64,000 bases of DNA from NCBI GenBank assembly GCA_963720755.1, contig CAVRGP010000015.1, positions 416,001 to 480,000 on the forward strand, given 5' to 3'. This DNA comes from an uncultured Chloroflexia bacterium. Its GTDB lineage: Bacteria > Chloroflexota > Limnocylindria > Limnocylindrales > CSP1-4. A program made the position numbers and the translations under genes. Below are positions 1 to 64,000 of the stretch, in pieces (the stretch's first letter is position 1; each line of letters opens with the position of its first letter). The notes beneath the pieces are model-generated. The model was not told the DNA's origin. It made no database searches and saw only the letters and a list, made by a program, of their open reading frames with translations.

Positions 1-356
1 CCGAACTGGCTGCGAGCGCGCAGGAGGTCGCTCCGGGCGTCCGACTGGTCGCGGCCGCCCTGCCGTTCGATTCGATGGACTCGCTCAAAGCCACCGCTCG
101 CGACCTGAGCGCGGTGCTCGGGTCCGGGGTCGTCGCCCTGGCCCTCGATGCCGATGAGCCGCAGCTGTTCGTGACCGTGTCGGACGATCTTGTCGAGCGT
201 GGGATCTCCGCAGGCGACCTGGTCACCGCGGCGATGCCCGCGCTCGTTGGCCGCGGTGGCGGTCGTCCGGGGATGGCCCAGGGTCGCGGGACTCGGCGCG
301 ACGGACTACCCGAGGCGATGACGGCGATCCGGACCCATCTCGAAAGCGGGGTCTGA
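1..356 (+). CDS. alaS: Alanine--tRNA ligase, C-terminal DHHA1 domain (partial, runs off window start)
   Basis: Frame open from position 3; GRGGGRPGMAQG motif typical of the AlaS C-terminus; usual alaS-ruvX-mltG neighbourhood. Confidence 0.85.
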   Translation, partial: ELAASAQEVAPGVRLVAAALPFDSMDSLKATARDLSAVLGSGVVALALDADEPQLFVTVSDDLVERGISAGDLVTAAMPALVGRGGGRPGMAQGRGTRRDGLPEAMTAIRTHLESGV

Positions 357-1618
357 TGGCCTTCTGGCGGCGGATCTGGCAGCGCGACGGGGAGGAGGCA
401 CTGGCTGCCTGTACGGCGCTGGATGTCGGGACCGAGTTCGCCAAGGCGCTGGTCTTCGACATCGATGCCGCCGGCCTGGGGACGGTCCGCGGTGTCGGCC
501 GCAAGCGCCAAGGGCTCGCCCATATGCAATCGGGCACGGTGGCCGACATCGCGGCCGTCGTGGACAATTGCGCGGTCGCTCTCCAGGAGGCGGAGGAGAT
601 GGCCGGCTTTCGCCCCACCCAGGTCGTCATCGGCATCGCCGGCGAACTGGTCAAGGGCTTCACGACGGTCCACAGCCAGGAACGCAAGCGGCCGGACCAA
701 TCCATCTCCGAGTCCGAGCTCCAGAAACTGATCGACGTCGTCCAGCGTGAGGCGCTGCACGAGGCGGAGCGGGCGATCACCTGGGAGACGGGCCTGCCGC
801 AGGTGGACGTCCGGCTCGTCCATGCCGCGGTGACCGGGGCCTCGATCGATGGCTACGCGCTGACCAATCCGGTCGGCTTCCAGGGCCGTCACATCAAGAT
901 CGGGATCTTCAACGCGTTCGCCCCGCTGGTCCACCTGGGTGCCCTCCAGAGCGTCGCGTCACAGCTCGACCTCGAGCTGCTCGAGATCGTCGCCGAGCCG
1001 TACGCCGTCGCCCGGGTGCTGGGCGACGACCAGATCCGCCAGGCCGGGGCCTTGTTCGTCGATGTCGGCGGGGGGACGACCGACGTGGCCCTGGTCCGCC
1101 AGGGCGGCATCGAGGGGACCCGGATGTTCGCTCTCGGTGGTCGAGCCTTCACCAAGAGTCTGGCCGACCGACTCGATCTGCCGTTCCCGAGGGCCGAGGC
1201 GCTCAAGGTCGACTATGCCCGCGGATTGGCCGTCGAGCACGCCGCGGACATCGCCACCATCGTGGCCGACGACGTTCGCGTGTGGGCCGCCGGCGTCGAG
1301 TTGGTGATGGAGGAGTTGTCCGGGGGCGATCTGCTGCCCGGTCGGATCTTCCTGTGCGGTGGTGGGTCTCGTCTGCCCGAGATCAAGGCGGCCCTCTCCT
1401 CGCAGGCGTTCTACGAGCGTCTGCCATTCTCACGTCCGCCGGAGGTCGTGGTCATGGCTCCGGACCAGATCGAGACGATCCTGGATGGCACCAACCTGCT
1501 CGTGGATCAACAGGACGTGACCCCGCTTGGTCTGGCCTACCAGGCGATCGAGCTCCAGACCACGGATGACCCGCTCGATGCCGCCCTGCGCCGAGTCCTC
1601 AGGGCGATGAAGGTCTGA
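356..1618 (+). CDS. FtsA-like actin-fold ATPase
   Basis: ALDVGT (phosphate 1), DVGGGTTD (phosphate 2), GGRAFT, LCGGGSRL (adenosine) motifs and an FtsA-type 1C region; not adjacent to ftsZ. Confidence 0.85.
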   Translation: MAFWRRIWQRDGEEALAACTALDVGTEFAKALVFDIDAAGLGTVRGVGRKRQGLAHMQSGTVADIAAVVDNCAVALQEAEEMAGFRPTQVVIGIAGELVKGFTTVHSQERKRPDQSISESELQKLIDVVQREALHEAERAITWETGLPQVDVRLVHAAVTGASIDGYALTNPVGFQGRHIKIGIFNAFAPLVHLGALQSVASQLDLELLEIVAEPYAVARVLGDDQIRQAGALFVDVGGGTTDVALVRQGGIEGTRMFALGGRAFTKSLADRLDLPFPRAEALKVDYARGLAVEHAADIATIVADDVRVWAAGVELVMEELSGGDLLPGRIFLCGGGSRLPEIKAALSSQAFYERLPFSRPPEVVVMAPDQIETILDGTNLLVDQQDVTPLGLAYQAIELQTTDDPLDAALRRVLRAMKV

Positions 1619-1621
1619 TCC

Positions 1622-3304
1622 ATGGCCAGCCCCATCATCTACCTGGAGGTCGACGACGAGATCACGTCGGCCGCCTCGCGCATCCGGGAGGCCGACGCCA
1701 CCCGGGTCGCCGTCGTGCTGCCTCACGGCTCCCGGGTCGCGACGTCGCGGATCAATTTCCGACTGCTGTCCCGGGACGCGCTCACCCATGAGAAGCGGCT
1801 TTCCCTGGTATCGGCCGATCCGGCCACGCGCGCCCTGGCGGCGTCTGCCGGATTGCCCGTCTTCGCCAGCGTCGCCGAATACGAGGCCTCATTGGCCGGG
1901 ATCGATGCGGAACCAGGGGCCAAGTCCGCGACCCCGGCTCCGATCGTCGCCCCCGCCATCGTCGCCGGGGCCGTCACGGGCGACGTCGTCGTCGACACGG
2001 TCCGCTCCGACGTCCCTCGGGAGCCGTCGCCGGCGATCTCGCGACGATCCACGGAGCCGATCGCCCGGCCCGACGCTGGTGGCGGGCGATCCACGACCAG
2101 TGCCACGGGGGGACAGCGAGGCATCAGGACGCCCTGGTTGATCGGTGGGGGCATCCTAGCCCTGGCCGTGCTGGTCGGGGCCGTGGGCATCTATCTGCTG
2201 TTGCCGTCGGCGACGATCGTGGTGACGCCTCGGCCGGAGCCCGTCGGCCCGGTGGAGATCCAGGTGGTCGCCGATCCGAGCGCCACCGGGCCCGGATCCG
2301 ACCCTCCAGTCGTCCAGGCCGAGATCCTGACGGTCCCGGTGAGCGTCGAAGATACGTTTCCGGCCACGGGCGTCCGGGTGGACCTGACCAAGGCGACCGG
2401 GACGGTTCGGTTCGAGAATCTCGACCCGACCAGCGCGAACCGGATCGCGGCCGGGAGCGTCGTCACCACCAGTGATGGCGTCAAGTTCAGGACGGACGCC
2501 ACGATCACGGTCGGCAAAGCCGACCTGATCGGATTCACCATCTTCCCGGGGCGCGCGAGCGTAGCCGTCACCGCGGCCACCGGCGGACCTGATGGCAACG
2601 TCGAACCGAACACCATCGTCGGCGTGCCTCGCGATGAGAGCTCGGTCTTCCTCAAGGTCAGCAATCCGGACGCGACCACCGGCGGGACTCGGGTGGAGGT
2701 GGCGCGGGTCAGCCAGGAGGACGTCGATGCGGCGATGGTCGCCCTGCAGGCTTCCCTCCAGGCGTCGTTCGACTCGGCGCTCGAGGATCCGAGCCTTGCA
2801 GCCGACGGTAATCGGGTATTCCCCGCGACGGGGATACTGGGTCCGTCGCAACCTTCGGTGCCGGCTGAATCGCTCGTCGGCCAGGAGGTGACCGAATTCG
2901 CACTCGGGCTCGCCGCGACCGGGACCGTCGTCAGTGCCGACCCCGCGCCGGTCACCGCGATCGCCGAGGAGCGCCTCCGGGCCGCGATCGACCCCGATCA
3001 TCAACTTGTCGAAGGATCGGTGGCGATCCAGGTCGGCGATGCCGTCATCGTGGGGCAGACGGTCACCTTCCCGGTCACCGCGACCGCGCAGGAGATCGCG
3101 ATCCTCGATCCCAGCGCTCTGGAGGCGATGGTCCTCGGCAAACCTGCGGGCGAGGCACGGGCGATCCTCGAACCGTATGGCGATGTGGATCTGACCATTT
3201 CGCCCGACTGGACCAATTCCGTGCCGAGCTTCGAAGGGCGGGTGGACCTGACGATCGGCCACCCGGTCACGATCGAGACGCCGGCCCCGTCGCCTTCCTC
3301 GTGA
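1622..3304 (+). CDS. Single-pass membrane protein with extracytoplasmic baseplate J/gp47-like domain
   Basis: N-terminal alpha/beta domain, Pro/Ala linker, TM helix (WLIGGGILALAVLVGAVGIYLLLP), then ATGTVRFEN...IAAGSVV...F...VTA...GPDGNVEPNTI...VSNPDATTGG pattern resembling baseplate-J. Confidence 0.7.
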   Translation: MASPIIYLEVDDEITSAASRIREADATRVAVVLPHGSRVATSRINFRLLSRDALTHEKRLSLVSADPATRALAASAGLPVFASVAEYEASLAGIDAEPGAKSATPAPIVAPAIVAGAVTGDVVVDTVRSDVPREPSPAISRRSTEPIARPDAGGGRSTTSATGGQRGIRTPWLIGGGILALAVLVGAVGIYLLLPSATIVVTPRPEPVGPVEIQVVADPSATGPGSDPPVVQAEILTVPVSVEDTFPATGVRVDLTKATGTVRFENLDPTSANRIAAGSVVTTSDGVKFRTDATITVGKADLIGFTIFPGRASVAVTAATGGPDGNVEPNTIVGVPRDESSVFLKVSNPDATTGGTRVEVARVSQEDVDAAMVALQASLQASFDSALEDPSLAADGNRVFPATGILGPSQPSVPAESLVGQEVTEFALGLAATGTVVSADPAPVTAIAEERLRAAIDPDHQLVEGSVAIQVGDAVIVGQTVTFPVTATAQEIAILDPSALEAMVLGKPAGEARAILEPYGDVDLTISPDWTNSVPSFEGRVDLTIGHPVTIETPAPSPSS

Positions 3305-3798
3305 CCCGGTTCCTCGGGATCGATCTGGGCGAACGTCGGATCGGCCTCGCGATCGGCGATGACGAGGGCGCCGTCGCGCGGCCGTTGTCGACGCTTCGAC
3401 GCGGTCGTGGGATCGCTGCCGATGGGGCGGGTCTGCTCGAGGTCATCGCCCGCGAGTCGATCGACGAGCTGATCGTCGGGCTCCCGCTTGAGGCCTCTGG
3501 CGAGGTAGGTGCGCAGGCGAGCCTGACCCGGGACTGGGTCGAGGCGCTGCAAGCGTTTGTGGATCTTCCGGTAACCTATCGCGACGAACGCCTGACCAGC
3601 CACCTCGCCGAGACCAGGCTCGGACCGATGAAGCGAGGACGCTCGGGTGGGCCACCCAGCAAGACCCAGCGCGATGCGTATCGTGCCCGGGTCGACCGTG
3701 AGGCCGCTGCCATCATCCTCCAGGACGAACTCGACACACGCGCCCGACGCCGCTCGTCCATGCCCCGAGACCCTGGAGCTTTGGAGACCGACGCATGA
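3301..3798 (+). CDS. ruvX: RuvX/YqgF resolvase-like / pre-16S rRNA nuclease
   Basis: LGIDLGERRIGLA, VGLPL, DERLTS, D..AA.IILQ motifs. Confidence 0.92.
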   Translation: MTRFLGIDLGERRIGLAIGDDEGAVARPLSTLRRGRGIAADGAGLLEVIARESIDELIVGLPLEASGEVGAQASLTRDWVEALQAFVDLPVTYRDERLTSHLAETRLGPMKRGRSGGPPSKTQRDAYRARVDREAAAIILQDELDTRARRRSSMPRDPGALETDA

Positions 3799-5168
3799 CG
3801 ATCCGCTCGGGCGGACGCCCACGGGACGGACGTCCCGCGCCAGTCCGGCCATATGACCCCGACGCCTACGCGACCGCCACCGTGCCGGAGTTCTCCGAGC
3901 CGATCCGGCGCGGACGAGGTGGTCGTGGCGGCGGCGGTCTCGGTCGCGGGCTGACGGGCCTCCTGAAGTTCCTCATCTTCGCCCTGGTGCTCGCGAGCAT
4001 CGTCCTCGCCGCCGCGCTCACGGTCCTCCGGCCTGTCGTCAACAGCGCGGTGATGGCGTTCGCGGACGACAATCCGGCGGCGCTCCGGTTGCCGTTCGTC
4101 GAGGACATCGTTCGCGAGGATCTCGGCGCGGCACTGACCACGCCGGCATCGGGATCGGCGACCCAGGTGGAGTTCCTGGTCGATGCGGGTGACACCGCCA
4201 GCACGATCGCGATGCGCCTCGAGGATGCCGGACTGATCGGCGACAGCCGGGCCTTCGTCTTCATCTCGACCGTCCGCGGGCTGACCGGTTCACTCCAGCA
4301 GGGCACGTTCGTGCTCCGGGAGAACATGACGCCCGATCAGCTGGTCAGTGCGTTGCTCGCCCCACCCAAGGTGAAGTACGTGGACATCGCCCTGCGGACG
4401 GGTCTTCGCCTCGAGCAGATCACGGCCCTGCTCGAGACCCTGCCACTCGATATGGATGCGGCGGCATTCTACGAACTGGTCTCATCACCACCACCCTCGC
4501 TGATCAACGACTACCCATGGCTCAAGACGATCCGCGCGGACGCACCCAAGAGGGCTTCACTGGAAGGGTTCCTCTGGCCGGCGACCTACCGGGTCCTGCC
4601 TGACACCACGCCCGACGAGCTCGTCCGCTTGATGCTCGACAACTTCGCCGCCAACGTGGGGCCGGAACGGATGGCCGTCGCCAAGGCCCGCGGGCTGACG
4701 TTTTTCGAGGTCATGACCCTCGCCTCGATCGTCGAACGTGAGGCCCAGCTCCCCGATGAGAAACCCCTCATCGCCGGCGTCTACCAGAACCGGCTCGATC
4801 CCCAGCGGTGGCCGACCGGCCTGCTCCAGTCGGATCCGACGATCTTCTACGTGCATGACTCGCTGCAGCTTGCCAAGATGCCGATCGCAAACTGGCCGAC
4901 ATACATCTTCTGGGCACCGATCAAGGGTGGCCTGACCAGCGATGCCTTGCCGGCCGACCTCGTCGCCTACAACACGTATACGAGTGCCGGACTGCCGCCC
5001 GGGCCGATCTGCACCCCGACCCTGACATCGATCGACGCGGCGCTCGAGCCCGACACCAGGGATGGCTATTTCTACTTCCTGGCCAAGGGCGACGGGACCG
5101 GGACGACGGCCTTCGCGAAGACGCTCAAGGAGCACCAGGCCAACATCAAGAAGTACGCCAAGAAGTGA
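3795..5168 (+). CDS. mltG: Endolytic transglycosylase MltG
   Basis: N-terminal TM; LEGFLWPATY, LASIVERE (catalytic Glu), LQSDPT, YNTY...GLPPGPI motifs. Confidence 0.93.
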   Translation: MTIRSGGRPRDGRPAPVRPYDPDAYATATVPEFSEPIRRGRGGRGGGGLGRGLTGLLKFLIFALVLASIVLAAALTVLRPVVNSAVMAFADDNPAALRLPFVEDIVREDLGAALTTPASGSATQVEFLVDAGDTASTIAMRLEDAGLIGDSRAFVFISTVRGLTGSLQQGTFVLRENMTPDQLVSALLAPPKVKYVDIALRTGLRLEQITALLETLPLDMDAAAFYELVSSPPPSLINDYPWLKTIRADAPKRASLEGFLWPATYRVLPDTTPDELVRLMLDNFAANVGPERMAVAKARGLTFFEVMTLASIVEREAQLPDEKPLIAGVYQNRLDPQRWPTGLLQSDPTIFYVHDSLQLAKMPIANWPTYIFWAPIKGGLTSDALPADLVAYNTYTSAGLPPGPICTPTLTSIDAALEPDTRDGYFYFLAKGDGTGTTAFAKTLKEHQANIKKYAKK

Positions 5169-6406
5169 GCCGATCGGCGGGGTCGGCCATGTGGCCGTCG
5201 CCGGACGACTTCGCCAGGCCGCCGTCCAAGGCGGAGTGTGATCGCTGGCTTGAAGCGGACCGAGCGGCGCGTCCGGTGCGCCTCGAGCGCCTCCGCGCCC
5301 GGTTCGGATCCGCGGGTGTCGACGCCTACTTCGGCGTTCGGCGCGAGCATATGCGCTACCTCACCGGGTTCACCCTCGCCGACGGCGAAGAGAAGGTCGC
5401 CGGCGATTCGGGTCGGTTCCTGGTGGCCGCCGACGAGGTCATCGTGCTGGCCAATTCGCGCTATACGCTCCAGGTCCGGCGAGAAGCCCCGGACGCCGTG
5501 CTGGTCGAGGCCTACAACGACCTGCCCGCCCGCTGGCCGGAACTGATGGCGAGGGTCGGCGCCCGACGGGTCGCGCTGGAAGCCGGGTTCATCGCCCATG
5601 CGCTCTGGGAGCGCTTGGCGGCAGCGGCGCCGGACGTCGAGCTGATCGCTGTCGACGGTTGGGTCGAGGCGGATCGCGCCGTCAAGGAGGCGAGTGAGAT
5701 CGAGCGGATCGCCGCCGCCTGTGCCGTCGCCGATCGGGCCCTGGCAACCCTGCTGCCCGACATCAGGCCGGGCATCACCGAGGTCGACCTCGCCCTGCGC
5801 CTCGAATGGGCGATGCGGACCGGTGGCGCCGAAGCCCTCGCATTCGATGTCGCCTGCCTGTCGGGTCCCGAGGCCGCCCTTCCCCATGGCTCGCCGGGCG
5901 ACCGGCCGGTCCTCGATCGGGCGGTCCTGCTGTTCGACTTCGGGGCCCAGGTCTGTGGCTATCGGAGTGATATGACCCGGACACTGTTCGTGGGCGACCC
6001 GACCGCCGCCGATCTCGAGATCTACCAGCTGGTGGCCGCCGCACAAGGCGCCGCCATCCGGCGGGTCGAGGAGGCAGTCGCGGGATCGCCAGACGGCCCG
6101 TTGCCGACCGGGCGATCGATCGACGCGGCCGCCCGGGGCGTGATCGAGGCGGCCGGCCACGGTGACCATTTCGGACACGGTACGGGTCACGGCATCGGAT
6201 TGGCGACCCACGAGTCTCCGTCGCTGGGGCGCCTGGTGGCGGATGCAGCCCTGCCGAGTCCGACCGTGTTCTCGGTCGAGCCGGGCGTCTATCTCGACGG
6301 CCAGACCGGCGTGAGGATCGAAGACCTCATCGTGCTCGACGCCCAGGCCGGGCGGGTCGACCGCCTGACCAGCTTCCCCCGCGATGTCATCGTCGTCGGA
6401 CACTGA
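5165..6406 (+). CDS. Xaa-Pro aminopeptidase (M24B)
   Basis: DFGA, YRSDMTRT, HGTGHGIG, EPGVY, GVRIED motifs; upstream of efp. Confidence 0.92.
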   Translation: MSRSAGSAMWPSPDDFARPPSKAECDRWLEADRAARPVRLERLRARFGSAGVDAYFGVRREHMRYLTGFTLADGEEKVAGDSGRFLVAADEVIVLANSRYTLQVRREAPDAVLVEAYNDLPARWPELMARVGARRVALEAGFIAHALWERLAAAAPDVELIAVDGWVEADRAVKEASEIERIAAACAVADRALATLLPDIRPGITEVDLALRLEWAMRTGGAEALAFDVACLSGPEAALPHGSPGDRPVLDRAVLLFDFGAQVCGYRSDMTRTLFVGDPTAADLEIYQLVAAAQGAAIRRVEEAVAGSPDGPLPTGRSIDAAARGVIEAAGHGDHFGHGTGHGIGLATHESPSLGRLVADAALPSPTVFSVEPGVYLDGQTGVRIEDLIVLDAQAGRVDRLTSFPRDVIVVGH

Positions 6407-6521
6407 GCGGGAGGGCACGAGCCGGTCGCGGGTGGGGTCTCTGCTACGATCGGCGGCGACCCGCCAGACCGATCGGCGCGACTCATCGAGTCGATCGACC
6501 GCCCCAGGAGCCTGACCCCCG

Positions 6522-7079
6522 ATGATCAGCACCGGTGAACTCAAGAAGGGTGTCGCCATCGAACTCGACGGCGAGCTCTGGCAGATCCTCGACTACCACC
6601 ACATCAAGATGGGCCGCGGATCCGCCCAGGTTCGGATCACCCTGCGCAACATCAAGCGGGGTCAGACGGTGGAACGATCGTTCCAGGCCGGCACGAAGTG
6701 GCCGCGCGCGTCGATGGAGAAACGGCCCGTCCAATTCCTCTACCGCGACGGTGACGACCACCACTTCATGGATACCGATACGTATGACCAGTTCATCCTG
6801 AGCACCGAGCAGCTCGGCGAGGCCGCGCCGTATCTCAAGGACGGGATGACGCTCGACCGCACGAGCTATCAGGGCGAGACGATCGGGGTCGAGGTCCCGA
6901 TCACGGTGGACCTCGCGGTCGTCGAGACGGAACCCGGGTTCGCCGGCGACACCCAGAGTGGCGCCCGCAAACCGGCGACCACGGAGACAGGCCTGATCGT
7001 CCAGGTGCCGATCTTCGTCGAGCCCGGGGACACCATCCGGATCGACACTCGGACCGGGGAGTACCAGACCCGCGTCTGA
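6522..7079 (+). CDS. efp: Elongation factor P
   Basis: KMGRGSA loop, KPATTETG, VPIFV...IRIDTRTGEY; AGGAG RBS. Confidence 0.97.
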   Translation: MISTGELKKGVAIELDGELWQILDYHHIKMGRGSAQVRITLRNIKRGQTVERSFQAGTKWPRASMEKRPVQFLYRDGDDHHFMDTDTYDQFILSTEQLGEAAPYLKDGMTLDRTSYQGETIGVEVPITVDLAVVETEPGFAGDTQSGARKPATTETGLIVQVPIFVEPGDTIRIDTRTGEYQTRV

Positions 7080-7091
7080 GAGGGCCGGCGG

Positions 7092-8567
7092 ATGACTGAC
7101 CAGGAACCGCCTGACTGGGCGCTCCCGAGCTGGGACGCGATCACGTCCACTCCAGGCAGCCCGAGCGGGCCGATCGGCATCAGGATCCTCGGCGTCAGCG
7201 AGGTCACCCGCGCGATCCGGGGGGCCGTCCGGGCGGATCCCCGGCTGGTCGACCTGTGGGTCGAGGGCGAGATCGGCCGGGTCACGATCTCCTCCGCGGG
7301 CCACGGCTATTTCGCACTCAAGGATGAGCGAAGCCAGCTTCAATGCGTCTGGTTCCGCGATCAGCGCTTACGATCCGCCTTCGAGGCCCAGGCGGGGTTG
7401 CGTGTCGTGGCCCATGGCCGGATCGACCTGTTCGAGCCCCAGGGCGCCTTGCAGCTGTACGTCGAGTCGATCCAGCCGGCGGGTCTCGGCGACCTGACCC
7501 TGCGGTTCGAGGCGTTGAAGGCTCGACTGGCCGCCGAGGGACTCTTCGACACTGCTCGCAAACGTCCGTTGCCGGACCGACCCGCCACGATCGCGGTCAT
7601 CACCAGTCCGAGTGGGGCCGTGTGGAAGGACATCTGCCACGTCCTGGCAAGACGCTGGCCGCTGGCCCGGGTCGTGCTGGTGGCCGCACGGGTCCAGGGG
7701 GACGGGGCACCAGCGAGCCTGGTCGGAGCGCTCCGCCGGGTCGAGCGGCACGCCGCGGAACGAATCGCCGCGGGTCGGCCGGCCGAGGCGCCCGCGATCA
7801 CGATCATCGCCCGGGGCGGTGGATCGCTGGAGGACCTGTGGGCGTTCAATGACGAAGCGGTCGTTCGCGCCGTGGTCGGCCACAGCCTGCCGGTCATCAG
7901 CGGGGTCGGTCACGAAGTGGACGTGACCCTGACCGATTTCGCCGCCGACGTGCGCGCCCCGACGCCGTCGGCGGCGGCGGAGATCGCGGTGCCCGATCGG
8001 ATCGAGTTCATCGCTACCGTCCGGGACGGCCGCCGCCGCCTCGACCGAGCGATCTCGGCGCGACTCAGCGCCACCGCTCAGGGTGTCTCCGCCGAACGAC
8101 GGGCGCTGGATCGACTCAGCCCGATGGCCCAGCTTGCGAGCGCACGTGAGCGGATCGGCCACCTCATCGACCGGGCGACCCGAGCCGTGGACAGCGAGGT
8201 CTCAGCGCGCCGCCGGCGGCACGACAGCCTGGCGATCCGCCTGACGCCGACCCTGCCGGCGCGTCTCCTCCACGACCGCACCCGCCTCGAACGCTCCGAC
8301 GGCCTCGATGCTCTTGCCGTCCGGCGCCTCGCCGGTTCGCGAGGCGCGCTCGCGTCGACTAGCGCCGCCCTGGCCGTCCTCGGTCCACAGGCGACGCTGG
8401 ATCGAGGGTATGCCATCGTCCGGATCGCGGCGGACGGTCGGATCGTGCGACGCCCTGACGATGCCCCGGCCGGCACCCATCTCGCGCTTCGGGTGGCCGG
8501 TGGCGACCTGCCCGCCACCGTCGACCGGGTCGACAGGCCCGGGCCGGGCTCGCGGGATCGCGTCTGA
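7092..8567 (+). CDS. xseA: Exodeoxyribonuclease VII large subunit
   Basis: WVEGEI, GHGYFALKD, RGGGSLEDLWAFNDE, GHEVD, APTPSAAAE, LDRGYA. Confidence 0.96.
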   Translation: MTDQEPPDWALPSWDAITSTPGSPSGPIGIRILGVSEVTRAIRGAVRADPRLVDLWVEGEIGRVTISSAGHGYFALKDERSQLQCVWFRDQRLRSAFEAQAGLRVVAHGRIDLFEPQGALQLYVESIQPAGLGDLTLRFEALKARLAAEGLFDTARKRPLPDRPATIAVITSPSGAVWKDICHVLARRWPLARVVLVAARVQGDGAPASLVGALRRVERHAAERIAAGRPAEAPAITIIARGGGSLEDLWAFNDEAVVRAVVGHSLPVISGVGHEVDVTLTDFAADVRAPTPSAAAEIAVPDRIEFIATVRDGRRRLDRAISARLSATAQGVSAERRALDRLSPMAQLASARERIGHLIDRATRAVDSEVSARRRRHDSLAIRLTPTLPARLLHDRTRLERSDGLDALAVRRLAGSRGALASTSAALAVLGPQATLDRGYAIVRIAADGRIVRRPDDAPAGTHLALRVAGGDLPATVDRVDRPGPGSRDRV

Positions 8568-8568
8568 C

Positions 8569-8715
8569 GTGGACCTGGCGATCTCGGCCGTGGTCTTCCT
8601 GGTCGTCGTTGCGGTCGTGGTCCTGGCCGGAGTCGGACTTGGTATGCTCCTCGCCCGACGCATCGACCGGTTCACCGAACCGAAGGACGAGGCTGACCGT
8701 GCCGACGACGACTGA
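8569..8715 (+). CDS. Small single-TM membrane protein (48 aa)
   Basis: GTG 1 nt after xseA stop; MDLAISAVVFLVVVAVVVLAGVGLGMLLARRIDRF..., overlaps xseB start. Confidence 0.55.
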   Translation: MDLAISAVVFLVVVAVVVLAGVGLGMLLARRIDRFTEPKDEADRADDD

Positions 8716-8974
8716 CCCGAAGATCGAGACGCTGACCTTCGACGACGCCCTGGCGGAGCTGCAGCGGGTGGTGGCGGAACTCGAAGCCGGTGGACAGCCG
8801 CTGGAGGCGGCGATCACCCTGTACGAGCGCGGTGTGGCACTCCAGGCTCGCTGTGAGGCGCTGCTCGGGGATGCTGAACTCCGGGTCCAGCAATTGGTTG
8901 CCCGGGCCGGTGGCGCGCTCGAGACACGCGACGTCCAGCCGGACGAAGCGACGGAGGACACATCCGGCGGGTAG
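8699..8974 (+). CDS. xseB: Exodeoxyribonuclease VII small subunit
   Basis: LTFDDALAELQRVVAELE...LEAAITLYERG...L..AELRV; GTG start inferred at 8699. Confidence 0.92.
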   Translation: MPTTTDPKIETLTFDDALAELQRVVAELEAGGQPLEAAITLYERGVALQARCEALLGDAELRVQQLVARAGGALETRDVQPDEATEDTSGG

Positions 8975-9159
8975 CCTGCAGGGACCTGCCGATCGTCATC
9001 GCGACCGGGCTAAAACAAGCGACCTCCAGCGGACAGGTTTACACTGCGGCTGGATCCCGGACCGACGGCTCGTCGGCCGATCCATCACACACGCGACGGT
9101 CGATCCGTCCCCGCAGAACGAGCCGGCCACCCGCCGATCCGACCCAGGAGCACCCGAAC

Positions 9160-11148
9160 GTGCCGATCCTTCCTTCGATCCAGGACCCTGCCGATCTCCG
9201 CGGACTTGACGAGGAGGAGCTGGCCCAACTGGCCGGTGAGATCCGCGAGACGATCATCCGGACCGTCGCGAGCACCGGCGGCCACCTCGGCTCGTCGCTC
9301 GGGGTCGTCGAGCTGACGATCGCCCTCCATCGGCTGCTCGAGTCACCGCGGGATCGGATCGTCTGGGACACCGGACATCAGGCCTACCCACACAAGCTCC
9401 TGACCGGCCGTCTTGAGCGATTCGGGACGCTCCGCCAACTCGACGGGGTCGGCGGCTTCCCTCGACGCTCGGAGTCCGCTCACGACGTCTTCGACGGGGG
9501 CCACGCCGGGACCGGCCTGTCCATCGCCGAAGGCCTGGCCGAAGCTCGCGATCTGCGCCACGGGTTGGAACGCATCGCGGTCGTCGTTGGGGATGCTGCG
9601 CTGATGAGCGGCCTGTCGCTGGAAGCGTTGAACGACATCGGCCATCGTCAGAGCCAGATGCTGATCGTCGTCAACGACAACGAGATGTCGATCAGCCCGA
9701 CGGTCGGAGCCTTCTCGAAGTACCTGTCCGAGATCAAGCTGTCGAGCGCCTGGAGACACGGCAAGAGTGCCTACGACCGAACCGTGGAGCGGATCCCGGT
9801 GGTCGGCCCGACCATCCTCGAACTCAGTCAGCGCCTGCGTCGATCGGTGGTCAACTTCGCCCAGCCAGGGCAATTGTTCGAGGACCTCGGGATCACCTAC
9901 ATCGGCGTCGTGCCGGGGCATGACCTGCATGCCCTGTTGGAGACCCTGGGTCGGGCGATCGAGCTTCCCGGCCCGACGATCGTCCACGTGCGGACGCAGA
10001 AGGGTCGAGGCTTCCGTCCTGCCGAACGGGATCAGGTCGCGTTCCATGGCGCCGCCCTCCCTCCGATGGCCATGGCTGCCGATCCCGGCCTGCCGATCCC
10101 GGCCGAATCGATGAGCGACGATGCCGCCCCCCCGACGGTCGCCCCGGGGCCGCTGGTCAACCACCCGAACTACACGGCCGTGTTCGCGGCGGAACTCGTC
10201 GAGATGGCCAGGACGGACCGTCGGATCGTCGGGATCACCGCGGGCATGCCGACGGGTACGGGGATGGCTCGCTTCCAGGCCGAGTATCCGGATCGGATGT
10301 TCGACGTCGGGATCGCCGAGCAGCACTCCGTGGCACTCGCGACGGGGCTGGCCCTCGGCGGGCTTCGCCCGGTCGTGGCGCTGTATTCCACGTTCCTGCA
10401 GCGTGCTTTCGACCAGACGGTCCACGACGTCTGTCAGAACGACCAGCCGGTCCTCATCGCGGTGGATCGCTCGGGCCTCGTCGGGGAGGACGGCACCAGT
10501 CACCAGGGGATGTTCACCCTCCCGGCGCAGCGGCAGGTTCCCAATCTGGTGATCGCCTCGCCGAAGGATGAGCAGGAGCTCCGGTCGCTGCTCCGGACCG
10601 CACTGTCGCAGGACCACCCGTTCGCCCTGCACTATCCGCGCGATCCTGGGTTCGGACTGGCCCCGGTCGTGCCGGAGATCCTCCCGGTCGGACGCGGCGA
10701 ACTGCTGCGCGAGGGCCGAGACCTGTTGTTCGTCGGGTTCGGACCGATCGTCGCCCGGGCGATGGCCGCTGCGGACCTGCTGGAGGCGGAGGGGTGGTCG
10801 GTCGGCGTGATCAACGCACGCTACGCGAAGCCACTCGATCGGCAGCTCATCCTCGATCAGGCACGCGGCAAACGGATGGTCGCGACGTTCGAGGAGAGCA
10901 TCGTCACCGGCGGCTTCGGGAGCGGCATCCTGGAGCTCGTGGAAGAGGCCCGACTGGCCGATCCCGCCTACCGCGACCTGTCGGTCCGGGTCATCGGCAT
11001 CCCGGGCGATCGGTTCGTCGACCACGGTTCGGTCACCGACCTCCGACGGGTCCTGCGCCTCGACGCGGACGGTCTTGCCGCCCAGGTCCGGGAGGCTCTC
11101 GAGACGCTGCGCGCCACGCCCGGCCGATCCGAGGTCGCCGCCGGCTGA
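9160..11148 (+). CDS. dxs: 1-deoxy-D-xylulose-5-phosphate synthase
   Basis: GGHLGSSLG, WDTGHQAYPHK, NDNEMSI, DVGIAEQH, YSTFLQRA. Confidence 0.97.
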   Translation: MPILPSIQDPADLRGLDEEELAQLAGEIRETIIRTVASTGGHLGSSLGVVELTIALHRLLESPRDRIVWDTGHQAYPHKLLTGRLERFGTLRQLDGVGGFPRRSESAHDVFDGGHAGTGLSIAEGLAEARDLRHGLERIAVVVGDAALMSGLSLEALNDIGHRQSQMLIVVNDNEMSISPTVGAFSKYLSEIKLSSAWRHGKSAYDRTVERIPVVGPTILELSQRLRRSVVNFAQPGQLFEDLGITYIGVVPGHDLHALLETLGRAIELPGPTIVHVRTQKGRGFRPAERDQVAFHGAALPPMAMAADPGLPIPAESMSDDAAPPTVAPGPLVNHPNYTAVFAAELVEMARTDRRIVGITAGMPTGTGMARFQAEYPDRMFDVGIAEQHSVALATGLALGGLRPVVALYSTFLQRAFDQTVHDVCQNDQPVLIAVDRSGLVGEDGTSHQGMFTLPAQRQVPNLVIASPKDEQELRSLLRTALSQDHPFALHYPRDPGFGLAPVVPEILPVGRGELLREGRDLLFVGFGPIVARAMAAADLLEAEGWSVGVINARYAKPLDRQLILDQARGKRMVATFEESIVTGGFGSGILELVEEARLADPAYRDLSVRVIGIPGDRFVDHGSVTDLRRVLRLDADGLAAQVREALETLRATPGRSEVAAG

Positions 11149-11217
11149 ACGGGCAACGGCCCGTGTGACCGAGCGTCCGGTACGTACCGGTGGACCCGGC
11201 TGTGCCACGATAGGGGC

Positions 11218-12036
11218 GTGACGACGTCTCGGGCTGCTCGCGTCCGTCTCGATCAACTTCTGGTCGAGCGTGGATTCGCGCCGACTCGCAGCCGGGCCCA
11301 GGCGCTCGTCATGGCCGGCAAGGTCAGGGTGGGGGAGGGCGATGCCGCCCGTGGTGACCGAAAGCCGGGCGACCTCATCGCAGCGGACACTCCCGTGGCG
11401 GTCAGCGAACCCGAGCCGTACGTCAGCCGTGGCGGCTACAAACTGGCGGCCGCCCTCGATGCCTTCGGGATCGACCCGGCCGGCCTTGTCGGCCTCGACG
11501 TCGGCGCGTCGACCGGTGGCTTCACCGACGTGCTGTTGCAGCGCGGTGCGACGCGCGTCTACGCTCTTGACGTGGGCCGCGGACAACTCGTCGATGCCTT
11601 GCGCCGCGATGGGCGGGTCGTCTCGATGGAGCGGACCAATGCCCGGTCGTTGACCTCGACGAGCCTCCCCGAACCCGTCGATCTGGCCACGATCGACGTC
11701 TCGTTCATCTCGCTCGACAAGATCCTAGGCCCGGTCGTTTCGACCCTGCGACCGGGGCCAACGCAGCACATCGTCGCGCTGGTCAAACCGCAGTTCGAAG
11801 CAGGACGTGGGCGGACCGATCACGGCGTCGTGCGCGACCCGGCGGTCCATCGGGAGGTCCTCGAGCGGACGATCGCCGCGGCCCGGGTCCACGGACTCGG
11901 GACCCGGGGGCTCATCGCATCCCCGATCACCGGCCCGGAGGGCAATCGCGAATTCCTGGTCGATCTGGCGTTCGGACCAGGCTGCGCCGAGATCGGCGAT
12001 CGGATCGCCACCGCCCTGGAGGCGCCGGCCCGATGA
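11218..12036 (+). CDS. tlyA: TlyA family rRNA 2'-O-methyltransferase
   Basis: RLDQLL S4 domain, YVSRGGYKL, DVGASTGGFTD, DVSFISL, LVKPQFE, GNREF. Confidence 0.96.
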   Translation: MTTSRAARVRLDQLLVERGFAPTRSRAQALVMAGKVRVGEGDAARGDRKPGDLIAADTPVAVSEPEPYVSRGGYKLAAALDAFGIDPAGLVGLDVGASTGGFTDVLLQRGATRVYALDVGRGQLVDALRRDGRVVSMERTNARSLTSTSLPEPVDLATIDVSFISLDKILGPVVSTLRPGPTQHIVALVKPQFEAGRGRTDHGVVRDPAVHREVLERTIAAARVHGLGTRGLIASPITGPEGNREFLVDLAFGPGCAEIGDRIATALEAPAR

Positions 12037-12878
12037 CCGTGAAGCGCATCGGTTTCGCCTACAACCCGACGATCGATGCCGCCGTGGAGCTGAGTGCCCG
12101 GGCGGCGGGCTGGTGCGAGGTCCGAGGGATCGCCGAGTGGGAGCTGCCGTCCGGCGACACCGACCGCCTCATCCACGAACTGGCCACGACGGACGTGCTG
12201 GTCGTCCTCGGCGGCGACGGAACGTTCCTGCGGGCCGCTCGCGCGGTCGCCGATGTGGATGTCCCGCTGCTCGGGATCAACCTGGGCAAGGTCGGCTTCC
12301 TTTCGAAGGCAGAGGCCGGTGATCTCGACGAAGTCCTCGGATTGATCGTGGCCGGCGAGTACCGGATCGAGGAGCGGATGGTCATGGAGGCGCAGATCAT
12401 GCGCGGTGGGGCGGCTACCCGGACGGAGCGCCTTGTCGCGCTCAACGACGTGGTCGTCGCTCGCGGGGCACTCGCCCGGGTCTGCCGGCTCGATGTCGCC
12501 ATCGACGATACCCATCTGGCCACGTTCATCGCGGACGGGCTCGTCGTGGCCAGCCCGACCGGTTCGACCGGCTACTCCTTCTCGGCAGGAGGGCCGATCC
12601 TCGACCCGAGCGCGCGCAATCTGATCGTCACCCCCATCGCCGCCTATCTGTCGTCCATCCGGTCCGTGGTCGTCGGGCCGAGCCAGGTGGTTCGCTGCAC
12701 GGTGGTCGACGCCTTCGAGGCGCTCATCTCCGTCGATGGTCGAGAGGACCTTCGGCTCGATGTCGGCGACGTCGTCGAGGTCCGCGCGGTCGAACGTCCG
12801 ATCCGCCTCATCGAACCGGCGGGCGCCAGGCCCTTCTGGGATCTGCTTCGCCAGAAGGTGGCGCTCCTGCCGACGTGA
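12033..12878 (+). CDS. nadK: NAD kinase
   Basis: LGGDGT, GINLGKVGFL, ALNDV, DGLVVASPTGSTGYS. Confidence 0.96.
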   Translation: MTVKRIGFAYNPTIDAAVELSARAAGWCEVRGIAEWELPSGDTDRLIHELATTDVLVVLGGDGTFLRAARAVADVDVPLLGINLGKVGFLSKAEAGDLDEVLGLIVAGEYRIEERMVMEAQIMRGGAATRTERLVALNDVVVARGALARVCRLDVAIDDTHLATFIADGLVVASPTGSTGYSFSAGGPILDPSARNLIVTPIAAYLSSIRSVVVGPSQVVRCTVVDAFEALISVDGREDLRLDVGDVVEVRAVERPIRLIEPAGARPFWDLLRQKVALLPT

Positions 12879-14587
12879 ACGGATCTGCGACGCCGACCGG
12901 CCGGCTGCTCGAGCTGACGGTCCAGGATCTGGCCCTCATCGATCGCCTCCGGCTGCGGTTCGACCCCGGTTTCAACGTCATCACCGGCGAGACCGGCGCG
13001 GGCAAGAGCCTGTTGATCGATTCGCTCGGATTGATCCGCGGAGCACGAGCCGATACCGGGGTGATCCGGCATGGTGCGGAGACGGCTCGGGTGGAGGCAC
13101 TCTTCGATCGACTTCCGGAGCCACTCATCGCCGTTCGCGAGGTGGCCGCCAACGGGCGCTCGACGGCTCGGCTGGACGATGTGGCGACGACGGCCTCGCG
13201 CCTGGCGGACGAGGTCGGCCCGCTCATCGAGATCCATGGGCAGCACGATCAACAACGATTGCTGGACGAACGCTGGCAGCGCGATCTGCTTGATGCCTTC
13301 GGCCGCCACGGGCCGCTCCGAGCCGCCATGGCCGACGCGGTCCAACGCTACCGAGCCAACGAGGCGGCCCTCGCCGAGCTGGCCATCGACCCGGCGGCGC
13401 TGGCCCGGCGCGTCGACCTGCTCGAATACGAGGTCGCGGAGATCGAGGAAGCGCGACTCCAGCCGGGTGAGGCCGAGTCGATCCGCGCGCGTCTCGAGGC
13501 TGCCCAGCATGCCGAGTCGATCGCGCGTGGAGCGGCGGCCGTCCGCGACGCACTCAGCGCGGAGGGGTCCGGCGCGCGGGAGTCCACGGCGATCGCCGTC
13601 CGCGAGGCGCGCGGCCTGTCGAAGGTGGATCCGCGCTTCGCCACGGCGGCAGAACGGCTGGCCGGTCTGGAGGCCGAACTGGACGATGTCGCCGCGGAGA
13701 TCCGCGGGTTGGTGGACGGGATCGACCACGACCCGGTCGCGATCGCTGCCCTGGAGACTCGACTCGGTGCGATCTACGCGCTCGAACGCCGGTATGGTGA
13801 AGGGGAAGCAACGGTCATCGCGCACGGGCAGCAGGCGGCCGCAGAACTCGAACGTCTCCGTGATCTCGACGGCGAGCGGGCACGACGTCAGGGCGAGGCG
13901 GCGTTGCTGCTGACCAGCGTCGCGAACGCCGCTGCCGATCTGTCCCGGTCTCGGCACGATGCCGGGCGCGAACTCTCGGGCGCCGTGGGTGGTGTTCTCG
14001 AAGAGCTCGGGTTCCCAGCCGGTGTGTTCGAGGTCTGGCTTGGCCGACGACCCGCGGGCGAGGATGAGGCGGCGATCGAGCTCGATGGCGACGCGGTCGC
14101 GTTCGACGCCAGTGGTGCCGACTCGATCGTCTTCCAGCTTGCGCCAAATCCCGGCGAGCCCGCCAGGCCGCTTGCCCGGATCGCTTCGGGCGGGGAACTG
14201 TCGCGCGTCGCCCTGGCCGTCAAGCGGGTGGTGGCCGAGGCGGACGAGACACCGGTCCTGGTCTTCGATGAAGTCGACACCGGGATCGGTGGACGAAGCG
14301 GGGATCCGGTCGGGCGCAGCCTGTGGGCACTCGCCCGTCGCCACCAGGTCCTGTGCGTCACCCATCTGCCCCAGATCGCCGCCCATGCCGACGCGCACTA
14401 TCGGATCGCGAAGCGGGAGCGGGATGGCCGGACCGTCACCGAGATCACCGAGCTGGATCGGGAAGGCCGGATCACCGAGCTCGCCCAGATGCTCGGTGGA
14501 TCGGGCGGGACGACGGCGCTGGCGACCGCGCGGGAACTGCTCGATCGTGCCGACGCGTGGCGGGTCGGGATGGCCGCGACGGGTTGA
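12875..14587 (+). CDS. recN: DNA repair protein RecN
   Basis: TGETGAGKS Walker A, EIHGQH, ASGGELSR, FDEVDTG, VTHLPQIA. Confidence 0.96.
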   Translation: MNGSATPTGRLLELTVQDLALIDRLRLRFDPGFNVITGETGAGKSLLIDSLGLIRGARADTGVIRHGAETARVEALFDRLPEPLIAVREVAANGRSTARLDDVATTASRLADEVGPLIEIHGQHDQQRLLDERWQRDLLDAFGRHGPLRAAMADAVQRYRANEAALAELAIDPAALARRVDLLEYEVAEIEEARLQPGEAESIRARLEAAQHAESIARGAAAVRDALSAEGSGARESTAIAVREARGLSKVDPRFATAAERLAGLEAELDDVAAEIRGLVDGIDHDPVAIAALETRLGAIYALERRYGEGEATVIAHGQQAAAELERLRDLDGERARRQGEAALLLTSVANAAADLSRSRHDAGRELSGAVGGVLEELGFPAGVFEVWLGRRPAGEDEAAIELDGDAVAFDASGADSIVFQLAPNPGEPARPLARIASGGELSRVALAVKRVVAEADETPVLVFDEVDTGIGGRSGDPVGRSLWALARRHQVLCVTHLPQIAAHADAHYRIAKRERDGRTVTEITELDREGRITELAQMLGGSGGTTALATARELLDRADAWRVGMAATG

Positions 14588-14597
14588 GGCCCCGCCC

Positions 14598-15542
14598 ATG
14601 CCCGACCTCGACACGGTCATCGACGACTACTTGACCTACCTCGACGTGGAGCGCGGCCTCGCCCCGGCGACCATCCGGGCCTATCGGGCGGACCTTCGCG
14701 ATTACGAGGCGTCGCGCGGCGTTCGCGCGGGGTGGGCCGTGACGCCCGAGACGGCGATCGGGTACCTCGCGACCCGCACGCGCCGTGGCCGCCGCGCCGA
14801 CCCGGGTCTGGCGCCGAGCAGCCTGCGACGCCGGGCGGCCGCCCTGAAGGGGTTCTACCGGTTCGCCTACGGCGAGGGTGTCATCACCGCCGACATCGCT
14901 GCACACCTGGACCTGCCCCGGCCGTCGCGGATGTTGCCGGAGACGTTGACGATCGACGAGGTCGAGCGCCTCCTCGAGGCGACCGGCGCAGCACCGGACG
15001 CCGCGGAGGATCAGGGTGCGACCCGGGCCGTGCGCGACCGGGCGCTGCTCGAACTGCTGTACGCCGCCGGCCTGCGGATCAGCGAGGCGACCGGCCTCGA
15101 CCGTGAGGACCTGTCCGTGGACGGATCATTCGTCCGGGTCATCGGCAAGGGCGATAAGGAGCGACTCGTCCCGATCGGAGATGTCGCGCTCGACTGGCTC
15201 GGTCGCTGGATAGCCGGACCACGGGTCGGGCTGATCGCTCTCCATCACGTGGCGCCGCTTCGGGGCGGGCCGTTGTTCCTCGGCGATCGAGGGGGCCGGC
15301 TTGCCCGCCAGCAGGCGTGGGCAGCGGTCAAGCGAGCGGCGGATGCTGCCGGCCTGGGAGGTCGTGTCAGCCCGCACACGTTGCGCCATTCGTTCGCCAC
15401 CCACCTGCTGGAGGGAGGAGCCGATCTGCGCATCGTCCAGGAGTTGCTCGGTCATGCGAGTATCACCACGACGCAGCTCTACACGCACCTGACCGGGGAA
15501 CGGATCCGAGACGTCTACAGTCGGGCCCACCCACGAGCCTGA
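14598..15542 (+). CDS. xerD: Tyrosine recombinase XerD
   Basis: RDRALLELLYAAGLRISE, GKGDKERLVP, SPHTLRHSFATHLL, LGH...TTQLY, HPRA end; housekeeping context. Confidence 0.9.
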   Translation: MPDLDTVIDDYLTYLDVERGLAPATIRAYRADLRDYEASRGVRAGWAVTPETAIGYLATRTRRGRRADPGLAPSSLRRRAAALKGFYRFAYGEGVITADIAAHLDLPRPSRMLPETLTIDEVERLLEATGAAPDAAEDQGATRAVRDRALLELLYAAGLRISEATGLDREDLSVDGSFVRVIGKGDKERLVPIGDVALDWLGRWIAGPRVGLIALHHVAPLRGGPLFLGDRGGRLARQQAWAAVKRAADAAGLGGRVSPHTLRHSFATHLLEGGADLRIVQELLGHASITTTQLYTHLTGERIRDVYSRAHPRA

Positions 15543-15558
15543 GGAGGCACCTGCCAGC

Positions 15559-16365
15559 ATGAGTTACGCCGACGGCCTTCTGTCCAAGGGCGAGCAGATC
15601 CTCCACCGGAACAAGCAGCACCCGTTCATCTTCATCTGGGGCGCCCGCTATACCATCCTGGCGCTCGTCATCGCGATCGTCATGTTCTGGGTCGGTGGCA
15701 ATCTCGGCCCGGACGGCGTCTCCGGGACCCTCCGGAACGTCCTCGGCTGGATCACGGCCATCCTGTTCTTCGGCGGCATCGCGGTGGCGATCTGGACGGG
15801 TCTTCGCTACGTCAACCAGGAATACGTCCTGACCAACCGGCGGGTCATCCAGGTCGAGGGTGTCCTGAACCGGACGGCGAATGACAGTTCGCTCGAGAAG
15901 ATCAACGACGCGGTCCTGAGCCAATCCATCTTCGGCCGGATGTTCGACTTCGGTGACCTCACGGTCCTGACGGCGTCGGAGAGCGGGATCGACAAGATGC
16001 GGATGATCCGCGGCCCGATCGACTTCAAGAAGCGGATGCTCGACGCCAAGCACGACTACGAGGTCGATATGGAGCGGGCCGGCTGGGCGCCGACGCCACC
16101 GATCCGCGAAGGTGGCCCGGCGGGATCGGGCCCGGGACCTGGTCCGTCGGTCGCGCCGTCGCCGGCGGGGACGTTTCCGGCGCCCGCCGCGGCGACACCG
16201 GTCAGCGCGCCGCCGTCTCCGGCTCCGGCATCGGCTGCGACTCCCAGCAACGACCCCGATGACGTGACCCGGACGCTCGCCAGCCTCGCGGATCTACGCG
16301 ACCGTGGCGCCATCACGACCGAGGAATACGACCGCAAGAAGGCGGAGCTGCTCGGGCGTTTGTAG
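15559..16365 (+). CDS. Membrane protein with bacterial PH domain and C-terminal SHOCT domain
   Basis: Two TMs, YVLTNRRVI...GRMFDFGDL, C-terminal LADLRDRGAITTEEYDRKKAELL. Confidence 0.85.
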   Translation: MSYADGLLSKGEQILHRNKQHPFIFIWGARYTILALVIAIVMFWVGGNLGPDGVSGTLRNVLGWITAILFFGGIAVAIWTGLRYVNQEYVLTNRRVIQVEGVLNRTANDSSLEKINDAVLSQSIFGRMFDFGDLTVLTASESGIDKMRMIRGPIDFKKRMLDAKHDYEVDMERAGWAPTPPIREGGPAGSGPGPGPSVAPSPAGTFPAPAAATPVSAPPSPAPASAATPSNDPDDVTRTLASLADLRDRGAITTEEYDRKKAELLGRL

Positions 16366-16431
16366 TCCCGGACGGCCACCTCGGTCGCAGCCCGGTAGGA
16401 TAGGGGCATTCCCCCATAGCGCAGGTGTCGG

Positions 16432-17100
16432 TTGTCCCTGGATAACATCATCCCCGCGGCGATCGTCGTCGCGATCATGTTGCTGGTCGGCCTGCCCGTC
16501 CACGAATTCAGCCATGCCCTCGTTGCGTTCCGGCTCGGCGACGGCACGGCCAAGCTGTTCGGACGGTTGACGCTCAATCCGGTCGCCCATTTCGATCCGA
16601 TCGGCGGCTCGCTGCTCGCCCTGACCTTCATCGGGTCCGCCGCCAGCGGGTCTGCCTTCGGTTTCGGGTGGGCCAAGCCCACGCCGGTCAATCCACTCAA
16701 CCTCCAGGGAGGGCGCCGCGGTGAGGCGCTGGTGGCGGCAGCCGGGCCGCTGTCGAACCTCATCCTCGCGACAGCGGCCGCGATCCCGCTCCGTTACATG
16801 GTGGCGAACCCCCAGTTGATCGACAGCGTCCCGATGCTCGCCAACATCCTGTCGCTGTTCATCCAGATCAACCTGCTGCTGATGATCTTCAACTTCATCC
16901 CGATCCCGCCGCTCGACGGGTCCAAGGTCATGTTCGCGTTCATGGACCGCCGGACCGAGTACCAGATCCGGCCGTTCCTCGAGCAGTACGGCTTCCTCAT
17001 CCTGATCGCGGTCCTGTTCCTGCCGCCCGGCAATTCGATCGGCGGGCGGATCATCTTCCCGATCCTCGATGGACTCTTTGGCTTCCTGGTGGGCGTCTAG
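16432..17100 (+). CDS. Site-2 protease (M50)
   Basis: HEFSH, AAAGPLSN, FNFIPIPPLDGSK. Confidence 0.93.
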   Translation: MSLDNIIPAAIVVAIMLLVGLPVHEFSHALVAFRLGDGTAKLFGRLTLNPVAHFDPIGGSLLALTFIGSAASGSAFGFGWAKPTPVNPLNLQGGRRGEALVAAAGPLSNLILATAAAIPLRYMVANPQLIDSVPMLANILSLFIQINLLLMIFNFIPIPPLDGSKVMFAFMDRRTEYQIRPFLEQYGFLILIAVLFLPPGNSIGGRIIFPILDGLFGFLVGV

Positions 17101-17569
17101 GGCCCGCCAGTTCCGGGCGCATCTCCGGGCCCGTGTGCGACCCGAGGAGCGCGCGGCACTGGTGCCCTGGACGTCGCCCGAGCAGATGGACCTATTCGAT
17201 TCCATGCACGTCGCGGACCGGCGGCATGGCCTCGATGTCGTGACGTCGCTCCGTGCCGAGCGGGTGACCGATCCCGACCTGCTGATCGCCGGTTTGCTGC
17301 ACGACGCCGGCAAGGGAGACACCGGCGTGTGGGCCCGGGTCGCCTACACGCTGGGCGACCGATACGGGGCCTGGATCTGGAGGGTCGCCGGGATGATCCC
17401 CGGCTACCAGGTCGCACTCGAGCGACTGCGCACCCACGCGGAGTCTTCGGCGACCCTGGCTGCGGGTGCCGGGTGCTCGGTCCGGACTGTGGAACTGATC
17501 CGACACCAGGAGGCGCCCACGGATCCGGAGTTCGGTGAATTGCTGCGGACCGCGGACGAGGCCAACTGA
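17069..17569 (+). CDS. HD-domain protein
   Basis: DRRHG...LLHDAGK...H...IRHQ...ADEAN; start may be TTG 17078. Confidence 0.8.
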   Translation: MDSLASWWASRARQFRAHLRARVRPEERAALVPWTSPEQMDLFDSMHVADRRHGLDVVTSLRAERVTDPDLLIAGLLHDAGKGDTGVWARVAYTLGDRYGAWIWRVAGMIPGYQVALERLRTHAESSATLAAGAGCSVRTVELIRHQEAPTDPEFGELLRTADEAN

Positions 17570-18489
17570 TGACCGACGCACGATCGCCGGGGGTCCCGGT
17601 GATGGCCATCCCCCCGGCCGAGGGCCTCGTGGGGACCGACCCGGCCGTGCGGTTCGGCGACGGACGGCGGCCCGAGAGCCGGACCCAGGTCCAGGTCGGG
17701 GAATTCGATGGGCCGCTCGCATTGCTCCTGGCGCTCATCGAAGCGCGACAGCTCGACGTCCTGACCGTCCCACTCGGAGCCCTTGCGGATGCCTACCTCG
17801 ATGCCCTCAGCCGGCTCGAGGCGGACCGTCTCGGCAACGTGAGCGCCTTCGTCGCGGTGGCCAGCCAGCTCATCCTGATCAAGAGCCGGGCGATGCTGCC
17901 GCGCCAGACCGACCCGACCGATCCGACGGCTCTCCCCGACGAAGGTGTCGATCCCGAGGCGGAGCTTCGCGCTCGTCTCATCCTGTACCGCGCGTATCGC
18001 GACGGCGGCCTCCGCCTGGCGGATGAGGCCGTTCGTCGGATCGGCCTGTTCCGGCGCGAGCCCGGGGTCGCCCGGGCTGCCGCGATGGCGGGTGCCCGGC
18101 CCGCCGACCAGCCTGCCCTGGATCCCATCAGCCTGGTCATGGCCCTCGACCGACTCGTGGCGATCGCACCACTTCCCGAGATGCCGATCGAGGTCGTCGC
18201 CCGGGTCATCACGATCACCGAGCGTGCCGAGATCATCCGGGCCGCATTGCTCGATGCGCCCGTGGTCGTGCTCCAGGACCTCCTGCGCGGTGTGCGTGAT
18301 CGAGTCGTCATCGCGATCACCTTCCTCGCGATGCTGGAATTGATGAAGCGCCGCGAGATCGTCGTCGAGCAGACGGATCCGTGGGGGCCGATCGTCGCAC
18401 GGGCCACCACTCCGGCCGAGCGGGCCGTCGCTGGTGGCGCCCGGTTCGACCCGGACCCGATCGACGAATCGCTGGAGTCGTTCGCATGA
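17569..18489 (+). CDS. scpA: Segregation and condensation protein A (kleisin)
   Basis: FDGPLALLL, LILIKSRAMLP, TFLAMLELMK. Confidence 0.93.
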   Translation: MTDARSPGVPVMAIPPAEGLVGTDPAVRFGDGRRPESRTQVQVGEFDGPLALLLALIEARQLDVLTVPLGALADAYLDALSRLEADRLGNVSAFVAVASQLILIKSRAMLPRQTDPTDPTALPDEGVDPEAELRARLILYRAYRDGGLRLADEAVRRIGLFRREPGVARAAAMAGARPADQPALDPISLVMALDRLVAIAPLPEMPIEVVARVITITERAEIIRAALLDAPVVVLQDLLRGVRDRVVIAITFLAMLELMKRREIVVEQTDPWGPIVARATTPAERAVAGGARFDPDPIDESLESFA

Positions 18490-19088
18490 CCGATCCGAGC
18501 GAGCCGACCCCGCCGATCGAGCTGACCGAGTCGGCCCTCGAAGCGCTCCTGTTCGTGGCCGAGAAGCCGCTGTCGCGTCGCGAGATCGGCAGCCTGGCCG
18601 GCGTCGACCGGGAGACGGTCGACGCGAGACTCGGCGACCTTGAAGTCTCGCTCTCGTCGCGAGGCGTCCGACTCCTGATCGACGGCGATCGGGTGGAGCT
18701 CGCGACCGCACCGGACGGGGGTGCCCTGGTCGCCAGGTATGTCGGCGCCGACGTGGTCCGACTGTCGCCCGCGTCGCTGGAAACGCTGGCCATCGTCGCC
18801 TACCGCCAGCCGGTCACGAAGTCAGCCGTCGAACGGATCCGGGGCGTCGACTCCGACTACACCATCCGGACCCTGCTCCACCGCCGGCTCATCGTGGAAC
18901 TGGGCCGGTCCGTCGCGGCCGGCCGGCCGTTCCTGTACGGCACGGGGTTCGACTTCCTCGAGCGATTCGGGTTGACCAGTCTCGATGAATTGCCGCCGCT
19001 CGATGGCGACGTGGCCGCCCGGCTCGCCGAAGAGGGCGGGGAGCCGCTGGTCCCGTCCGGCGACGGCTCCGGCGACGAGTCGGGCTGA
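18486..19088 (+). CDS. scpB: SMC-Scp complex subunit ScpB
   Basis: LEALLF, LETLAIVAYRQPVT, IRGV, GRPFLYGT...FL..FGL.SL.ELP. Confidence 0.95.
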   Translation: MTDPSEPTPPIELTESALEALLFVAEKPLSRREIGSLAGVDRETVDARLGDLEVSLSSRGVRLLIDGDRVELATAPDGGALVARYVGADVVRLSPASLETLAIVAYRQPVTKSAVERIRGVDSDYTIRTLLHRRLIVELGRSVAAGRPFLYGTGFDFLERFGLTSLDELPPLDGDVAARLAEEGGEPLVPSGDGSGDESG

Positions 19089-19921
19089 TGTCGGTCGAAC
19101 GACTCCAGAAGGTGCTAGCAGCGTCTGGCGTCGCATCGCGGAGGGCGAGCGAGGTTCTGATCGCGAACGGACGGGTCACGGTCGATGGCAAGCCCGCCCG
19201 ACTCGGGATGCAGGTCGATCCGGACAAGGCCATCATCGCCGTCGATGGGCGGGTGATCGGGTCCGCATCCGCGCCCGAATACCTGCTGCTGCACAAGCCG
19301 GGTGGCGTTACCTCGACCGTGCGTGACCGGCACGCGTCGAAGACCGTCCTCGACATGATCCCGACCGCGATGCTGCCCGAGGGCGGACGGCTCTATCCGG
19401 TCGGACGCCTGGACCAGGATTCGGAGGGTTTGCTCGTCCTCACCAACGACGGGGCGTGGGCGGATCGGGTCCTCCATCCCCGCCACGGGGTGGAACGCGA
19501 ATACGCGATCGGCCTGCGCAACCCGCTGACCCGCGAACAGGCCGACCGGCTCAAGGAGGGGATCCAGCTCGACGAAGGTCTGGCGACCGTCACCGGTCTG
19601 CGGCCGACGACCGAGATCGAGACGCGGCGTCTGGTCGACCTCATCGCACCGCCTCCGGGCGATCTCGTCTGGTACCGCGCGATCCTCGCGCAGGGATGGA
19701 AGCGGCAGATCCGCCGGATGTTCGGAGTCGTGGGCGCGCCGGTCGACCGCCTCGTCCGGGTTCGGATCGGGCCGGTCCGACTCGACGACCTGCACAGCGG
19801 ACGGGCGCGCCGGCTCAGAGCACCCGAGGTCCGTGGCCTCGGCGCGGGGGCTGGCACGAGCCGGGCGGGCGCCCGGACGCGGTCTGACACCCGACCGGGA
19901 GCCGAGCCACGGTCGCGATGA
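19088..19921 (+). CDS. rluB: RsuA/RluB family pseudouridine synthase
   Basis: ERLQKVLA..GVASRR S4, PVGRLDQDSEGLL. Confidence 0.9.
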   Translation: MSVERLQKVLAASGVASRRASEVLIANGRVTVDGKPARLGMQVDPDKAIIAVDGRVIGSASAPEYLLLHKPGGVTSTVRDRHASKTVLDMIPTAMLPEGGRLYPVGRLDQDSEGLLVLTNDGAWADRVLHPRHGVEREYAIGLRNPLTREQADRLKEGIQLDEGLATVTGLRPTTEIETRRLVDLIAPPPGDLVWYRAILAQGWKRQIRRMFGVVGAPVDRLVRVRIGPVRLDDLHSGRARRLRAPEVRGLGAGAGTSRAGARTRSDTRPGAEPRSR

Positions 19922-21159
19922 ACACCGTGTTGTGGAACGCCCGGCTCATCGACGGCCGTGGTGGACCGCCCGTCGAACGTGCCTCGATCGCGATCTCGGA
20001 TGGCCGGATCACAGGCGTCGACTCGCCGGCCGGGGATCCGCCGACCGGCGCGCTCGACCTCGCTGGCCGAACGGTCTTGCCGGGCCTCATCGACGCCCAC
20101 GCCCATGTGACCAGCGACACGGAACGCAGTCCAGGATTCGGGCCGCCGCCCGAAAAGCATGGCGATGACCCGCGACCGCGTGAGCTCGGCTATTTCGTTC
20201 TCGCAAAGGCTGCGGCGGCCTTGTTGCGTGCCGGGATCACCACGGTCCGCGACGTGGGGAGCTACGACGGCGAGGCGATCGTCCTGCGGCGAGCGATCGA
20301 GCTGGGCCTCCTCGACGGCCCGCGGATCCTGTCGTGCGCCCGGATCATCAGCGCGACGTCGCCGGGTGCCCGCATCTTCGGGACGATGTATCGCGAGGCG
20401 GACGGGCCGTGGGAGATGCGGAAGGCGGTTCGCGAGCAGATCCGGGATGGCGCGGATTACATCAAGATCATGGCCACCGGCGCGCGGTCGGTCGATCGTG
20501 AGGACCCCGAGCCCGCACAGATGACCCGCGACGAGATCGCCGCGGTCGTCGACGAGGCGCACCGCATCGGCTTTCGCGTGGCCGCCCATGCCGAAGGGTT
20601 GGAGGGAGCCCGGATCGCCGTCGAGGAAGGGGTCGATACGATCGAGCATGGCCTTTCGCTTCACCGTGCGCCCGAGGTCCTCGACCGGATGGCGGCCGCG
20701 GGGACCGTCCTGGTCCCGACCCTGTCGACGTTCGACGATCTGGCCGAGCGGTTCGCCGACGCGTTCACGCCGCGCCTGGTCGAGCAGGCGAAGCGTCAGG
20801 CGGAGGAAGCACGCCTAACCCTGCTGGCGGCGCGGGCGGCCGGCGTCACCCTCGCGATGGGTTACGACAGCGGTCCGCCCGGGACCAACGCGAGCGAGCT
20901 GATCAAGCTTGCCGATGCCGGTCTCGGCGCCGGGGAGGCGATCCGGGCGGCGACCTGGGGCTCGGCGCAGGCGGCCGGTCTGGGCACGGATCGGGGAACG
21001 GTCGAGCCGGACCGGGTCGCAGACCTCGTCGTGATCGACGGCGACCCCCTGGAGCGGCCGGAGATCCTTCTGGAGACCGCCCGTATCTGGCTCGTGCTGC
21101 AAGCCGGCTGTCCGGTCGCTGGTGACGGCGCGCGATCGATGCCGCCGTCCTGGTCGTGA
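19918..21159 (+). CDS. Metal-dependent amidohydrolase
   Basis: LPGLIDAHAH, GITTVRDVG, IKIMATG, AAHAEG, TIEHG. Confidence 0.9.
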   Translation: MNTVLWNARLIDGRGGPPVERASIAISDGRITGVDSPAGDPPTGALDLAGRTVLPGLIDAHAHVTSDTERSPGFGPPPEKHGDDPRPRELGYFVLAKAAAALLRAGITTVRDVGSYDGEAIVLRRAIELGLLDGPRILSCARIISATSPGARIFGTMYREADGPWEMRKAVREQIRDGADYIKIMATGARSVDREDPEPAQMTRDEIAAVVDEAHRIGFRVAAHAEGLEGARIAVEEGVDTIEHGLSLHRAPEVLDRMAAAGTVLVPTLSTFDDLAERFADAFTPRLVEQAKRQAEEARLTLLAARAAGVTLAMGYDSGPPGTNASELIKLADAGLGAGEAIRAATWGSAQAAGLGTDRGTVEPDRVADLVVIDGDPLERPEILLETARIWLVLQAGCPVAGDGARSMPPSWS

Positions 21160-23138
21160 CCGAGTCGTCCAAACTCGCCGAGGGCGTCCTCCTGTGGCAG
21201 CCATCTGACGACGCCAGGGCCGCCTCGACGATGACGTCGTACCTCGGTTGGTTGGAGCGGGAGCGCGGCCTTCGGTTCGCCGACTATGGCGCGCTATGGC
21301 GCTGGTCGGTCGAGGATCTCGAGGGCTTCTGGGCGTCGGTCGTCGACTTCTACGAGATCCCGCTTCACGGATCGTGGTCACGCGTCCTGGGCCAGTCCAC
21401 CATGCCCGGCGCCACCTGGTTCGAGGGCGCGACGCTCAACTACGCCGACGTCGTCTTCCGACGCATCGCTCGCGACAAGACGGCCCTGTTGTCCCAGTCG
21501 GAGCGGCAGCCACTGACCGGGCTGACCGGCGACGAGCTCGAAACGGCCGTGGCCGCCGTGGCGGCCGGTCTTCGGCGGCTTGGCGTGAAGCGTGGCGACC
21601 GGGTCGTGGCGATGATCCCGAATATCCCGGAGGCGGTCATCGCCTTCCTGGCCTGTGCCAGCCTCGGCGCGATCTGGGCGAGCTGCTCGCCCGACATGGG
21701 GGCCCAGAGCCTGATCGATCGGTTCGTCCAGGTCGAACCCAGGGTCCTGATCGCGGTCGATGGCTACACCTACGGCGGCAAGCCGTTCGACCGACGGACG
21801 GTCATCGACGGCATCCGGAAGGCGTTGCCGACCCTGGAGCGGACGGTCGTGATCCCGTACCTCGACCCGGACGCGTCACCACGGCCCGGAGAGCTGCCCT
21901 GGGCTGAGCTGGTTGCCGGGCCGCAGACACCCCTCCAGTTCGAAGAGGTGCCCTTCGACCACCCGCTCTGGGTGCTCTACTCATCGGGGACGACCGGGTT
22001 GCCGAAGGCGATCGTCCACGGCCACGGTGGGGTCGTCCTCGAGCATTCCAAGGCGATCGGCCTGATGTTCGACGTCCGGCCGGGCGATCGGATGTCGTGG
22101 TTCACGACGACCGGCTGGATGATGTGGAATTTCCTGATCGGATCTCTGCTGGTCGGTGGGATCCCGGTGCTGTACGACGGCAGTCCGGGTCACCCGGACC
22201 TCGACGTCCTGTGGAAGCTGGCCGACGACGCGAAGGTCAGCCTGTTCGGGACGAGTGCGGCTTTCCTCGGCGCCTGCATGAAGGCTGGTCTGCGCCCGGG
22301 CGATTCACACGCGTTCGGCGCGCTCCGGTCGATCGGGTCCACTGGGTCGCCGTTGCCGGTGGCTGCGTTCGGGTGGGTGTACGACGCCGTGAAGCCCGAT
22401 GTCTGGCTCGCCTCGATGAGCGGCGGGACCGATGTCGTCAGCGCGTTCGTCGGTGGCTGCCCGCTGCTGCCGGTGCATGCCGGGGAGCTGCAGGCCCGAG
22501 CCCTCGGGGCGCGGATCGAGGCGTTCGATGCGGATGGCACCCCCGTGATCGGTCGGACCGGAGAGCTCGTCATCACCGCGCCACTGCCATCCATGCCGAT
22601 CGCGTTCTGGAACGACCCCGATGGCGTTCGCTACCGCGAGAGCTACTTCGAGATGTACCCGGGCGTGTGGCGCCACGGCGATTGGATCCGGATCACGGAG
22701 CGGGGAAGCGCCGTCATCGAGGGGCGATCCGACGCCACCCTGAACCGCCAGGGTGTCCGATTCGGGACGAGCGAGTTGTACGGCGTCGTCGAGCGACTCC
22801 CGGAGATCGCCGACAGCCTGGTCATCGGCGTCGAACGGCCCGACGGGAGGTACTGGATGCCCCTGTTCGTCGTCCTGGCCCATGGGGCGGTCCTGGACGA
22901 CGGCTTGACGGCCAGGTTGATCGCGGCCATCCGGTCGGATCTGTCACCGCGCCACGTGCCGGACGAGATCCATTCGGTCCCGGCGATCCCGCGGACGTTG
23001 AGCGGCAAGAAGATGGAAGTGCCGATCAAGCGGTTGCTGCTGGGTCAGCCGCTGTCGGCCGTGGCCGCCCCCGGTTCGACCGCCGATCCTGCGGCGCTGG
23101 CGTATTTCGAGCGGTTCGTCCCGCGGGCGTCGGCCTGA
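21156..23138 (+). CDS. Acetoacetate--CoA ligase
   Basis: YSSGTTGLPKAIVH, TTTGWMMWN, STGSPL, SGGTD, WRHGDW, GRSDATLN, SGKKMEVP. Confidence 0.92.
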   Translation: MTESSKLAEGVLLWQPSDDARAASTMTSYLGWLERERGLRFADYGALWRWSVEDLEGFWASVVDFYEIPLHGSWSRVLGQSTMPGATWFEGATLNYADVVFRRIARDKTALLSQSERQPLTGLTGDELETAVAAVAAGLRRLGVKRGDRVVAMIPNIPEAVIAFLACASLGAIWASCSPDMGAQSLIDRFVQVEPRVLIAVDGYTYGGKPFDRRTVIDGIRKALPTLERTVVIPYLDPDASPRPGELPWAELVAGPQTPLQFEEVPFDHPLWVLYSSGTTGLPKAIVHGHGGVVLEHSKAIGLMFDVRPGDRMSWFTTTGWMMWNFLIGSLLVGGIPVLYDGSPGHPDLDVLWKLADDAKVSLFGTSAAFLGACMKAGLRPGDSHAFGALRSIGSTGSPLPVAAFGWVYDAVKPDVWLASMSGGTDVVSAFVGGCPLLPVHAGELQARALGARIEAFDADGTPVIGRTGELVITAPLPSMPIAFWNDPDGVRYRESYFEMYPGVWRHGDWIRITERGSAVIEGRSDATLNRQGVRFGTSELYGVVERLPEIADSLVIGVERPDGRYWMPLFVVLAHGAVLDDGLTARLIAAIRSDLSPRHVPDEIHSVPAIPRTLSGKKMEVPIKRLLLGQPLSAVAAPGSTADPAALAYFERFVPRASA

Positions 23139-23155
23139 CGGGTATCCTGCCCGAG

Positions 23156-23869
23156 ATGGACGGCACCACGGGTTATCGACTGATCGTGGCCCTCGACGGG
23201 CCAGGCTCGTCCGGCAAGAGCAGTGTCGGAGCTGCAGCCGCACTCGACGTCGGCTACCGGTTCTGCGACACGGGCCTGCTCTACCGCGCGGTCACCTGGC
23301 TGGCCATCGCGCGTGGCCTGACCGCCTCGCACCCGCATGCGATGCGTGGCCTCGTCGATGAGGTTGACCTCGCACCAGATTCGCGCGGACGGCTGGCGCG
23401 GGTGTTCGTCGATGGGGTCGATCACACCGACGATGTCCGAAGCCCTGAGGTCGATGTCGCCGTTTCCGCCATCTCGGCGATCCCGGAGCTGCGAACCGCG
23501 CTCCTCGAACGGCAGCGGGCCCTCACGGCGGACGGCGGGATCATCATGGCCGGCCGGGATATCGGGACGGTCGTTCTGCCCGATGCAGACCTCAAGATCT
23601 TCCTCGACGCATCCGTTGAGGAACGGGCACGGCGACGGACCACGGAGCGTGATCTCGACCCGGAGGGTCCGGAAGCGATCGAGATCCTCGAGGCGCTACG
23701 CCGTCGCGACGCGCTTGATTCGACTCGTGCGGTCGCGCCGCTCCGGGCTGCCGACGACGCCCGGATCATCTCCACCGACGGCAACCGGTTCGAGGACACG
23801 GTCGACGCCGTGATCAACGCCATCCGCGATGTCGAGTCGCGACGCGCGGCCGCGCCGGGAGCCGACTGA
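23156..23869 (+). CDS. cmk: Cytidylate kinase
   Basis: ALDGPGSSGKS, DTGLLYRA, GRDIGTVVLPDA, RRD..DSTR..APL. Confidence 0.95.
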   Translation: MDGTTGYRLIVALDGPGSSGKSSVGAAAALDVGYRFCDTGLLYRAVTWLAIARGLTASHPHAMRGLVDEVDLAPDSRGRLARVFVDGVDHTDDVRSPEVDVAVSAISAIPELRTALLERQRALTADGGIIMAGRDIGTVVLPDADLKIFLDASVEERARRRTTERDLDPEGPEAIEILEALRRRDALDSTRAVAPLRAADDARIISTDGNRFEDTVDAVINAIRDVESRRAAAPGAD

Positions 23870-23870
23870 C

Positions 23871-24572
23871 GTGCCCAACGACCCGATCGACAACTCCATC
23901 ACGCCGCTCATCACCTTCCTCACGACCAGCGGCCGGATCTTCGCCCGAGCCGTGAGCCGGATCACCGTAGAGGGCGCGATCGACCAGATCCCGCGTACAG
24001 GTCCCGTGATCCTGGCTTCGAACCATGCGTCGAACCTCGATGCCGTCGTCCTGGGTTCGTGGCTGATGCCCACCCTGGGCCGACGGATCCACTGGCTGGG
24101 CAAGAAGGAGCTGTTCGACTGGCCGTTGGTCGGGTGGGCGGCGGCCAATGGTGGCGTGCACCCGGTCGATCGAAGCGCGGCGGATGTCGAAGCCTTTCGG
24201 CTGGCCCAGCGCATCCTGGATGCAGGCAACATCCTGTTCGTCTTCCCGGAGGGCACCCGCAGCCCGGACGGGAAGCTGCAGCGGGCGCAGGATGGGGTCG
24301 CGGTCCTGGCCATCAGGACGGGTGCGCCGATCGTCCCGCTCGGGATCGCCGGCTCGAGCGGCGTCTGGCCGAAGGGCCAGAAGCTCCCACATCCAGGTGG
24401 CCACGTCACGGCCCGCGTCGGCCAGCCCTTCGTACCCGCCGACCTGCTACCGGCGGGGACGGATCGCCGGGCCGCCAAACCCCTCGTGACCGACCTCATC
24501 ATGCGGCGGATCGCCGAACTCCTGCCGCTCTCCCAACGCGGTCCATACGGGGATCTGCCGGAACCCGTGTGA
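23871..24572 (+). CDS. plsC: 1-acyl-sn-glycerol-3-phosphate acyltransferase
   Basis: NHASNLD and FPEGTRS motifs; GTG start 2 nt after cmk stop. Confidence 0.9.
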   Translation: MPNDPIDNSITPLITFLTTSGRIFARAVSRITVEGAIDQIPRTGPVILASNHASNLDAVVLGSWLMPTLGRRIHWLGKKELFDWPLVGWAAANGGVHPVDRSAADVEAFRLAQRILDAGNILFVFPEGTRSPDGKLQRAQDGVAVLAIRTGAPIVPLGIAGSSGVWPKGQKLPHPGGHVTARVGQPFVPADLLPAGTDRRAAKPLVTDLIMRRIAELLPLSQRGPYGDLPEPV

Positions 24573-24582
24573 TAATCCATGC

Positions 24583-25569
24583 ATGGGTATGGTCGAAGAA
24601 GTCCGCATCGCGAAGCGCACCGGCTTCTGCTATGGCGTCCGCGAGGCGATCGACATGGCGAAGGAATCGTCCGCCGCCGGCAAGTCGACCCATACCCTCG
24701 GACAGGTCGTCCACAACGAGGGCGTCGTCCGCGATCTCCAGGATCTCGGGATCGAGACGGTCGAATCGCTCGACGATGTCGATCACGGTGCTGCCGTCGT
24801 GATTCGGGCGCATGGTGTTCGCCCGGATGTCATGGAGCGAGCGGAGCAACGCGGCCTGGAGGTCATCGATGGGACCTGCACCTGGGTGATCCAGGAGCAG
24901 CGCGAGCTTGTTCGCCTGGTCGAGGACGGCTACACCATCGTCCTCCTGGGAACGCCCAAGCATCCCGAGGTCGTCGGCCTGCTCGGGTTCGCGCCGGATG
25001 CGATCGTGGTCGACGAGGAGGAGGAGTGGGCGTCGGCGATCCCGCGCCGGAAGCGGATGGCCCTCATCTCGCAGTCGACCCAGCCGCCCTGGAAGTTCGA
25101 GCGGCTGGCTGCGTTCATGGTCTCGCGAGCCCACGAGCTCAAGATCGTCAACACGGTCTGTCCGGTGACGATCCGGCGTCAGCAGGACACCCTGGAAGCC
25201 GCCGGCGAGGTCGACCTGATGGTCGTCGTCGGTGGTCGGTCCAGCGCCAACACCAAGGAACTGACCCGGTTGTGCGAGATCGCCGGGACGGCCGCCGTCC
25301 AGATCGAGGGCGTGCGCGACCTTGAGGATGCCGGGCTGTTCGGCGATGCACGGGTCGTCGGGGTCACCGGCGGGACGTCCACGCCGATCGAGGACCTGCG
25401 CGACGTCACCGAGCGGATCCTCGTCCTGGCTGGGACCGCCGAAGCAAAGGCGAATGCCGCCGAACTGGCACGGGCGACGCTCGACCGTGCCGCCACGCCG
25501 GCCGGTCGCACGACCTCGCTGCCTTCGATCCGCGACGGCGACCACGTCCCGACGTCGGGCGTCGCCTGA
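24583..25569 (+). CDS. ispH: 4-hydroxy-3-methylbut-2-enyl diphosphate reductase
   Basis: GFCYGV, VHN, RAHG, DGTC, HPEV, NTVC, GGRSSAN, GTSTP. Confidence 0.95.
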
Positions 25570-25571
25570 CG

Positions 25572-27218
25572 GTGGCGCAGGCATCCCGAGGCGGGATCCC
25601 CGTCGTCGCCATCGTCGGCCGACCCAACGTCGGCAAGAGCACGCTGTTCAACCAATTCATCGGGCAACGCTCGGCGATCGTCGAGGACCGGGCGCGCACG
25701 ACCCGTGATCGCCTGTACGGCGACGCAGAGTGGAACGGTCGCCGATTTGTCATCGTCGATACCGGCGGGCTCGAACTGGACCCCGACGACCCGATCGAAG
25801 CCCGCGTCCAGGAGCAGGCGCGGCTCGCGATCGCGGAAGCCGATGCGATCCTGTTCGTCGTTGACGCCATCGATGGGATCACCCCGGCGGACCTCGAGGC
25901 GGCCAGGATCCTGCGGCGTGCCACGGCCCCGGTGATCGTGGTAGTCAACAAGGCGGACAACGAGAAGCGCGAACTCGATGGCGCCGAGTTCCATCGGCTC
26001 GGCTGGGACGAGACGTACACGATCTCCGCGTCGCACGGGCGAGGGACCGGCGATCTCCTCGATGCGGTCGTGTGGGCACTTCCGCCCGAAAGCGAAGCGG
26101 AACTCGCCCGCAAGGCCCGTGAGGTCGAGGCGGACGCGTGGGCCGACGAGATCGCCGCCGGCCGTCTGGAGCCGTTCGTGGTCGGCGATCCGGAGGCGGG
26201 GGACTCCGCGGACAGCGACGGCGCGGAAGACGCGGATCTCGACGGTGTCGATGCCGAGGCGGCCCGGTGGGACGCGGCGATGGCCGCCGAGAGGGACGGC
26301 GAGCCCGCAGCGATCGCCTTCGTCGGGCGACCGAACGTCGGTAAGTCCAGCCTCCTCAACGCGCTCCTGGGCGAGGAGCGGGCGATCGTTTCGGAGGTGC
26401 CTGGAACGACCCGGGATGCGATCGATACCCGGCTGGAGTGGGGTCGGAGTGAGATCGTGCTCATCGATACGGCGGGCATCCGGCGCCGCGGCAAGGTCGC
26501 GGGCGGGGCGGCCGCCGAGCGCTATTCCACGCTGCGGGCGCTCCATGCGCTGTCCCGTGCCGACGTCGCCGTGCTCGTCATCGATGCAGTGGAGGGCCTG
26601 ACAAACCAGGATGCCCACGTCGCCGGTTACGTCGTCGAAGAGGGCCGGGGCCTGGTCATCGCGGTCAACAAATGGGACCTGGTCGAGGACAAGACCGATC
26701 GGACCTTCGACCAGTACGTCGAGTGGATCCGGTCGGAAGTGCCGTTCCTTGACTTCGCCCCGATCGTGTCGATCAGTGCCAAGACCGGTCAACGAGTCGG
26801 CCGTGTGCTCGAGGCGGCGATCGAGATCTGGGGCGAACGGCGTAAGCGGATCTCGACCGGAGAACTGAATCGCGTGCTCAGCGCGGCAACGGAACGGACG
26901 CCACCCCCGCCGGTCCGCGGGCACCGACCCAGATTGTTCTATGCGACCCAGGCGGCCGTGGCCCCGCCGACCTTTGTGTTCTTCGCGTCGGATGCCTCGG
27001 CGGTCCACTTCAGCTATCGCCGCTACCTCGAGAACCAACTCCGCGATCGGTTCGGGTTCGATGGGACGCCCGTCCGCCTCGTCTTCCGCGATCGCGTCTC
27101 GGTCAAGTTGCCGCGCAAGAAGAAGTCACGGAGCGCCCCGGTCAAGTCCGGGGGCGGGCGAAGCAAGGCATCGAGCCGCAAGGGCGCGTCTGCCACGCGA
27201 GGCCCGAAGGCGTCCTGA
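25572..27218 (+). CDS. der: Ribosome biogenesis GTPase Der
   Basis: Two GRPNVGKS P-loops, DTGG/DTAG, NKAD/NKWD, KH-like C-domain. Confidence 0.97.
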
Positions 27219-28264
27219 TGGACGGCCCGCGGGTCGCGGTGGTCGGAGCCGGTGCGTGGGGCACCACGCTCGCCCGCGTCGTCGCCCGGTCCGAGCCGGT
27301 GACTCTCTGGTGCCACAGCCCGGACACCGCGGACCGGATCACCGCCACGCATCGCAACGAGGATCGGCTGCCGGGCGTGGATCTGCCTGCGAACGTGATC
27401 GCCACCGCTGATCCAGAGGCGCTTCGAGCTGCCACGGATCTTGTCATCTTCGCGGCGCCGTCCGCCCACCTTCGAACGACGATCGAGCCATTGGCCTGGG
27501 TCCTCGCGCCGGACGCCGACTTCCTGTCGGTGGTCAAGGGCCTGGAGCGGAGCACGCTTCGACGGATGAGCGAAGTCGTGTCCGAAGCGGCGGGCGTGCC
27601 CGCCGAGCGGGTGGCGGCCCTGTCCGGCCCGAACCTGGCGGCCGAAGTCGCGCGCAACCTGCCGGCCTCGGCCGTCGTCGCTGCGGACGACCTGCGGCTG
27701 GCCGAACGGGTGGCTACACGACTGGGCCGGCGACGCTTCCGGTTGTACGTCAACGAAGACATCCTCGGCGTGGAGCTGTGCGGTGCCCTCAAGAACGTCA
27801 TCGCGATCGCGGCCGGAGCGGCGGAGGCGCTCGGGTTCGGCGACAACGGGAAGGCCGGGCTGCTGACTCGCGGGCTGGCCGAGATGACCCGACTCGGGAT
27901 CGCGGCCGGCGCGAACCCGCTGACGTTCGCCGGCCTGGCCGGGATGGGCGACCTCATCGCGACTGCTGGATCGCCCCTGTCACGCAACCACCGTCTCGGG
28001 ATGGAGCTGGCCAAGGGCCGCACCTGGGCCGAGATCGAGGCGACGATGCCCGGCACGGCCGAAGGCGCCTACACCGTCCAGGCCGCGCTCGAGCTGGCCG
28101 CCCGCCTCGGCGTGGAGATGCCGATCGCTCGCGAGGTATACCGGGCGTTGTTCGAGGGCAAGAGCGCGCAGCGCTGTCTGGTCGACCTGCTGGCTCGAGA
28201 ATCGAAGGATGAGCTGGCCGACTACGGCCGCTGGGTCGCGAGGCTGGGGGAGCGGACGGACTGA
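27218..28264 (+). CDS. gpsA: NAD(P)H-dependent glycerol-3-phosphate dehydrogenase
   Basis: GAGAWGT, LSGPNLA, GALKNVIAI, GLAGMGDL, SRN. Confidence 0.96.
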   Translation: MDGPRVAVVGAGAWGTTLARVVARSEPVTLWCHSPDTADRITATHRNEDRLPGVDLPANVIATADPEALRAATDLVIFAAPSAHLRTTIEPLAWVLAPDADFLSVVKGLERSTLRRMSEVVSEAAGVPAERVAALSGPNLAAEVARNLPASAVVAADDLRLAERVATRLGRRRFRLYVNEDILGVELCGALKNVIAIAAGAAEALGFGDNGKAGLLTRGLAEMTRLGIAAGANPLTFAGLAGMGDLIATAGSPLSRNHRLGMELAKGRTWAEIEATMPGTAEGAYTVQAALELAARLGVEMPIAREVYRALFEGKSAQRCLVDLLARESKDELADYGRWVARLGERTD

Positions 28265-28315
28265 ATCAGTCCCGCGCCGGGCGACGGCCGACCCGGTGCT
28301 AGACTCACGGTTCGC

Positions 28316-28392
28316 CGGGGCGTGGCGCAGTCTGGTAGCGCACCAGTCTGGGGGACTGGTGGTCGTGGGTTCAAATCCCGCCGCCCCGACCA
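28316..28392 (+). tRNA. tRNA-Pro (anticodon GGG)
   Basis: CGGGGCG/CGCCCCG acceptor stem, anticodon arm CCAGT-CTGGGGG-ACTGG, GGTTCAAATCC T arm, encoded CCA; TGcTAGACT -10 upstream. Confidence 0.97.
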
Positions 28393-28404
28393 AATACTGA
28401 GCGT

Positions 28405-28435
28405 GGAACCGGCCTTCGGGCCGGTTTCTCTTTCT
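28405..28435 (+). terminator. Intrinsic terminator after tRNA-Pro
   Basis: GGAACCGGCC-TTCG-GGCCGGTTTC hairpin followed by TCTTTCT. Confidence 0.85.
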
Positions 28436-28448
28436 CCAGTGGTAGCGC

Positions 28449-28703
28449 TCAGTCGTGTCGGCGGTATCGCCAGGCCGCCTGATCGGGTACTCCCATTGAT
28501 CGATAGATCCGGATCATCCAGGCGAAGCCGATTACGAACCCGGCCACCGGAGCTGGTCCCAGGAATGGTCCCCACCAACGCGAGACCGACTGGAACATGT
28601 AGCCCGGTGAAGCCACCAACGCAAACACCATGACCGCCGCAAGCATCGCGGCGATCTGCAGCTCCGCCTTCGCGATCGCGCGCCCCTTCTGCCCTCGCGT
28701 CAT
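28449..28703 (-). CDS. Small two-TM membrane protein
   Basis: Two hydrophobic segments; CATCGT -10-like hexamer 6 nt before ATG. Confidence 0.65.
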   Translation of the reverse strand: MTRGQKGRAIAKAELQIAAMLAAVMVFALVASPGYMFQSVSRWWGPFLGPAPVAGFVIGFAWMIRIYRSMGVPDQAAWRYRRHD

Positions 28704-28860
28704 GGGCAGACGATGCGCCCCAGCATCAATCCAGTCGCGGCGACCGTCTCGCCGCCCGCTGCGGTCGATCCACTGCCTGACCGCGATTCGCCGTTGTTCT
28801 CGTCACCCATGCTCCCTATCCTCCGACCGGTCGTGACCGCGGCCCCCCAACCGCGACTCC

Positions 28861-29121
28861 GCCCCTGTCGCGAGCTCGATTCAGGCGCTGGCCGAACAGG
28901 TCTGTGCACCGCCAGCCTATAGCGGCTGTCTTGACCCGATCCTCGTGGAATTCCTCGCAGGTCAGGACCCCGGCAGCCTGGTGGCCGTCTGTGATTACGG
29001 CAACGATCAGGGGGATGTGGTGGTGATCGACTCGGGGAAGAAGGATGACGCCGAAGCCACGTGTTCCGCCGATGGCCTGTTCTCTCCAAGCAGTGTGGTC
29101 AGAACTGCCCGGATCCCTTAG
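28861..29121 (+). pseudogene. Probable remnant of an exported Cys-containing protein (no in-frame start)
   Basis: Open frame APVASSIQALAEQVCAPPAYSGCLD...VAVCDYG...ATCSADG...RIP* follows an in-frame stop at 28834-28836. Confidence 0.3.
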
Positions 29122-29437
29122 CCAAACCGCCTCGTGCGACCAGTCGAGACCAGAGCGACGGGGGATTGCGTGGGGGAGTAGGCGGCGATCCACGCTGATG
29201 GACGAGGGGAGATCATCAACTGATCGGCGACGTACAGAGCTTTAGGTCGACCCGAGCCGCCGCAGGGTAGCGCGCAGGTAAACGCCTCCACCAAGTCTGA
29301 TGAGACCCGGGTCCGCGTCCCGGTCGACGATCCCGCATCCCTGCGGCCAGCCGAGCCCGAAGCGTCCGGTGAATGGCCGCCGCCGTTGGTACGTCCGGAT
29401 ACTTGGTCGAGCGCGATGCGGTCCGTAGCATCGAGAC

Positions 29438-29866
29438 ATGAAACGACTCACCCGACGGCGCAACGGTCAGGCCATGTCCGAATACGCTGTCACCCTCGCC
29501 CTGGTCGCCGTGCTCGCGATCGCCAGCCTGCTCACCATGGGCGGCATCGTCAACGGGTCGTTCGGCCGCGTCGCAGACGCGATCGGCGGGAGCATGGGCC
29601 TAAGCTCACAGGATCCGACCGCCACGCCGACCGCGACACCTGCGGCTACACCGACTGCGACGCCGACTGCCACACCCGCGGCTACACCGACTGCGACGCC
29701 GACCGCCACACCCACGACGACACCGAAGCCCACAGCAACACCGACCGCCACACCGAAGCCCACAGCAACACCGACCGCCACGCCGAAGCCCACGGCCACT
29801 CCGAGGCCTACGGCCACACCGAAGCCGACCAAGACCCCGAAGCCGACCAAGACCCCGAAGCCATGA
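29438..29866 (+). CDS. Flp/Fap (type IVc) pilin with long Pro/Thr/Ala/Lys tail
   Basis: Basic leader, G|QAMSEY prepilin motif, hydrophobic helix, then PTAT/PAAT/PKPT repeats. Confidence 0.8.
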   Translation: MKRLTRRRNGQAMSEYAVTLALVAVLAIASLLTMGGIVNGSFGRVADAIGGSMGLSSQDPTATPTATPAATPTATPTATPAATPTATPTATPTTTPKPTATPTATPKPTATPTATPKPTATPRPTATPKPTKTPKPTKTPKP

Positions 29867-30149
29867 AGAGGCCTCGGGGTGACCAAGTTCCCCGTAGCCA
29901 AGCAGCTCGCATACGCAGCTCGCTCCTAGCGAGCGCGTGTCATGCGGCCAGCTCGTCCGGGACGTCCGAGGTGATCGGTCTGTAGCCTCAGGGCGAGCGA
30001 ACCCGGATCTGATCCCCACAGACGGCCGGTTCGTACGGGAATCTTTCGTCGATCAGCCGGCGTAGGCCCCCTTCGAACCTGATCCGGTGTCGTGGCCACG
30101 ATCCGCACCGACCTGCACAATGGGGCCAACGGATACGCAGGGAGTGACG

Positions 30150-31523
30150 ATGATCCACGAGCACACCGACGACGACGACGCACTGACTCCGGCCTATTCA
30201 GGTCGCCTCAACCGAAGCCCGACACCGAAGCACAAGCTCCCCGAGCACGAGTCACCTCCCGCGGCCGTCTACCGGTTCATCCACGACGAACTGCTCCTTG
30301 ATGGGAGTTCCCGCCTGAACATGGCCACGTTCGTGACCACGTGGATGGAGCCCGAGGCCGACCGGCTGATGGCCGAGACTTTCGACAAGAACATGATCGA
30401 CAAGGACGAGTACCCACAGACGGCCGAGATCGAGCGACGCTGCGTGAACATCGTCGCCGACCTGTTCCATGTGCCGGGCAGTGGTGAAGCGATCGGTGTC
30501 TCGACGATCGGATCCAGCGAGGCGGTGATGCTTGCGGGCCTCGCCCTGAAGTGGAAGTGGCGCCAGCGTCGCCAGGCGGCGGGTCTGCCGACGGACAAGC
30601 CCAACATGGTGATGGGCTCGAATGTCCAGGTCGTCTGGGAGAAGTTCTGCCGGTACTGGGACGTCGAGCCGCGCTATGTCCCGATCGCGCATGACCGCTT
30701 TGTCGTGGCTCCCGACGACGTCATGACCCGGGTGGACGAGAACACGATCGGTGTGATCCCGATCCTCGGTACGACGTTCACAGGCGAGTTCGAACCGATC
30801 CGGGAGATCCACGACCGGGTCGTCGCGTATAACCTCGAGCACGATCTCGACATCCCCATCCATGTCGACGCCGCCAGCGGCGGGTTCGTGGCGCCCTTCC
30901 TGCACCCCGACCTCGAGTGGGATTTCCGACTCCCGCAGGTCAAGTCGATCAACGTGTCGGGCCACAAGTACGGGCTGACCTATCCGGGCCTCGGATTTGC
31001 CATCTGGCGCTCGAAGGACGACCTCCCGAACGAGCTGGTGTTCCACGTCAACTACCTGGGCGGCGACATGCCCACGTTCACCCTCAACTTCTCGCGACCG
31101 GGCAACCAGATCGTGGGCCAGTACTACAACTTCGTTCGTCTCGGCCGCGAGGGATACACGCGCATCATGGAGTCGCTGCGCGACATCACGCTGTTCCTGT
31201 CCGGCGAGATCGCCAAGATGGGGCCGTTCGAGGTCATCAGCGACGGCAGCGCGATGCCGGTGATGGCGTTTCGGATGAAGGGCGAGCAGCCGTATACGGT
31301 GTTCCACGTGTCGGACCAGCTGCGCACGGGTGGCTGGCAGGTGCCCGCGTATACGCTGCCGGCCGACGCCACGGACGTCGCCGTGTTGCGCGTGGTCGTC
31401 CGGGAAGGATTCAGTATGGACCTCGCCGAGGCGCTGGTGAGCGCGCTCCGGAAAGCCGTTGACCACCTGACGCGGTTCCCACCATCGCATCCGCCCGAGA
31501 CCGCGGCATTCGCCCACACCTGA
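30150..31523 (+). CDS. gadB: Glutamate decarboxylase
   Basis: NMATFVTTWME, NMIDKDEYPQT, TIGSSEA, HVDAASGGF, SGHKYG (PLP Lys), WQVPAY. Confidence 0.95.
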   Translation: MIHEHTDDDDALTPAYSGRLNRSPTPKHKLPEHESPPAAVYRFIHDELLLDGSSRLNMATFVTTWMEPEADRLMAETFDKNMIDKDEYPQTAEIERRCVNIVADLFHVPGSGEAIGVSTIGSSEAVMLAGLALKWKWRQRRQAAGLPTDKPNMVMGSNVQVVWEKFCRYWDVEPRYVPIAHDRFVVAPDDVMTRVDENTIGVIPILGTTFTGEFEPIREIHDRVVAYNLEHDLDIPIHVDAASGGFVAPFLHPDLEWDFRLPQVKSINVSGHKYGLTYPGLGFAIWRSKDDLPNELVFHVNYLGGDMPTFTLNFSRPGNQIVGQYYNFVRLGREGYTRIMESLRDITLFLSGEIAKMGPFEVISDGSAMPVMAFRMKGEQPYTVFHVSDQLRTGGWQVPAYTLPADATDVAVLRVVVREGFSMDLAEALVSALRKAVDHLTRFPPSHPPETAAFAHT

Positions 31524-31651
31524 TCGGGCGGCATCTCCATGGACCACACGGCTCAGACTCGAAGACCGGTGGATCCAGGAACATCCGAACGAGATGAATG
31601 CGGAATGAGAGCGAATGAAGCTCCTGGAGACGTGGCAACGAGTCGCCCGAC

Positions 31652-32386
31652 GTGACCACATCGAGGGCCGCGGCCCTTGCGATCACGTTGGCGATCCTGG
31701 CTGCAACGGCCGTCGCGTGTGGGTCCGGTTCCAGAGGATCCAGCCCATCGGTACCCAGCCCACATCCCGAGTCGACGTCGACGGCGACACCCTCGCCAAC
31801 CATGGCGGCGCCGGTCCCCGTGCACCTTTCCTTGCTCGTTTCCGAGCTGGTGATCGCGCCGGAGCACCTCGATGGGTACGACCGTGACCTGTTCCCGCTC
31901 TGGATCGACGCGAACGGCAACGGCTGCAACACGCGCTACGAGGTACTCATCGCCGAGGCAGTCATCGCGCCAACGATCTCCGGAAGCTGCAAGCTGACCG
32001 GAGGTTCCTGGGTGAGTCCGTATGACGGCGTCCGGATCGACGATGCAGCCGGGGTCCAGATCGACCACCTCGTCGCCCTGGCCGAGGCGTGGTACTCGGG
32101 GGCGTTCGCCTGGACCACCGAACGGCGCGAACGATTTGCCAACGACCTCGACGTGCCCTGGGAACTGAACGCGGCCTCTCCCCAGTCCAACGAGGCGAAG
32201 GGTTCGAGTGATCCAGCCGAATGGCTGCCGCCCTTGCCCTCGGACCTCTGCCCCTACATCGAGGCTTGGATCGGAACGAAGCTTCGGTGGGCACTATCCG
32301 TCGACCTCGCCGAGAAGGTCGCCCTGGACCGTACGGTCGCCCAGTGTCCGGATTCCGCGATCGTCGTCCCCGAGGCGGCCCCATAA
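31652..32386 (+). CDS. Lipoprotein with DUF1524-type HNH nuclease domain
   Basis: Lipobox AVAC, YDRDLF..W, CNTR, IDHLVALAEAW, FAND, N.AKG..DP..WLP. Confidence 0.85.
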   Translation: MTTSRAAALAITLAILAATAVACGSGSRGSSPSVPSPHPESTSTATPSPTMAAPVPVHLSLLVSELVIAPEHLDGYDRDLFPLWIDANGNGCNTRYEVLIAEAVIAPTISGSCKLTGGSWVSPYDGVRIDDAAGVQIDHLVALAEAWYSGAFAWTTERRERFANDLDVPWELNAASPQSNEAKGSSDPAEWLPPLPSDLCPYIEAWIGTKLRWALSVDLAEKVALDRTVAQCPDSAIVVPEAAP

Positions 32387-32412
32387 GCCACAGATATGTG
32401 GATCGGGATTGA

Positions 32413-33015
32413 CGTGCGACTGGCGCGACACGCACACCGGGCACGTCTCCACCGATCGCCGTCGTTGGGGCCTCCGCGACGCCCACGCAGACGAGCGCTC
32501 CGTCGACGGCCCCTCCCTCAGACTCCGCTACGCCGACGGTCTCCGATGAGCGTTCGGTCGTCGTGATCGGCCACTCGGGCGCGACCGGCTACGATTCGGA
32601 TCCGACCCGACCCGGCGTCGACGTCACCGCGAACTCCTGGGCGACGGGGACCAACCCGAGCGTCGACAGCGAGGAGACGCCGCGGCCGGCGGGATTTGTC
32701 CCGAGCACGGAGCTCTGGTGGATCGATGGGGAGACATTCCTGGGTCGTGTCGGCATCCGCCATCGACTGACGCCGAACCTCCTGGAGACTGGCGGGCACA
32801 TCGGCTACGACGTCCGGCCGTCTGCCCGACGCCGGGGCCACGCGACCGCCATGCTGCGGCAGGCGCTGATCGTCGCGCGAGGGCTCGGCATCGAGCGCGC
32901 CCTCATCACCTGCGATGTCGACAACGTCGGCTCGCGAGCGGTCATCGAGAGAACTGGTGGCGTGCTCGAGGATGAGCGCTCGGGAACACTGCGATTCTGG
33001 GTGTCGACCGGCTGA
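32413..33015 (+). pseudogene. In-frame chimera: SGNH/GDSL-like N-terminal fragment fused to C-terminal half of a GNAT acetyltransferase
   Basis: Pro/Thr linker + VVIGHSGATGYDSDP...NSWATGTNPSVDS switches at about 32670 to ETPRPAGFVP..LWW...IRHRL...GGHIGYDVRPSARRRG. Confidence 0.6.
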
Positions 33016-33557
33016 CGTCGGCACCCGGTCCAGCCTGGCGATCGCACCTACCCGTCGACTTCGAGTCCGAGAGCAGTCCATTCTGGACTCACGCCGAAGA
33101 GGGAGTTCGAGCGGATCAGCTCGACATACTGGCCAGGACCCAGGTGACCGAGGTCCGCGAACACCGCGCCTCCGGGAAAACCCCGGTCGGCGGCGGAGGC
33201 GAAGCTATACAACCAGCCCGCATCATCAACGGAACTGAAGTCGAAGCTGCTGTCGACCGAATGGCCGATCGCGACGATCGTGTGCAAGGCGCGCCGGCAC
33301 CGTCGAGGTGGACAGGGTGAGACGCGTCCATAACTCGTCGGGCGTCGGGATGTCGATCGGCCCCCGCTCACACTCTCGATGGCCACGACCTGCGCCACCG
33401 CCCGCGCGAAATGTGGTGCCAGCATGCGCACATTTCCCGTCGCGATGTGTTGCGGCGGGCCTGGGCGCGCGTCATCGTCGATGTGAAGCCTCGGCGTGGT
33501 CTGATCCTCGGATCGGTGACAGGCGCTGAGGCTTCGCCAGGTGCGGGCGCAGACAGA

Positions 33558-34499
33558 TCAGGGGCGGTCGCCGCGCCATTGGAACTCAGACACGCGCACG
33601 TGCGACTTCGTCGTGCCACCCGCCAGTAGCAGGGTCACTTTCGTCCCGTCGGAAGGGATCGACCAGGTCAGCCATTCGGACGACATGCCTCCATCCATGC
33701 ACGTCCCGATCTCGACCTGCGCCGAGCCGCCGACCCGCGCAGTGACGACCATCGGCTTGCCGCCGACGGGACCGCAGCCGGTTACCTCCAGTGCCCAGCT
33801 AGTCGGCGCCGTCCCATCGGGCAGGGTCGTCGCGTTGAAGGGGAACGAGGCGAAGAACTGCGCCTTGACGCTCCTCGGCTTGGACGGACCGGGAATAGCC
33901 CCCATGCTCATAGAGCCGTCCGATACGAGCGCCGGCTGCGTGGCATCAGCGCTCGAGAACACTGGCAGGACCTCTACCTCGCTCGGGGCATCGATGACAT
34001 TCGAGACCGAGGCAACGAGGTGGACCACCCCGAGGCCGATGAACGGATGATAGGCAACCTGCAGATAGGTCCAGTCCTGTTGCCCGTTGGAGCACTCTGG
34101 CACCTGTGGGCCGGGCCAGGACGTGAAATCGTAGTTGTCCTCTCGGAGGGCGGTTTCCCAGTCGTCTTCAGGCGGCGCGTCCGCCGTGATCGTGAAGTCG
34201 CTGGCGGCGCACGAGGCGGGCAGGAAGGCGACCCGGGCCGCCCACTGCCCATTCGGCATGACCGGGGCCGACGATGGAGCGGTCCAATCCGCTCCAGCGT
34301 CTCCCACCGGCACCAGGAAGGCGTCCCCGGCCAGGTAGGCCGGATCATCGATGCGCAGCCCGCTGTCCGGGCTGGCCGACAGGGTGACGGACGGCTGGGT
34401 TGGCGGATCGCCCGACGGGGACTCAATGGGAGGGACCACGCCGCACGCGGCCACGGACAAGGCGGTCACGATGGCCGCGACCGCGAATCGGGCCGACAT
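33558..34499 (-). CDS. Hypothetical lipoprotein
   Basis: MSARFAVAAIVTALSVAAC lipobox, Pro/Ser linker, beta-rich domains with paired Cys. Confidence 0.7.
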   Translation of the reverse strand: MSARFAVAAIVTALSVAACGVVPPIESPSGDPPTQPSVTLSASPDSGLRIDDPAYLAGDAFLVPVGDAGADWTAPSSAPVMPNGQWAARVAFLPASCAASDFTITADAPPEDDWETALREDNYDFTSWPGPQVPECSNGQQDWTYLQVAYHPFIGLGVVHLVASVSNVIDAPSEVEVLPVFSSADATQPALVSDGSMSMGAIPGPSKPRSVKAQFFASFPFNATTLPDGTAPTSWALEVTGCGPVGGKPMVVTARVGGSAQVEIGTCMDGGMSSEWLTWSIPSDGTKVTLLLAGGTTKSHVRVSEFQWRGDRP

Positions 34500-34711
34500 C
34501 GGGTGCTCAGGCCTAGTAAGCCGCGTGATCGCCACTGGGTCAACCCTTCTGACCGACGTTCGCCGATCGCGTCCATGGTGGGCTGGCGGCATCGGGGGGT
34601 CAATGTGCAGAACGGCAGGGATCGCGCCGAACCCTCGCGAGGCCGGTCGCGAGGCCGATTCCGGAAGGTATCCTTGGGGTCCGATCATCGAACGCATGGG
34701 TTCGCAGGCGC

Positions 34712-34903
34712 ATGACTCCTCCCGACCCGCACACTCAGCCGTCGTACCGGGGCGCGATCACGATGATGGTGCTTGTTCTCGTCGTGATCGCCGTCGTCTG
34801 GTTGCTATTCGTCAATGTGCTCGACTCCGACTTCGGTCGGGGCGTGTACGTCCCGGACGCTGGACCCGGAGCGACATCGACGGTCGACCAGCCGGTCCCC
34901 TGA
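34712..34903 (+). CDS. Small single-TM protein
   Basis: 63 aa with one strong hydrophobic helix. Confidence 0.5.
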   Translation: MTPPDPHTQPSYRGAITMMVLVLVVIAVVWLLFVNVLDSDFGRGVYVPDAGPGATSTVDQPVP

Positions 34904-35166
34904 ACTCGCGACTCCTCGCACCATACCGGGTCGCGGAGGGCGGTCCGCAGATTCAAGGTTCTTACCCGTTTCCCGCGCCGTATCGCAAGCAGCACTGGCT
35001 AGGGTAGGTTCCTGGCCCGACTGTCTCCCCCCAGGCAGTCGGGCCGTGCTGCACCCTGGGACGTTCGCGATGCGGCGAACGTCTGACGCCGAGCGCCAAG
35101 TACGGCCCTGGGCTAGGGTTCGCGGATGCTGTGCCGGGGGTTCCACGGGGGCGTTCGCGAGAGTCG

Positions 35167-35325
35167 ATGATCATCGTGACCAACGCACCGAGCGCCAACC
35201 GCTACGAGGCCCACATCGACGGTGTCCTGGCGGGCATCCTTGCGTACGTCGAGAAACGTGGCCGTCTGGCGCTGGCTCGTTCTTGCGTTGCATCGAAGCA
35301 ACGGCGTATCCTCGCCGCAACCTAA
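35167..35325 (+). pseudogene. Truncated YjdJ-like GNAT acetyltransferase
   Basis: VTNAPSANRYEAHIDGVLAG.L.Y is the family N-terminus, but the expected HTEV...GRG acetyl-CoA motif is missing. Confidence 0.55.
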
Positions 35326-35358
35326 CTCCGGTAGTGGTGCCCCGCGAAGGAGTAGCCG

Positions 35359-36171
35359 ATGCGCGCGTCTCGTCGCCTGTTCAGCCTGCTCAGCGTGCCG
35401 ATCCTGATCGTCGGTTCGTTTGCAGCGGCGAGTCCCGTCCTGGCCGCGTCATGCGACGGTTCCAGTGATCTGGTCGGCAATGGCAGTTTCGAGACGCCGG
35501 TCGTCGCCGCGAACACCTACACGCTGTTCCCGGCCGCATCCGTGCCATCGTGGCAGACGACCGATGGCCTTGGGGAGATCGAGATCTGGGGCGACGGATT
35601 CCTCGGCGTCCCGGCCCCGGACGGCAATGCCTTCGCGGAGATCAATGCCAACACCGACGCGACGCTTTATCAGGATGTCATCTCGACTCCCGGCTCGACG
35701 ATCAGCTGGACGCTGCTTCATCGGGGGCGGGATGGCGATGACACGATGCAGGTGCTGATCGGCGACCCGGACGTCGCGGACATCAACGGCGCGACCGGGT
35801 GGGACTTCATCTCGCCCGACATCATCGACGGCAACACCGCCTGGGCCACGCATGGCGACGACTACATCGTTCCCGACGGCCAGACGTGCACTCGATTGGC
35901 ATTCCGCGCCGTGAGCACCGCATCGGGAAATGCCTCTGTGGGCAACCTGCTTGACGCGGTCGCCATCACCGTGGCACTCCCCGAGCCGACACCCGCACCG
36001 ACTCCCGCCGACACGCCGGTGATCACGGCGCCGCCGACGGACACGTCGGGGATCGCTGGTCCCGGTGACTCCGAGCCCCCGCTCCTCGCCATCATCTTGC
36101 TGGCGCTTGGGAGTTTGGTCGGCATCAGCGCTGCGGTCGCGCGGGCCCGGCGGGAATCCGAAGGCCGATAG
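35359..36171 (+). CDS. Secreted DUF642-like jelly-roll protein with C-terminal PPTDT + TM anchor
   Basis: Signal peptide, LVGNGSFETP, EIW, FAEINA, LYQD...TPG, GNLLDAV; PT linker, TM, basic tail; GAAGGAG RBS. Confidence 0.75.
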   Translation: MRASRRLFSLLSVPILIVGSFAAASPVLAASCDGSSDLVGNGSFETPVVAANTYTLFPAASVPSWQTTDGLGEIEIWGDGFLGVPAPDGNAFAEINANTDATLYQDVISTPGSTISWTLLHRGRDGDDTMQVLIGDPDVADINGATGWDFISPDIIDGNTAWATHGDDYIVPDGQTCTRLAFRAVSTASGNASVGNLLDAVAITVALPEPTPAPTPADTPVITAPPTDTSGIAGPGDSEPPLLAIILLALGSLVGISAAVARARRESEGR

Positions 36172-36190
36172 CCGGCGCTCGCGCACCTCG

Positions 36191-36517
36191 TCACTCGCAG
36201 TGCGCGGGCTTCGGCTTCTTCACCCAGGTGTAGCCGGCTGCGACGCAAGTCTTCTTCTTGGTGTATGCGGACGGCGGGATGGGCGTCGCCGTCGGCGTCG
36301 GGGTCGGCGAAACGACTTCGGAGGGCCCGGAGGCTCCGTTGAGTTGATTCCCGACGTCCGTCAGCGCTCCGGTCAGCTGTCCAGTCAGGAAGAGCGTCGC
36401 CCCGATCGAGACGACAGCGACAAGGACCAGGATCAGGGCGTACTCGACGAGGCCCTGGCCCGCGTCGGCACGTCCGCGCGAAGGGCGTTCGTTCGTATTC
36501 CCGGATTCGTCGGTCAT
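36191..36517 (-). CDS. Flp/Fap pilin with PT linker and small Cys-paired C-terminal domain
   Basis: G|QGLVEYALILVLVAV motif; tail KKKTCVAAGYTWVKKPKPAHCE. Confidence 0.8.
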   Translation of the reverse strand: MTDESGNTNERPSRGRADAGQGLVEYALILVLVAVVSIGATLFLTGQLTGALTDVGNQLNGASGPSEVVSPTPTPTATPIPPSAYTKKKTCVAAGYTWVKKPKPAHCE

Positions 36518-36708
36518 CAAGGGCTCCGGATGGGTGTGAATGGCCGCACCGAACCTACCTCGACCCACCCCGAACGCTCCACGGTACGTAAGTCCGCCTC
36601 CAGACTGGCCCCTATAGGCCCGTTGATGGCTCGCACCGGAAGATGCCTGGATTGACCCGATTCCCCTAGTAATCCCCAGCCGATAGTCCTACTCTCCGGC
36701 GACAGCAA

Positions 36709-36795
36709 GGGGGGCACGGGGCCGCAAGGTCCCACCAGCGCGGCGTCGAACCGGTCGCCAACTCGACGCGCTGGGCCAATGGCGAGACCGACCCC
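36709..36795 (+). ncRNA. c-di-GMP-II-type riboswitch, variant
   Basis: Long stem 36735-36749/36763-36774, loop CGGTCGCCA pseudoknotting with TGGCGAGACCG, 3' signature GGGCCAATGGCGAGACCGACC; 23 nt upstream of the J-domain ATG. Confidence 0.7.
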
Positions 36796-36818
36796 AACAT
36801 GCAATTCGGGGTTGATCG

Positions 36819-37280
36819 ATGGCTGACTACTACGCGACCCTCGGGGTCGACCGATCCGCAGGCCAAGGGACCATTCGAGCTGCCTACCGCTCGCTTGCCC
36901 GGCGAAGTCACCCGGACGCCGGTGGCGACGCCACGGCCATGGCCCGGCTCAACGACGCCTGGGGCATCCTGAGCAAGCCTGAGCGCCGAGCGTCCTATGA
37001 CGCCGAGCTCCGAGCACAGGAAGAGCAGGCGAAGCGCCCGACGGCCACGCCTCGGCGGGCACACGACGGCCACACGATCCTCGATTTCGGGCGGTATTCC
37101 GGATGGTCGCTGGCCGACGTGGCGCACGCCGACGACGATTACCTCGTCTGGTTGTCGCGGACGCCGACGGGCCGACCATTGCGCCGCGAGATCAATGAGC
37201 TGCTCGAATCGCGTGCCCGCGCGGTCGAGGCCGTCCGACCGACCGCCACCGCGGCGCGCCGAAGGCTATGGCGCCGCTGA
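36819..37280 (+). CDS. J-domain protein with C-terminal FGRY.G...YL.WL domain (DUF3820/ExoX-C-like)
   Basis: DYYATLGV, HPD motif, LNDAW..L..PERRASYD; ILDFGRYSGWSLADVA...DYLVWL. Confidence 0.85.
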   Translation: MADYYATLGVDRSAGQGTIRAAYRSLARRSHPDAGGDATAMARLNDAWGILSKPERRASYDAELRAQEEQAKRPTATPRRAHDGHTILDFGRYSGWSLADVAHADDDYLVWLSRTPTGRPLRREINELLESRARAVEAVRPTATAARRRLWRR

Positions 37281-37327
37281 ACCCTCAGGCCCGCTAGGAT
37301 GGCCGGACCACGACGAGGGAGATTGCG

Positions 37328-38185
37328 ATACCCGCGGACCAGCCCGACCAGCAGCCTACCGACCAGCCTTCGCCGTCCGACGACAACGGACCGGACGCGG
37401 CGACCGCTCGCGTTCCGGTCGATCCGGAGGCGCCGGCCCAACCGTCGCACGGACTGATCTCGGCCGAGCCCGTCGGCTGGAGCGAGACACCGGGTCCGGA
37501 GGGGACGCTGTCTCCACGACCCGACGCGACGACGCCGGTCTGGACGCCGCCCGCGCCGCGGCCCGCGATGGCAGGCACCGACGGCCTGGTGATCTCGGGC
37601 GTCTTCGCCAGGGTCGTCGCCTACGCCATCGACCTGTCGTTGCTTTCGGCCCTGAATGTCGCCATCTCCGGGGCGCTCGGGCTGTTCTCCGAAGATCGCA
37701 ACGAGACGGTGGCCCTGGTCGTCAGTGCCGTGCTGATCGGCGTCGACTTCCTGTACTTCGTCGGGTTCTGGACGAGTCGCCTGCAAGCCACGCTCGGGAT
37801 GCGCTTGATCCGCTTGCGGGTCCTCGGATCGGTCAGTGCCCGCACCCTGTCCGCGAATGACGCCCTGCTCCGATGGCTCGCCCTCAGCGGCGCGGTATCG
37901 ATCCTTGCCTTCGTGCCGTCGATCGCACCGTCCGTCGGGCTGCTCGGCGGCATCTGGATCCTCATGCTGCTGGTGACCACGGCGATGAACCCGTTGCGGC
38001 AGGGTCTTCACGATCGCTGGGCGCGTTCCGTGATCGTCCAGCCGGCACCGGGCGGCTCAGGGCTTGCGATCGTGGGCTGCCTCGTGCTCATGGTGGTGTT
38101 CTTCGTCTTCGTGCCTGTGGCATTGCTGGCGTTCTCGGGCGACCAGATCCGGGAGATCCTCAACGAGATCGGCAACTCCGTCTGA
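37328..38185 (+). CDS. RDD family membrane protein (start uncertain: ATA 37328 or ATG 37568)
   Basis: ARVVAYAID, ATLGMRL, RQGLHDRWA motifs; Pro-rich N-terminal extension open back to 37298. Confidence 0.8.
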   Translation: MPADQPDQQPTDQPSPSDDNGPDAATARVPVDPEAPAQPSHGLISAEPVGWSETPGPEGTLSPRPDATTPVWTPPAPRPAMAGTDGLVISGVFARVVAYAIDLSLLSALNVAISGALGLFSEDRNETVALVVSAVLIGVDFLYFVGFWTSRLQATLGMRLIRLRVLGSVSARTLSANDALLRWLALSGAVSILAFVPSIAPSVGLLGGIWILMLLVTTAMNPLRQGLHDRWARSVIVQPAPGGSGLAIVGCLVLMVVFFVFVPVALLAFSGDQIREILNEIGNSV

Positions 38186-38213
38186 GCCGGCCGGACCTCA
38201 TAGACTTGGCCTG

Positions 38214-39695
38214 ATGGATCTCGATCGACCCGAACCGCTCGGCGACATGCCAACGACCGACTTTCGGGCGGCCGCCTACGCGGTCGTCGACATCATGGCC
38301 GACTACCTGGAGCAGGTGGCCGCGTACCCGGTCTTCCCGGCCATCGAGCCAGGGACCCTTCGGTCGCTCTTTCCGGTGTCCGCGCCCGAGGCGCCGGAAT
38401 CCATCGAGTCCATCCTCCACGACTATGTGACGCTCATCGAACCGAACGCGACGCACTGGCAGCACCCGGGCTTCATGGCCTACTTCGCCACGACGGCCTC
38501 CGCGCCCGGGATCCTCGGCGAGATGCTGACCGCGGCACTCGGCCAGAACCCGATGGTCTGGCGGACGTCACCGATCGGGACGGAGCTCGAGCAGGTCGTC
38601 GTCGATTGGCTCCGTCAAGCCCTGGGTCTCCCGGTCGGCTTCGATGGATTGTTGACCGATACCGCATCAACCTCGAGCCTGATCGCCCTGGCGGCGGCGC
38701 GTGAGGCGGCCGGCACGGATGCGGCGTCAAGTGGACTTGCGGCGCGTCCGGAGCTGGGCGCCGGTCTGCGGGTCTACGCATCCGAAGAGGCCCACAGCTC
38801 GATCGAGAAGGCATGCATGACCCTTGGTCTGGGCCGGGCCTCGCTCGTCCGCATCCCGACCAACGATCGGTTCGAGATGGAACCGACGGGACTCCAGATG
38901 GCGATCGACGCCGACCGGGCAGCCGGCCGACGTCCGGTTGCGATCGTGGCGACCATCGGGACCACGTCATCCACGTCGGTGGATCCGATCGCCGCCATCG
39001 CGGACATCGCCGAGCGGGAGGGCGTGTGGCTGCACGTCGATGCGGCCTACGCCGGTCCGATCGCGATGTTGCCTGAGCGTCGCCTTCCCTTCGACGGCTG
39101 GGAACGCGCCGACTCGATCGTGGTCAATCCCCACAAGTGGTTGTTCGCGCCGCTCGATGCCTCGCTCCTGCTCGCGCGGAGGATGGAGGAGTTGCGGGCG
39201 GCCTTCAGCCTCGTGCCGGAATACCTTCGGACGCTGGATGGCACCACTTCCGGCCGTGACTTCAATGAGTACACACCTCAGCTCGGACGCCGGTTCCGGG
39301 CGCTCAAGCTGTGGATCCAGCTCCGCTGGTTCGGCCTGGAAGGGCTCCGTGCCCGGCTCGAGCATCACCTGGCGATGGCTGCCGCGTTCGAGTCGTGGGT
39401 GGATGCCGACCCGGATTGGGAGCGGGTCGCGCCTGTTCCGTTCTCCACGATCTGCCTCCGCTGGCGACCGGCGGACCGGCAGCTGGACGCCGCGCAGCTC
39501 GATGCCGCGAATGCCGCCATCATGGATACGGTGAACCGCAGCGGGGAGGTCTTCCTGTCGCACACCCGGCTGAATGACCGGTTGGTGATCCGGGTCGCCA
39601 TCGGCAACCTCCGAACCGAGGCCGGTCACGTCGAACGAGCCTGGGAACTCCTGCGTGAAGCCGCCCACGTGGTGAGCCTGGAGCAGGCCGGATGA
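38214..39695 (+). CDS. PLP-dependent aromatic L-amino acid decarboxylase family
   Basis: THWQHPGFMAYF, AHSSIEKA, ATIGTT, WLHVDAAY, NPHKWL, LGRRFRALKLW. Confidence 0.92.
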   Translation: MDLDRPEPLGDMPTTDFRAAAYAVVDIMADYLEQVAAYPVFPAIEPGTLRSLFPVSAPEAPESIESILHDYVTLIEPNATHWQHPGFMAYFATTASAPGILGEMLTAALGQNPMVWRTSPIGTELEQVVVDWLRQALGLPVGFDGLLTDTASTSSLIALAAAREAAGTDAASSGLAARPELGAGLRVYASEEAHSSIEKACMTLGLGRASLVRIPTNDRFEMEPTGLQMAIDADRAAGRRPVAIVATIGTTSSTSVDPIAAIADIAEREGVWLHVDAAYAGPIAMLPERRLPFDGWERADSIVVNPHKWLFAPLDASLLLARRMEELRAAFSLVPEYLRTLDGTTSGRDFNEYTPQLGRRFRALKLWIQLRWFGLEGLRARLEHHLAMAAAFESWVDADPDWERVAPVPFSTICLRWRPADRQLDAAQLDAANAAIMDTVNRSGEVFLSHTRLNDRLVIRVAIGNLRTEAGHVERAWELLREAAHVVSLEQAG

Positions 39696-40855
39696 ATGCC
39701 ATCGATGACGCTCGGAACGATGCCGTCGAGCGGCTCCGCGCACTCGACCTCGGTGACGACTTCGATCCGAGGGCGGCCGAATCGATCGTCGCTGCCGGAC
39801 TGCATCGACTGGTCGTACCTGCGGCTGCGGGCGGACTGGGCGCCCGGATGTGCGACGCCGCGGAGGTGCTGTTGGCGCTGGGGGCGGTCGACGGGTCGAC
39901 CGCGTTGGGCCTCGCGATGCAGATCCATGTCGTGGGCGCACTGGTCGACACCGACGCGATCCCAGCGGCGCTTCGGGCGGAGGTGTTTCGGGCGATCGTG
40001 GAGGACGGGGCCCTCGTCAACAACGCCGCGACCGAGGACGGCGGTGGATCACCATCCCGCGGCGCGATACCCGGGACGGTGGCCAGGTCCGATGACGACG
40101 GAAGCTGGCGACTCACCGGTGAGAAGGCCTGGACGACCTGGTTGCCGAACCTGACCCACGCATTCGTTTCGGCCCGGGTGGCCTCGGCCGATCCGCCCGA
40201 GGTGGGGAGCTGGTTGGTGGATCTTTCGACCCCTGGGGTCCGCCGCGGGCCCGGGTTTGCCGCCCTCGGGATGCGGGGATCGGCGTCGGGCCGGCTCTAC
40301 CTCCACGAGGTCCGGGTGCCCGGCGATGCCCTCGTTTCGCGTCGAATCGTCGGGACGCCGGATCCGCGTGGACCGGTCCCGGGTGCATGGTTCGGCATCG
40401 CCATCGCCGCCGCCTACCTCGGGGTGGGGGAGGGCGCCCGTCTCGAGGTCGCACGCTGGGCGCTTGGTCGCCGAACCGGGGCCGCCAAGACGTCCGTGGC
40501 GGAGATCCCGAGCGTCGAGCTTCGTCTCGGCCGGATGGACATGGGTCTTCGGGCAGCTCGGATCGTCGTTCTCGATGTCGCCCGCCGGTGGGACGCAGCG
40601 GTCGCTGCGGGGGATGCGACGCGTCTCGCTGATATCGCCACGGACGTCCCGCTTGCCAAGCTCGTCGCGACCCAGGCCGCCACCGACGCCACCGACCAGG
40701 CCCTGCGGATCGCCGGCGGACCGGGCTTCCTCGGCGGCCGCCTCGAGCGGGCGTTCCGGGACGCGCGGGCCGGTCTCATCAACCCGCCCCTCGAGGATGT
40801 AGCGCTGGCCGGGTTCGCCCGGGCCTTCCTGGATCGGATCCGCGGGTCGTCATGA
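39692..40855 (+). CDS. Acyl-CoA dehydrogenase-fold flavoprotein (YdbM/monooxygenase-like)
   Basis: DGSTALGLAMQ, NNAATE..GGSPSRG, LTGEK.WTT, GMRGSAS, LERAFRDARAG. Confidence 0.85.
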   Translation: MNAIDDARNDAVERLRALDLGDDFDPRAAESIVAAGLHRLVVPAAAGGLGARMCDAAEVLLALGAVDGSTALGLAMQIHVVGALVDTDAIPAALRAEVFRAIVEDGALVNNAATEDGGGSPSRGAIPGTVARSDDDGSWRLTGEKAWTTWLPNLTHAFVSARVASADPPEVGSWLVDLSTPGVRRGPGFAALGMRGSASGRLYLHEVRVPGDALVSRRIVGTPDPRGPVPGAWFGIAIAAAYLGVGEGARLEVARWALGRRTGAAKTSVAEIPSVELRLGRMDMGLRAARIVVLDVARRWDAAVAAGDATRLADIATDVPLAKLVATQAATDATDQALRIAGGPGFLGGRLERAFRDARAGLINPPLEDVALAGFARAFLDRIRGSS

Positions 40856-40927
40856 TCGTCGGTCAGAGTCGTTCGTCGGGCTAGACTCGGCGACGTCACG
40901 CCCAAACTCGCAACCGGAGGCATCGAT

Positions 40928-42448
40928 ATGACCGTCGAGGTCGCCACCGACTTCCCGATGCTCATCGATGGCGAGCTGGTGCCATCCGCCGGCGGTCGAT
41001 GGCTGGACGTCCGCAGCCCCGCCACGAGAGGACTCGTCGGAAGAGTCCCGGATGGGACCGAAGTGGACGTCGAGCGCGCCGTGGCGGCGGCCCGCGCAGC
41101 GTTCCGGGACGGGCGATGGCACCGGATGGCGCTGGCGGACCGGGTGGCGGTCATGAACCGGCTTGGCGATCTGATCGACCGGGATGCCGACGACCTGGCG
41201 CGACTCGAAACGCTCCAGACCGGATCTGCCTACAAGCTCCGGCGAGATTCGGACTTCGCATTCGCCAGCGACAACCTGCGGTTCTTCGCGACACAGATCC
41301 GGAACCTCGAGGGCAAGGCGGCCTACGAATACACGGGCAGCCACACGAGTTTCGTGCGGCGCGAACCGATCGGCGTGGTCGGCCAGGTGAGTCCCTGGAA
41401 CTACCCGATGTGGATGGCGATCTGGAAGGTCGGGCCGGCGCTCGCCGCGGGCGACTCGATCGTCCTGAAACCGGCGTCCGCCACCCCATTGACGACGATC
41501 CGGCTGGCCCAGCTGGCGGTCGAGGCCGGCGTGCCCGCCGGCGTGTTCAACGTGGTGACGGGTCGGGGCGATGTGGTCGGGGCGGCGCTGGCCGCACATC
41601 TCGACATCGACCTCATCTCCCTCACCGGCGATACGGAGACGGGCAAGAAGATCCAGGCGCTGGCGGCGTCGAATCTCAAGCGGGTGCACCTGGAACTCGG
41701 GGGCAAGGCACCGTTCATCGTGTGTGCGGATGCCGATATCGAAGCGGCCGCGCGGGGCGCGACGGCCGGTGCCCTGATCAACGGCGGCCAGGACTGCACG
41801 GCGGCGACCCGTGCATACGTCCATCGCAGTGTGTACGACCGGTTCCTGGCGAGGACCGCGGAACTGTTCGGCGCCGTCCGCGTCGGCGACCCGTTCGACC
41901 CGACGACCGATCTCGGGACCCTCATCTCGGATGCCCAGGTCGCCCGGGTGGACGGGTTCGTGCAGCGCGCCGTCGCGGCGGGAGCCCGGATCGTGGTCGG
42001 CGGACATCGCCCCGAGGTCGCCGGTCTGCCGGATGGAGCGTTCTACCGTCCGACGATCGTCGCCGACTGTGCCCAGGACAGCGAGATCGTTCAGGACGAG
42101 ATCTTCGGTCCGGTGCTCACAGTGATGCCGTTCGACACCGTCCCCGAAGCGCTCGAGCTGGCGAATGACACGCGCTACGGCCTCGCGGCATCGATCTGGA
42201 CACGGGATGTGTTCGTGGCGATGGAGGCCGCCCGCGTCCTCGATTTCGGGCACGTCCAGGTCAACGACCACCTGATGGTGACGTCGGAGATGCCCCACGG
42301 GGGCTTCAAGCAATCAGGCAGCGGCAAGGACATGTCGAGCTACTCGTTCGAGGAGTACACCCGGGTCAAGCACGTCATGCTCGAGCTGACCGGCGAACCC
42401 GAAAAGGGCTGGCACTACACGATCTTCGGCGACAAGCCGGCGGAGTAA
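40928..42448 (+). CDS. Aldehyde dehydrogenase (aminobutyraldehyde/betaine aldehyde type)
   Basis: PWNYP, LELGGKAP, GQDC, EIFGPV, MPHGGFKQSG. Confidence 0.92.
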   Translation: MTVEVATDFPMLIDGELVPSAGGRWLDVRSPATRGLVGRVPDGTEVDVERAVAAARAAFRDGRWHRMALADRVAVMNRLGDLIDRDADDLARLETLQTGSAYKLRRDSDFAFASDNLRFFATQIRNLEGKAAYEYTGSHTSFVRREPIGVVGQVSPWNYPMWMAIWKVGPALAAGDSIVLKPASATPLTTIRLAQLAVEAGVPAGVFNVVTGRGDVVGAALAAHLDIDLISLTGDTETGKKIQALAASNLKRVHLELGGKAPFIVCADADIEAAARGATAGALINGGQDCTAATRAYVHRSVYDRFLARTAELFGAVRVGDPFDPTTDLGTLISDAQVARVDGFVQRAVAAGARIVVGGHRPEVAGLPDGAFYRPTIVADCAQDSEIVQDEIFGPVLTVMPFDTVPEALELANDTRYGLAASIWTRDVFVAMEAARVLDFGHVQVNDHLMVTSEMPHGGFKQSGSGKDMSSYSFEEYTRVKHVMLELTGEPEKGWHYTIFGDKPAE

Positions 42449-42521
42449 GGGAGACGACCGCGCTGACTTGTCGACACGAGCCTATGATCGTCGTGTCAGC
42501 GTCGAACCAACGAGGTGCAGG

Positions 42522-42941
42522 ATGGATCACACGGCTTCAGTGCGAAAGATGTACGACTCGATCAACGCCAGAGACTTCGACGCGTTCGGCGACCTGATGG
42601 CCAGCGATTTCGTCGAGCATGAGGTGACACCGGGTCTCGAGCCGACCAAGGCCGGGGTACGCGCCTTCTTCGAGATGCAGATCGCCGGCTTCCCCGACAT
42701 GCGAATGGAGGCGGAAGACGTCTTCGGGAGCGGCGACAAGGTCGTCGCCCGCGTGCGCTACACGGGGACCCACAAGGGCGAGATCATGGGCATGCCGGCG
42801 ACCGGGAAGCACGTCGACGTGCAGCTCATCGACATGTTCCTGTTTGATAGTGACGGCCGCGTGTGCGAGCACTGGGGCGTCATGGACATGATGGGCATGA
42901 TGCAGCAGCTCGGCGTGATCCCCGAGAATCCCCTGGGCTGA
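42522..42941 (+). CDS. SnoaL-like ester cyclase
   Basis: FPDM, GDKVVAR, GTHKGE..GMPATGK, EHW...D. Confidence 0.9.
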   Translation: MDHTASVRKMYDSINARDFDAFGDLMASDFVEHEVTPGLEPTKAGVRAFFEMQIAGFPDMRMEAEDVFGSGDKVVARVRYTGTHKGEIMGMPATGKHVDVQLIDMFLFDSDGRVCEHWGVMDMMGMMQQLGVIPENPLG

Positions 42942-43105
42942 TCCGTTCCGGCCGGCGCTGGGTCAGCCGGATCCGCGACCGTCACACGGGCCGAATGGCC
43001 CCTCGATGGGTGACCACTGCACCTCCGCGTCGTTCCGCTTCTGAGCGCACGCTGAGCTATCGATCGCATCGTGTATGCAGGATCAAGGTTCGTGAGGGCC
43101 GTCCG

Positions 43106-43507
43106 ATGACACACGTCCTTGTCGTGAACCACGACCTCGACCTGGTTGGCCAGGAGGTCGATTCACTTCGCCGCTTCGGGTACGAGGTGACGGAATGCGG
43201 CGGTCCCACGTGGGGCGGCTGCCCGGTCCTTGCCGGGCACACGTGCGACCTTGCCGATCACGCGGACGTCCTGATCTACGACGCCTGGGCAGGCGGCGAT
43301 GCGGACGGCTCCAAGCACCTGATCGAGTCGCTCCGGGAGCTCCACCCTGATACGCCGATCGTCCTCACCTCGCCAGGACTTGAGTTGAGCTGGGAGGAGC
43401 ACACCGGCCCGCATTCGGTGACCGCGCTCGTCGGCCAGCCGACCGGCCAGCGGCTGCACGAGGCGATCCAGGCCGCCCTCGGCGAAAAGGGCCTGTCCGC
43501 CGACTAA
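43106..43507 (+). CDS. Atypical stand-alone receiver (REC) domain protein with Cys-rich insert
   Basis: VLVVNHD, GYEV, DVLIYD, HPDTPIVLTS; insert C-x7-C-x7-C. Confidence 0.65.
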   Translation: MTHVLVVNHDLDLVGQEVDSLRRFGYEVTECGGPTWGGCPVLAGHTCDLADHADVLIYDAWAGGDADGSKHLIESLRELHPDTPIVLTSPGLELSWEEHTGPHSVTALVGQPTGQRLHEAIQAALGEKGLSAD

Positions 43508-43621
43508 CGAGACATCTGGACCTCGCCTGCACGGGACGCTATATTCCGGAACCTGCGAGGCTCCGTCAGCGTCCGTGCCCCGAACCTCCGGTCCATATGC
43601 GCCCGCCCCAAGGAGCACCTG

Positions 43622-43786
43622 ATGTCCTTCGTCGCACTGTTCATGCTTGTCGCGGTCGGCGTCATCCTCGTCTTCCTCGGCATCCTGGCCGGAGGGAATA
43701 TCGCGATCATGGGCCTGGGCGTGGCCGCCATGCTCGGTGCCGGAGTTCTGGCGGTCATCTCCGACCGGGGCCGACGCGCCGAATAG
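43622..43786 (+). CDS. Small two-TM membrane protein (54 aa)
   Basis: AAGGAG RBS; MSFVALFMLVAVGVILVFLGILAGGNIAIMGLGVAAMLGAGVLAVISDRGRRAE. Confidence 0.65.
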   Translation: MSFVALFMLVAVGVILVFLGILAGGNIAIMGLGVAAMLGAGVLAVISDRGRRAE

Positions 43787-43844
43787 GGCACGGCCTACGC
43801 GGCGATGCATCCCCGGCGATGACCAGCCGTGGCATCATCCACGT

Positions 43845-44234
43845 ATGCCACCGATCGATGAACTGACGCGCATCGAGCCGGCCCATATCGGCCGGCTCGA
43901 CAACCAGGGGATCTTCACGACCGGCCTGCTTCTCGAGCGGTCCGAGACGCCGACCCGTCGGCAGACGCTTGCGGACCAGGTCGGCGCGGACACGACCGAC
44001 GTCCTGATGTGGCGTGACGAGGCGCTCATGCTCAACCTGGCGAGCTTCGGCCCCGGCGAGCACCGGATGATGATCCAGGCCGGGATCGAAGGGCTGCAGG
44101 AGATCCTGGCTCTGGAACTCGATGCGTTTCGCGAGCGCACCCGCAAGGCCGCGTCTGAACTCGACCTCGATCCGCCGTCGGATCTCACCATCGAGGGCTG
44201 GTGGGATCAGGCTAAGACCCTGGAAGAGGCATAG
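43845..44234 (+). CDS. DUF4332-like helix-hairpin-helix protein
   Basis: I..L..I....L...GI.TT..LL....TP..R..LA...W...LM..AGI...W..QAK.L pattern. Confidence 0.7.
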   Translation: MPPIDELTRIEPAHIGRLDNQGIFTTGLLLERSETPTRRQTLADQVGADTTDVLMWRDEALMLNLASFGPGEHRMMIQAGIEGLQEILALELDAFRERTRKAASELDLDPPSDLTIEGWWDQAKTLEEA

Positions 44235-44286
44235 GTTCGACGCTGCCCGTTCGGGCCTCTCGACCGAGACCGACTAGGATGGCCGC

Positions 44287-44979
44287 GTGAACGCGCTCGG
44301 CGGTCGTGCCGCTTCCATCGCGATCGCGGTCGCGACGGCGATCGTCATCGTGACCGTCTCGATCCTCCCGTTCCTCACGCCGCAGTGGGTCGCATTCGAA
44401 CAGGGGCGAGCGGACGCGACGGGATGGACCGGGTTCACGACCGAACAGCTGCGCACAGCGACCGACGCGATCCTGGCCGATCTCGTGTTCGGCGGCGAAT
44501 TCGACGTCGCGATCGACGGCACCCCGGTCCTGAACGAACGTGAACAGGCCCATATGGCAGACGTTCGCACGGTCTTCCGCGGCCTTTGGGTCCTTGCGTC
44601 GGTTTCGATCGTCATCCTGGTCGCTGCGAGTCGACGGTCCGATCGGTCTGGGACCTGGCGGGCCGTTCGCCACGGCGCCATCGGGTTGACTGTCGGGGTC
44701 GTGATCGTCGGGATCGTGTCGATCTTCGCGTTCGACCAGGTTTTCGAGATCTTCCACGAGATCTTCTTCCCGCCCGGGTCGTACCTGTTCGATCCGGCTA
44801 CCGACCGTCTCGTCCAGCTCTTCCCGTTCCAGTTCTGGGATGAGACGTCCATGGCGGTCGGCGCGGTCATCATCGCGATCTCGCTGATGGTGGCCGTGGT
44901 GGCGGGTCGACGCGCCGCTCGCACCGTCGTGCCGGCCCCGTCGAACAAGCTCGCGACCGGCGTCGAGCCAAGCCGTTGA
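44287..44979 (+). CDS. Integral membrane protein, TIGR01906/DUF1461-like
   Basis: E.AHMADVR..F, FD..F..FH.IFF, FDP..D.L..LFP..FW. Confidence 0.8.
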   Translation: MNALGGRAASIAIAVATAIVIVTVSILPFLTPQWVAFEQGRADATGWTGFTTEQLRTATDAILADLVFGGEFDVAIDGTPVLNEREQAHMADVRTVFRGLWVLASVSIVILVAASRRSDRSGTWRAVRHGAIGLTVGVVIVGIVSIFAFDQVFEIFHEIFFPPGSYLFDPATDRLVQLFPFQFWDETSMAVGAVIIAISLMVAVVAGRRAARTVVPAPSNKLATGVEPSR

Positions 44980-46310
44980 GTGGATCCGCACCGGACGAGC
45001 TCCTCTCCGTGGAGGCGGCCCGGGACGCGGTGCTCGCCGTGGCATCGCCCGTCGGCACCGAGCGCATCGCATCTGAGGCGGCGCTCGGGCGCGTGACCGC
45101 CGCGCCGGTCTCGGCGGTCGTCTCACTGCCGCCGTGGCCGAATTCGGCGATGGACGGCTACGCGATCCGGGCTACCGATACGGCGGACGCCACCGAAGCG
45201 TCGCCGGTCAAGTTCGTGGTCGTCGGTGATATCGCCGCAGGGGCCGCGCCGGACGGCGAAGTCCGGCCGGGAAACGCGATCCGGATCGCGACCGGGGCTC
45301 GCCTTCCCGATGGCGCGGATGCCGTCGTGCCGGTAGAAGAGACGACCCCGCTGACCCGCGGCGGGGGCGCAGGTCCACGGGGGCGCGATGCGACGGGCCC
45401 ACTTCCCGCCGCGTGTCTCGTCCATGTCGTCGTGGCGACCGGGGCGTCCGTCCGGGTCGCGGGGAGCGACCTGGAAGAAGGCGACGAACTGCTCGGGTCT
45501 GGGATCGCCCTGACCGCAGCCGCCGTGACGCTTCTGAGCGGGGCCGGCGTGGATGATCTGGTCGTACACCGTCGCCCGCGGGTGGCGGTGCTGGCGACGG
45601 GCGATGAGGTCCGGGGTCCAGGCGAAGCCCTCGGCCCTGCGGGGATCCCCGATGCGAACGGCCCCGGTATCCGGGCGCTCGTCACCGCTGCGGGAGGCGA
45701 ACCCATCGACCTCGGGATCGCCCGCGACCGCCTCGGTGACGTCGTCGAGCGTCTTCGGCGTGGCCTCGATGGTGGCGCGGACGCACTCATCGTGTCTGGA
45801 GGGGTCTCGGTCGGTCCGTACGACGTCGTGAAGACGGCCATCGAGTCGATCGGCCGGATCGACCTCTGGCGAGTCGCCGTCCAGCCCGGCAAGCCGTTCG
45901 CGTTCGGGATCGCCGACCGACCCGGTGGCGGCGCTCCCGTCCTGATCTTCGGCCTGCCGGGCAACCCGGTGTCGTCGGCAGTGACGTTCGAATTGTTCGT
46001 GCGCCCCGCGATCCGAAGGCTGGCCGGGCGGCGGTCATGGTCGCGGCCGGTCGATCGGGCCGTCCTCGGGGAGGATGTGGCCAAGAGTCATGGCCGTCGC
46101 GCGTTCCTGCGGGTGGAGGCTGAGCGGGATGGGACCGGCGCACCGGTCCGTGACGACCGTGGCCGGGTGCTGGTGCACCTTGCCGGCGGTCAGGGGAGTC
46201 ATGTCATCTCGGCGCTGGCCGCAGCGGATGCCCTGGCCGTGATCCCGGAGGCCGACGACCGGCTGCCAGCGGGCTCGGAAGTCGCGCTGTGGTGGCTGGA
46301 CGGGGCATGA
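44976..46310 (+). CDS. moeA: Molybdopterin molybdotransferase
   Basis: [46 protein letters not shown]. Confidence 0.95.
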
Positions 46311-46347
46311 TGTCGACGACCGCCTGACCTGGACCCCGGAGGACCCG

Positions 46348-46938
46348 ATGGAATCGCGACCGCAACCACGCGCCGAACGACGGCGACTGTCCCACGTGGA
46401 TCGCGCCGGCCGTCCGCGCATGGTCGACGTCTCCGGCAAGCCGCCGACCGCCCGTCGTGCGATCGCGGAAGCCAGCGTCGCGGTTTCTGCCGAGACGATG
46501 AGTCTCGTCATCGATGGTGGCGGGGCAAAGGGAGACGTCCTCGCGGTGGCCGAATTGGCGGGGGTGATGGGCGCGAAGCGCACGAGCGACCTCATCCCGC
46601 TGTGTCACCCACTCGCACTGACCGATCTGGTCGTCGCGATCACCCCGGATCGACCTGGAGGCGTCCTGCGTATCCGGGCTGAAGCTGCCACGACCGGACC
46701 CACCGGCGTCGAGATGGAGGCCATGACAGCCGCTTCGATCGCTGCACTGACGATCTACGACATGGTCAAAGGTGTCGAGCGCGGCGTCGAGATCCGCGGT
46801 CTCCGGCTGGTCTCGAAGACCGGTGGCAAGAGCGGGACCTGGGTCCGCCAGTCGACCCCGGATGAGCCGTCGAAACGACCCCGCCCCGGTGCCCGGGCTG
46901 CCGGTCGCGTCGGCTCCAAGCGCAAGGGTCCCGGGTGA
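46348..46938 (+). CDS. moaC: Cyclic pyranopterin monophosphate synthase
   Basis: MVDVSGK, KGDVL, LIPLCHP, GVEMEA, IYDMVK, KTGGKSG. Confidence 0.96.
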
Positions 46939-47438
46939 GCGGTCGATCGGCACTGGTCATCACGGCCAGCGACGGCGTCGCCGCGGGAGTTCGGGTCGAC
47001 GAATCCGGCCAGCGGGTGGCCGATCGACTGACGACCCTCGGCTTCTCCGTCGAGCGGGCCGTGGTCAGTGATGACGCGCCGTCGATCGAGGCTGCCCTGA
47101 TCTCTGGTTCGGAGGCACACGCACTCGTGATCACGACCGGTGGCACCGGCCTGACACCACGGGATGTGACGCCACAAGCGACGCAGGCGATCATCGACTA
47201 CGAGATCCCCGGGTTCGCCGAGGCGATGCGGGCCTACGGTCGAGCCAGGACACCACTCGCGGACCTGTCCAGGGGTGTCGTCGGCGTTCGCGCGGGGAGT
47301 CTCATCATCAACCTGCCGGGCAGTCCGAACGGTGCCATCGAGTCGCTCGAGGCGATCGTCCCGGTCCTCGATCATGCGCTGGAGACCCTGGCTGGGCCGT
47401 ACGATCACGCCAGGGGTACAGAGACACAGGGAGGCTGA
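46935..47438 (+). CDS. MogA/MoaB molybdopterin adenylyltransferase
   Basis: ITASD, D.SG, TTGGTG..PRDVTP.AT, LSRG, NLPGSP. Confidence 0.92.
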
Positions 47439-47443
47439 CCCGT

Positions 47444-49567
47444 ATGTTCGACGCGTTCGCCGAGGTCCCGGCCTACCCGCTCGTCTTCCCGATCTTCTGG
47501 GGCGCGTTCGGCGTCCTGATGCTGGTCCTGGCGCGGCGACTGCGGGTCTTCACGTCCGTCCGATCCGGCGTCTCGACCTCGGACGCGCAGATCGGACGCC
47601 GGGCCTGGGGGCTGTTCCGGTACACGATCCTTCAGACGAAGATGTTCCGTTGGACCAGGGCTGGATCGATCCACTACATCGTCTTCCTCGGATCGACGCT
47701 TCTGCTGATCGGGAACATCAATGTCGTCACCGGCGGGTTGGTCCAGGCGATCGCTTCGTGGCCCCTCGATGGGGTCGTGTGGGTCTTCCTCGTCGGCATC
47801 CAGAACATCATCGCGGTCGGCGTCCTGCTGGTCCTCATCTACCTGTTCAAGCGCCGCCTCGTCGACCGGCCCACCCGACTCTCGCTCAACCGGGCGGGTG
47901 TGCTGGTGCTGGTGATGATCGGCCTCGTCGTCGCGACCGAGTTCGTCGCCCAGGTGTTCGAGGTCGCGACGTACGGCCCGGTGGATGGCGCATTCATCGC
48001 GAACGCACTCGCCGTTCCGCTCGATCCGATCGACGTGTCGATCACCCAGGCTGCCTTCGGCGCGCTGTGGTGGAGCCACATCGTGGTGATGGCGGCGTTC
48101 CTCCTCTATATCCCGACGAACAAGCACTTCCACGTCTACACGGTCTTCGTCAACGTCTGGTTCCGAAAGCTCGCTCCGCGCGGCGAGTTGCCGAAGATGG
48201 ACCTCGAGGACGAGACCGCGACGTTCGGCTTGAAGACACTCCAGGACCTCGGCTGGAAGGACCTGCTCGACGGTTTCACCTGCACCGAGTGCGGTCGGTG
48301 CCAGGAAGCCTGCCCTGCCTTCAACACGGGCAAGCCGCTGAATCCGAAGACGATGATCATGGGCATCCGGTCGATGTCCGAGTCGGCCGAGCGAACGACC
48401 GACCTGATCCCGAATTCGCCCATCGTCCGCGACACCTACGGCCTCGACGACACGACCGTGTCGGCCGCGAAGCTGGGCCAGCCGATCGTCGATACGGCGA
48501 TCCCGTACGACGCGGTCTGGGACTGCGTGACCTGCGGGGCCTGTGTCGAGGCCTGCCCGGTCCTCATCGAGCACGTCGACAAGATCGTCGGTCTCCGCCG
48601 GAACCTCGTCCTCGAGGAGTCGCGGTTCCCGACGGAGCTCACGAGCGCCTTCCGGGCGATGGAGAACCAGGGAAACCCGTGGGGCCAGCCATCGTCGTCG
48701 AGGCTCGACTGGACGAAGCCGCTGGAATTCGAGGTCCCGACCGTCGCTGCGATGGCCGCCGACGGGCGCCTCGACGAACTCGAGGTCCTCTACTGGGTCG
48801 GTTGCGCAGCGGCGTTCGACACCCGGAACCAGAAGGTCGCGCGGGCCGTGGCGACCTGCCTCCACGCAGCCGGCGTTCGGTTCGCGATCCTCGGCCAGGA
48901 AGAATCGTGCACCGGCGACCCGGCTCGCCGGATGGGCAACGACTACGTGTACCAGATGCTCGCGATGGGGAATGTCGAGACCCTCGACAAGTACGCCATG
49001 GGCAAGCGGACGATCGTCACCGCCTGTCCGCACTGCTTCAACACGATCGGCAACGAGTACGGTCAGGCCGGTGGGCACTACACGATCGTCCACCACTCGA
49101 CGTTCCTGGCCGGCCTGGTCGCCTCGGGACGCCTGGCCACACTGCCGGAAGACGCGACATCCGCGACCGGCGACCATCGTCCCGGCAGCGTGACCGTCCA
49201 CGACTCCTGCTACCTCGCGCGCTACAACAACGTCATCGCGGCACCCCGTGACGTCCTGGGCGCTGCCGGGGTCACGATCACCGAGATGGAGAAGTCGGGG
49301 AAGAACACGTTCTGCTGCGGGGCCGGAGGAGGCCGGATGTGGATGGAGGAGACGCGGGGCACCCGGATCAACGAGTCGAGGACGAGCCAGGTGATCGCGA
49401 CCGGCGCCGAGACGGTCGCCACCTCGTGTCCGTTCTGCATGGTCATGATGACCGATGGTCTGGCCGCTGCCGACGGCGGAAGCGCCGTCAGCGCGATGGA
49501 TATCAGCGAAGTCCTGGCAGCACGGATCGCGTCCGTCCCCACTGAACGTCAGCTAACCGTGCTCTGA
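47444..49567 (+). CDS. FadF-like membrane Fe-S oxidoreductase (heterodisulfide reductase-related)
   Basis: N-terminal TMs, CTECGRCQEACP, CVTCGACVEACP, CCG domains (CCGAGGG). Confidence 0.9.
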   Translation: MFDAFAEVPAYPLVFPIFWGAFGVLMLVLARRLRVFTSVRSGVSTSDAQIGRRAWGLFRYTILQTKMFRWTRAGSIHYIVFLGSTLLLIGNINVVTGGLVQAIASWPLDGVVWVFLVGIQNIIAVGVLLVLIYLFKRRLVDRPTRLSLNRAGVLVLVMIGLVVATEFVAQVFEVATYGPVDGAFIANALAVPLDPIDVSITQAAFGALWWSHIVVMAAFLLYIPTNKHFHVYTVFVNVWFRKLAPRGELPKMDLEDETATFGLKTLQDLGWKDLLDGFTCTECGRCQEACPAFNTGKPLNPKTMIMGIRSMSESAERTTDLIPNSPIVRDTYGLDDTTVSAAKLGQPIVDTAIPYDAVWDCVTCGACVEACPVLIEHVDKIVGLRRNLVLEESRFPTELTSAFRAMENQGNPWGQPSSSRLDWTKPLEFEVPTVAAMAADGRLDELEVLYWVGCAAAFDTRNQKVARAVATCLHAAGVRFAILGQEESCTGDPARRMGNDYVYQMLAMGNVETLDKYAMGKRTIVTACPHCFNTIGNEYGQAGGHYTIVHHSTFLAGLVASGRLATLPEDATSATGDHRPGSVTVHDSCYLARYNNVIAAPRDVLGAAGVTITEMEKSGKNTFCCGAGGGRMWMEETRGTRINESRTSQVIATGAETVATSCPFCMVMMTDGLAAADGGSAVSAMDISEVLAARIASVPTERQLTVL

Positions 49568-49610
49568 GCACTCACCCAGGCGCCCACGTTGCGCTGGTAG
49601 GATGCCGGTG

Positions 49611-50783
49611 GTGACTGATCGCACGCCGCCCACCTACCGATTGTCCGAGGAGCAGACGCTCCTTCGGGATGCCGTCCGCACCCTGGCCGACGAGCGAGTC
49701 GCGCCGAGGGCCGCCGCGATCGACAAGGACGGCGCGTTTCCCCAGGACCTTCGCGAGTTGCTCGCGGCGCAGGACATCCTCGCCCTGCCGTTCCCTGAAG
49801 AGCACGGCGGGATCGGGGCGGATCTGCTGACCGTCTGCCTCGCGATCGAGCAACTCAGCCGGGCGTGCGCGACGACCGGTCTCATCCTGGCCGTGCAAGC
49901 CCTCGGTGCGCTACCCCTGCTGATGGCGGGGACGGCGGAGCAACAGGCCCGCTGGATCCCGCGGCTTGCCTCCGGGGAGCATCTCATCTCCTTTGCGCTC
50001 ACCGAGTCGGAGGCCGGATCTGACGCCAGCGGGATCAAGACGCGCGCGGTCCGCGATGGTGACGACTATGTGATCACCGGGTCCAAGCGGTTCATCACCC
50101 ACGGTTCGGTCGCGAACCTCATCACCGTCTTCGCGGTCACCGACCCGGATCCGTCGGCCGGTCACAAGCGTCTGTCGTGCTTTATCGTCGAGGTCCCGGC
50201 GGACGGTTTCGAGGTCACGCGTCTCGAGCACAAGATGGGTATCCGAGGCAGCCCCACCGCGGAGCTTGCCTTCGATGGCGTTCGGATCCCCGCGTCCAGT
50301 CTGATCGGCGAGGAGGGGGACGGATTCCGTCTGGCGATGGGCACGTTCGACCGGAGCCGGCCCGGGATCGCCGCCCAGGCCGTTGGGATCGCCCAGGGGG
50401 CGCTCGAGGTCGCCACGGCCTACGCGAAGGACCGTCGGCAGTTCGGGCAGCGTGTCGGCGACTTCCAGATGGTCGGCGCGATGCTCGCCGACATGGATGC
50501 CGCGACCGAGGCGGCACGTCAGCTGTTGTACAAGGCGTGCACGGAGATCGAGGCCGACCCGGCTACGGCGAGTCGCTGGGCCGCGATGTGTAAACTCGTG
50601 GCCGGGGACGCGGCGATGCGAGTCACCACCGATGCCGTCCAGGTACTCGGAGGGTACGGCTACATCGAAGAGTTCCCGGTGGAGCGGATGATGCGCGACG
50701 CGAAGATCACCCAGCTCTACGAAGGAACGCAGCAGATCCAACGTCTCGTCGTCGCACGGGCCTTGCTCGGACGGGACGGCTGA
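49611..50783 (+). CDS. Acyl-CoA dehydrogenase
   Basis: FALTESEAGSD, GSKRFIT, KMGIRGS, RQFG, LGGYGY, YEGTQQIQR. Confidence 0.95.
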   Translation: MTDRTPPTYRLSEEQTLLRDAVRTLADERVAPRAAAIDKDGAFPQDLRELLAAQDILALPFPEEHGGIGADLLTVCLAIEQLSRACATTGLILAVQALGALPLLMAGTAEQQARWIPRLASGEHLISFALTESEAGSDASGIKTRAVRDGDDYVITGSKRFITHGSVANLITVFAVTDPDPSAGHKRLSCFIVEVPADGFEVTRLEHKMGIRGSPTAELAFDGVRIPASSLIGEEGDGFRLAMGTFDRSRPGIAAQAVGIAQGALEVATAYAKDRRQFGQRVGDFQMVGAMLADMDAATEAARQLLYKACTEIEADPATASRWAAMCKLVAGDAAMRVTTDAVQVLGGYGYIEEFPVERMMRDAKITQLYEGTQQIQRLVVARALLGRDG

Positions 50784-50810
50784 CTCGTCGGCAGGGAGGA
50801 CCACCGCCCG

Positions 50811-51602
50811 GTGCGCATCGTCGTGCTCGTCAAACCCGTCCCGGACCCAGCCTCCGCCGGCGAGCGCCTGGATCCCGATCAGCGACTCGACCGAGCCTCC
50901 GTCCCGGCTGTCATCAACGGCAATGACGAATACGTCCTCGAGGCCGCGCTCAAGCTGATCGAGGCTGCCGGCGAGGGCGAGATCACGTTGCTGTCGATGG
51001 CGCCGGTGAATGGGCCTGAAACCCTGCGCAAGGGCCTTGCCATGGGTGCCCATCGCGGCGTCCACGTGACGGACCCCGCCCTGGCCGGCTCGTGCCTGGT
51101 GTCCACCGCGACCGTCCTGGCTGCCGCCCTGCGCGAACTCGAGTTCGACATGGTCTTTGCCGGGATCGACGCATCCGATGGGGTCGGCGGGATCGTTCCG
51201 GCCGCGGTCGCGGCCCACCTTGGGCTGCCGCTCCTGTCGTATGCCTCCCGGATCGAGCCGGACCCGGCCGCGGGTTCCGTCCGGGTCCGACGGATCAGCC
51301 CGACAGGCTACGACCTGCTCGAAGCTCCGATGCCGGTCGTCATCTCCGGGACGCAGGCGCTCGGGGAGCCTCGCTATCCGTCACTCAAGGGGATCATGGC
51401 CGCCCGCAACAAGGAGATCACCACCCGATCGCTCGCCGACCTGGGTCTGGATGCCGCGACGGTCGGATCGGCCGTGGCGACCACGGCGGTCCGTGCGAGT
51501 CAGCTGCCTCCGTCCCGCGCCGCCACGGAGATCGTTCGGGGCACGCCGGTGGAGGGTGCGACCCGGATCGTCGACTTCCTGGTCGAGCGGAGGATCATCT
51601 GA
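50811..51602 (+). CDS. etfB: Electron transfer flavoprotein beta subunit
   Basis: VLVKPVPD, LAMGA, EPRYPSLKGIMAA. Confidence 0.93.
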   Translation: MRIVVLVKPVPDPASAGERLDPDQRLDRASVPAVINGNDEYVLEAALKLIEAAGEGEITLLSMAPVNGPETLRKGLAMGAHRGVHVTDPALAGSCLVSTATVLAAALRELEFDMVFAGIDASDGVGGIVPAAVAAHLGLPLLSYASRIEPDPAAGSVRVRRISPTGYDLLEAPMPVVISGTQALGEPRYPSLKGIMAARNKEITTRSLADLGLDAATVGSAVATTAVRASQLPPSRAATEIVRGTPVEGATRIVDFLVERRII

Positions 51603-52579
51603 TGGGCGCGTTCTGGGTCATCGCGGAGCCAGGGCCCGACGGCGGGTTGGCGAGGATCAGCGCCGAAGCCGCGACCCTTGCCCGCGGCCTTGCGGCGGGC
51701 GCCGGCCGCGAGGTGATCGGCCTGGCCATCGGACAGGATCCGGCAGCGACGGCGGCCGAGCTTGCAGCCTATCTGCCGGTGGTCTGGTCCATCGCCGACC
51801 CGGCTGCGGCGGATCATGCCTGGTCGGCGGTCGCCGCGGGTCACGTGGCCGCATTGCTCGCGACCGAGGAGCCCGACGTGATCTTCGTGGGTGCCGGGGC
51901 CGACGGTCGTGACCTGGCGGGCGCTGTTTCGGCCATGACTGGACTCGGCGTCTTGGTCAACGCGACGGGCGTCACCTGGACCGACGACGGGCCGGCGGTC
52001 GAGATGAGCGTGTTCGGCGGCAAACTCCTGACGACGTCCGGGTTCGTCGCCGGTCGCGGATTCATCGCGATCCGGCCGAACGTGACGACCGCGACCGAGG
52101 CCCAGGAGGTCGGGCGGGTCGAACCGCGAGCGGGGGCATCCGCGGCCACGCTGCCCGCGGTCCGTATCGTCGAACGGGTCAGCGAGGCGGAGGCGGCGGC
52201 GCCGATCGAGGAAGCCCGGATCATCGTCGCGGGCGGCCGGGGTGTCGCCGGACCCGACGGCTTCGGCATCGTTCGCGACCTTGCGGAGGTGCTCGGCGGC
52301 GCAGTCGGGGCGTCGCGTGCGGCCGTCGACTCCGGGTGGATCCCATACAGCCAGCAGATCGGCCAGACCGGCAAGATCGTCAAGCCGGAGCTGTACCTCG
52401 CGCTCGGGATCAGCGGCGCGATCCAGCACAAGGTCGGGATGCGGACATCGGGTGCCATCGTGGCGATCAACCGGGATGTGGACGCGCCGATCGCCGAATT
52501 CGCCGATCTATTCGTCGCCGGCGACCTGTTCGAGGTAGGCGGCGCGCTACTCGAACTGCTGCGCACGCGGTCGAGCTGA
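51602..52579 (+). CDS. etfA: Electron transfer flavoprotein alpha subunit
   Basis: GGRG, VGASRAAVD, QIGQTGK, GISGAIQH, AINRD..API. Confidence 0.95.
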   Translation: MGAFWVIAEPGPDGGLARISAEAATLARGLAAGAGREVIGLAIGQDPAATAAELAAYLPVVWSIADPAAADHAWSAVAAGHVAALLATEEPDVIFVGAGADGRDLAGAVSAMTGLGVLVNATGVTWTDDGPAVEMSVFGGKLLTTSGFVAGRGFIAIRPNVTTATEAQEVGRVEPRAGASAATLPAVRIVERVSEAEAAAPIEEARIIVAGGRGVAGPDGFGIVRDLAEVLGGAVGASRAAVDSGWIPYSQQIGQTGKIVKPELYLALGISGAIQHKVGMRTSGAIVAINRDVDAPIAEFADLFVAGDLFEVGGALLELLRTRSS

Positions 52580-52603
52580 ACCCGGCCCCGGGGCACGGAC
52601 CGC

Positions 52604-53140
52604 ATGACCGACCTCATCGTCCTGCTGCCGATCGCGGCGTTCATCGCGCTGGTGGCCGGCCTGGCCGTCGTCCTCCGCGGCACGGGACGGATCGTCGCGC
52701 GGACCCGGGAGGTCGAACGGTTCCGGACCAATGTCCGTGACCTTGCGGCACGGATCGACGTGTCGCTTGGCGGTGCAGTCGGCGAGATCGATGCCGTCCG
52801 CCGGCGCCAGGTCGATCCCGAAACGATCGCGCCGACCGTGATGGCCGCGACCGAAGCCGTGCACCGGTACCTGGACGAAGCTCGAGCACTCGGCGGTCCG
52901 CCTGCCGCCGTGCAGATCCGGACCGATATCGTGGCCGACCTGGAACGCGCGGAACGCGCCCTCGAGATGGTCGACCACGGGACGACCATCATGATCACGG
53001 CTCGTCGTGGACCGCGGGAGTTGGAGGCGCAGACGTCGGTCAAGCGGGGCTATCTGAACCTGATCCATGCGCGCGAGGCGATCGCCCGTCACGCACTCGC
53101 TGCAGATGAGCTCGAAGCCGGTGATCGACACACCATCTAG
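52604..53140 (+). CDS. Hypothetical N-terminally anchored helical protein
   Basis: N-terminal TM followed by helical bundle; co-oriented and fills the etfA-nrdR gap. Confidence 0.65.
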   Translation: MTDLIVLLPIAAFIALVAGLAVVLRGTGRIVARTREVERFRTNVRDLAARIDVSLGGAVGEIDAVRRRQVDPETIAPTVMAATEAVHRYLDEARALGGPPAAVQIRTDIVADLERAERALEMVDHGTTIMITARRGPRELEAQTSVKRGYLNLIHAREAIARHALAADELEAGDRHTI

Positions 53141-53174
53141 TGGTATCCTCGCCGGGCACCACTATCCCTTGTGG
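53128..53174 (+). promoter_or_regulatory. Tandem NrdR boxes flanking a -10 element (TATCCT 53144-53149)
   Basis: ACACACCATCTAGTGG (53128-53143) and CCACTATCCCTTGTGG (53159-53174), 31 bp apart, directly upstream of nrdR. Confidence 0.8.
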
Positions 53175-53195
53175 TATGAGGCGGACTGGAGAGCG

Positions 53196-53672
53196 ATGCG
53201 CTGCCCCCAATGCGGTGACAGGGAGACGCGCGTCGTCGACTCCCGAGACCTCGATGATTCGGCCACGATCCGACGCCGGCGCGAGTGTGCGTCATGCAGC
53301 ATGCGGTTCACCACGTACGAGCGCGTCGAAGCTGCCCGGCTGGTCATCATCAAGCGCGATGGGGCACGGCAGGAATTCGACCGCGATCGGCTCGTGTCCG
53401 GCCTGCGCAAGGCCCTGACCCGCCGGCCCGTCCCTGACGATGCCGCTGAGACCGCTGCCGACGCGATCGAAGCCGAGTTGCGTGCCGCGGGCGTGACCGA
53501 GGTCCCGTCGTCGACGGTCGGCGCGCTGGCGATGGAACGACTTCGCGGCATCGACCAGATCGCGTACATCAGGTTCGCCAGCGTGTATCAGAGCTTCGAG
53601 GATCTGGAGGCACTCAAGCGCGAGGTGGATACGCTCTACGCAGAACGCGGCACCGGGGCACTGGTCAAATGA
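53196..53672 (+). CDS. nrdR: Transcriptional repressor NrdR
   Basis: [31 protein letters not shown] cone, AYIRFASVY. Confidence 0.97.
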
Positions 53673-54268
53673 GCGTCCTGTCCGACCGCGACATCCGGGC
53701 CGCACTGGAAGCCGGGACCGTGCGGATCGAGCCCTACGATGCGCACGACCTCCAGCCGTCGTCGGTCGACCTGCACCTCGACCGATCGTTCCGGGTCTTT
53801 CGGAACAATCGCTACGCGTTCATCGACGTCCGCGCCCCGCAACCCGACCTGACCGAGCTGTTGACCATCTCGGACGATGAGCCGTTCATCCTCCATCCCG
53901 GTGAATTCGTCCTCGGCCAGACCCACGAGTGGGTGGAGCTTCCCGACGATCTCGTCGCGCGTCTCGAGGGGAAGAGTTCGCTCGGCCGTCTCGGCCTGCT
54001 CATCCACTCGACCGCGGGCTACGTGGATCCTGGCTGGAAGGGCAATCTGACCCTCGAGCTGTCGAACGTCGCGAACCTGCCGATCGCCCTCTACTACGGG
54101 ATGCGGATCGGCCAGATCAGCTTCTTCAAGATGTCCAGCCCGGTCGATCGACCGTACGGGTCCGCCGAGCTCGGCTCCAAGTACCAGGGTCAGTCGGAAC
54201 CGACGGCATCGGCGTTCCACCGCGATTTCGAGGCCGGTCGTTCGACCGGGGAGCCGGCACGCAAGTAA
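53669..54268 (+). CDS. dcd: dCTP deaminase
   Basis: [43 protein letters not shown]. Confidence 0.96.
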
Positions 54269-54272
54269 GCCG

Positions 54273-55142
54273 ATGGCCATGAACGATTCGGTCGATTGGG
54301 CCAGCGACCTCGGCGGCGGTGTCCGGGTCGCGCTGATCCAGGCTGGTTCGTTCCGGTCGGATGCCGGGGTCCTGTTCGGTCCGGTGCCGTGGGTTCTGTG
54401 GGATCGGCTCGTCGACCAGGAGGTGGACGACAAGCGACGATTGCTCCAGGCGCTCAACTGCCTGCTGATCGAGACCCCAGCCGGTCGGGTCCTGGTCGAG
54501 ACCGGGATCGGGGAGCGGGCCGACGACAAGACGCGGGAGATGCGGTCGTACGAGGGCCCGGCCATCATCCCGGCACTCGAGGCAGCCGGGTTCCAGCCGG
54601 CAACCGTCGATATCGTCGCGATGAGCCATCTCCATTTCGACCATGCCGGCGGCCTGCTCCGGGCCGATGGCTCGAGAGCCTTCCCTCGGTCTTCGATCGT
54701 CGCCCAGCGGGCTGAATGGGAGGTGGCTCTCGGCGACAACCCGAGGCTCGTGGCCTCGTACGTCCAGCCGGAATTGCAGCTGGTCCGGGATTGGGGTGCC
54801 GAGGGCTGGGTCGATGGCGAGAAGGAGCTGCTGCCCGGCGTGTCCGCGGTCCCGACAGGCGGCCATTCGACCGGGCACCAGGCGATCATCGTGCGCGGGT
54901 CCGGCGATGGCGGTCGGACCCTGGCCTTCTTCGGCGACCTCCTGATGCGGCCGTGGGCCGCCAATCCGCGCTGGGTCACGTCATACGACGACTTCCCGCT
55001 GGACTCGGTCAGCCGAAAGGCGGAGTTGTTCGCCCAGGCCGCCGATGAGGGGTGGATCGTCGTTCTGTCGCACGAGACCCGGCACCCGATCGGCCGGCTC
55101 GTCCGTGACCGCGATCGATTCCGGTACGAGGCCGCCGCCTGA
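54273..55142 (+). CDS. Metallo-beta-lactamase fold hydrolase (YtnP-like)
   Basis: DAG.LFG.VP, SHLHFDHAGG, GHS.GHQ, GDL. Confidence 0.9.
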   Translation: MAMNDSVDWASDLGGGVRVALIQAGSFRSDAGVLFGPVPWVLWDRLVDQEVDDKRRLLQALNCLLIETPAGRVLVETGIGERADDKTREMRSYEGPAIIPALEAAGFQPATVDIVAMSHLHFDHAGGLLRADGSRAFPRSSIVAQRAEWEVALGDNPRLVASYVQPELQLVRDWGAEGWVDGEKELLPGVSAVPTGGHSTGHQAIIVRGSGDGGRTLAFFGDLLMRPWAANPRWVTSYDDFPLDSVSRKAELFAQAADEGWIVVLSHETRHPIGRLVRDRDRFRYEAAA

Positions 55143-55144
55143 CC

Positions 55145-55819
55145 CTAGTTCGGTGGCAGGATCGCCTCGATCTGGGCGATCGCGGCGGCCGTGTCCAGGG
55201 GAGCACCGACGATCGAGGCGATGACCCCGTCCGGATCGATGAACACCTGGGTCGGGAGGCCGAAGGCCTTGTACTCGTGGAAGATCTTCCCGGAGCCATC
55301 GAACCCGATCGTGTAGCCGAGATCGTACCGAGCCGCATACGCCGCAACGTCGGCCGGGGACGTCTCCTGGACGCTGATCGCAACCAGCACGAGGCCTTGG
55401 TCCTTGTACCGTTCGGAGAGGTCGCGCAGGGTCGGTACCTCGGATTGGCAGGGCGGGCACCAGGTCGTCCAGAAGTTGATCCAGACGGCCTTGCCTCGGA
55501 GGTCTGCAAGGCGGACCGGCGTGCCGTCGAGGTCAGTCAGCTGATAGGTCGTGCCGTCGTCGTTCGTGATGGTGAACTCCGGCGCCATCGCCCCGACGAC
55601 CAGGCCGGTCGCGGGCGGCGAGGAGAGGATGTAGGCGGTCGCGTGCGGATCCACGACGGCCGGCCCGTCGGCGGTATTGCCCAGGGGCGTGGTCACCCCG
55701 ACGAGGATGACGACGGCCATGACGACCGCAACGAATGCGAACACGAGTTGGCGCCCGCTGAACGGGCCGATCACCCCGTGCCGTTCGCGCTTGTGACTGA
55801 ACTCTGGTCGATCGGTCAT
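55145..55819 (-). CDS. Membrane-anchored TlpA/ResA thioredoxin
   Basis: TM helix, APEFT, INFWTTWCPPC, GLPT..ID..G. Confidence 0.9.
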   Translation of the reverse strand: MTDRPEFSHKRERHGVIGPFSGRQLVFAFVAVVMAVVILVGVTTPLGNTADGPAVVDPHATAYILSSPPATGLVVGAMAPEFTITNDDGTTYQLTDLDGTPVRLADLRGKAVWINFWTTWCPPCQSEVPTLRDLSERYKDQGLVLVAISVQETSPADVAAYAARYDLGYTIGFDGSGKIFHEYKAFGLPTQVFIDPDGVIASIVGAPLDTAAAIAQIEAILPPN

Positions 55820-56631
55820 CAGATGGCCGTGTTGAAGTTGAAGTAGCGGGGGAAGAGCACCAGCCAGTCGAACAGCATGGCCAGCCCGATGAATACGACC
55901 AGCAGGCCGCCGATGAGAGAGACGGTCCGACCGTGCCGAACGAGCGGGGCCATCAGCCGGGGCGCGCGGTCGAAAACGAGTGCGAGGAGGAGGAACGGCA
56001 GGCCGAGCCCGATCGTGTACGCGACGAGGAGCACGGTACCCTGGACGACGGTCCCCGATGTCGCGGCCATGGTCAGGATGCCGCCGAGGATGATCCCGAT
56101 GCACGGGCTCCAGCCGATCGCGAAGATGGACCCGAGGCCGAACGATGCAAGCCACCCACCGCGTGACGTGACGAGCCGGCTGCCCAGGCGGTCACCCATT
56201 CCTGGCGACGAGGTCGAGAACGAAGTCGATCCCGTGGCCGACGCGAGCGACTCTGCGGCGCCAGCATCCAGCGGGCGCCAGGTGCGCTGGAGGCCGGGGA
56301 TGCGCAACAGGCCGGCGAGTTCAAGCCCGAGCACGACGAGGACCAGGCCGCCGATGGTGCGCAAGGCCGGAAGGTAGTCGACCAGCGGTCCGGCGGCGAA
56401 GGTCGCCGTGATCCCGAGGATCGTGAAGACGGCCCCGAACCCGGCGACGAACGCGAGCGCATGCCGCATCGCCAGCCAGCGTGATGGGCGAGCCCCGGCC
56501 GCCGAACCAGCCACCGCGATGGCAGTGAGTTGGCCAAGGTACGCCGGAACGAGGGGCAGGACGCAGGGTGACAGGAAGCTGATGACTCCCGCAGCGAGGG
56601 CGACGACGATCGTGAGGTCGGTGCCGGACAT
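55819..56631 (-). CDS. ccdA: CcdA disulfide reductase
   Basis: AGVISFLSPCVLPLVPAY, GWSPCIG, Y.IGLGLPFL. Confidence 0.93.
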   Translation of the reverse strand: MSGTDLTIVVALAAGVISFLSPCVLPLVPAYLGQLTAIAVAGSAAGARPSRWLAMRHALAFVAGFGAVFTILGITATFAAGPLVDYLPALRTIGGLVLVVLGLELAGLLRIPGLQRTWRPLDAGAAESLASATGSTSFSTSSPGMGDRLGSRLVTSRGGWLASFGLGSIFAIGWSPCIGIILGGILTMAATSGTVVQGTVLLVAYTIGLGLPFLLLALVFDRAPRLMAPLVRHGRTVSLIGGLLVVFIGLAMLFDWLVLFPRYFNFNTAI

Positions 56632-56640
56632 CGAACTCCG

Positions 56641-56919
56641 TCAGGCGTCCAGGGCGTCGGCCAGGAAAGTACGCAATCTCACGGCGCTGGTGGCCAGTTC
56701 GAGCCGACGGTCGCCTAGCTCCACGACCGGGATCGACGTGAAGTACGCCTGCTCCCAGGCGGGGTCGGACTGGATGTCGCGTTCGACGACGGTCGGTGCC
56801 GGGCGCCCGGCCCGGGTTCGCTCGTCGAGGAGTGCATTGAGGATCGCGCGCGCATCGTCACAGAGGTGACAGCCCGGCCGGCTGTACAGGACGAGGTCGG
56901 GGAGGGGAGCGGTCGTCAC
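56641..56919 (-). CDS. Glutaredoxin-like (DUF836) protein
   Basis: LYSRPGCHLCDDA, DI..D......IPVV; GTG start 7 nt after TACAAT. Confidence 0.85.
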   Translation of the reverse strand: MTTAPLPDLVLYSRPGCHLCDDARAILNALLDERTRAGRPAPTVVERDIQSDPAWEQAYFTSIPVVELGDRRLELATSAVRLRTFLADALDA

Positions 56920-56979
56920 GCCGCCGATTGTAGGCGAGGGCGCGGATCTGCCCCTCTTCCGCGGTAGGATGAAGTGCGC

Positions 56980-57055
56980 GCCCCCGTAGCTCAGTGGACA
57001 GAGCGAGGCCGTCCTAAGGCCTGCGTCGGCGGTTCGAGTCCGTCCGGGGGCGCCA
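56980..57055 (+). tRNA. tRNA-Arg (anticodon CCT)
   Basis: GCCCCCG/CGGGGGC acceptor stem, AGGCC-GTCCTAA-GGCCT anticodon arm, GGTTCGAGTCC, encoded CCA; TAGGAT -10 upstream. Confidence 0.95.
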
Positions 57056-57104
57056 CGCCACGTCTGCGTTCGGCGCGCCGCGTTCGGTGTCCGCGTTGGG
57101 GCGC

Positions 57105-57749
57105 TCAGCAGATCACTTCGCCTGGGGCGCCGCGCCACCAACCGCCCGGGTACGCGATCGCGAAGATGGAGTGGCCGGCGGCGTTGTACGAGGCGACGAC
57201 GATCGCGTGGTAATCGAGGCCATCCGGGCCGACCGGAGGACCAGCGCACTCGTAGTAGGACGGCGCGACCCAGCTGATCTCACCTGCGGCCGCCGTTGCT
57301 GTGGCCGCCAGAGCCATGACCGACGGGGGAAGTTGCGTGTGCTCGACCAAGCACGGCCCACTGGTCCCTGGAGACGGGTCGCTCGGCTCCGACAGGCACT
57401 CGGTGACACCGTAGACCCTGATCTCCACGCCCGCCGTGAGGGGAGCCTTCCAACGGACAATGTGCGTGGCCTGGTATGTGATCTCGTCAGTCCCGGTGGG
57501 CCCCGGGAGCTCCACGACGTCAGTCTTGAACGTCACGCCGGTCGGCTTCGCCGGAACGGTGGCCGCCGCCGGGGCCGATGATCGCGTCGCAGTATCCAGC
57601 GGAGTGGCTGCGATGGAGACGAGACTGGACGCAGTGCTCGACGGGGGGGCGCTGGCACTTGGTGACGAGGTGGATTGGCAGGCCGCAACCGCGACACAGG
57701 CCGCGATCGCGAGCGCGCGTCCGAGTGTGGCGATCGAAAGCGGGCTCAT
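57105..57749 (-). CDS. Hypothetical lipoprotein with FN3-like beta domain
   Basis: VAVAAC lipobox, Ser/Thr/Pro linker, PAKPTGV...VRW...V.SYNAAG.S pattern. Confidence 0.7.
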   Translation of the reverse strand: MSPLSIATLGRALAIAACVAVAACQSTSSPSASAPPSSTASSLVSIAATPLDTATRSSAPAAATVPAKPTGVTFKTDVVELPGPTGTDEITYQATHIVRWKAPLTAGVEIRVYGVTECLSEPSDPSPGTSGPCLVEHTQLPPSVMALAATATAAAGEISWVAPSYYECAGPPVGPDGLDYHAIVVASYNAAGHSIFAIAYPGGWWRGAPGEVIC

Positions 57750-58101
57750 GCGAGGCTCCCATGTGGCGGAATGCACTCTTGAGACGCGTTCGTGGGGCGG
57801 GACGTGTTGCGCCGGGCCGGCATGGCAGCGCATCGCGCCCTGAATGTCCCTTCCCGGTGGCGGCCGCCCCGCCGCCACCGGGGCTCCGTCCGGCCTCTCG
57901 TGGAGTGATCGCGTCTCATATGCACATCCCGGAGGAGCGAGCGTGGCTGTCGAGAGAGCGTTCCTGCCAGGAACGCGGCAAGCGGTGGGCGTTGAGCGGC
58001 CGGAGGCGACCACGTGTCAGACACACATATCCGCGTTAGCCACGTGGTGCGCAGCCCCAGTCTGTCTAGGTCGACACGGCGCATGAGGCGGGGAGGGGAG
58101 C

Positions 58102-58186
58102 ATGATTGCAGCAGATCCGCTACCTGGACAAGCTCGTCGACGAGCTCGCGAAAGGCAAGGCGCTGGAAAAGGTCCTCCGCGACTGA
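58102..58186 (+). pseudogene. DUF2200 family remnant (only the C-terminus remains)
   Basis: QQIRYLDKLVDELAKGKALEKVLRD* matches the DUF2200 C-terminus; RBS + ATG directly upstream but out of frame. Confidence 0.7.
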
Positions 58187-58199
58187 CGGATCCGTTGGG

Positions 58200-58322
58200 G
58201 CGCCATACCAACTGGCCGCGAGGACCGCCGCCGTGATAGAGGTTCGGGACAGTCGAGCAACCGCTCAGAGCAAACGCCACGGCCAGGATCACTGCGATCT
58301 GGCCGATCCTGAACGGCGTCAT
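58200..58322 (-). pseudogene. Lipoprotein N-terminal fragment
   Basis: MTPFRIGQIAVILAVAFALSGC lipobox, after which the frame runs antisense into the DUF2200 remnant. Confidence 0.4.
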
Positions 58323-58483
58323 CGACCGAGCCTACGACCGCGACACAAGCCTCAGCGGCACGTGCGTCATGCGCCCTCGCTGCGGTGGTCCTGCGACGAC
58401 CGGCCGCGTTCTATGCTGACGCTTCGCTCGGCCGGGTCCCGCTCACGCCGATCGCTGTGATCCGGTCAAGGAGGAGCCCTGTG

Positions 58484-58885
58484 ATGTCGCTGACGCACCT
58501 CAATCCTGCCACGATGCATCGCAACCCCGCGTTCTCCCAGGGCGTCGTCATCGAGCCCGGCAGTCGCCTCGTCGTCGTGGGCGGTCAGAATGGCGTCGAT
58601 GCGACAGGCACGGTCGTCGGACCTGGCTTGCGGGAGCAGACGGCTCAGGCGCTCCGAAATGTCCTCACCGTCCTTGCCGAGGCCGGCGCGACCCAGGAGC
58701 ACGTCGCCAAGCTGACGATCCACCTTGTGGACGGGTCAAACGTCCAGGAAGGTTTCGAGGCATCTCGCGAAGTCTGGGGGATGCACGCGACCGCAGTGAC
58801 TGTCCTCATGGTGGCGCGACTCGGGCGTCCGGAGTTCCTCGTCGAGATCGAAGCCCTGGCTGCGGTTCCCGCAACGGTTTCATAG
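58484..58885 (+). CDS. RidA/YjgF family protein
   Basis: FSQGV, GQ, QT.QAL.N....L..AG, LVEIEA; AAGGAGG RBS. Confidence 0.9.
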   Translation: MSLTHLNPATMHRNPAFSQGVVIEPGSRLVVVGGQNGVDATGTVVGPGLREQTAQALRNVLTVLAEAGATQEHVAKLTIHLVDGSNVQEGFEASREVWGMHATAVTVLMVARLGRPEFLVEIEALAAVPATVS

Positions 58886-58886
58886 G
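58636..58886 (+). repeat. 251-bp direct repeat, copy 1 (3' part of ridA)
   Basis: Identical to 61514-61764 except one synonymous change (C58804 vs G61682). Confidence 0.95.
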
Positions 58887-58908
58887 GGCGCCAGGTCAAC
58901 GGCGCCCC
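58885..58908 (+). terminator. GC-rich hairpin after ridA
   Basis: GGGGCGCC-AGGTCAAC-GGCGCCCC; no U tract. Confidence 0.45.
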
Positions 58909-59058
58909 GAGGTCGCCTCCACGCGGCCAAAGGGTGGGTGCGCAACGACGGGATGTCGCACCATCGAGATGGCGGCGGCTCGGCCCATCTATCCTTCTCT
59001 TCCAGAGTAGTGCCGGGTCTCACCGTCGCCGCAGCGCAGGATCCAGAAGGGGAGCTTG

Positions 59059-61410
59059 ATGCCAATCGTGGAATACCCGGAAGGCACGGCTTTTCCGGGC
59101 GTTATCGGCCGCACCGCCGATGAGTCAAGCCCGGCCTGGCCGGCGCCCGTGCGCGCGCCGCACGGAGCGCCGAATATCCTGTTCGTCGTCCTCGACGACA
59201 CCGGCTTCGGGCACCTGGGCTGCTATGGCAGCCCGATCGAAACGCCGACCTTCGATGCGCTCGCGGGGGACGGGCTCCGCTTCAGCAACATGCACACCAC
59301 GGCGCTCTGCTCGCCAAGCCGCTCGTGCATCTTGACTGGTCGCAACCATCACAGCAACGGGATGGCCTGCATTACCGAGCTCTCGTCCGGTTACCCGGGC
59401 TACAACGGGGTGATGCCGTTCGAGAACGGCATGCTCTCGGAGATGCTCCTCCAGCATGGCTATGCCACGTACATGGTGGGCAAGTGGCACCTCACCCCGA
59501 GCGTGTTCGAGACGGCCGCCGGACCGTACGACCGTTGGCCGCTTGGGCGGGGATTCCAGCGCTTCTACGGCTTCCTGGGTGGTGACACCAGCCAGTGGTA
59601 TCCGGATCTGGTGTACGACAACCACCCGGTCGAGGCGCCAAGGACGCCCGAGGAGGGCTACCACCTGACCGAGGATCTCGTTGACAAGTCGATCGAGTTC
59701 ATCAGCGATCTGCGCCAGATCGATCCCGACAAGCCGTTCTTCCTGAACCTCTGCTTCGGCGCGACCCACGCGCCCCACCACGTGCCGAGGGAGTGGGCCG
59801 ACCGGTACGCGGGCGAGTTCGACGACGGCTGGGACGCCTATCGGGAGAAGGTCTTCGCGCGGCAGAAGGAGCTCGGCATCCTGCCCGCCGACGCCGAATT
59901 GTCGCGCCATGATCCTGACGTGCCCGAGTGGGAGTCCCTGTCGCCCGAGGCGCGCCGGCTCTCGGCCCGCATGATGGAGGTCTTCGCGGGGTTCCTGAGC
60001 CACACCGACCATCATCTCGGACGGCTGCTCGACTTCCTGCGTGAGCAGGGCGTCCTGGAGAACACGATCGTGATGGCGATCTCGGACAACGGCGCCAGTG
60101 CGGAGGGCGGCCCCACCGGGACCACGAACGAGGCGCAGTTCTTCAACAATGCCCAGGAGTCGCTCGAGGAGAGCCTGGCCGTCATCGACGAGATCGGTGG
60201 CCCCGACCACTTCAACCATTACCCATGGGGCTGGACCTGGGCGGGCAACACGCCGTTCCGCCGCTGGAAGCGCGAGACGTATCGCGGCGGCTCGACCGAC
60301 CCGTTCATCGTGTCGTGGCCCGCGGGGATCAAGGCACGCGGCGAGATCCGTCCGCAGTACGCCCACATCATCGACATGGTCCCCACCGTGCTCGACCTTC
60401 TCGGCGTCGAGGCACCGGCGTCGATCCGCGGCATCACCCAGGCACCGATCCAGGGAGTCAGCTTCGGGCACGCGCTCGACGACCCGGAGGCCCCGAGCCG
60501 GCACCGCACCCAGTACTTCGAGATGCTCGGCCATCGCGCGATCTACAAGGACGGCTGGCGGGCGGTCTGCCCGTGGCCGGGCCCGTCGTTCACCGAGGCA
60601 GGCACCGGGTTTGGCAACCCGATCTCCGCAGAGAAGCTCACCGAGCTCGACGCGACCGCCTGGGAGCTGTACCACATCGATGAGGATCCGGCCGAGAATC
60701 ACAACCTCGCCGAAGCGCACCGCGCCAAGTTGATCGAGCTGATCGGCACGTGGTATGTCGAGGCTGGCAAGTACGGAGTCATGCCGGTCGACGGCAGCGG
60801 GCTCCAGCGGATGGCCGCCGAGAAGCCACTCGTCTCGCTCCCACGGGACAAGTACACGTACCGCCCCGGCACGCAATCCATCCCCAACTTCGCCGCGCCG
60901 CGCCTGTTCAACCGACCGCACAGCATCACGGCGTCCGTCGACCTCCCGGAGGGTGGCGCCGAGGGCGTCTTGTTCTGCCAAGGCACGGCGGCCGGCGGCT
61001 ATTCCCTGTACGTGAAGGACGGCCGGCTCCATTACGTCCACAACTACGTGGCCAGGGAGCACTTCTCGGTCTCGTCGTCCGACCAGCTGCCCGCCGGGCC
61101 CCACGAGCTCCGCTTCGAGTTCGAACCCACTGGCCAACCCGACATGCCGCACGGCAGGGGTGCCCCGGGCAGGCTCCAGCTCTACGTGGACGGGGCCTTG
61201 GTGGCCACCACCGATGCGCCATACACGACGCCGTTCATGTTCAACCCGGGTGGCGTCAGCTGCGGCCACAACCCGGGATCGCCTGTCACCGCCGAGTACG
61301 CGAGCCCGTTCGCGTTCACCGGCAAGCTGGAGAAGGTGGTCGTTGACGTGAGCGGCGACTTGATCGTGGATCCGGAGGCGGAGCTCCGAATGCACATGGC
61401 GCGCCAGTAG
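59059..61410 (+). CDS. Cys-type arylsulfatase
   Basis: PNILFVVLDD.G, CSPSR formylglycine motif, GKWHL, HAPHH, SDNGAS, C-terminal LamG-like domain; no signal peptide. Confidence 0.95.
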   Translation: MPIVEYPEGTAFPGVIGRTADESSPAWPAPVRAPHGAPNILFVVLDDTGFGHLGCYGSPIETPTFDALAGDGLRFSNMHTTALCSPSRSCILTGRNHHSNGMACITELSSGYPGYNGVMPFENGMLSEMLLQHGYATYMVGKWHLTPSVFETAAGPYDRWPLGRGFQRFYGFLGGDTSQWYPDLVYDNHPVEAPRTPEEGYHLTEDLVDKSIEFISDLRQIDPDKPFFLNLCFGATHAPHHVPREWADRYAGEFDDGWDAYREKVFARQKELGILPADAELSRHDPDVPEWESLSPEARRLSARMMEVFAGFLSHTDHHLGRLLDFLREQGVLENTIVMAISDNGASAEGGPTGTTNEAQFFNNAQESLEESLAVIDEIGGPDHFNHYPWGWTWAGNTPFRRWKRETYRGGSTDPFIVSWPAGIKARGEIRPQYAHIIDMVPTVLDLLGVEAPASIRGITQAPIQGVSFGHALDDPEAPSRHRTQYFEMLGHRAIYKDGWRAVCPWPGPSFTEAGTGFGNPISAEKLTELDATAWELYHIDEDPAENHNLAEAHRAKLIELIGTWYVEAGKYGVMPVDGSGLQRMAAEKPLVSLPRDKYTYRPGTQSIPNFAAPRLFNRPHSITASVDLPEGGAEGVLFCQGTAAGGYSLYVKDGRLHYVHNYVAREHFSVSSSDQLPAGPHELRFEFEPTGQPDMPHGRGAPGRLQLYVDGALVATTDAPYTTPFMFNPGGVSCGHNPGSPVTAEYASPFAFTGKLEKVVVDVSGDLIVDPEAELRMHMARQ

Positions 61411-61411
61411 T

Positions 61412-61454
61412 CGGCCGCAGCGAGCCGGCCGCTGCGAGCCGGCCGCTGCGAACC
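61412..61454 (+). repeat. 14-bp tandem repeat, 3 copies
   Basis: CGGCCGCAGCGAGC / CGGCCGCTGCGAGC / CGGCCGCTGCGAAC. Confidence 0.85.
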
Positions 61455-61513
61455 ATCGTCAGGCGGTCGCGTACCAGGCGGGTGGCCCAACGCTTGCCTC
61501 GTGTGCCCCGGAG

Positions 61514-61764
61514 GCAGACGGCTCAGGCGCTCCGAAATGTCCTCACCGTCCTTGCCGAGGCCGGCGCGACCCAGGAGCACGTCGCCAAGCTGACGATCCA
61601 CCTTGTGGACGGGTCAAACGTCCAGGAAGGTTTCGAGGCATCTCGCGAAGTCTGGGGGATGCACGCGACCGCAGTGACTGTGCTCATGGTGGCGCGACTC
61701 GGGCGTCCGGAGTTCCTCGTCGAGATCGAAGCCCTGGCTGCGGTTCCCGCAACGGTTTCATAGG
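61514..61764 (+). pseudogene. 5'-truncated ridA duplicate (251-bp direct repeat, copy 2)
   Basis: 250/251 identical to 58636-58886; lacks the ridA N-terminal third. Confidence 0.92.
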
Positions 61765-61837
61765 CGATGACCGGCGAACGGCGCTCTGCGGACGTTCGAT
61801 GCCATGAACATGCGCGCCTTGCTTGGAGATCAGGGCG

Positions 61838-62626
61838 TCAGGGCGATGGCGGTCCGATCTGCTGCTGGAGGTCGATCAACGGCTGCTGGTTCACCTGGAG
61901 GAAGCCATCGCGCGGCCGGTCCAGATCGACGACGAGGGCAATGACCGCGCCGAGTACGACGATCATCACGACCGCGGTGACCGGGCTGCGCCGACGGGTC
62001 AGCCCCGCGCTGTATCCGAGCATGCCCAGGGTCAGCGCCGAGCCGACCACGAGCAGGACCATGATCGTTGCTGGGACGCGTGCGTACAGGCCGGCCGTGA
62101 TCCGAGTTTCGTTGAAGTCGATGGTGTCGTTGAGGGACTCGATATAGATCGACAGGACGTCCGAATCGGGCGTGGACTTGGCCAAACCTTCAGCCGTTGC
62201 CCACAGGACGTTCTGGATCTCGACCGACCGGGCGATCCGCTTCTTGGTGTCGGCGAGGTCGTTGGTGGTCGTGCGGAGGGAGGCGTACTCGCGGAGCAGT
62301 TCCTGGCTCTGGCTTGCGGCAGGCTCCGGCAGGTATCCGGCCCGTAGGTACGTGGTGCCGATGGAGTTCGCCTCGCCGAGGACGAGCCCGCGTCGCGTGT
62401 CGAAGCGGTCGGCTGCCATCCCCATCGTGATCGCCAGCAGGAACGCCATGAGAGCAAACAGGGAACCGACCAGCATCCCGGTGGGCCCTTCTGTTTCGTC
62501 TGGCGTCCGCTCTTGCCACCAACGTCCCACGCGGAAGCCGATCTCGTAGGTGGCGAGTGCGACGATGGCGAACGCGAAGAACACACCGACGATCGGGAGC
62601 GAATCGAGAACGTCCTGGAAATTCAT
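61838..62626 (-). CDS. DUF4239/bestrophin-like membrane protein
   Basis: L.AFLLA.T...A..RFD.RR....EAN.IGT.YLR, DLDRPR.G; AGGAGAGG RBS. Confidence 0.8.
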   Translation of the reverse strand: MNFQDVLDSLPIVGVFFAFAIVALATYEIGFRVGRWWQERTPDETEGPTGMLVGSLFALMAFLLAITMGMAADRFDTRRGLVLGEANSIGTTYLRAGYLPEPAASQSQELLREYASLRTTTNDLADTKKRIARSVEIQNVLWATAEGLAKSTPDSDVLSIYIESLNDTIDFNETRITAGLYARVPATIMVLLVVGSALTLGMLGYSAGLTRRRSPVTAVVMIVVLGAVIALVVDLDRPRDGFLQVNQQPLIDLQQQIGPPSP

Positions 62627-62844
62627 GCCTCTCCTTCGACCGATCCCGCCACCCGGCTGGATGCGTCGCCGCATAGTAGCGATTGGGCGGAGGGGCCATC
62701 GCTCGTCCCTGCCGACCCGTCAGCCGACCCGAAGACTGCGATGTGAGGGCATGCAGAAGCAGCGATCGGCAACGCCCGCCCGGGAACGCCACACGAGAGG
62801 TGCGATGCGTGGCAATTGCGTCCGCCTCGATGTACGGTTTCAGG

Positions 62845-63285
62845 GTGGCAAGGGTCGTCAACAGCATCGTCATCAGGCGTCCCATCGAAGATGTCTTCCA
62901 GGCACTGACCGATGTGGAGAAGACGTCGATCTGGTTCCCTGCAGATGTTCAGGAGCGGTGGACGTCCCCACCACCACACGGGGTCGGTTCCACGCGACAT
63001 GCTGTCGTGAGCGTGTTCGGAAGGCAGGTCGAGAACGACGCGGTCGCCACCGAGTATGAGCCGCCAAATCGGGCGGTCATGCAGGGGACATCACCGAATG
63101 CCCCGTTCATCACGGCGCTGACATTCCGACGCGAAGACGGCGGCACGCGAGTCCGCGTTGACACGACTCTGATGTTGCGGGGCGCTCAACGGATCGTCGG
63201 ACCGCCCATGGCGTGGTGGTATCGCCGTGCGTGGAGCCGTGGGCTCGAACGCCTCAAGCAGCTGATGGAATTGGGCGAACTCTAG
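62845..63285 (+). CDS. SRPBCC/START family protein
   Basis: I.RPIEDVF..L.D......WFP, GVG, EYEPP.R, GGTRV, L.RLK..ME. Confidence 0.85.
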   Translation: MARVVNSIVIRRPIEDVFQALTDVEKTSIWFPADVQERWTSPPPHGVGSTRHAVVSVFGRQVENDAVATEYEPPNRAVMQGTSPNAPFITALTFRREDGGTRVRVDTTLMLRGAQRIVGPPMAWWYRRAWSRGLERLKQLMELGEL

Positions 63286-63315
63286 CCCGGCCACGCGCGG
63301 AAGGCGGACGTCCCT

Positions 63316-63370
63316 TCGGCGCGGCCAGTGGACCGTCGGCGCGGCCAGCGAACCGTCGGCGCGGCCAGCA
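63316..63370 (+). repeat. 20-bp tandem repeat, about 2.7 copies
   Basis: TCGGCGCGGCCAGTGGACCG / TCGGCGCGGCCAGCGAACCG / TCGGCGCGGCCAGCA. Confidence 0.85.
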
Positions 63371-63525
63371 ATTCCTTGCCATACAAGACCCCGGATCATC
63401 CAATGCGAGGATCGATGCCGGACGGACGGCCATGTCAGCCGAAATCGAGTCCGCCCGTGCCCATCCGAGGACGCCGATGCAGCCCGTCACGGCCCCGGAT
63501 CCGCCGAGCACGAACCACGCCACTA

Positions 63526-63632
63526 GGTGGCAGGAAACGGGTGGGTGGCACGAAACGGGTGGGTGGCACGAAACGGGTGGGTGGCACGAAACGGGTAGGT
63601 GGCACGAAACGGGTAGGTGGCACGAAACAGTA
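63526..63632 (+). repeat. 18-bp G-rich tandem repeat, about 6 copies
   Basis: Unit GGTGGCACGAAACGGGT(G/A), head-to-tail with no spacers. Confidence 0.92.
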
Positions 63633-63682
63633 CGTATCCAGTCGCGCTCGGCCGCCTGACGCCGACCCCTCAGGTCGTGTGG

Positions 63683-64000
63683 TCAGCTCGGCTGCGACGC
63701 CGCTTCCACGATGGCCGCCATCGTGAGCGCATGCCCCTCAGCGTGCAGGCGCGTGTAGTCGGCCTCACCGATGGTCGCCCGCAGGTCCGTCACGATCCGT
63801 TGCCGGCCGGCAGGATCCCAACCCACCATCCGAGCCTCAGCCCGGAGCCGGTCCGCCATGCCGAAGTAGCGAGCAGCCCGGTCGGGCCTCGAGGATGCGG
63901 ACATAGCCGCGAGCTCGTCGACGGCGTCGACGACGCCGATCCTGAAGCCGATCCGACCAGCAACGGTAACGGCCGTCGATGCGTGGGTCATGGCACCCTC
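63683..64000 (-). CDS. C-terminus of an ATPase/TPR regulatory protein (partial, runs off window end)
   Basis: RAARYFGMA..LR...LR..IGE..Y......G.AL tail typical of AfsR/LuxR/adenylate cyclase-type ATPase-TPR proteins. Confidence 0.65.
   Translation of the reverse strand, partial: EGAMTHASTAVTVAGRIGFRIGVVDAVDELAAMSASSRPDRAARYFGMADRLRAEARMVGWDPAGRQRIVTDLRATIGEADYTRLHAEGHALTMAAIVEAASQPS

What the first reader, a model, noticed from the sequence alone, without database searches (positions are those of the whole stretch)
36709..36821. Variant c-di-GMP-II-type riboswitch with an extra GNRA hairpin, poised as a translational ON switch for a J-domain co-chaperone
Seen: GGC 36713-15 pairs with GCC 36775-77; stem CCAGCGC(GGC)GTCGA 36735-49 / TCGACGCGCTGG 36763-74; loop CGGTCGCCA pseudoknots with TGGCGAGACCG 36780-90; 3' end GACCGACCCC can pair with the 5' G run. 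An added hairpin GGGGCC-GCAA-GGTCCC (36718-33) sits where class II has its kink-turn, and the 5' GGAAGC-like strand reads GGGGGC. CGACCCC 36789-95 can alternatively pair with GGGGTTG 36808-14, occluding the ribosome site 4 nt before ATG 36819. Known (recalled, not searched): c-di-GMP-II aptamers end in ...AGUGGUGAGACCGACC with this pseudoknot, and GAG/GCG variants with changed pocket nucleotides have been described. Inference: a structurally remodelled variant, possibly sensing another cyclic dinucleotide, that links second-messenger signalling to a DnaK co-chaperone next to a pilin gene.
Basis: partly seen in the sequence, partly recalled or inferred. Interest (0 to 1): 0.82.

Follow-up and report, generated by a model that had tools for sequence, protein, structure and literature searches.

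The report
Three-way-junction c-di-GMP-II-GAG riboswitch variant
This is a real, conserved riboswitch-type RNA of the orphan "c-di-GMP-II-GAG" family in a remodelled form with one extra hairpin, sitting at the start of the mRNA for a small J-domain protein in a soil Chloroflexota genome; what it senses is still unknown.

Summary
The sequence features are at the stated coordinates. Rfam reports nothing here at its own threshold. A permissive scan gives one weak hit, c-di-GMP-II-GAG (RF03169): 30.3 bits against a cut-off of 40. The canonical c-di-GMP-II model does not match at E<=1.

The low score comes from remodelling, not decay. The kink-turn-like internal loop between P2 and P3 is replaced by a hairpin, giving a three-way junction. 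Related genomes hold many copies of this form. In an unfitted alignment of 21 copies, all 5 hairpin pairs show compensatory changes. A covariance model built from 80 sequences of other genomes, without the window or its three orthologous leaders, scores the window at 77.1 bits, E 8e-16.

A conserved -10-like hexamer puts the predicted transcript start about 5-8 nt before the aptamer. The aptamer's 3' tail can pair with the GGGG ribosome site of the J-domain gene. That fits a translational ON switch, but class-wide tests of this were weak.

The ligand is unknown. Pocket positions differ from the canonical class, and a canonical copy exists in the same genome. Verdict: a new structural variant of a known orphan family, of moderate interest.

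The parts
36690..36695 (+). -10-like promoter hexamer TACTCT. It predicts a transcript start near 36701-36704.
   Evidence: A hexamer of this type starts 15-17 nt before the model start in 66 of 93 hairpin-form copies, and within -24..-10 in 72 of 93. That is 0.052 hits per position against 0.0024 in -75..-31. I chose the pattern by eye from these same sequences, so only its positional concentration counts as evidence. The generic sigma-70 scan found nothing.
36706..36798 (+). Whole aptamer as delimited by the covariance models.
   Evidence: R2, the independent model: 77.1 bits, E 7.8e-16. R1, whose seed contains the window: 86.3 bits. Rfam RF03169: 30.3 bits over 36711-36802, cut-off 40.
36709..36712 (+). 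P1 5' strand (G run). It pairs with CCC(C) 36792-36795. G36712 occupies the junction position that is A in the family consensus.
   Evidence: P1 columns covary in other copies: pair 9-99 is GC in 19 and AU in 2; pair 10-98 is GC in 16, GU in 2 and AU in 1. In this copy P1 is only 3-4 bp.
36713..36715 (+). P2 5' strand GGC, pairing with GCC 36775-36777.
   Evidence: P2 is nearly invariant in 21 copies, with 95.2% of cells paired and no covariation.
36718..36733 (+). Extra hairpin P2a: a 6-bp stem with a GCAA loop, making a three-way junction with P2 and P3.
   Evidence: Pairs verified. All 5 helix pairs have changes on both sides in the unfitted MAFFT alignment A1, and again in 80 sequences from other species (that alignment was fitted to the model).
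36735..36774 (+). P3 hairpin; its loop carries the pseudoknot strand.
   Evidence: Five of 10 P3 pairs have changes on both sides in A1. Pair 37-80, which abuts P2, is CG in 13, GU in 4, GC in 1 and UA in 1.
36752..36759 (+). Pseudoknot strand in the P3 loop, CGGUCGCC.
   Evidence: It matches the upper-case consensus of RF03169. Seven of the 8 pseudoknot pairs never vary across 21 copies, which is neutral as evidence for pairing.
36781..36790 (+). Pseudoknot 3' strand GGCGAGACCG, containing the GAG signature (36784-86). By consensus alignment, G36786 corresponds to canonical A69, A36787 to A70 and G36790 to G73.
   Evidence: Compare the consensus lines of RF03169 and RF01786. Numbering of pocket residues is taken from PMC13715770. 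The mapping itself is my inference.
36789..36795 (+). Switching strand CGACCCC, shared between the pseudoknot/P1 and the alternative helix with 36808-36814.
   Evidence: In unconstrained ensembles GGGG 36808-11 pairs with 36786-97 at probability 0.91-0.999, for six different 3' ends.
36808..36814 (+). GGGGUUG: a Shine-Dalgarno-like G run 7 nt before the start codon, and the partner of the alternative helix.
   Evidence: The cognate duplex is -15.1 kcal/mol, better than this tail achieves with all but 2 of 87 ribosome-site regions.
36819..37280 (+). Regulated gene: a 153-aa J-domain protein.
   Evidence: Pfam DnaJ domain at 55 bits (cut-off 27.8) over residues 3-61. ExoX-like_C at 26.8 bits (cut-off 26.5) over residues 88-113.

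Best explanation
Window 36706-36798 encodes a functional ligand-sensing aptamer of the c-di-GMP-II-GAG variant family, in a three-way-junction form. The family's kink-turn-like internal loop between P2 and P3 is replaced by a hairpin (P2a). P1, P2, P3, the loop-tail pseudoknot and the GAG tail are all kept.

The aptamer lies at the very 5' end of the mRNA of a small J-domain protein. The most likely mechanism is a translational ON switch. Without ligand, the 3' tail CGACCCC pairs with the GGGGUUG ribosome site. With ligand, that tail is held in the pseudoknot and P1, and the ribosome site is released.

The ligand is unidentified. It is probably a nucleotide-derived second messenger. It is probably not recognised in the way canonical c-di-GMP-II recognises c-di-GMP, because the positions corresponding to A69, C68, A13 and G74 are changed.

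Shown: family-type sequence and structure, covariation, position relative to the gene, and complementarity of tail and ribosome site. Inferred: transcript start, switching, direction of regulation, and nature of the ligand.
For: Identity:
- The only Rfam hit is RF03169. The loop CGGUCGCC and the tail UGGCGAGACCGACC match its consensus exactly.
- The independent model R2 gives 77.1 bits, E 7.8e-16.

Structure:
- In A1, 88.5% of cells pair, against 34.5-41.7% when partners are slid.
- Fourteen of 32 pairs carry changes on both sides, and 0 of 500 shuffles reach that.
- All 5 hairpin pairs covary, and they do so again in 80 further sequences.

Selection:
- The four orthologous J-domain leaders (proteins 66-88% identical) keep the core.
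- Their hairpin stems differ in compensatory fashion: GGGGCC/GGUCCC, GGGGC/GCCCC, GGACC/GGUCC.
- One of them rebuilds P3 as CCGGUGC/GCACCGG.

5' location:
- A -10-like hexamer lies 16 nt before the model start, as in 66 of 93 copies.
- There is no terminator-like site between the aptamer and the gene.

Switch:
- The tail-ribosome-site helix has 7 bp and -15.1 kcal/mol.
- GGGG is paired to the tail with probability 0.91-0.999 in free folds.
- The structure with the alternative helix (-40.3 kcal/mol) and the nested aptamer (-32.4 to -36.8, before adding a pseudoknot of roughly -11.8) lie in a range that a ligand could tip.
- The canonical c-di-GMP-II copy in the same genome has a terminator overlapping its P1 3' strand. 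That is also ON logic.
- Across the class, blocking the aptamer raises ribosome-site accessibility more than coding-region accessibility in 61 of 87 copies.

Different recognition:
- RF01786 does not match the window at E<=1, yet it finds a 65.6-bit copy elsewhere in the genome.
- The genome encodes GGDEF and DAC domains.
Against: - Rfam's curated threshold is not met (30.3 against 40 bits).
- P1 is only 3-4 bp in this copy.
- The pseudoknot pairs never vary, so they are not proven by covariation.
- Tail-ribosome-site pairing is largely compositional. Tails with shuffled order still pair with 4 or more ribosome-site nucleotides in 55.5% of trials, against 61 of 87 observed.
- Cognate tail/site duplexes are no better than non-cognate ones: -10.49 against -10.42 kcal/mol, with 1772 of 5000 permutations as low.
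- For the window itself, release of GGGG when the aptamer is sequestered depends on the 3' end of the construct. P(unpaired) is 0.54 with ends at 36825 or 36830, but 0.03-0.23 with ends at 36842-36920, because coding sequence can then pair with it.
- In the two more distant orthologues the complementary GGGU lies directly after the aptamer, 15-20 nt from the start codon. It covers no obvious ribosome site.
- There are no RNA data and no ligand data.
Confidence: 0.6

Rival explanations
1. It is the same functional aptamer, but it still senses c-di-GMP itself. On this view the GAG tail and the three-way junction are neutral or affinity-tuning remodelling, not a change of ligand.
For: - The architecture and pseudoknot are those of c-di-GMP-II.
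- The positions corresponding to A61, A70 and G73 are kept.
- The genome has 10 GGDEF-domain matches, 7 of them at 108 bits or more.
- Genes downstream of the subclass are rich in signal-peptide-bearing secreted proteins. The largest cluster is 18 of 91. From my own recollection, that resembles known c-di-GMP regulons.
Against: - The position corresponding to A69 is G here. In PMC13715770, A69 makes three hydrogen bonds to one guanine of the ligand.
- The floor position is G rather than A.
- A canonical c-di-GMP-II copy coexists in the same genome, which suggests the two forms do different jobs.
- As I recall the abstract of Weinberg et al. 2017 (paper not held), the family was set apart as likely to have altered specificity.
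Confidence: 0.3
2. It is a functional aptamer, but the read-out is not translational activation. It could be an OFF switch, Rho-dependent termination, or control of mRNA stability.
For: - The class-wide tests of ribosome-site occlusion were weak or null.
- The orthologues in G018 and G111 place the complementary segment away from the start codon.
- Release of the ribosome site in the window depends on the construct modelled.
Against: - There is a strong, specific 7-bp tail-ribosome-site helix in the window and in G068.
- No intrinsic terminator is present.
- Many other copies show the tail pairing with GGAGG-type sites across an intervening hairpin.
Confidence: 0.2
3. It is a decaying relic of a riboswitch that no longer binds anything.
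For: - The score is below Rfam's threshold.
- P1 is short.
- The junction nucleotide differs from the consensus (G where most copies have A).
- It is the only copy of this form in its genome.
Against: - The core is kept across four orthologous leaders, with compensatory changes in P2a and P3.
- It scores 77.1 bits with an independent model of the subclass.
- The low Rfam score is explained by the unmodelled hairpin. Thirteen of the 22 hairpin-form copies I could cross-match in genomes G000-G024 also fall below 40 bits.
Confidence: 0.07
4. It is not a riboswitch at all, but a protein-binding leader, a small RNA, or a chance resemblance.
For: No ligand has been shown for any member of the GAG family in anything I could read.
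Against: - It has the pseudoknotted architecture and conserved pocket nucleotides of a solved riboswitch class.
- It is always on the sense strand, directly upstream of an ORF, in the copies examined.
- E is 7.8e-16.
Confidence: 0.03

Closest known systems
c-di-GMP-II-GAG riboswitch candidate (Rfam RF03169, clan CL00127)
   Same: - It is the only Rfam family that matches.
- The order of P1, P2, P3 and the pseudoknot is the same.
- The loop CGGUCGCC and the tail A-UGGCGAGACCGACC are identical to the consensus.
- It lies in a 5' UTR on the sense strand.
   Different: - The score is 30.3 bits, below the cut-off of 40.
- The 5' internal-loop strand (consensus uauGAc) is replaced by a 16-nt hairpin plus linkers.
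- The unpaired GA on the 3' side is gone, so P3 abuts P2 directly.
- The junction A is G.
- P1 has 3-4 bp where the consensus has 11.
Canonical c-di-GMP-II riboswitch (Rfam RF01786; solved structures discussed in PMC13715770)
   Same: - The overall fold logic is the same.
- The positions corresponding to A61, A70 and G73 are conserved.
- A bona fide member at 65.6 bits exists in the same genome.
   Different: - There is no RF01786 match at E<=1.
- The tail reads GGCGAGACCG instead of GUGCAACCG, and the loop CGGUCGCC instead of UGGGCAC.
- By my mapping the changes are A69 to G, C68 to A, A13 to G and G74 to A.
- The kink-turn region is replaced by a three-way junction.
k-junction (a three-way junction elaborated from a kink-turn; PMC4005666)
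   Same: A helix is added at the site of a kink-turn-type bend, giving a three-way junction that could keep the sharp bend needed for the P3 loop to reach the 3' tail.
   Different: The tandem G-A pairs that define a k-turn or k-junction are not evident here. The junction strands are only A-C and A on the 5' side and zero nucleotides on the 3' side. I saw only the search listing and the start of the abstract. No 3D test is possible with these tools.

Membership tests
c-di-GMP-II-GAG (RF03169) | Covariance-model score at or above Rfam's gathering threshold (40 bits) | tested here: not met
   30.3 bits, E 5e-4 in 401 nt. Nothing is reported at the gathering threshold. The CM forces the 5' half of the extra hairpin into P1 (marks in the alignment).
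c-di-GMP-II-GAG (RF03169) | Pseudoknot between the P3 loop CGGuCGCC and the tail GGCGAGACCG, with the GAG trinucleotide | tested here: met
   The motifs are identical at 36752-59 and 36781-90, giving 8 Watson-Crick pairs. The pairs are invariant across copies, so covariation cannot confirm them.
c-di-GMP-II-GAG (RF03169) | Nested helices P1, P2 and P3 in consensus order | tested here: met
   P2 has 3 bp and P3 has 10 pairs with one G-A mismatch. P1 has only 3-4 bp. P1 and P3 covary in the subclass.
c-di-GMP-II-GAG (RF03169) | Asymmetric internal loop between P2 and P3 (5' uauGAc, 3' gGA; kink-turn-like) | tested here: not met
   It is replaced by hairpin 36718-33, and P3 stacks directly on P2 on the 3' strand. 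That this loop is a kink-turn in the canonical class is recalled; Smith et al. 2011 is not held.
c-di-GMP-II-GAG (RF03169) | Cis-regulatory position: 5' UTR, same strand as the downstream gene | tested here: met
   The aptamer ends 23 nt before ATG 36819 of the J-domain gene. A predicted -10 element lies 16 nt upstream of the model start.
c-di-GMP-II-GAG (RF03169) | Binding of a specific ligand (unknown for this family) | not testable with these tools
   No ligand report was found. The defining paper is not held.
Canonical c-di-GMP-II (RF01786) | CM score at or above 53.5 bits, and the pocket residue A69 | tested here: not met
   There is no match at E<=1 at the window locus, while the same search finds a 65.6-bit copy elsewhere in the genome. 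The position aligned with A69 is G36786.
Three-way-junction subclass defined here (models R1, R2) | A covarying hairpin between P2 and P3, with P3 abutting P2, plus the GAG-type loop and tail | tested here: met
   R2, built without the window or its three orthologues, gives 77.1 bits, E 7.8e-16. All 5 hairpin pairs covary.

The most novel reading that the evidence does not exclude
The three-way-junction GAG RNAs of soil Limnocylindria would be a distinct riboswitch class, or a small set of classes, for a signal that is not c-di-GMP.

Variation at pocket positions would mark separate specificities. The position aligned with the intercalating A70 is A in most copies, but U or C in all 13 copies upstream of DUF6176 genes. 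The floor position is A, U or G.

The regulon is made up of small secreted proteins and small stress-type proteins: SnoaL-like, GYD, SRPBCC, cupin, DUF6176 and a J-domain protein. That regulon would then define an unknown signalling pathway in this poorly studied lineage. In this genome, the J-domain protein would be its only RNA-controlled output.
Probability: 0.25. Interest if true: 0.8.

Novelty: new variant of a known kind. Interest (0 to 1): 0.52.

Why it matters
The c-di-GMP-II-GAG family is an orphan. It was set apart because its pocket differs from the c-di-GMP sensor, and I found no report of its ligand.

This finding shows three things:
- The family has a large, structurally distinct form, in which a three-way junction replaces the kink-turn-like loop.
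- Rfam's model under-detects that form. Thirteen of the 22 copies I could cross-match fall below threshold.
- The form is abundant in soil Limnocylindria, in 75 of 131 genomes of one genus.

Many diverse representatives, with a defined set of downstream genes, are exactly the material needed to guess and test a ligand. The exchange of a kink-turn-like loop for a junction is also a natural experiment in RNA architecture.

For this genome, it nominates a J-domain protein as the single output of the signal.

Tried and rejected
**Rfam and thermodynamics.** Rfam at its gathering threshold found only two tRNAs. The single-sequence fold gave z = -1.02, so there is no thermodynamic signal. The generic sigma-70 and terminator scan found 0 sites of either kind.

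**Tests of the ON switch that gave weak or null results.**
- Shuffled tails still paired with the ribosome site in 55.5% of trials, against 61 of 87 observed.
- Cognate tail/site duplexes were no better than non-cognate ones, with 1772 of 5000 permutations as low.
- The mean gain in ribosome-site accessibility on blocking the aptamer was only +0.11, against +0.05 in coding sequence. For the window it was +0.04 in that construct.
- Release of GGGG depended on the 3' end of the construct.
- For some searches I dropped copies whose chosen start codon lay less than 12-14 nt or more than 60 nt from the aptamer, keeping 87 of 91. Start codons were picked by a simple score and may be wrong in some copies.

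Column pair 44-73 covaries: GC in 15, AU in 3 and GU in 2.

**GNRA loop.** I rejected a conserved GNRA contact, because loop sequences vary.

**The pilin-like gene.** I considered regulation of the Flp-like gene and rejected it. It lies on the other strand, upstream, and is only a sub-threshold match.

**Expression.** No RNA holder was listed. The four runs that hold the stretch are soil-metagenome DNA from one study. I therefore did not use read laying.

**Literature.**
- Searches found no description of a three-way-junction form, nor of a ligand for the GAG variant.
- The paper that defined the variant (Weinberg et al. 2017, PNAS) is not held. Nor are Smith et al. 2011 and Lee et al. 2010.
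- Supplements are closed and I could not see the Rfam seed. The hairpin form may therefore already be drawn there.

What I saw of each paper:
- PMC13715770: whole text.
- PMC5737381: one passage.
- PMC9943018: one passage.
- PMC7266159: passages.
- PMC5473149: passages.
- PMC9495366: passages.
- PMC11539752 and PMC4005666: search listing only.
Full report
**1. The observation.**

A script checked each proposed pair:
- P2: GGC 36713-15 with GCC 36775-77.
- Extra hairpin: 36718-23 with 36728-33 (GC, GC, GC, GU, CG, CG), loop GCAA.
- P3: from C36735-G36774 inwards.
- Pseudoknot: eight Watson-Crick pairs between 36752-59 and 36781-84 plus 36787-90.
- Alternative helix: seven pairs between CGACCCC 36789-95 and GGGGUUG 36808-14, ending 4 nt before ATG 36819.

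The ORF from 36819 to 37280 has a DnaJ domain at 55 bits and a borderline ExoX-like C-terminal match. The divergent ORF at 36191-36568 is only a sub-threshold Flp/Fap match, 23.9 bits against a cut-off of 32.2.

**2. Database identity.**

At Rfam's own thresholds the 64 kb window holds only two tRNAs. A permissive scan of 36550-36950 gives one meaningful hit, c-di-GMP-II-GAG (RF03169): 30.3 bits, cut-off 40, E 5e-4. The loop CGGUCGCC and the tail UGGCGAGACCGACC match the consensus letter for letter.

The canonical model RF01786 does not match the window at E<=1. The same search finds a 65.6-bit canonical copy elsewhere in the genome, at G000:C6:277378-277461. The window element is therefore of the GAG type, is not canonical, and fails Rfam's membership score.

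**3. Why the score is low: a remodelled subclass.**

The family is abundant in the window's genus. RF03169 matches 21 of 24 other genus genomes at E<=0.01. It matches none of 16 genomes of the sister family searched. A blastn search with the leader finds related stretches in 46 of 100 other genus genomes.

Reading those copies shows two forms.
- The classical form has P2 (GGC), then a short GA-containing loop, then P3, and on the 3' side cGAGCC.
- The second form has a hairpin in place of the loop. On the 3' side its P3 runs straight into P2 (…CUGGGCC…).

I aligned 21 copies of the second form with MAFFT, with no structural fitting, and counted a hand-written structure that includes the pseudoknot:
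- 88.5% of cells pair, against 34.5-41.7% when partners are slid by 1-3 columns.
- Fourteen of 32 pairs have changes on both sides, and 0 of 500 shuffles reach this.
- The extra hairpin has changes on both sides in 5 of its 5 pairs.
- P3 has such changes in 5 of 10 pairs.
- The P3 pair that abuts P2 is CG in 13, GU in 4, GC in 1 and UA in 1.
- Seven of the 8 pseudoknot pairs never vary, which neither supports nor contradicts that pairing.

**4. Independent confirmation.**

Of these, 80 were delivered as loci. Model R1, built from the 21 copies, matched 80 places on 74 of those 80 loci.

- Fifty-seven matches are 86 nt or longer, the length class of the hairpin form. Fifty-three of these lie on contigs labelled Chloroflexota: 52 Chloroflexia, Limnocylindria or similar, plus one Anaerolinea.
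- The two Actinomycetota matches in this length class are long because of a longer P3, not because of the hairpin.
- On this second set, which is aligned to the model and therefore biased towards it, the hairpin again has changes on both sides in 5 of 5 pairs and 88.4% of cells paired.

From this set I built model R2. It contains neither the window nor its three orthologous leaders. R2 scores window 36706-36798 at 77.1 bits, E 7.8e-16. The next hit in the window scores 17 bits.

Several aptamers of G-handle genomes are identical to aptamers on contigs titled Limnocylindrales or Chloroflexia. The window's genus therefore belongs to that lineage. I had first guessed Actinobacteria, which was wrong.

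**5. Extent and detection.**

R1 finds the form in 75 of 131 genus genomes at E<=0.001, and in 12 of the 24 high-quality ones. Up to 7 matches occur per genome. These counts include about 76-nt classical copies that score below about 41 bits.

In the window's own genome it is the only copy: 86.3 bits, with the next hit at 24 bits, E 0.07.

I cross-matched by coordinates the 22 R1 hits of 86 nt or more in genomes G000-G024 with the RF03169 scores. Nine reach 40 bits and 13 do not. One of those 13 is not listed at all. Rfam's model therefore catches some members by misalignment and misses more than half.

**6. Pocket positions.**

The consensus lines of RF01786 and RF03169 have the same structure line, and the same length from the conserved A after P2 to the P1 3' strand. 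PMC13715770 (whole text read) gives the contacts in the solved canonical structure:
- U60 closes P2.
- A61 is the ceiling of the pocket.
- A69 binds one guanine of the ligand with three hydrogen bonds.
- A70 intercalates between the two ligand bases.
- G73 binds the other guanine.
- An adenine forms the floor of the pocket, in a non-canonical pair of P1.

Counting along the consensus maps these positions onto the window as follows:

| Canonical position | Window base | Status |
|---|---|---|
| A61 | A36778 | kept |
| C68 | A36785 | changed |
| A69 | G36786 | changed |
| A70 | A36787 | kept |
| G73 | G36790 | kept |
| floor A | G36712 (U in the three orthologues, A in most copies) | changed |
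| its partner G74 | A36791 | changed |

This mapping is my inference. It also explains the family name: GAG in place of canonical GCA. That this is the origin of the name is my assumption.

The genome has 10 GGDEF-domain matches, 7 of them strong, and 2 DAC-domain matches. It is therefore likely to make both c-di-GMP and c-di-AMP. A canonical and a variant aptamer in one genome argue for different tasks, but do not prove different ligands.

**7. Position in the transcript.**

Upstream of the hairpin-form copies there is a hexamer of the type CA-N-ACT or TACTCT. It starts 15-17 nt before the model start in 66 of 93 copies, and within -24..-10 in 72 of 93. Its frequency there is more than twenty times that further upstream. 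I chose the pattern by eye from these sequences, so only the positional peak counts as evidence.

In the window the hexamer is TACTCT at 36690-95. That predicts a start near 36701-36704, a few nucleotides before P1. No terminator-like site follows the aptamer. No RNA run holds the stretch, so the start remains unmeasured.

**8. Expression platform.**

In favour of a translational ON switch:
- In unconstrained ensembles GGGG 36808-11 pairs with the tail 36786-97 at probability 0.91-0.999, whatever the 3' end.
- The duplex is -15.1 kcal/mol. This tail does better with only 2 of 87 ribosome-site regions.
- The structure with the alternative helix is -40.3 kcal/mol. The nested aptamer is -32.4 to -36.8 kcal/mol before adding the pseudoknot.
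- Many other copies show the C-rich tail pairing with a GGAGG-type site across an intervening stable hairpin.
- The canonical copy in this genome has a terminator whose 5' arm overlaps the P1 3' strand.

Against it, or neutral:
- Shuffled tails pair with the ribosome site nearly as often.
- Cognate pairs are no better than non-cognate pairs.
- The class-wide accessibility gain is small, +0.11 against +0.05.
- In the window, release of GGGG on sequestering the aptamer is seen only with short constructs. P(unpaired) is 0.54 there, against 0.03-0.23 when coding sequence is included.
- In the G018 and G111 orthologues the complementary GGGU follows the aptamer directly and lies far from the start codon.

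I keep the ON switch as the most likely mechanism, at roughly even odds.

**9. Gene association.**

Homologues of the J-domain protein occur in 55 of 131 genus genomes at E<=1e-15. Among the 30 best loci:
- Four carry the aptamer directly upstream: G000, G068, G018 and G111, whose proteins are 66-100% identical to the window's.
- One, G022, has it about 650 nt upstream, ahead of another small ORF.
- The other 25 have no credible match within the 1.5 kb flank.

The link to this gene is therefore young and clade-specific.

Across 91 hairpin-form copies, the downstream proteins cluster as follows:
- an approximately 100-aa signal-peptide protein without a Pfam family, 18 copies;
- DUF6176-like, 13;
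- SnoaL-like, 6 plus 2;
- an approximately 190-aa membrane or secreted protein, 5;
- cupin-like, 4;
- the J-domain protein, 4;
- GYD, 3 plus 1;
- many singletons, mostly with signal peptides, and one SRPBCC protein.

No gene for making or breaking a cyclic dinucleotide turned up among them. The regulon therefore gives no direct hint of the ligand.

**10. Comparison and novelty.**

The element works like a c-di-GMP-II-type pseudoknotted aptamer and belongs to the GAG branch by loop and tail. It fails two family criteria: the score, and the internal loop. I therefore file it as a structural variant rather than a plain member.

I found no description of a three-way-junction form, nor of a ligand, in the searchable library. 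I could not read the defining 2017 paper, its supplements, or the Rfam seed. I recall that its abstract says variants of c-di-GMP-I and -II might recognise different signalling molecules. The claim of novelty is limited by this.

The kink-turn of the canonical class is recalled from Smith et al. 2011, which is not held. The k-junction precedent I know only from a listing.

**11. Verdict.**

It is not a one-off. It belongs to a large, under-annotated three-way-junction subclass of an orphan riboswitch family in soil Limnocylindria.

My confidence, by claim:
- about 0.9 that it is a functional aptamer of this kind;
- about 0.5 that it is a translational ON switch;
- ligand open, with about 0.3 for c-di-GMP itself.

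Noticed in passing
G000:C6:277378-277461 (locus L001 1501-1584, terminator to about 1599): The same genome has a canonical c-di-GMP-II riboswitch: RF01786 at 65.6 bits, RF03169 at 44.9. It is followed by a hairpin plus U-run. The 5' arm of that hairpin (ACCGACC) overlaps the P1 3' strand, which suggests a transcriptional ON switch ahead of a signal-peptide protein.
   Followed up: partly
Loci L050, L057, L058, L085, L088-L090, L092, L096-L100 (genus copies): All 13 hairpin-form copies upstream of DUF6176-like 119-aa genes have U (11) or C (2) at the position aligned with the ligand-intercalating A70, giving the tail GAGU/GAGC. Only one other copy (L095) has U there. The A3-derived copies were selected with a GAGA pattern, so the comparison rests on the genus set. 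The 13 may all be orthologues, that is, a single evolutionary event.
   Followed up: partly
Upstream 75 nt of 93 hairpin-form copies; window 36666-36695: Besides the -10-like hexamer, many copies carry a CTATCTATTC-like motif about 20 nt further upstream. The window has CTAGTAAT at 36666-73. This may be a lineage-specific -35 or extended promoter element in Limnocylindria.
   Followed up: no
Extra-hairpin loops in loci such as L045, L079, L081, L086, L074: Many copies have G-rich loops (GGGG, CGGGGG) in the added hairpin. These resemble a ribosome-binding site and are complementary to the C-rich aptamer tail. They may form a third pairing alternative or a tertiary contact. The window's loop is GCAA instead.
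   Followed up: no
Loci L135, L146, L156, L168, L169, L172, L189, L207 and others: A further sub-form has 3-4 unpaired nucleotides between P3 and P2 on the 3' side (…GUGCCG-AAA/CAU-GCCAAU), and U at the pocket-floor position. It is mostly upstream of an approximately 100-aa signal-peptide protein family, 18 of 91 copies.
   Followed up: partly
Locus L107 (G022:C1), aptamer 755-849, J-domain homologue from about 1501: In one genome the aptamer precedes a 116-aa predicted membrane protein, with a J-domain homologue (56% identical) about 650 nt downstream. This may be an operon, and it hints at an older link between this RNA and the J-domain gene neighbourhood.
   Followed up: no
window 36799-36972 (+): An ATG directly after the aptamer opens a 57-codon frame that overlaps the J-domain start in another frame. 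It is kept in the closest orthologue (G068) but not in G018 or G111, so it is probably not a gene.
   Followed up: partly
window 36191-36568 (-), 37568-38185 (+), 38214-39695 (+): Neighbours are a divergent Flp/Fap-like small protein (sub-threshold, 23.9 bits), an RDD-family membrane protein (68.3 bits), and a pyridoxal-dependent decarboxylase (302 bits). No tad/pilus assembly genes were looked for.
   Followed up: no
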